This document shows positions 1 to 17,069 of a DNA stretch of 17,069 nt, piece by piece; position 1 is the first letter of the stretch; every line of letters starts with the position of its first letter. A program made the position numbers and the translations under genes. The stretch is from Candidatus Micrarchaeota archaeon (GTDB lineage Archaea; Micrarchaeota; Micrarchaeia; Anstonellales; Bilamarchaeaceae), in assembly GCA_037440825.1 (NCBI GenBank), contig JBBITJ010000008.1, forward strand, positions 15,601 through 32,669, in the 5' to 3' direction. The notes beneath the pieces were generated by a model, which was not told the origin of the DNA, did not search any database, and saw nothing but the letters and a program-made list of their open reading frames with translations.

Positions 1-34
1 ACCGGAAGCCCATTCTTGCTTTATTCGTCTTCCT

Positions 35-826
35 CTATTCCTCAACTATGAGCTGCCCCCTCATTATCGAGTGGCTCGGCCCGCACGGGATGTTGCAGTA
101 GTATACGAACGTACCTGCCGTGTCTGCCACGAATTCCACTGTGGTCTCGCTTCCGGGCTCTACCCTCTCCGAAACGTTGAACTCGTTTATCGCGAATCCG
201 TGAGTCACGTCCTCGCTGGTGAGCGTTATCCTTACCGTGTCCCCTTTCTTGACCGTGATGCTTTTAGGGTTGAACTCGAACCTCTTCGCAGTCATGCTGA
301 ATTCCTTCACAGTGGCATTTGCAGCCTCCTCCGCAGTCTCATTTTTCGGGAATTCCAGCATCCCTTCGGTCGCAACGAACCACACGCCGTTCACGCCCTG
401 CCCGTTAACGTCCCCTATCGCGTAATCGTTCACGAACCTGTATAGCGGCATTCCGTTGTACGTGACTTGCTTTACGTTGGTGTCGATCCTTTCTACCGTT
501 CCAAGCTCGCCTTCCAGCCCTTCAGGCGCAACGGGATCGTCCGCGAGGAGGGGCGGCCAGTTCTTCGCGCACTGCTCGTAGCAATTGCTTTTTCCGTATT
601 CGTCTTTCGTGAAAACGTACAGCGTCATTCCCTGCGCGTCGGTGAGTATCCTTCCGTAAACAGGATGGCTGCTTGCCAGCAGCGCAGGCTGCCTGGCTTC
701 GGGCTCAGGCGTCGCATTGATTTCACCTGTCTCGTTCTGCTGGGGAGCCTCCTGCGTTCCGAAAGGCATCGCGCATCCTGAAATGAGCAGCGCAAGCATA
801 ATCGACATTACGAGCATAGCCCTCAT
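35..826 (-). CDS. Lipoprotein: COG4315/Lipoprotein_15-type repeat domain fused to a C-terminal CuA-type cupredoxin domain
   Basis: Hydrophobic N-terminus ending in lipobox-like LLISGC. Two COG4315-like motifs: GMTLYVFTKD..SNCYEQCAKNWPP and QVTYNGMPLYRF..D...GDVNGQG..GVW. The C-terminal cupredoxin has DVTHGF and CNIPCGPSHSIM, matching the CxxxCxxxHxxM CuA ligand pattern. Confidence 0.8.
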   Translation of the reverse strand: MRAMLVMSIMLALLISGCAMPFGTQEAPQQNETGEINATPEPEARQPALLASSHPVYGRILTDAQGMTLYVFTKDEYGKSNCYEQCAKNWPPLLADDPVAPEGLEGELGTVERIDTNVKQVTYNGMPLYRFVNDYAIGDVNGQGVNGVWFVATEGMLEFPKNETAEEAANATVKEFSMTAKRFEFNPKSITVKKGDTVRITLTSEDVTHGFAINEFNVSERVEPGSETTVEFVADTAGTFVYYCNIPCGPSHSIMRGQLIVEE

Positions 827-913
827 AATCTCACATGCGGAGTCCTCTCGCGAACAATTTATTAACCTGCAGGGCGCATGCGCCGGCTTTAATAACTATT
901 TGTAAATAAATGT

Positions 914-1351
914 ATGTTCATGGAACACAACTCTCAAGTGAACAGGACATTGTCAAGGATACTTTCCATGCCTCATCCGGAATGCCGGAGGGTGCTCAAG
1001 CTTTTTGTGCAGATGGTTCCGCTAAACGAAGGGTCTATGCACGAGCTGGAAAGCACACTTGCCCTCAGGGGCGACCTCTATCAGGTGCTTTCCGACTTCC
1101 GCAAGTGCGCCAGGGAAGTAGAGGCGAAGGCATCATTCTTCGAGAGGAACGGTGAGCATGCGAAAGCCGGGGACCTTTTCACGGCACTCAACGATTTCAG
1201 GCGCGCCGCTTCAGCATACCGCAAAGCCGGAATTGAGCCGCCTGAGATGCAGTCCGAGGAGCAGATTGTGCGAGACGTGCTGAAATACGCGGGCCTGGAG
1301 AATTCGCATGCGTTCAAGCCTGCGCCGGGCCTCGCAGACGTTGCTCCGTAG
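914..1351 (+). CDS. Hypothetical alpha-helical protein (145 aa), possibly with a TPR/SNAP-like helical pair
   Basis: Longest ORF in the gap, with TTTAATAA (888-895) just upstream. The segment KAGDLFTALNDFRRAASAYRKAG has a helical-repeat look. No confident family. Confidence 0.6.
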   Translation: MFMEHNSQVNRTLSRILSMPHPECRRVLKLFVQMVPLNEGSMHELESTLALRGDLYQVLSDFRKCAREVEAKASFFERNGEHAKAGDLFTALNDFRRAASAYRKAGIEPPEMQSEEQIVRDVLKYAGLENSHAFKPAPGLADVAP

Positions 1352-1361
1352 AAGGTATACG

Positions 1362-1391
1362 TTTAAATAATCGCGGCTGGTAAATTTAAAT
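1362..1391 (+). promoter_or_regulatory. Candidate TATA boxes for the tRNA-His transcript
   Basis: TTTAAATA at 1362-1369 and TTTAAAT at 1385-1391, in an AT-rich gap upstream of the tRNA. Confidence 0.5.
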
Positions 1392-1506
1392 CGCCAAACA
1401 ATTAGTCATGCTCATGGCCGCAATCCGATTCGCCTGCTGGCGAATTCCTGCGGCATTCGTTTCACTCATGGCCACAATAGCGTAATGGTAGCGTGGGGGA
1501 CTGTGG

Positions 1507-1585
1507 ATGGTTTCCAGTCTTGAGTTCCGTGTTTCGCATTCAAAACGCGAAACTGGGAACGGAAAACTGGCTGCCGGAGGCAGAC
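1507..1585 (+). other. Archaeal tRNA intron with (relaxed) bulge-helix-bulge splice motif
   Basis: Central 4-bp helix CTGT(1501-1504)/GCAG(1580-1583), with 3-nt bulges GGA(1505-1507) and ACA(1584-1586). Removing 1507-1585 restores the 7-nt anticodon loop CTGTGGA. The intron-side closing helix is weak. Confidence 0.88.
1510..1570. repeat. Heptamer-repeat hairpin inside the tRNA intron
   Basis: GTTTCCA GTCTTGA GTTCCGT GTTTCGC, a 9-nt loop, then GCGAAAC TGGGAAC GGAAAAC TGG. The innermost units pair perfectly (GTTTCGC/GCGAAAC). Confidence 0.8.
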
Positions 1586-1627
1586 ATCCCTAGGCCCGGG
1601 TTCAATTCCCGGTTGTGGCCCTAACCA

Positions 1628-1655
1628 GCCTTCAGTTCTCCGTCTCCAGTTTTGC
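1628..1655. repeat. Heptamer tandem array just 3' of tRNA-His
   Basis: GCCTTCA GTTCTCC GTCTCCA GTTTTGC (7-nt period). Confidence 0.65.
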
Positions 1656-1728
1656 CTATTAGCTCTTTTGCTGGCTGCAGTTTCCATTTATAATATTTGC
1701 ATCTCCATTAACCGCGATGGTGAGAAGG

Positions 1729-2004
1729 ATGCCGAAAAAGCACGCACTGGATTTCCTCCAGCTTTCGAAATCCAGGAAAACTGTCTACGAATACTCCAGC
1801 AAGCAGGTCGGCGCCGCAGACCTGGAAAAGATGCTCGAGACCGGAAAGTGGGCGCCCAGCTGCGGCAACTCGCAGCCATGGCTTAACAAGGTGCGCAACA
1901 ACAGCGACATGGCTTTCGTGATGGTGGCCGTGGAATCCGACTACAACGCTCTTGCAAATTTCGTCTCGAAATTCTGCGACTTGTCCATCTCCCCGCCAGA
2001 ATGA
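1729..2004 (+). pseudogene. Truncated or chimeric nitroreductase-family gene
   Basis: GGTGA RBS at 1719-1723, ATG at 1729. The N-terminus has the nitroreductase signatures SRKTVYEY and KWAPSCGNSQPW. Similarity appears to end at about 1881, and the ORF stops at 91 aa, far short of a full nitroreductase fold. Confidence 0.65.
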
Positions 2005-2017
2005 TCTTGGTGACAGC

Positions 2018-2296
2018 ATGCCTCCCAAAGAACCTGCATACGCGCTCTACGCCGCTGCGGCTATCGCGGCAGTACTGCTCGGCTACGCGTGCTTCGCGTA
2101 CCTCAACCTTCTTGCCATGAGCGAGACGCTGGAAATGCAGAGGGAAGCGTTGGAATCGTGCGTTCCCGGCTCAGAGCAGTTCGCAGAACAGGCGCGAATA
2201 TACGCCGACATGGTGCAGGAGTACAATTCCGAGCTCCGCACCTTTCCGGAAAACTTCATTGCGCCTATATTCGGCTTCAGGGAAATCGAGAGCTGA
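2018..2296 (+). CDS. Short LemA-like membrane-anchored protein (92 aa)
   Basis: GGTGA RBS at 2009-2013 and ATG at 2018. N-terminal TM helix. The C-terminus RIYADMVQEYNSELRTFPENFIAPIFGF matches the LemA C-terminal pattern (Y..V..YN.....FP....A..FGF). Confidence 0.65.
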   Translation: MPPKEPAYALYAAAAIAAVLLGYACFAYLNLLAMSETLEMQREALESCVPGSEQFAEQARIYADMVQEYNSELRTFPENFIAPIFGFREIES

Positions 2297-2307
2297 CTTA
2301 TGCCCAA

Positions 2308-2685
2308 TTACCTTATTCCGGTATCCACGCTCAGGTTTAGCTCCGTGGTCTTGCCTGATTCCACGTAGAATTCGGTGCGCATCTCCCCTCCTGCAGGATC
2401 AGGCTTCACCAATATGTAATACCTGCCGGGCTTCAGGGAAATCCTGTACGTGCCGTCGTCGTTGAGCTTGTATTCCCCCATGTACAATCCGTTTCCGCGG
2501 TATACTATGAGCTTCCTGGCAGCGTAAACCAGCTTCATCTTGTCCGATGTCACGATGCACGGGCTCGTTGGGCAGAGCGGCCCTATAGTCACCTTCCCTT
2601 CGACGTAGCCGTCCGGCTGGGGCTCTGCGATGCAGCCGGCAATCGCCAATATCCCAAGGGCCAATGCGGGCAATCTCATGCGCAT
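2308..2685 (-). CDS. Secreted/lipoprotein with a beta-sandwich (carboxypeptidase-regulatory-like) domain
   Basis: Lipobox-like AIAGC, followed by the motifs GKVTIGPLCP...C, DGTYRISLKPGRY and a C-terminal DTGIR. A GGAGG RBS lies upstream on the minus strand. Confidence 0.7.
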   Translation of the reverse strand: MRMRLPALALGILAIAGCIAEPQPDGYVEGKVTIGPLCPTSPCIVTSDKMKLVYAARKLIVYRGNGLYMGEYKLNDDGTYRISLKPGRYYILVKPDPAGGEMRTEFYVESGKTTELNLSVDTGIR

Positions 2686-2778
2686 GCTTCCTCCCCGACC
2701 AATTAAAAATCTTCCATCCGCGAATCCGCGATTGCTTTATATTCCTTGCCGAGAACAGTCTAACCCAAAAGGGAGGGC

Positions 2779-3765
2779 ATGGACTATTCCAATTTTGACC
2801 TGAGGCACGAGCAGACAGCAGGCATCCAGTACTGCAGGAGCGCGCTCCAAAGCGTCTCGCGCTCGTTCGCCTTCACGATACCGATGATAGAGCCGGAGCT
2901 GCGCGACAAGATCACCGTGGGATACGTGGTCGCGCGCGTGCTCGACACCCTCGAGGACTCGCCCATACCGCTGGAGATGAAGAAGGCGATGATGGACGAG
3001 TGGATAAGCATAATCTCCGAGGAGCCTGCAGGGAGCGTCTCGTTAGGCAAGATATACCAGCGCACAAAAAAGATCGTCTCGGAAAGCTCCAAATACGTCG
3101 CGGACGTCGCGTACTCTGAGCTGATGAAGAACGCATTCAAGGTCTACGCCGCAGTGACGAATTTCGACAAGCCGTTCATACTCTCCCAGCACAGGTGGTT
3201 CAGGGAGATGAAGGAAGGCATGAAGAAATACCTCACCAGGCGCATAACCACGTTCAAGGATTTCGACGAATACACATACTACGTGGCAGGCACGGTGGGC
3301 GGATTCCTCACCGACCTCGTGTGCGAAGGAATGCAGGACGAGGCGCGCAAGGCGGTGCTGAAAAGCACTTACCGGGATTTCGGGCTCTTCCTCCAGAAGG
3401 TGAACATAATACGCGATTTCCGGGAGGACGTGCTGGAAGGCAGGTACTTCTGGCCCAAGGAGCTCATCGGAAACCGCAACGACGCGGATCTCCTGAAAGC
3501 GGAGAATTCCGAATTCGCGCTCGCTGCGCTGGAAAAGATGATTTCGGACGCGAAGGCGCACATGCCTGGAGCGCGCACCTACATAGACAGCATACCTCCG
3601 CGATTCAGGGGATACAGGGCTTTCGCGCTGGTCAATTTCTACATGGCAGTGAAGACGCTCGAGCTCATGGAGCGCAACAAGGGCGTCTTCCTCTCGGCCG
3701 CGCCCCTCAAGATCAGCAAGTCCGCAGTAATCGCGATACTCAAAAGGGCGGAATCAGAAAGCTGA
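2779..3765 (+). CDS. Squalene/phytoene synthase family protein (squalene synthase-like)
   Basis: VSRSFAFTI, first Asp-rich motif RVLDTLED, YTYYVAGTVG, and second motif LQKVNIIRDFRED..EGRYFWP. GGAGG RBS and TTTATAT box upstream. Confidence 0.9.
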   Translation: MDYSNFDLRHEQTAGIQYCRSALQSVSRSFAFTIPMIEPELRDKITVGYVVARVLDTLEDSPIPLEMKKAMMDEWISIISEEPAGSVSLGKIYQRTKKIVSESSKYVADVAYSELMKNAFKVYAAVTNFDKPFILSQHRWFREMKEGMKKYLTRRITTFKDFDEYTYYVAGTVGGFLTDLVCEGMQDEARKAVLKSTYRDFGLFLQKVNIIRDFREDVLEGRYFWPKELIGNRNDADLLKAENSEFALAALEKMISDAKAHMPGARTYIDSIPPRFRGYRAFALVNFYMAVKTLELMERNKGVFLSAAPLKISKSAVIAILKRAESES

Positions 3766-3771
3766 TGCCGG

Positions 3772-4971
3772 TCAGCGAAGCTTCATCGCTGCTTCGCGGA
3801 AAAGCTGCGCCCCCCTTTTCACCACGTTCTTGTCCATCACCAATTCCACAGCCTTGCTGATCCTTTCAATCGTGGGCTCAAGGTAAATGTCCCCGCTTTT
3901 TGCGAGCTCGGGCAGGATGCGCCACGGCTTGCTCCCCTCCAGGATTTCCCGCGCCGCAGCAAGGCAGGTTATCGCAGCCTCCGCCCTCCCTTTCACAAGC
4001 GCAGAATACGCTTTCCTTAACTCCGCCTTCGCCTCGCCTTCAGGCCCCTTTTCGTCAAGCCTGCTGCCTGTGTCAGCGAGCATCGCTATCGCAGCATTCC
4101 AGTTCCCTTCGCCGGCGACCGCGATTATCCTGCTTATTCTGGCTGAATTATCACGATCCCGTTTCCACATCTTCGGAGCCGCGTACTGGTACCTGTCCAC
4201 GAAAGACGCCCAGCCCGCGCACATGCGCACGAGCGCATTGTCCCGCGCAGCCCTGAGCGAGCATTCCCTCAATTTGTTGTACGCGATTATCTTCGCAACC
4301 TGCCCGTTCCTCCATTCGTCGTAGCGGTTCCTGAACGCGACGAGCTTCGCGCACGCCGCGTTCACCATGGGCATCCTGTTCGTCTCCATGGGATCCTTCA
4401 TCATCTCCAGGTAGCCGAAGACCTCTTCCATCTTTTCCTTTCCGAGCCGCTTTGCAGCGGCGCGGTTCCTCCTTATTTCGTCCAGCGCGGCTTCAAGCAG
4501 CTTCTCGATTTCGCCGATGCGCATGCCGTCCATCGCCGCGCCTTCTTTGGCGAGCTCCGCATTCACCTTCTCTATCCTTTCAAGCACCCTGTCCAGCTTT
4601 TCGAAATTCTTCTCGTAGCTTTCGCGCACGTGCTTGAGGCTCCTTACGCCGCTGAATATGTCCGTTTCAACTTCGACCTGTTTCTTCGGGTTTTTCCCGC
4701 CTTTCAGGAATTCCGCATCAATCGCTCCGCTTTTTTCCTTCCGGTATTTGATCCTCACCTTCAGCCCCTCCACCTCCATTTTCAGGAATTCCGGAGGCCT
4801 TGTGAGGAACGGCTGGCCGTTTCCGTCCTTTCCAATATACGATGGCCCTTTTATGCTGGCCAGCCTGCCAGCCAAATTTTTGTCTATGCCCTCGAAAAGC
4901 CCCAGCTGCCTTAGTTCCCTTTCAGCAGTGATTTTATCAGCAAGGGCTTTGGAAGAAACGGTCCTTTTCAT
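3772..4971 (-). CDS. Hypothetical charged, largely alpha-helical protein (399 aa)
   Basis: Long ORF filling the space between flanking genes with natural Lys/Glu/Ala/Arg-rich composition. No family motif recognised. Confidence 0.75.
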   Translation of the reverse strand: MKRTVSSKALADKITAERELRQLGLFEGIDKNLAGRLASIKGPSYIGKDGNGQPFLTRPPEFLKMEVEGLKVRIKYRKEKSGAIDAEFLKGGKNPKKQVEVETDIFSGVRSLKHVRESYEKNFEKLDRVLERIEKVNAELAKEGAAMDGMRIGEIEKLLEAALDEIRRNRAAAKRLGKEKMEEVFGYLEMMKDPMETNRMPMVNAACAKLVAFRNRYDEWRNGQVAKIIAYNKLRECSLRAARDNALVRMCAGWASFVDRYQYAAPKMWKRDRDNSARISRIIAVAGEGNWNAAIAMLADTGSRLDEKGPEGEAKAELRKAYSALVKGRAEAAITCLAAAREILEGSKPWRILPELAKSGDIYLEPTIERISKAVELVMDKNVVKRGAQLFREAAMKLR

Positions 4972-5039
4972 GTTGTAGTTCGTGCATTTTGAGGATTATA
5001 AACCTTTGTATACCTATAAAAAACCTCGTTGAGACTCTA

Positions 5040-6026
5040 ATGCGCATGCTCGACCTGAAAAAGATGACAGACCAGAAGCACCTCCTGCTCGACGCCGCGA
5101 TTTCCCTTGCGATAATCGCCGCCATCCTGTCGGCAATCGGAATAGACAGCATAATGCGCGAATTCGGCAGCATAGATTATTCCTACCTCGCCCTCTCGAT
5201 AGTTTTCCTTCTTCTGATGTACCTGGGAATGGGCGCACGGCTTTACATCATCCTCGACGCATTGGGTTCCAGGGTGCGGTTCCAGGACATCCTGAGGATG
5301 CACTTCGTGGGCATGCTGCTCGCGGATTTCACCCCTGCGCGCACAGGATATTTCGCGGTCGCATACGGGCTTTCCAAGAAGCACAAGGTTCCGGAGGAGA
5401 AGAGCCTCATCGCAGTCCTCGGCCCCCAAATCTACGATTTCATGCTCAAGGTGCTGGTGGGCACTGCAGGCATGTTCTACATCCTGAAAACATACCTGAA
5501 GATAGACCACGGGGAATTCCTCTTCCTCGGCGCGCTCGTGATGGCCTCGATGGCGGCAGCGATGGCCTTGCTTCTCTTCTCCAATCGCTTCCTCGCGCTC
5601 TTCTCTTTCGCGCGCAGGTTCCCGCTCGCAGAGAAAATCCTGTCCATGTTCGCGAAGGCGCAGCAAAACTCCGCGGTTATAATACACAATTTCCCCTTGC
5701 TCTTCGCCCTTCTGATGTTCAACTGGGCGACCAAGGCGCTTTCGTGGTACTTCGTCGCGAAGGCGTTGGGCATCACGCTGGACACGGAATTCCCGGAACT
5801 GTTAGCGTATTTCTTCCTCCAGCCGCTGCTCACCATGCTGGAATTCATGCCCTCGCCCACCCTTGCCGGGTTGGGCCTGAGCGAAGGCGGCGGAGTGCTC
5901 ATATTCTCCATCTTCGGCATAGGCGCAGCCAAGGCGGCGTCATTCGTCTTCCTCGCCCGCGTCAAAACCATCCTGGTGAACATGGTCGCAATGAGAGACG
6001 CACTTTCGCTCGTGCGCCTCAGGTAG
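5040..6026 (+). CDS. UPF0104 / lysylphosphatidylglycerol-synthase-TM family flippase-like membrane protein
   Basis: Multiple TM helices and the motifs R(L)YIIL, G....DFTPARTG and PTLAGLGLSEGG. The start is probably ATG 5040 (or 5046), downstream of TTATAAA at about 4997. Confidence 0.85.
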   Translation: MRMLDLKKMTDQKHLLLDAAISLAIIAAILSAIGIDSIMREFGSIDYSYLALSIVFLLLMYLGMGARLYIILDALGSRVRFQDILRMHFVGMLLADFTPARTGYFAVAYGLSKKHKVPEEKSLIAVLGPQIYDFMLKVLVGTAGMFYILKTYLKIDHGEFLFLGALVMASMAAAMALLLFSNRFLALFSFARRFPLAEKILSMFAKAQQNSAVIIHNFPLLFALLMFNWATKALSWYFVAKALGITLDTEFPELLAYFFLQPLLTMLEFMPSPTLAGLGLSEGGGVLIFSIFGIGAAKAASFVFLARVKTILVNMVAMRDALSLVRLR

Positions 6027-6068
6027 GTCTCCAGCTCCAAGTCTTCTGTCCCAGGTCGCCGGTTTCGT
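6027..6068. repeat. Six-unit heptamer array filling a convergent intergenic gap
   Basis: GTCTCCA GCTCCAA GTCTTCT GTCCCAG GTCGCCG GTTTCGT occupies 42 of the 43 nt between the two stop codons. Confidence 0.75.
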
Positions 6069-6069
6069 T

Positions 6070-6693
6070 CTACAACCTTATAGCAAAAGTAGTCCTGAAT
6101 AGCCTCTTCCCCTGCTTCTGTCCAGCAAGGGTGGTGCTTATCCCGTACGTGAGCCCCAGCTTCTTGATCACATCCAGGGTGGAACTGGTGCTTCCTGCGT
6201 AAAGGTCCAGCCCCTCCTTGAGCTCCACTCCCTTGCTTATGAACGTGCCCTCGCGCTCCAGCATCTCTTCGAAAAGCTTCGCGTATTTCGCTATCCTCGC
6301 ATCGTTGCCCCTCAGCTGTATTATGGTTTCGAAATATCCGCCTGATTTCTTGTTGCAGTCAGGGCACATGTCTTTGATGAATTCGAGGCTGAGCGGCTTT
6401 TCTATACCAACTCTGCTTCCGTCCCTATCTATCGTGAAAACCGCCTTCTTCCAGTCAGGCGAAAACTCCACGGAGGTGAATTCGCCTTTGAGCTTGCTCT
6501 CCACCCAGTTCGTCACCTTCTTCTCTGAAAAAGGCATCCACTTGCCCCTCATCTTCATCCTTCCGCAGTGCTTGCACTGGTGCAGCTCGAGCTTGTCCGG
6601 AACGAATATCCTGAATTCGTAGCAGTCTATGCAGAACGGGCCTATGAATTTCTTCGTCCCTTCCGCAGCGCCGCATTTGGGGCAGATGTGCAT
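6070..6693 (-). CDS. nmd3: NMD3-family ribosome biogenesis protein (short archaeal form)
   Basis: Four CxxC pairs (CPKC, CIDC, CKHC, CPDC) and the GGYFETIIQLRG motif. The start is probably ATG 6693, with ATG 6708 as an alternative. Confidence 0.88.
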   Translation of the reverse strand: MHICPKCGAAEGTKKFIGPFCIDCYEFRIFVPDKLELHQCKHCGRMKMRGKWMPFSEKKVTNWVESKLKGEFTSVEFSPDWKKAVFTIDRDGSRVGIEKPLSLEFIKDMCPDCNKKSGGYFETIIQLRGNDARIAKYAKLFEEMLEREGTFISKGVELKEGLDLYAGSTSSTLDVIKKLGLTYGISTTLAGQKQGKRLFRTTFAIRL

Positions 6694-6730
6694 ATTATAC
6701 CTTTGCATATTCCATCATTAAAAGCATTCT

Positions 6731-6795
6731 GTGGTCCCGGGTCCCCAGTTCTCAGTTTCGGAACTGGAAACCTGGAACGGAAAAACTCGGGCTGC
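6731..6795. repeat. Heptamer-repeat hairpin between divergent promoters
   Basis: GTCCCGG GTCCCCA GTTCTCA GTTTCGG aac TGGAAAC CTGGAAC GGAAAAAC. Inner stem CAGTT/AACTG, outer stem CCCGGGT/ACTCGGG. Confidence 0.8.
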
Positions 6796-6836
6796 ACACC
6801 CATAGTATTTAAAGCGTGCAAACCCTAAACAAATCC

Positions 6837-7016
6837 ATGGCTGACATGGAATTCGATGGTATGGATGACCTGTCCGCGAACTCCGAGATACGCATCATCG
6901 CGTTGGAGCTCATGAAGCTCGCGTCGAAGAAGAGGAAAAGCTTCCAGCAGGTCGCAAAGGAATACATAAAGAACGTCTATTCGCTCAGGCAGATGCTGGA
7001 CCGCCAGAAGGAGTAG
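6837..7016 (+). CDS. Small hypothetical helical protein (59 aa), first gene of a probable operon with DUF2070 and tyrS
   Basis: ATG at 6837, about 24 nt after TTTAAA (6808-6813). The stop is 2 nt before the next ATG. Confidence 0.7.
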   Translation: MADMEFDGMDDLSANSEIRIIALELMKLASKKRKSFQQVAKEYIKNVYSLRQMLDRQKE

Positions 7017-7018
7017 CC

Positions 7019-8785
7019 ATGTCTAACATCAACAAGGCGGTCAGCCTCACAAACGCGTTCATCTCGCTTCCGAAGGCACCCTACATTCTTTCATTCATGA
7101 TCCTGATAGGGGTGCTGTTCGGGGTGCTCGGCTCCCTGGTTTCCGGCAGCGTCTCCCTGGAAAGCATATTCGAGGGCGCGCTGGAGGGGCTTTTCCTTCT
7201 TTCCATACCTGCAGTCCTGACATCCCTCCTCATCAAGCTCATGATACGGAAAATCCCGTTCAGGCGCATTCTCGCCGCTTCCGTAGTAGGGCAGATAATC
7301 TACGCAGTGGCTTACTTCACTTACCTCATGCTCCTCAACACTTCCTTCCAGTACAAGGAAGCGGTGATATTCTTCGCAGCCTCGCTCGCGTTCGCAATCT
7401 GGTTCGTTGTCGCGAGATTCGTCTTCATACTCAAGTGGCGCGCATTCCTCTTCGCTGCCCTGCAGGTGATAATCTATGGAGTGTTCCTGCTCACAGGAAG
7501 CATGATCGCGGTTTCAGGAGACCCGCTGGTGATAATCGCGAAATTCTTCATCGCCTCCGCCGTTTTCCTGGGCTTCGTCTACCTCTTCTTCATGATAATA
7601 AACGCGCCCATGAAGCGCAATTTCGGGCTCAACACGCTCGACGCGGTCTCCCTCTTCCTCTCGCACTGGTTCTACGAGTCCAAGAACATAGAGGACGAGT
7701 TAGAGCGCGTGGGCGAGGAGGTGGAAACCATAATCACCGCCTTCCTCTTCAGGAGGAAAAACGACACTGTCGCGTTCGTCACGCCCTACGTGCATTACGG
7801 GCCGTTCGGCTCGCTCGGAGGAAGCAATTACTCGTACCTCCTCGCCGAAGAGCTCAGGAAGAGGCACGCCATCGACGCGTTCGTGTTCCACGGCACCGTG
7901 ACGCACGACCTCAACCCGGTCGCGTCGAGCGAGCTCGATGAGGTGGTTGCGGCGTTCGACGCAGGGTACAGGAACTGCAAATTCTCCAAGTCCGGAGTGG
8001 CGCTCACGCGCGGATTCTCGAAAGAATGCTTCGCCGAATCGCTGGTGTTCAAGGGCGCTGCCTTCACCGGAATCTCGCGCGCCCCTGAAACCACGGAAGA
8101 CGTGAATTTCGGGCTCGGGCTCGCGATAATGGGCGAAGGCGAAAAATACGTCCCGATGGTCTCAGTGATAGACCAGCACAACGCTGAAACAGGGGACATA
8201 ACGAGCTTCGAGCCAGGAAGCGAAGTCGGCTTCAGCTACATGAACGCAGTAGGGGATTCCCTTTCGAAGAAATTCAAATCCGGCGACCTCAGGATAGGAG
8301 TCGCGCACAAGCAGGCGGAAATCCCGCAGATAGGGCTCGCAGGGATAAAGATAGCGATATTCTCTTCCAAGCCGCACTACGCGCTCATACTGATAGACTC
8401 GAACGGCGTGAAGCCGGAGATGAGGGAAAGGATAATCGAGGAAGCCAAGGCAGCCGGAAGGAAGAGGAAAATCGAGCTCGAGGTCGGCGTCTACACCACA
8501 GACACGCATTCGGTGAACGCGGTGAAAGGAGTGCTCAACCCCGTCGGCGAGGAATCCAGGATGATTTCCGCGGTGCGCGAAGGAATAGAAGAGGCGCTCG
8601 CGGACATGCAGCCAGCCTTATTCTCATCTTTCAAGAACCGCTTCAAGATACACGTATTGGGGGCGAAGCAGAGCATAGAAATAATCTCCACCGTGAACGC
8701 CATCGTGGCTGTTGCGAAGATAGCCGCGCCATTAATAATAATTGGGAGCATAATCTCCATACTCTGGATAATCTCCAAGATTTAG
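7019..8785 (+). CDS. DUF2070 family archaeal membrane protein
   Basis: 588 aa, with an N-terminal multi-TM region, a soluble domain containing VHYGPFG..GGS, HG...HDLNP, IDQHN, DSNG and TTDTH motifs, and a C-terminal TM helix. Confidence 0.85.
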   Translation: MSNINKAVSLTNAFISLPKAPYILSFMILIGVLFGVLGSLVSGSVSLESIFEGALEGLFLLSIPAVLTSLLIKLMIRKIPFRRILAASVVGQIIYAVAYFTYLMLLNTSFQYKEAVIFFAASLAFAIWFVVARFVFILKWRAFLFAALQVIIYGVFLLTGSMIAVSGDPLVIIAKFFIASAVFLGFVYLFFMIINAPMKRNFGLNTLDAVSLFLSHWFYESKNIEDELERVGEEVETIITAFLFRRKNDTVAFVTPYVHYGPFGSLGGSNYSYLLAEELRKRHAIDAFVFHGTVTHDLNPVASSELDEVVAAFDAGYRNCKFSKSGVALTRGFSKECFAESLVFKGAAFTGISRAPETTEDVNFGLGLAIMGEGEKYVPMVSVIDQHNAETGDITSFEPGSEVGFSYMNAVGDSLSKKFKSGDLRIGVAHKQAEIPQIGLAGIKIAIFSSKPHYALILIDSNGVKPEMRERIIEEAKAAGRKRKIELEVGVYTTDTHSVNAVKGVLNPVGEESRMISAVREGIEEALADMQPALFSSFKNRFKIHVLGAKQSIEIISTVNAIVAVAKIAAPLIIIGSIISILWIISKI

Positions 8786-8792
8786 TGATTCC

Positions 8793-9890
8793 ATGGACAT
8801 AGAGAGGAAGATAGATCTCGTCTGCAGGCCGCCCATAGAGGAAGTAATCACAAGAGAAGACCTCCGCGAGATTTTCCAGAACTATTCGCAGCCTAGGCAC
8901 TACATCGGATTTGAAATATCCGGGAAAGTGCACATAGGCAGCGGGCTCATGACAGCGCTGAAAATCCGCGACTTCATGGAAGCGGGAGTGAAGCCGAACA
9001 TCTGGCTCGCAGATTACCATGCGTGGATAAACGGAAAGCTCGGCGGGGACTTGGAGAAGATACAGGCAGTTGCTGAAGGATATTTCAAGCACGCATTCAT
9101 CTCCCTCGGGCTCACTGAGGACAAAGTCAATTACCTCCAAGCCAGCAAGGTCTATGACGACGAGTTCTGGAAGATGGTGCTGGACATAGGGCGCAATACG
9201 ACGATAAGCAGGATACTCAGGACAGTCACGATAATGGGAAGGAAGGAGACCGAGGCGACGAACGCCGCTTCAATATTCTACCCGGCGATGCAGGCAGCTG
9301 ACATAAAGAAACTGGATATTCAGATAGCGCACGCGGGAATGGACCAGAGGAAGGTGCACATGCTTGCGCGCGAAGTGTTTCCGAAAATAGGATACGGCAA
9401 ATTCGCGGCAGTGCATGGCCATCTTCTTCCAGGGTTGCAGAGTGCGGGAAGGATGGATGCTACGATAACTGCAGCTCCTGGTTCCGCAGACCACAAGGAG
9501 GAAATGCAGACCGACGCGAAGATGAGCAAATCAAAACCCTCTTCAGCGATATTCATACACGATTCCGAAGACGAGATAAAGTCGAAAATCTCAAAGGCGT
9601 TCTGCCCCGAAAAAATCGTGGAAGGGAATCCGATGATAGAATATGCGGAATACATCTGCATGCGTGACAAGCCCCTGAAAGTGGAGAGGCCTGCGAAATT
9701 CGGGGGGGATGTGGAGTTTGCGACTTCTGCTGAGCTGAAATCCGTTTACATGGAAGGCAAGCTCCACCCGATGGACCTCAAGAACGCGGTTGCGAAAGAG
9801 CTTATGGAGCTGCTCAAGCCTTCGCGGGATTATTTTGCGAAGCACCCGGAGTATATTGAACAAATAAATCAGGTTGCGATAACCCGCTAA
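8793..9890 (+). CDS. tyrS: Tyrosine--tRNA ligase (archaeal type)
   Basis: YIGFEISGKVHIGS (HIGH motif), ADYHA, YPAMQAADI, GMDQRKVH, KMSKS and LHPMDLK. Confidence 0.97.
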   Translation: MDIERKIDLVCRPPIEEVITREDLREIFQNYSQPRHYIGFEISGKVHIGSGLMTALKIRDFMEAGVKPNIWLADYHAWINGKLGGDLEKIQAVAEGYFKHAFISLGLTEDKVNYLQASKVYDDEFWKMVLDIGRNTTISRILRTVTIMGRKETEATNAASIFYPAMQAADIKKLDIQIAHAGMDQRKVHMLAREVFPKIGYGKFAAVHGHLLPGLQSAGRMDATITAAPGSADHKEEMQTDAKMSKSKPSSAIFIHDSEDEIKSKISKAFCPEKIVEGNPMIEYAEYICMRDKPLKVERPAKFGGDVEFATSAELKSVYMEGKLHPMDLKNAVAKELMELLKPSRDYFAKHPEYIEQINQVAITR

Positions 9891-10603
9891 ACCAATTTCG
9901 CGAACTCAGCAACAATCATGTTCACTTCCCTTTCCTTTTTCGCGACCATGCTGATCACTTCGGAATGCGAAAGCGGCTTTTTCGAAATTCCACAAGCGTA
10001 ATTGGTCCCTATGCACAATCCAACCATCGGAATCTCCAATTCGTGCAGAAGAGTTGCCTCATAAGCGTTCGTCATGCTAACCAGATTAGCACCCATCTTC
10101 TTGAGTGCATTAACTTCCGCCCTTGTCTCAAATCGGGGCCCAAACGTAGTAGCAACGATCCCGCCTTTCTTCACTTCAGCACCTGCATTCTTCGCAGCTG
10201 AAAAAAGCTTTTGCTGCATTCTTTTTGAATAAGGTTCTGAAAAATCCAAGTGCTTCATCCCTCCCGCGAAATCGTCGTAAAACGTCGCAAGGATATTCAA
10301 TCCCATGAAATCGTCGGCAACCACGAGGTCCCCCGGCCTGTATTTCGAAATTATTCCCACTGCATAAGTGGCTATCACTCCTTCTACCCCGACTTTCTCC
10401 AGCGCCCAAACATTGGCTTTGTAATTGACCTTGTGCGGAGGGTGTCTATGGTCTTTCCCGTGCCGAGGAACAAAAGCGCACTTCGTCCCAGAAATCTCCC
10501 CCATGTAAAGCTGCGCGAACCCATAGGGCGTGCTCACTTCCACTGGTTTTTCCTTGAATTTCCCTACGGAATAGATTCCGGTTCCTCCGATTATTCCAAG
10601 CAC
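9887..10603 (-). CDS. mtnP: MTAP/PNP-family purine nucleoside (methylthioadenosine/inosine) phosphorylase
   Basis: GIIGGTG, PRHG..H..PPH.VNYKAN, GPRFETRAE, GANLVSMT and TNYACG. GTG start with a GGTGG RBS. The exact substrate cannot be determined from sequence. Confidence 0.88.
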   Translation of the reverse strand: MLGIIGGTGIYSVGKFKEKPVEVSTPYGFAQLYMGEISGTKCAFVPRHGKDHRHPPHKVNYKANVWALEKVGVEGVIATYAVGIISKYRPGDLVVADDFMGLNILATFYDDFAGGMKHLDFSEPYSKRMQQKLFSAAKNAGAEVKKGGIVATTFGPRFETRAEVNALKKMGANLVSMTNAYEATLLHELEIPMVGLCIGTNYACGISKKPLSHSEVISMVAKKEREVNMIVAEFAKLV

Positions 10604-10611
10604 GCAACCAC

Positions 10612-11253
10612 CTATTTCAGTATCGTCCCAGTCTGCATGTACCAGAGGTAGAAATCCAGTTCCCCCAAACTCGGTTTCCAGTCTCCGGTCTCCAGTTTAG
10701 AACACAGCGTTCTGAGCTTTGCCTCGTTTTCCAAATAAACCTTCCTGTTGAGGGTTTTCGGCAGCGAATCCATCATTTTGTGCTTGTGCATTATCCTGAT
10801 TATATGGCGATCGAGGATTGCCACATCAAAAAATCCTAGGTTGCGCAGAAGGTGGCTTGCTTCCTTGAAGCCGAGCCCCTTCACATTTTCCACAAGCCAC
10901 TCCCGCCTCTCTTCGTCATCCTTCAATTCCAAAAGCGTCTTCTTCAATTTCCCGTAATGCCTTCTCGCTTCAACTATGTATTTGGCGCGCACGTTGTAGA
11001 ACCTGTAGCCGCGCGCCCTGAGGAAATGTGCGAGCTCCTTTTCCGGAAGCGTGCGGAACCCGCCCCCTATCTTTTCCTGTATTTCGATTCCCTTCGCGGC
11101 CCGCTCGTTCGCAGTCAGGAGGCAGAAGCACAATTCCGAAAAAATCCGCCCTTCTGATGAAAAGTTCGCGCCCAGCCCGCGCATGCGCGCATCAATCTGT
11201 TTCCTCACTTCGCTCTTGCGCAATTCGGAGATTGCCGAAACCAAATGCCGCAT
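10612..11253 (-). CDS. ogg: 8-oxoguanine DNA glycosylase/AP lyase (archaeal Ogg2 type)
   Basis: ELCFCLLTAN, GYRFYNVRAKYI, the HhH segment VKGLGFKEASHLLRNLG, AILDRH, and C-terminal LDFYLWYMQTGTILK. The likely start is ATG 11253. Confidence 0.92.
   Translation of the reverse strand: MRHLVSAISELRKSEVRKQIDARMRGLGANFSSEGRIFSELCFCLLTANERAAKGIEIQEKIGGGFRTLPEKELAHFLRARGYRFYNVRAKYIVEARRHYGKLKKTLLELKDDEERREWLVENVKGLGFKEASHLLRNLGFFDVAILDRHIIRIMHKHKMMDSLPKTLNRKVYLENEAKLRTLCSKLETGDWKPSLGELDFYLWYMQTGTILK
10674..10701. repeat. Heptamer array inside the ogg coding sequence
   Basis: GTTTCCA GTCTCCG GTCTCCA GTTTAGA on the + strand, encoding SKLETGDWK on the minus strand. Confidence 0.7.
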
Positions 11254-11345
11254 GCGGAGAGTTCTCGCATTAGTCTTATATTTTGCGCGGCAGAGAGAAT
11301 GTTTTTTTAAATTGTTGCAGCACAAATACAATTACGGTGGTCAGA

Positions 11346-11828
11346 ATGAACAAATGCTTATCCGCAGCTACGCGTATATCCAAAGACATCTACTATGGCT
11401 TGAAGGGAAACGGCTTCTTTGCGAAGAAGCCGGCGCCTGAGCCCTATTTCCTCAAAGCAGTGTTATGCGAGCCCTCCCCTCTATTCAGGCTCAAGACGAG
11501 CGCGCTCGAAAACAACAGCGAAATCGCGAAATGCGCGATAAGGCGGATGCTGAGGCATAAGGACTGGTTCCACAGGATGCAGGCAGCGAAGGCGCTCGGG
11601 GAGATAAAGGACCGCGGCGCGGTGGAACCGCTCTGCCTCGTGCTGCAGAAAGACCCATCCATCTCAGTGCGCGCAGAGGCTGCCGAAGCGCTGGGCGAGA
11701 TAGGCGATTACTCCGCCATGCCTGCGCTCAGGAAGGCGCGCCACGACGAGTTCAGCGTGAAGCTCGCTGCCAAGATAGCGATGATGAAAATCGCGCCCCT
11801 CGAGTTGGGTGACGCGCCCGGAAGATGA
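11346..11828 (+). CDS. HEAT/PBS-lyase repeat protein
   Basis: Repeats RMQAAKALGEIKDRGAVEPL and VRAEAAEALGEIGDYSAMPAL. GGTGG RBS at 11336-11340 and ATG at 11346. Confidence 0.85.
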   Translation: MNKCLSAATRISKDIYYGLKGNGFFAKKPAPEPYFLKAVLCEPSPLFRLKTSALENNSEIAKCAIRRMLRHKDWFHRMQAAKALGEIKDRGAVEPLCLVLQKDPSISVRAEAAEALGEIGDYSAMPALRKARHDEFSVKLAAKIAMMKIAPLELGDAPGR

Positions 11829-11846
11829 GAGCGGGCTCTCAATACG

Positions 11847-11854
11847 TTTTTAAA
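11847..11854 (+). promoter_or_regulatory. Candidate TATA box of the ribosomal protein operon
   Basis: TTTTTAAA about 235 nt upstream of the rpl3 ATG. It would place transcription start just before the structured leader. Confidence 0.55.
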
Positions 11855-11882
11855 CATTTCCCTATTAATTCCTAGTTACTCA

Positions 11883-12072
11883 TTATCTAAATCCAGTTTT
11901 GGATGCATGCGCCGAAATATGTGCATGTTCGAAATGCGGCATCCCATACGCGTTTCCGGTTCCGGGTTTTCGGTTTCGAAACCGAAGATGCGAAACGGGA
12001 AACTGAATTGGGCAATGCGACATACTAGAACAGTTAGATAAAGTTTAAGGGCAATGGATTACACCAACCCTT
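11883..12072 (+). ncRNA. Candidate structured 5' leader (r-leader-like cis-regulatory RNA) of the rpl3 operon
   Basis: P1 TTATCTAA(11883-11890)/TTAGATAA(12034-12041) encloses P2 ATCCA/TGGAT(11891-11904), P3 GCATGCGC/GTGCATGT(11905-11928) and P4 ATG..GCATCCCA(11934-11946)/TGGG..ATGC..CAT(12009-12023). A further hairpin AAGGG..TGG/CCA.CCCTT lies at 12047-12072. Folded by eye. Confidence 0.55.
11952..12003. repeat. Heptamer-repeat hairpin at the tip of leader stem P4
   Basis: GTTTCCG GTTCCGG GTTTTCG GTTTCGA aac CGAAGAT GCGAAAC GGGAAAC, with central palindrome TTCGGTTTCGAAACCGAA. Confidence 0.8.
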
Positions 12073-12088
12073 CACACAAAGTGATATC

Positions 12089-13030
12089 ATGGATTTGAGG
12101 AGGCCCAGGAGAGGTTCGCGAGGATTCAGGCCCAGGAAGAGGGCTGAGACCCAGGTAGTCGAGATGTTCTGGCCCGCGAGGACAGAGAGCAGGATACTCG
12201 GCTTCGCAGGCTACAAGGTCGGCATGACCACTGTCGCTTACATAGACCAGTCCGAGAGCCCGACGAAAGGGCAGGAGGTCGTGGGCGCAGGAACGGTCCT
12301 CGAAGCCCCCCCGATTTACGTTTACGGGATCCGCGGATACAAGAGCGGAAACATTTTGGGCGACATGCTCGTCTCTGACGAGGCGAAGCTCAAGGAGCTC
12401 GGGATGAAGAAGGCGAAGAAGCTTGAACTCAACGATTCAGAGGTTGATGACGTGAGGCTCCTCGTGTACACCCAGCCGGACAAGACGCTCATAGGAAAGA
12501 AGCACGTCGAGCGCTTCGAGCTCGGGCTCGGAGGCAAGGACGCGAAGGAGAAGCTCGCGCTCGCGAAAGGGTTCCTCGGAAAGGAGCTGCGCGCGAAAGA
12601 CGTGTTCAAGGCAGGCGAAGTCGTGGACGTGGTCGCAATCACGAAAGGAAAGGGCTGGCAGGGCGCAGTCAAGAGGTTCGGATCGAACCTCCAGCGCCCC
12701 AAGGCGACAGGAAAGCGCAGGCACGTCGGTACCCTGGGGCAGTGGCACCCGAGCTACGTGCTCTACACCGCCCCGCAGGCCGGGCAGACGGGCTACCACA
12801 AGCGCACAGAGCTCAACAAGTCCATACTCAAGATCTCCGAGAACATCGACGAGATAAACCCGAACGGCGGCTTCCCTCACTACGGATTCGTGAAGAACGA
12901 CTTCATAGTGGTGAAGGGCAGCGTGCCCGGGCCCACGAAGAGGCTGGTGAAGATGAGGGTTGCGGTGAGGGACAACGGACCCTACAAGGAAGCCAAGACC
13001 ACCTACATTTCCAACGAGCCGAAGCAGTGA
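12089..13030 (+). CDS. rpl3: 50S ribosomal protein L3 (uL3)
   Basis: PRRGSRGFRPRKRA, GFAGYKVGMT, TKGKGWQGAVKRFG, AGQTGYHKRTE and KGSVPGP. Confidence 0.98.
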   Translation: MDLRRPRRGSRGFRPRKRAETQVVEMFWPARTESRILGFAGYKVGMTTVAYIDQSESPTKGQEVVGAGTVLEAPPIYVYGIRGYKSGNILGDMLVSDEAKLKELGMKKAKKLELNDSEVDDVRLLVYTQPDKTLIGKKHVERFELGLGGKDAKEKLALAKGFLGKELRAKDVFKAGEVVDVVAITKGKGWQGAVKRFGSNLQRPKATGKRRHVGTLGQWHPSYVLYTAPQAGQTGYHKRTELNKSILKISENIDEINPNGGFPHYGFVKNDFIVVKGSVPGPTKRLVKMRVAVRDNGPYKEAKTTYISNEPKQ

Positions 13031-13035
13031 TCATT

Positions 13036-13824
13036 ATGAAATCAGAAGTATACTCTATCGATGGAAAAACCGGGAAGGTGATAGACCTGCCGGCGTGCTT
13101 TGACGACGCGGTGCGCGAGGACCTCATAAAGAGGGCGGTGCTCAGCGACGAGTCCAGGCTCTACCAGCCCAAGGGCGCGTTCCGCAGGGCAGGGCTCCAG
13201 ACTTCCGCGGTTTACGACGGAAGGAAGGACGATTTCGGTTCGCTGAAGAACAGGGGTGGCGCAAAGCTCCCGCGCGAAACGGGCGCGAAGGGCCAGCACG
13301 GAAAAGTGAAAAGGATTCCGAGCGCGGTCAAGGGAAGGCGCGCGCATCCTCCGAAGCCCGAGAAGGTGCTCGTAGAGGACATGAACGAGAAGGAGTACAA
13401 GAAGGCGCTCAGGTCTGCGATTTCCGCAACCCAGAACGCGAAACTCGCAACTCAGCGCGGCCACATATTTGATGCGAAGAAGCTCCCGCTTGTGGTTGAC
13501 AACGCTTTCGAAGGAGTGAAAAAGACCAAAGACGTTCTTGCGATTTTCGAAAAACTGGGGATTGCGAAGGACGTGGAGAAGGCAAAAGGCAAGTCCAAGC
13601 CCATCAGCGGAACCAGGCACACGAGGAGCGCGTCCAGGTACGTGCCCAAGTCCGTGCTCGTGGTCGTGAAGGACGGCGCGGTGCTCAAGGCAGCGCGCAA
13701 CCTCTCCGGCGTGGACGCGGTGAAGGTTTCGGAGCTCAAGGTAATGCACCTCGCTCCCGGGACGCACGCGGGAAGGCTAACTGTGTTTTCCGCGAACGCG
13801 ATAGAAGAGCTGAAGAAAATCTAA
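13036..13824 (+). CDS. rpl4: 50S ribosomal protein L4 (uL4)
   Basis: The true start is ATG 13036 (MKSEVY). Motifs VREDLIKRAV, GRRAHPPK, ARNLSGVD and LAPGTHAGRLTVF. Confidence 0.97.
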   Translation: MKSEVYSIDGKTGKVIDLPACFDDAVREDLIKRAVLSDESRLYQPKGAFRRAGLQTSAVYDGRKDDFGSLKNRGGAKLPRETGAKGQHGKVKRIPSAVKGRRAHPPKPEKVLVEDMNEKEYKKALRSAISATQNAKLATQRGHIFDAKKLPLVVDNAFEGVKKTKDVLAIFEKLGIAKDVEKAKGKSKPISGTRHTRSASRYVPKSVLVVVKDGAVLKAARNLSGVDAVKVSELKVMHLAPGTHAGRLTVFSANAIEELKKI

Positions 13825-13833
13825 GGTGAAAAT

Positions 13834-14082
13834 ATGTTCATAGTCGCACCGATAAGAACGGAAAAGGCAGTCGCAAAGATGGAATTCGACAACACGATGA
13901 CTTTCGAGGTCGTGGAGAAGGCGACCAAGAAGGACGTGAAGGTCGAAGTGGAGTCCATGTTCGGAGTGAAAGTGGATAGCGTGAGGATGAAGAACACTCC
14001 GAAAGGGAAGAAGCACGCCGTCGTGACGCTCGCGAAGGGCTCCAAGACCGACGACATAGCCGCGAAGCTCAAGCTCATATAA
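13834..14082 (+). CDS. rpl23: 50S ribosomal protein L23 (uL23)
   Basis: P..TEKA, N...FEV...ATK..VK..VE..FGVKV and KGKKHA.V.L. GGTGA RBS and operon position. Confidence 0.96.
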   Translation: MFIVAPIRTEKAVAKMEFDNTMTFEVVEKATKKDVKVEVESMFGVKVDSVRMKNTPKGKKHAVVTLAKGSKTDDIAAKLKLI

Positions 14083-14105
14083 TGAAATGAATCGATGGTG
14101 TTCAA

Positions 14106-14861
14106 ATGGGAAAACGACTGAAGCAACAGAGGCGCGGTGATGGAACCCCGGCGTACAAGGCGCCCACGACGCGCTACAAGGTGGACCTCCAGTACAGGCC
14201 TTACGACGACGAGGAGAAGGCGGGAGTGCTGAGGGGCCAGATACTCTCCTTCATAGACGACCCGGGAAGGGACGCGCTCGTGATGGAAGTGCTTTACGAC
14301 AACGGGGAGAAGGGCTACCTTCTCGCTCCGGAAGGCGCGATCATAGGCGAGTACGTGGAAGTCGGAGCCCAGGCGAAAGTGAACGTGGGCAACGTGCTTC
14401 CGCTTTACAGGATTCCGGACGGCGCTTACGTATTCAACGTGGAGAGGAGCCCGGGCGACGGAGGGAAGATGATGAAGGCTCCCGGCTCGTACGCAGTTAT
14501 CGTTTCGAGGGAGAAGGACGCCGTTTATGTAAAGCTCCCAAGCAAGCAGACATTGAGGCTTTCCGCGGACTGCAGGGCCCAGATAGGCATAGTCAGCGGA
14601 GGCGGAAGGCAGGACCAGCCGCTCCTCAAGGCAGGCAATGCGTTCTACAAGTACAAGCAGGCGAGAAACCGCATGTGGCCGCACAACAGGGGAGTCAAGA
14701 TGAGCGTTTACAACCACCCGCACGGAGGCAAGCAGCACCACGAAGGAAAGCCGACCACCGTCGCGAGGGGCACACCACCCGGAAGGAAGGTCGGGCACAT
14801 AGCCGCCCGTTCGATTGGAAGGAAGAAGGCAATAAGGACTACTGAAGAGGGATCGCAATGA
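14106..14861 (+). CDS. rpl2: 50S ribosomal protein L2 (uL2)
   Basis: MGKRLKQQRRG, DPGR, PGDGGK, WP..RGV.M...HPHGG and PPGRKVG.IAAR. Confidence 0.98.
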   Translation: MGKRLKQQRRGDGTPAYKAPTTRYKVDLQYRPYDDEEKAGVLRGQILSFIDDPGRDALVMEVLYDNGEKGYLLAPEGAIIGEYVEVGAQAKVNVGNVLPLYRIPDGAYVFNVERSPGDGGKMMKAPGSYAVIVSREKDAVYVKLPSKQTLRLSADCRAQIGIVSGGGRQDQPLLKAGNAFYKYKQARNRMWPHNRGVKMSVYNHPHGGKQHHEGKPTTVARGTPPGRKVGHIAARSIGRKKAIRTTEEGSQ

Positions 14862-15253
14862 GGCGTGAGGTTTACAGAGGACTGGAGGAGGCGCAGCTCA
14901 AGGACATGCCAATAGAGAAATTCATGGAGCTCATAACGTCCAGGGAGCGCAGGACGCTCAGGCGCATGGCCCAGAACGTCGAGCTCAAAAAGCTCGTCGC
15001 CAAGGCCAGGGCGGTGAAGGCGAAGAACCCGAAGAAGGTCATCAAGACCCACGTCCGCGAAGCCGTGATACTTCCGGAATGGCTCGGGCTCACGTTCGGC
15101 GTGCACGACGGTAAGCAGTTCAAGACCGTCGTCATTTCGCTGGAGAAGCTCGGCAAGAGGCTCGGCGATTTCGCCCACTCCACAGGGCGCGTCATACACG
15201 CGGGACCCGGTATCGGAGCTACGCGCGGTTCGAAGTTCGTTGCGGTGAAGTGA
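14858..15253 (+). CDS. rps19: 30S ribosomal protein S19 (uS19)
   Basis: IKTHVRE..ILPE, GVHDGK, G.RLGDFA and GIGATRGSKFV. ATGA overlap with rpl2. Confidence 0.97.
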   Translation: MRREVYRGLEEAQLKDMPIEKFMELITSRERRTLRRMAQNVELKKLVAKARAVKAKNPKKVIKTHVREAVILPEWLGLTFGVHDGKQFKTVVISLEKLGKRLGDFAHSTGRVIHAGPGIGATRGSKFVAVK

Positions 15254-15254
15254 T

Positions 15255-15881
15255 ATGTACTCATACAAATTCGACGAGACTGAGGTAGGCAAGGCAAGGC
15301 TCGAGGATGTTGACGCGAGCTTCAAGGATCTCGCCGAGGTGTGCTCAAACATAAGGGGCAAGAAATCCTCGGACGCGATCTCCCTTCTGGAGAAAGCTGC
15401 CACAGGCGAGATGCCGATAAGGTACACGAGCTATATCACGAAGCTCGGCCACAGGAAGGAGCTCGGCGGAAAGCCCGGAAGGTACCCGAAGAAGGCCGCG
15501 AAATACGTGCTTATGACGCTGAAAAGCGCGATCGCCTCCGCGAAGGCGAAAGGGCTGAGCGAGGACCTCACGGTGGTGCACGCAGCTGCGAACAAGAAGG
15601 ATGTTTTCCCGCGCCTCTCCCCGAAAGGAGGGAAGAGGACGCGCTCATACTACGAGACCGCGAGAGTGGAAATCGTGGTGAAGGAAACAGGCGCTTCGAA
15701 GAAATCGGAGGGAAAGCCTGAAAATAAGGGCGAGAAGAAAGCCGAGCAGAAGAAGCCTGCAGCGGCTCCAGTTGCGGCAAAGCCCGCACCGATAGCAAAA
15801 CACGAAACGACCAAGCCCGCAACCCAGACGAAGCCTGCGGCGCTTGCCGCTCCGGCAAAATCCAAGAAAGGTGAATCCTGA
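15255..15881 (+). CDS. rpl22: 50S ribosomal protein L22 (uL22) with a long Lys/Ala/Pro-rich C-terminal tail
   Basis: SFKDLAEVC..IRG, GRYPKKAA and RVEIVV.E, plus operon position. Confidence 0.95.
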   Translation: MYSYKFDETEVGKARLEDVDASFKDLAEVCSNIRGKKSSDAISLLEKAATGEMPIRYTSYITKLGHRKELGGKPGRYPKKAAKYVLMTLKSAIASAKAKGLSEDLTVVHAAANKKDVFPRLSPKGGKRTRSYYETARVEIVVKETGASKKSEGKPENKGEKKAEQKKPAAAPVAAKPAPIAKHETTKPATQTKPAALAAPAKSKKGES

Positions 15882-16549
15882 TGGTATACGAGAAGAAGTT
15901 CATCGAGGACCTCATAGTCCAGTACGAGATCATGCGCTTCATACAGAAGGAGCTCGACCGCGCGGACGTCGCGAACATCGACATCCAGCGCACTCCAGTA
16001 GTCACGAGGATCTCGCTCGAGGTGATGAACCCGGGCAAGATAATCGGCAAGAGGGGTGGCATAATCAACAAGCTCACCGAGACGCTCCAGCAGGACTTCA
16101 AGATCAAGAACCCGCAGATAAGCGTCGTGGAAGTGAAGAACCCGTCGCTCGAGCCCCGCCTTGTAGGCAGGAGAGCCGCGAAGATGCTCGAGATGGGCAA
16201 GAAAGCCCGCGCAATACTGCATTTCCTCGTAAGGGAGGTGATGTCCAACGGAGCAATAGGGGCGGAAATCGTGCTTTCCGGCGCGATGAGCAAGGGAAGC
16301 AGGGCGAAGAGCATGAACGTGATAACCGGTTTCATCCCGAAGGCGGGAGAGCCGGCCAGGCTCGTGAAGGAGGCCCACGTCACCTCGGTGACTAAATACG
16401 GCGCAATCGGCATATTCGTGCGCATAGTCCCTCCGGGAACCGTTTTCCCGGACAAGGCGCCCGCTCAGCAGCCGGAGCTTCCCAAGACGCTCAGGCCTGC
16501 GGCGATGGCAGCGCCCGCCGCAGCCAAGTTGGCTGAGGAAACCAAGTGA
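15881..16549 (+). CDS. rps3: 30S ribosomal protein S3 (uS3)
   Basis: KH domain PGKIIGKRG..I..L, GAIGAEIVLSG and TKYGAIGI.VRI.PP. TGATG overlap with rpl22. Confidence 0.97.
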   Translation: MVYEKKFIEDLIVQYEIMRFIQKELDRADVANIDIQRTPVVTRISLEVMNPGKIIGKRGGIINKLTETLQQDFKIKNPQISVVEVKNPSLEPRLVGRRAAKMLEMGKKARAILHFLVREVMSNGAIGAEIVLSGAMSKGSRAKSMNVITGFIPKAGEPARLVKEAHVTSVTKYGAIGIFVRIVPPGTVFPDKAPAQQPELPKTLRPAAMAAPAAAKLAEETK

Positions 16550-16554
16550 TTATT

Positions 16555-16803
16555 ATGGCAATGAAGATGGGAGAGATAAGGGGAATGAAGGAGGACGCGC
16601 TAGAGAAGAAGCTCGCTGAGTTCCGTCTGGAACTCGTGACTGGGCAGAATCTCAAGGCGAAGTCCATAAAACTTTCGATGGCGAGGATAATCGCGCGTCT
16701 CGCGGAGCTCAAGAGGGCTCAGGCAGCGGCTGCTGCTCCTGCGCCGAAAGCCAGCGCGAAGCCTGCGGCAGCTAAAGCCAAGGCGCCCGCGCAAAAGAAA
16801 TGA
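16555..16803 (+). CDS. rpl29: 50S ribosomal protein L29 (uL29) with an Ala/Lys/Pro tail
   Basis: MKMGEIRGM....LEKKLAE.R.EL and IK...ARI. Position after rps3 and ATG at 16555. Confidence 0.9.
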   Translation: MAMKMGEIRGMKEDALEKKLAEFRLELVTGQNLKAKSIKLSMARIIARLAELKRAQAAAAAPAPKASAKPAAAKAKAPAQKK

Positions 16804-16845
16804 TTATAAACCCGTTAAGAGCACAATGAATCCAGGTGAAAGATT

Positions 16846-17069
16846 TTGCCAGAAATTTGCAACAAATGCGGACTTTTGAAGGATCTCTGCGTCTGCGAAG
16901 TGCTTGACAAGGAGGAGGTCAAGAAGATAACCGTCTACGCGACGGCCAAGAAATTCAAGAAACTCGTCACTGTAGTCGAAGGCATAGACAAAGGGAGGCT
17001 CGACGACACTGCGAAGGACCTTAAGCACAAGCTCGCTTGCGGCGGGACTGCGAAAGACGGGTTCATAAT
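16846..17069 (+). CDS. sui1: Translation initiation factor aIF1 (SUI1), 3'-truncated by the window edge; absent from the ORF track
   Basis: Translation from TTG 16846 gives (M)PEICNKCGLLKDLCVCEVLDKEEVKKITVYATAKKFKKLVTVVEGIDKGRLDDTAKDLKHKLACGGTAKDGFI. It has the N-terminal Cys knuckle and the LK..LACGGT.KDG motif, and sits in the canonical position after rpl29. AGGTGA RBS at 16834-16839. Confidence 0.93.
   Translation, partial: MPEICNKCGLLKDLCVCEVLDKEEVKKITVYATAKKFKKLVTVVEGIDKGRLDDTAKDLKHKLACGGTAKDGFI

Follow-up and report, generated by a model that had tools for sequence, protein, structure and literature searches.

A tRNA-His intron with a relaxed BHB-type splice motif and an interior made of a dispersed heptamer hairpin in a micrarchaeal genome

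Canonical archaeal BHB introns at position 37/38 of tRNA genes have a central helix of 4 bp, a 3-nt bulge at the 3' site and cut sites that lie two bases into each unpaired trinucleotide, and they are processed by EndA and RtcB. RtcB can also circularise archaeal BHB introns. Archaeal tRNA introns measure 11-129 nt, with medians mostly of 12-25 nt (PMC4090602). In the Micrarchaeota, Ca. Micrarchaeum acidiphilum (ARMAN-2) has many intron-bearing tRNAs with relaxed motifs and a three-unit epsilon2 EndA (PDB 4FZ2; PMC3488258), an enzyme type that cleaves strict as well as relaxed BHB motifs in vitro (PMC3239211). Introns with particular contents have also been described: the transposed introns of Thermoproteales are highly similar over their whole length between tRNAs (Fujishima et al. 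2010, as reported in PMC4090602 and 10.64898/2026.10.13.758758), and a tRNA-Trp intron contains a box C/D guide RNA (PMC4090602). The route by which introns arrived in archaeal tRNA genes is still called open (preprint 10.64898/2026.10.13.758758).

Here we analysed a stretch of 17,069 nucleotides (the window) from a genome of the Micrarchaeota, G000 (875 kb, 45 contigs), which carries a tRNA-His gene with an intron at 37/38. This intron is like the canonical ones in its position, its 4-bp helix, its 3-nt 3' bulge, the place of its cut sites after the second base of both unpaired trinucleotides and the presence of EndA and RtcB. It differs from them by its length of 79 nt, which is long but inside the published range of 11-129 nt (PMC4090602), by a relaxed 3x3 loop at the 5' site and by an interior that consists of a dispersed repeat. 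With ARMAN-2, the genome shares the phylum, the three-unit EndA and many intron-bearing tRNAs with relaxed motifs; unlike in G000, repeat-built introns are not mentioned for ARMAN-2 in the available text of PMC3239211, where the word "repeat" occurs 0 times. As in Thermoproteales, related sequence recurs in the introns of different tRNAs. However, only a degenerate heptamer composition is common to them in G000, and most copies lie outside tRNA genes. A transposed intron of the Thermoproteales type was considered and rejected, as the arrays of the His, Thr and Arg introns are not among the top locus pairs. The box C/D-bearing tRNA-Trp intron is likewise a long 37/38 intron with structured content, whereas the content found here is a genome-wide repeat; a search of positions 1380-1720 for box C/D or any other Rfam family, with E up to 1, gave only the tRNA and a sub-threshold tRNA-like match. 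The heptamer family resembles REP/BIME-type palindromes and heptanucleotide repeats in that it is short, hairpin-forming, multi-copy, mostly non-coding and patchy, but it has no conserved full-length element or termini and, in the five genomes searched, no Y1 (RAYT-like) transposase, and its 7-nt units are degenerate. In the part of the literature available to us, we found no description of repeat-built archaeal tRNA introns or of this heptamer family.

This is no new kind of system: gene, enzymes and the logic of splicing are all ordinary for Micrarchaeota. The unusual part is the content of the intron, a dispersed repeat that recurs at two sites of the same tRNA in different genera. The reading that we prefer, to which we give a probability of about 0.8, is that of a working single-copy tRNA-His(GUG) gene with a BHB-type intron at 37/38, the interior of which is a tolerated repeat passenger.

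The plus strand of the window matches the Rfam tRNA model at 1471-1620 (51.4 bits, E 1.1e-08, positions 1-71). We observed that the anticodon loop holds 82 bases where the Rfam model has 3, which corresponds to an insert of 79 nt. ARAGORN with introns allowed also reports a tRNA-His (gtg) here and places an intron of 79 nt at position 37; in default mode it gives no match at this locus, because that mode ignores introns. Joined together, the exons give a complete cloverleaf by both Rfam and ARAGORN -i. A preliminary description of the locus had placed the feature at 1501-1586 and these bounds are exact, running from C32 to A38 (Table 1). The intron RNA folded alone reaches -31.1 kcal/mol and the whole pre-tRNA-His -69.8 kcal/mol, with z = -4.16 and none of 200 shuffles equal to it. 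Among sequencing runs, window positions 1000-4000 were matched by a single DNA run, probably the source of this DNA, and by no RNA run. A Logan contig of that run is the same as window positions 1300-1800, with 0 differences; it comes from the same data through another assembler and is not independent. When both exons were searched with blastn-short, only their own gene was retrieved, and no second tRNA-His, intronless or not, was found in this 95.6% complete assembly. ARAGORN listed a second "His" at C2:22507-22622, which we discarded: on inspection its anticodon loop reads CTTGTA, giving TGT, which is Thr.

Table 1. Features of the tRNA-His locus and heptamer arrays in the window (positions of the window)
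Feature	Position	Strand	Basis
G-1 and 5' exon of tRNA-His (positions 1-37)	1470..1506	+	Rfam alignment, ARAGORN -i, direct reading
G-1	1470	+	direct reading
5' strand of the central 4-bp BHB helix, CTGT (C32-U35)	1501..1504	+	pairs with 1580-1583
Anticodon GTG	1503-1505	+	direct reading
Unpaired GGA with the 5' splice site (1506/1507)	1505..1507	+	partition function
Intron, 79 nt, canonical 37/38 position	1507..1585	+	Rfam, ARAGORN -i, comparison with relatives
Forward heptamer array, four GTYYYNN units, 5' hairpin arm	1510..1535	+	unit scan
Inverted heptamer array, four units, 3' hairpin arm	1542..1567	+	unit scan; arms pair in the MFE
3' strand of the central BHB helix, GCAG	1580..1583	+	pair probabilities, relatives
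3-nt bulge ACA with the 3' splice site (1585/1586)	1584..1586	+	partition function
A38	1586	+	direct reading
3' exon (positions 38-73, 4-nt variable loop)	1586..1620	+	Rfam, direct reading
Discriminator C (C73)	1620	+	direct reading; CCA not encoded
Three-unit forward heptamer array, tRNA-His 3' trailer	1635..1653	+	unit scan
Second heptamer hairpin (4 + 4 units), intergenic-looking	6734..6786	.	unit scan
Third heptamer hairpin in the window	11952..12003	.	unit scan

We then consider the splice motif. In the partition function, the four pairs of the CUGU/GCAG helix have probabilities of 0.989-0.997, and the GGA and ACA trinucleotides that hold the two splice sites both come out as unpaired (p 0.97-1.0). 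With the anticodon stem in its canonical register, a clean bulge of 3 nt lies beside it at the 3' site. At the 5' site, the GAG at 1577-1579, across from GGA, is also unpaired (p 1.0); the two face each other in a 3x3 internal loop, which makes the BHB a relaxed one and not the strict hBHBh' form. The preliminary description of a 79-nt BHB-type intron at 37/38 was right about the site, the length, the CTGT/GCAG helix and the unpaired GGA and ACA, and has to be amended for the supposed 5' bulge, which is this loop. Indeed, the strict hBHBh' motif requires two 3-nt bulges, each closed by a helix on both sides; the tRNA-His intron falls outside it, and a scan for the strict motif did not pick up the locus. 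A relaxed motif, defined by at least one bulge, a central helix and a broad-specificity EndA in the same genome, is present. In an unconstrained fold the anticodon stem is one register off, and the canonical register lies 4.1 kcal/mol higher (-65.7 vs -69.8). Judging from these predicted structures, the intron is apparently spliceable as a relaxed BHB.

A profile search of G000 gave two PF01974 matches. One of them, a 392-aa EndA on G000:C1, aligns end to end with the ARMAN-2 enzyme of PDB 4FZ2 (E 2.8e-145), and a full-length homologue of this EndA is present in 25 of the 25 genomes searched in the order, G000 included. RtcB is also encoded in G000. We infer that splicing itself takes place with these enzymes: the three-unit epsilon2 EndA would cut the pre-tRNA at 1506/1507 and 1585/1586, RtcB would join the exons and may circularise the intron, and the CCA would be added after splicing, with G-1 being encoded in the genome. 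Splicing would be defined by the anticodon stem together with the CUGU/GCAG helix and the unpaired elements at the splice sites (the ACA bulge at the 3' site and the GGA loop at the 5' site), and everything between them would be free to vary. Two observations concern the proteins themselves. The RtcB of G000 is a single 983-aa frame (G000:C12:21585-24377); its Pfam match comes in two parts (1-50 and 46-426) with about 490 residues between them, an insertion that looks like an intein. The second PF01974 match (44 bits) belongs to an EndA-like protein of 159 aa (G000:C6:36246-36497; L022 1468-1947, minus strand).

Comparison with relatives supports the bounds of the intron and shows how variable it is between them. 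We compared 25 tRNA-His genes, which represent 11 genera: an intron at 37/38, of 15-88 nt, is present in 19 and absent from six (G006, G016, G040, G046, G067 and G102). All 19 introns end in the same manner: the 4-nt partner of the CUGU strand is followed by two bases, after which comes A38. The partner forms all four pairs in 15 of the 19 and three pairs in the other four, and five different partners pair fully (GCAG, ACAG, GCGG, ATGG and ATAG). As the CUGU strand is fixed by the anticodon loop, the changes in the partner are one-sided and keep the pairing. We take such one-sided, pairing-preserving changes as evidence that the splice motif is under selection.

The interior is built from heptamers in six of the 19 introns, five of them in the genus of G000 (Table 2). 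In this genus, the introns of G001 and G007 are 15 nt long and free of repeats and share the CUGU/GCAG core with G000; one metagenome contig retrieved by exact-pattern scan also carries the 15-nt form. The sixth heptamer-built intron, an 81-nt hairpin, is in G044, outside the genus, where no more than two anchors were counted in any of the other 11 genes with an intron (the G049 intron, read separately, has one). Flanking ORFs are common to G000 and only G004 and G005, at about 42% amino-acid identity, so in the other congeners the orthology of the locus rests on the tRNA itself.

Table 2. The 37/38 site of tRNA-His and the abundance of the exact 4-unit heptamer pattern in the eight genomes of one genus (backwards-pattern control: 0-2 matches per genome)
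Genome	37/38 intron	Content	Exact 4-unit pattern, matches
G000	79 nt	full heptamer hairpin	76
G004	43 nt	mainly forward units	65
G005	43 nt	mainly forward units	57
G002	at least 72 nt (contig end inside hairpin)	full hairpin	13
G007	15 nt	no heptamers	6
G003	88 nt	hairpin	5
G006	none		4
G001	15 nt	no heptamers	3

A second intron, in the D-arm, is found in five of the 25 tRNA-His genes. That of G102 (L038) is 19 nt long and repeat-free, and the other four, in G003 (L043), G044 (L025), G046 (L026) and G049 (L027), are 71-107 nt long and made of heptamer units. At its end, each D-arm intron repeats the 5' strand of the D-stem.

Since the 37/38 intron occurs in 19 of 25 relatives' genes and its helix is fully paired in 15 of the 19, the site predates its repeat fill. 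On these comparative grounds we consider it firm that the site, which appears to be order-wide, is older than its present repeat content. The suggestion that insertion of a repeat had created the intron finds no support at this site. The other suggestion, expansion of a small pre-existing intron by the repeat, keeps its first half, in that the site came before the repeat, but the course of change looks more complicated than a plain expansion. In a single-gene tree of EndA, the genus is monophyletic (100/99); G002 branches first and then (G006, G003), at 98/94, the remainder consisting of G000, G004, G005 and (G001, G007) in unresolved order. The deepest split within the genus has heptamer-built introns on either side; the 15-nt and intronless forms sit at nested positions and may therefore be reductions.

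We also aligned the introns of G000, G002, G003 and G044 with MAFFT, and they align in register. The G000 interior has local scores of 22, 20 and 25 against those of G003, G002 and G044, versus 21-32 against unrelated hairpins of G000. Orthology of the hairpin between genomes was dropped, as these cross-genome scores are no higher than those between unrelated hairpins within G000. The hairpin may be ancient and turn over rapidly, or the site may have been filled more than once; in either case the intron site would be old and order-wide and its interior would turn over fast.

The repeat itself was defined as at least three GTYYY-anchored units with a spacing of 6-8 nt, followed by an inverted array. 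The tRNA-His intron, with its 4 + 4 units, is a heptamer-array hairpin of this kind. Its interior is one member of a set of dispersed, degenerate (GTYYYNN)n arrays facing an inverted copy. The preliminary description of the intron as mostly heptamer hairpin stands with its four plus four units, the repeat part covering 58 nt (1510-1567) and not about 61. The stem of the hairpin, of about 23 bp, continues the inner helix of the splice motif.

That this hairpin is a repeat of the genome, as first proposed, was borne out by the counts. Arrays of at least three units number 167 in G000 (95 forward and 72 inverted); 10 dinucleotide shuffles average 6.6 such arrays, and the genome read in reverse has 23. 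For at least four units, the values are 75, 0.1 and 2, respectively. The anchor definition was picked after the repeats had been seen, which the shuffle and reversal controls offset only partly. The exact 4-unit pattern has 76 matches and 0 in the backwards control. The 167 arrays correspond to 150 loci, and among the paired loci the order is forward-then-inverted, as in the tRNA-His intron, in 10 of 11 and the reverse in one. On a crude longest-ORF map, made without gene prediction, 85 of the 167 arrays lie mostly within ORFs, which cover 86% of the DNA; the arrays are therefore enriched in non-coding DNA. Contig overlaps aside, the best matches between loci are 20-30 nt long, with no long conserved element.

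Several known types of repeat were tried for this family and rejected. A MITE- or REP-like mobile element does not agree with matches of only 20-30 nt, with a unit order that is not shared between loci and with the absence of a Y1 transposase (Y1_Tnp) in all five genomes searched. A role as terminator or promoter was dropped, since the array loci are spread over all four kinds of crude intergenic gap (12, 21, 14 and 17), with no clear bias. The intrastrand-triplex type, a hairpin followed by a mirror-image array, does not apply either: none of the 23 mirror arrays of G000 forms a mirror-image tail beside a hairpin and there is none in the tRNA-His intron, and the two mirror arrays within 60 nt of an array locus both just overlap its inverted arm. 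The heptamer arrays seem to break the assembly. Several contigs of G000 end in them and overlap there (C9/C23, C14/C29). C39 duplicates a part of C1 (82.6-83.2 kb) that includes a tRNA gene, at 96-100% identity.

The abundance of arrays varies at least ten-fold among congeners. In genus g32, the exact 4-unit pattern has 42 matches in G044 and 65 in G049 versus 0-4 in the others (G053 4, G046 1, G067 0), and in the genus of G000 there are 57-76 in G000, G004 and G005 versus 3-6 in G001, G006 and G007. G013 and G022 have 24 and 4. This patchiness points to bursts and decay or to a factor specific to certain lineages. Possession of a heptamer-built intron is only loosely linked to richness in arrays, with G003 and G049 as exceptions, and the genomes compared are not independent. 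Indeed, G003 has only 5 strict-pattern arrays and yet two heptamer-built tRNA-His introns.

In G000, the arrays are found preferentially at tRNA genes. An array lies within 60 nt outside the gene for 16 of 34 Rfam tRNA genes, versus 75 of 877 crude ORFs (binomial P = 4e-9). On the strand of the tRNA, arrays of the 5' flank are of the inverted type in 10 of 12 cases and those of the 3' flank of the forward type in 6 of 7, a bias that is expected from forward-then-inverted hairpins on either side of a gene. The introns of other tRNAs were also inspected for heptamers: arrays of at least three units are present inside those of Thr-UGU and Arg-UCU, and a degenerate one inside that of Ser-GCU (the identities of these tRNAs were read manually). 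Two other introns of at least 45 nt have no arrays, one of about 77 nt in C13:19-167 and one of about 45 nt in tRNA-Asp. In addition, Rfam tRNA matches longer than 100 nt number 7/34, 8/31 and 9/27 in the array-rich G000, G004 and G005, and 5/16, 6/22 and 3/19 in the array-poor G001, G007 and G006. Long tRNA genes being as common in the array-poor as in the array-rich congeners, the heptamers are one filler among several. The 16S gene (C27:7363-8906, 1544 nt) has no sizeable insert, and a 23S gene was not found in the G000 assembly. On C27, the 16S gene lies just 3' of tRNA-Tyr, a heptamer hairpin and tRNA-Asp.

We propose that arrays accumulate in and beside tRNA genes because such sequence would do no harm in introns, leaders and trailers. 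The hairpin of the tRNA-His intron would then be a passenger, neither the maker of the intron nor its means of spread, its neutrality being an assumption of ours. A stronger version gives the family a part of its own: heptamer hairpins would be an active DNA-level agent of the growth of tRNA introns, possibly of their birth. This we hold only tentatively, and we would not bet on it. On this view, one family of fast turnover settles preferentially in tRNA transcription units, fills two tRNA-His sites across genera and also fills three other 37/38 introns in G000.

Another possibility, which we judge unlikely, is that the hairpin is kept for a function. It could clamp the inner helix and so present the weak 5' site, or the excised intron could act in trans; in the latter case the intron, possibly circular, would pair with roughly 150 complementary arrays in other transcripts. 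The hairpin does lengthen the helix beside a 5' site that has no proper closing helix, heptamer fills recur in 6 of 19 introns at 37/38 and in 4 of 5 D-arm introns of tRNA-His, and arrays elsewhere are partly complementary to the arms of the intron. However, congeners cope with a 15-nt repeat-free intron or with none at all. Moreover, interiors compared between genomes score 20-25, against 21-32 for unrelated copies within one genome; being no more alike than unrelated copies, they have nothing specific conserved in the hairpin.

A circular form of the excised intron had also been proposed as a possible source or vehicle of the repeat; its RNA would then be copied back into DNA and seed new hairpins. 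Circularisation by RtcB and the clustering of arrays at tRNA genes would fit with this idea, but the other results speak against it and we consider it highly improbable. No RVT_1 reverse transcriptase domain was found in G000, and the 24-nt circular junction has 0 matches in the genome with up to 4 mismatches. Other loci match only the heptamer part of the intron (query 67-131). A strict BHB is found at the base of 2 of 10 intergenic hairpins, which is no excess over the mean of 2.86 in a null with mismatched flanks. There are about 150 loci for 3-4 introns. Finally, when a donor copy was sought in G000 by permutation of the unit order, the order in the intron was not significantly common to any other locus (p = 0.13 for the best match and 0.05 for the sum of the top six). 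What the locus illustrates is change in intron size; spread of the repeat by the intron is not supported. A reading of the locus as a pseudogene, broken by insertion of a repeat, could invoke the long insert and a 5' site without a strict bulge; it is scarcely credible for the only tRNA-His found in G000, with both exons intact (51.4 bits), G-1 and C73 in place, an insert exactly at 37/38, a helix partner fully paired in 15 of 19 relatives and a broad-specificity EndA encoded in the genome.

With the gene read as a working tRNA-His with a tolerated passenger, the locus bears on the origin and the size change of archaeal tRNA introns, which are unsettled. It offers a compact natural series, in which the site is constant and the helix partner conserved while the interior ranges from 15 to 88 nt. 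Such a series raises the question of how much of an intron EndA actually reads, and that of whether repeats enter introns by insertion or by expansion in place. Should insertion or growth by single units be observed among near-identical genomes, BHB introns would have, in the heptamers, a first donor sequence to be identified.

The surroundings of the gene show two further features. In the 5' leader, positions 1411-1424 copy 1465-1478 (14 nt, 13/14 identical, 54 nt upstream); the copied stretch consists of the last five bases of the leader and of nine bases from the start of the gene, counting G-1, and its copy overlaps a strong hairpin in the leader (about 1417-1455) at the 5' arm. Just 3' of tRNA-His, within window positions 1717-2296, lies an ORF of 95 aa that matches a nitroreductase profile over its first 40 positions only and is followed by an overlapping ORF in another frame; this pair may be a split or frameshifted gene.

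Follow-up and report, generated by a model that had tools for sequence, protein, structure and literature searches.

What fills the long gap in front of rpl3 in the genome of this Candidatus Micrarchaeota archaeon, and could it control the ribosomal-protein operon that follows? The window analysed here, a stretch of 17,069 nt, belongs to a genome of 875 kb in 45 contigs with 54% G+C. The closest relatives of its L3 protein are titled 'Candidatus Micrarchaeota archaeon', the best with 86% identity. Pfam matches define the first four operon genes (Ribosomal_L3, 5e-67; L4, 2.5e-32; L23, 5e-14; L2_C, 2e-38). Beyond rpl2, open reading frames (ORFs) of ribosomal-protein size continue to the end of the window; they putatively encode S19, L22, S3 and L29, assigned by gene order. 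An initial annotation had drawn attention to a 260-nt gap between a HEAT-repeat gene and rpl3, and had proposed that it holds a multi-stem ribosomal leader of archaeal type. The gap is present and, in the ORF list, is the second longest of the window after one of 310 nt at 6709-7018. The landmarks of the locus are the following.

11283-11828: HEAT-repeat ORF, 5' neighbour of the gap (Pfam)
11829-12088: intergenic gap of 260 nt between the HEAT ORF and rpl3
11826..11851, + strand: terminator-like hairpin TGAGAGC GG GCTCTCA with a T-run, overlapping the stop codon of the HEAT gene
11847-11854, + strand: TATA box TTTTTAAA, inside the conserved 15-mer TTTTTAAACATTTCC (11847..11861)
11878..11886, + strand: conserved 5' end CTCATTAT, with the inferred transcription start at ~11878 (from TATA spacing and conservation)
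12080-12085, + strand: Shine-Dalgarno sequence AGUGAU, matching the 16S 3' end of this genome, GAUCACCUCC
12089-13030, + strand: rpl3, start codon at 12089-12091 (Pfam)
12089..14861, + strand: start of the operon, with the four genes rpl3, rpl4, rpl23 and rpl2 (Pfam)

The terminator-like hairpin, the one such site found against 0.3 expected, suggests that the upstream transcript ends before the rpl3 promoter. The 15-mer around the TATA box occurs once in the window (0.03 occurrences expected), and the box is the inferred promoter element of the rpl3 operon. In archaea, the spacing between the TATA box and the start of transcription is well established. Given the conserved box at 11847-11854, this usual spacing would place the start near 11878, upstream of the folded structure. 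Among public sequencing runs, one DNA run and no RNA run is listed as containing this stretch. The position bears on a pairing that had been suggested between CTAGT (11872-11876) and ACTAG (12024-12028): both strings exist, but an alternative helix or a pseudoknot between them is unlikely, because CTAGT lies upstream of the inferred start and is absent from the congeners. The Shine-Dalgarno sequence is of a common kind, as GUGAU- and GGUG-like boxes also precede other genes in the window. The gap would then provide a 5' leader of ~210 nt to the rpl3-rpl4-rpl23-rpl2... messenger, a view towards which, taken jointly with the operator function discussed below, the balance tips slightly.

In the MFE fold of the leader, an 8-bp long-range stem, named P1, encloses three inner stems (11891-11904, 11905-11928 and 11934-12023), at the place and with the junction that had been described. 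The fold is made of the following parts.

11883-11890, + strand: P1, 5' strand, TTATCTAA (RNA UUAUCUAA; MFE fold)
11891-11904 and 11905-11928, + strand: two short hairpins, private to this genome (MFE fold, comparison with congeners)
11934..11946, + strand: core hairpin, 5' strand, AUG..GCA(11939-11941)-U(11942)-CCC(11943-11945)-A
11952..12003, + strand: heptamer-repeat hairpin, an insertion in the core hairpin's apical loop
12009..12023, + strand: core hairpin, 3' strand, U-GGG(12010-12012)-CAA(12013-12015)-UGC(12016-12018)..CAU
12034-12041, + strand: P1, 3' strand, TTAGATAA (RNA UUAGAUAA; MFE fold)
12047..12072, + strand: 3' hairpin AAGGG-CAA-UGG [AUUACA] CCA-A-CCCUU, second copy of the core module with reversed connectivity

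The MFE of the element is -67.4 kcal/mol; shuffles average -46.3 (z -5.68), and none of 200 dinucleotide shuffles is as stable. The heptamer hairpin sits at the tip of the third stem and leaves the remainder of the fold undisturbed, as had been claimed: when 11950-12005 are deleted the fold is intact, with z still at -3.38 and 0 of 300 shuffles as stable. This hairpin is a copy of a repeat dispersed over many contigs of the genome and, by this comparison, is outside the conserved element. The heptamer part excepted, the genome contains no further copy of the 260-nt gap, and the hairpins at 11891-11928 likewise occur only once. Neither these two hairpins nor the 3' hairpin are found in six congeners, in which P1 leads directly to the core. 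Judged from the congeners, most of the multi-stem shape is confined to this genome or its genus: this holds for two inner stems out of three and for the tip formed by the heptamer hairpin.

The part that is shared was sought in the regions upstream of rpl3 in 30 relatives belonging to the genus, family and order of the window genome. In these regions, the conserved leader has three parts: the TATA box, P1 as closing stem, and a core hairpin whose strands GCA-U-CCC and GGG-CAA-UGC leave a 1x3 internal loop. In the genus (seven genomes), the TATA box CTTTTTAAA is common to all and is followed 24-26 nt later by CTCATTAT; a TATA-like box also precedes the hairpin in the other relatives read. A helix equivalent to P1, with a sequence that differs from genome to genome, appears in the MFE folds of five of the seven (L009, L010, L011, L012 and L030) and can be drawn by eye only in L013 and L014. 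Inside P1, the genus shares only GGCAUCCC ... GGGCAAUGC. In L030, a member of the genus, the 3' strand now reads AGGUAGUGC, a decayed form that the strict pattern misses.

Over the order, the core reads GYR-N-CCC, a loop of 5-75 nt, then GGG-CWA-YRC, and is found behind a TATA box in the rpl3 leaders of 23 of the 30 relatives, with GGGCWAYRC as the most conserved string of the leader. The apical loop measures 5-17 nt in 14 short-loop relatives (alignment A1) and 34-75 nt in others; the core hairpin can be as small as ~25-30 nt (e.g. in L013 and L033). The base opposite CWA is U, A or C; therefore no pairing is needed at this position, and the core is a helix in which three bases face one. In a wider set, the strict descriptor matches 33 of 110 upstream regions (35 kb), a figure that includes four duplicate loci and three loci outside Micrarchaeota, which are discounted, against 27 matches in 709 kb elsewhere in the same loci. 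The seven relatives without the strict form, aligned by eye only, have expanded or different versions: some carry two hairpins inserted at the single base N, others have CAC opposite A, and in two nothing is recognisable. In 13 of the 23 core-bearing relatives, 15-29 nt separate the start codon from the 3' end of the hairpin upstream of it and, in L022, L025 and L032 among others, the 3' strand of the hairpin continues directly into the GGUG box.

A covariance model, R1, built from the 14 short-loop examples, recovered all of them in the loci together with five untrained sites (L014, L018, L049, L053 and L057); all 19 matches precede rpl3 and none falls in the rRNA loci. In whole genomes, R1 gave 39 matches (E<=0.01) in 38 of the 151 genomes of the order. 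Thirty-six are on the strand of an L3 match and within ~200 nt upstream of it. With another, in front of an rpl3 fragment at the edge of a contig, 37 of the 39 matches are upstream of rpl3. The two others, among the weaker E-values (G108, 9.2e-4; G136, 0.0094), are in coding-like sequence. The core is single-copy in 37 of the 38 positive genomes, the one extra match being in front of a second rpl3 fragment at the edge of a contig. The core of the window itself is missed by R1, because of the 64-nt insertion in the loop of this core; membership of the window is thus based on the descriptor and on reading of the sequence.

In the model-fitted alignment of the core, 99.2% of the cells are paired. 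Each of the three outer-stem pairs has compensatory changes of both partners (G-C to A-U, C-G to U-A and A-U to G-C), in 3, 3 and 7 of 21 sequences, respectively. The pairing score is reached by 0 of 500 shuffles, and sliding the partner by one to three columns leaves at most 58% of the cells paired. These values are to be read with the facts that the seed pattern of R1 favoured the stem, that alignment A3 was fitted to the model and that the relatives share ancestry and are not independent samples. Collectively, the element is kept among relatives with compensatory changes in its core. The proposal of an archaeal ribosomal leader is partly supported: it stands for this conserved, covarying element and does not extend to the whole junction, of which only P1 and the core hairpin are conserved.

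The loop module of the core recurs at the 3' side of the leader. In the core, it reads GCA-U-CCC on the 5' strand and GGG-CAA-UGC on the 3' strand; in the 3' hairpin, GGG-CAA-UGG is on the 5' strand and CCA-A-CCC on the 3' strand. The three-versus-one loops are formed by CAA (12013-12015) facing U (11942) and by CAA (12052-12054) facing A (12067). An internally looped hairpin ending 16 nt before the ATG had already been noted; it is present at 12047-12072, 7 nt before the Shine-Dalgarno sequence, but it is a second copy of the core module and not a separate stem. The original module is 70 nt from the start codon. Genome-wide, the module pattern has 49 matches, 17 with short and 32 with long spacing. 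The 17 were checked, and 15 of these are inside open frames of at least 100 codons; the two exceptions are the two module copies of the rpl3 leader.

The reversed hairpin is not confined to the window. Its strict form, GGG-C[AUC][AC]-UNN, a loop of 3-8 nt and NNA-N-CCC with a complementary inner stem, precedes rpl3 in 22 of the 106 loci that are not duplicates and occurs nowhere in the remaining 681,894 nt, both strands included. A loose version of the scan is not enriched (46 of 110 loci upstream against 736 matches in 709 kb elsewhere), and only the strict version is informative. The 22 loci are the window and 21 others, whose record titles are Thermoplasmatota, Thermoplasmata, Thermoplasmatales, Poseidoniales, Marine Group II or 'Methanobacteriota archaeon'. 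In these 21, the reversed hairpin is the middle arm of a three-way junction of 80-89 nt, with a P1 of CCAGAC.../...GUCACGG containing a 1x2 loop and with a variable third arm. In the junction alignment (RNAalifold and pair counts), 99.3% of the cells are paired, and both partners change in five of the 14 pairs, in up to 10 of the 21 sequences. The pairing score is reached by 0 of 500 shuffles; as for the core, the alignment was fitted or seeded and the sequences are related. Over the 21 sequences, 22 of 91 columns are invariant, concentrated in the internal loops and the junction.

A second model, R2, gives one match in each of five source genomes and one per genome in 72 of the 151 genomes of this Thermoplasmatota-type phylum. 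All 72 are upstream of an L3 match on the same contig and strand, by comparison of coordinates by hand. There the element lies 60-100 nt from the start codon. Among the window and 22 Micrarchaeota loci (97 kb), the best match of R2 is the 3' hairpin at 12047-12072, with E 0.65, not significant alone.

Is this leader one of the known RNAs? Models of ribosomal leaders had been named as a possible source of a match. With Rfam 15, the gathering scan of the whole window gave a single match, to a tRNA (1471-1620). A permissive scan (E<=10) of 11700-12250 returned five matches at chance level (E 0.51-8.2): the heptamer hairpin accounts for three, and the other two are at 11777-11797, within the last part of the HEAT ORF. 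The loci of relatives, 17 from Micrarchaeota and 20 of Thermoplasmatota type, gave nothing relevant at E<=1. The r-leader models, L4-Archaeoglobi included, thus match neither the gap nor the loci of relatives.

The leader of the S10 operon is bacterial; the operon begins with S10, and L4 affects both transcription attenuation and translation. The L1 leader of Methanococcus is an archaeal ribosomal leader. Like the window leader, that of S10 serves an operon with L3, L4, L23 and L2, with feedback by one product in the S10 case, but no sequence or model match joins them; it is named as an established r-leader bound by L4 (PMC7247131, in excerpt). Other archaeal cases are the kink-turn leaders of L7Ae (PMC5539422 and PMC6298567, in excerpts) and the candidate leaders of S15 and eL15 (PMC7247131, in excerpt). 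The L1, L7Ae, S15 and eL15 leaders are likewise short structured sites in 5' leaders, near the start, for which binding of the encoded protein is known or proposed, but they involve other proteins and other motifs. In the open-access literature, only one paper on leaders of archaeal L3 operons was found, that of Eckert and Weinberg 2020. The excerpted text presents L4-Archaeoglobi as a leader candidate of Archaeoglobi only, borderline according to its authors (PMC7247131); it is among the Rfam families (PMC7779021, in excerpt). This RNA motif is also upstream of archaeal rplC-rplD-rplW-rplB and is proposed as a feedback site for an operon protein (PMC7247131, in excerpt). By its covariance model, which matches neither the gap nor the 17 and 20 loci, it is not the family of the window leader; the two may still share a distant likeness of shape.

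The shape of the module calls for comparison with known internal loops. A kink-turn has a three-base bulge followed by tandem sheared G.A pairs. Here, CAA is followed by UG, opposite GCAUCCC without GA; tandem G.A pairs are absent on both strands, and a kink-turn or L7Ae site is rejected. A bulge-helix-bulge splicing motif has two 3-nt bulges on opposite strands with a 4-bp helix in between. The module has a single 3-nt bulge, and the loop of 5-17 nt in the short-loop relatives offers nothing to excise.

C-loops come closer. These asymmetric internal loops are protein-binding sites with two multiply paired cytosines (C-N-C) in the long strand, and in Haloarcula marismortui 23S rRNA they are located at 1424-1430/1436-1440, 2716-2722/2760-2764 and 957-964/1004-1009 (PMC2952876 and PMC3273805, in excerpts). 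The module resembles them by three bases versus one between Watson-Crick helices, a C as first base and a variable middle base, but the window and most members read CAA or CUA and are without the defining second cytosine. CUC is found in L080, L096 and L116, and CAC as a variant form in other Micrarchaeota families. The nearest class of rRNA motif is the C-loop of helix 96 (domain VI), where CUC faces C in Micrarchaeota and the Thermoplasmatota-type phylum has CUC or CAC; the closing pair there is C-G versus the G-C of the module, and the third loop base also differs.

Ribosomal leaders often resemble the rRNA site of their protein, a trait that favours membership of the class without being obligatory. 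Comparison with the rRNA sites of the operon proteins had been advised, and over nine 23S and one 16S rRNA it yielded no convincing look-alike. None of GGGCWAU, CCAGAC and GUCACGG is a conserved string in the four Micrarchaeota 23S, the five Thermoplasmatota-type 23S or the genome's own 16S. The GGGCAAC near the 23S 3' end belongs to a GCAA tetraloop in another context. The 16S stretch GGGCUACAC fits the consensus of the 3' strand, yet its partner pairs at only two of three positions. At the L2 site of helix 66 (CGCA/AGUACG in Micrarchaeota), the likeness is limited to a C-G pair with a bulge after it. A partial likeness of shape is seen in a hairpin with a CAA-versus-G loop ~130 nt before the sarcin-ricin loop of 23S, which we take to be helix 91. 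Unguided searches of four 23S for 3x1 loops gave too many chance pairs to be informative.

The element is probably an uncatalogued ribosomal-protein leader. As to its function, a feedback switch, i.e. an operator at which a bound operon protein represses the start of translation, is the reading that we somewhat prefer. It is suggested by the position of the module, its small size, its invariant loop and its closeness to the Shine-Dalgarno sequence, as well as by its indifference to connectivity and to insertions at the tip and its exclusive link with the main ribosomal-protein operon. In this mechanism, the loop module would be the docking site of a ribosomal protein encoded by the operon. When in excess over free rRNA, this protein would bind the leader and hinder the small subunit at the adjacent Shine-Dalgarno sequence, so that translation of rpl3 and of the coupled downstream genes would decrease. 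In the genus, P1 encloses the core, whose tip tolerates any insertion. In this genome, insertions would have displaced the original module to 70 nt from the start codon, and the second, reversed copy, 7 nt before the Shine-Dalgarno sequence, would restore control. Simple occlusion cannot be the sole mechanism everywhere, because the original module is 70 nt from the start in the window and 60-100 nt in the second phylum.

Two other readings, each unlikely, deserve discussion. The leader could sense another ligand, be it an RNA-binding protein from outside the operon (such as an assembly or translation factor), a small molecule or an ion, in the manner of a riboswitch. Invariance of 22 of 91 columns in loops and junction, from Thermoplasmata to Poseidoniales, is more typical of ligand pockets than of many narrow r-leaders, and the search of nine 23S and one 16S did not find an rRNA mimic. 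The Micrarchaeota unit, however, goes down to a hairpin of ~25-30 nt, too small for known metabolite pockets; that either connectivity works fits a protein reading one face of a helix, and the sole genomic home of the module is the main ribosomal-protein operon. Similarly improbable is a structural feature of the mRNA without a specific ligand, which would protect against 5' exonucleases, fold the start region or mark a processing site. It would agree with the location ~5-12 nt from the inferred 5' end in both phyla, with a tip that accepts any insertion and with the freely variable sequence of P1. A mere stabiliser, however, needs neither invariant CCC/GGG, an invariant C and a near-invariant A in the loop, nor a 3-versus-1 asymmetry maintained across two phyla, and a second copy at the Shine-Dalgarno sequence would be superfluous.

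The last two readings are far less probable still. The fold could be a non-regulatory pile-up of repeats or a small mobile element with TTATCTAA/TTAGATAA as terminal inverted repeat that landed before rpl3, as its middle is a copy of the dispersed heptamer repeat and two of its inner hairpins are private to the genome; but the gap minus the heptamer part is single-copy, the core covaries, is single-copy in 37 of 38 genomes and is placed before rpl3 in 37 of 39 R1 matches, and the sequence of P1 differs among congeners, whereas the end of a transposon would be conserved. A MITE-like mobile repeat is rejected in the same way, core and P1 being single-copy and only the heptamer tip repeated. An independent small RNA gene beside rpl3, terminated before the operon, would account for the TATA box of its own and the compact fold closed by P1, but is hardly credible, given that a T-run or other terminator-like site is absent between 12041 and the start codon, that no second TATA-like box is conserved there among congeners, that the hairpin touches the Shine-Dalgarno sequence in many relatives and that an Rfam match is absent.

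If the leader is the operator of an operon protein, which protein would read it? The C-loop of H. marismortui at 1424-1430/1436-1440 lies, we assume, in domain III. The globular domain of uL3 organises domain VI, and uL23 is linked to domain III (PMC9935924, in excerpt). As helix 96 of domain VI carries a C-loop and domain VI is organised by the uL3 globular domain, uL3 is a first guess. In the open-access literature, no paper was found that states which protein contacts the helix-96 C-loop. Other candidates may be uL23, by its link with domain III; uL2, which binds the bulge of helix 66 (PMC1919495); and uL4, by the bacterial parallel. It is tempting, though speculative and rather doubtful, to go further and propose that GGG-CNN-U / A-N-CCC, as a single small module, serves at least two archaeal phyla, Micrarchaeota and one of Thermoplasmatota type, as the operator of their main ribosomal-protein operon, in either connectivity and on differing scaffolds, read by uL3, which the operon encodes first, through mimicry of the C-loop region of 23S domain VI. 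Such an operator would be very old, or would have been exchanged between Micrarchaeota and their Thermoplasmatales hosts.

If true, the uL3 reading would make it the first L3-dependent feedback operator in any domain. Cis-regulatory RNAs are few in archaea: in the excerpted text of Eckert and Weinberg 2020, a handful is counted and four r-leader candidates are added (PMC7247131), only one of these, L4-Archaeoglobi, being for an operon that begins with L3 (PMC7247131). In this context, the module would offer an RNA target of ~25 nt for studying how archaea balance the synthesis of ribosomal proteins with that of rRNA. Its two connectivities, its tolerance of large insertions and its duplication near the start in this genome are unusual for r-leaders, and may make it a model for the evolution of a protein-binding RNA module.

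In the Thermoplasmatota-type phylum, rpl3 is preceded by an RNA of 80-89 nt folded as a three-way junction, present in 72 of the 151 genomes. This RNA covaries, occurs in one copy per genome and has no match in Rfam.

Three-way-junction RNA, layout: CCAGAC.../GGG-CNN-U hairpin/...GUCACGG
Three-way-junction RNA, location: sampled rpl3 loci L062-L116 (e.g. L072:1021-1107); genomes G154-G307

Leaders of rpl3 are larger or different in other Micrarchaeota families, and take an expanded form and a CAC form.

Expanded form (loci L019, L043, L047, L048, L050, L055 and L067): two hairpins inserted on the single-base side of the internal loop
CAC form (loci L031, L034, L037, L038, L045, L061 and L073): RUGA-CAC-UCC...GGA-A-UCAY

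The CAC form carries the canonical letters of the C-loop, a known protein-binding motif of rRNA with three bases (C-N-C) opposite one. In L031, the expanded and CAC kinds seem to be nested together.

Other features of the window concern a tRNA and gene boundaries. Rfam identifies a tRNA at 1471-1620 (51.4 bits, full model); a search of the window with ARAGORN gives none. Since the match spans 150 nt, the tRNA contains a long insert, probably an intron. The longest intergenic gap (6709-7018, 310 nt) lies between a minus-strand ORF of 212 aa and the DUF2070 gene. The HEAT ORF, with its listed TTG start at 11283, overlaps a divergent ORF by 49 nt (11283-11331), and its true start is probably downstream.

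10612-11331, minus strand: Ogg glycosylase ORF, the divergent partner in this overlap

Elsewhere in the window's own genome (G000), the 16S rRNA gene occupies C27:7363-8906, with ∼320 nt of contig beyond, and the Rfam LSU model finds no 23S rRNA in the assembly. In a relative, the 23S rRNA match at locus L123 (G032:C1:184353-189465) spans 5113 nt versus about 3000 in others, and therefore includes large insertions, which may be introns.

At 11950-12005, the window contains a period-7 repeat, with units such as GTTTCCG or GGTTTCG. Such units are often followed by their own complement, giving a hairpin. Genome-wide, TRF detects 169 period-7 arrays scattered through G000, for example:

C6:36721-36777, period-7 repeat
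C24:4526-4563, period-7 repeat
C1:86910-86934, period-7 repeat

Period-7 repeats also lie at loci L010, L017, L020 and L024, and within or adjoining rpl3 leaders of other genera; in one relative the 7-nt unit differs and reads AGCYRTT. These repeats may reflect slippage, a mobile element or protein sites.
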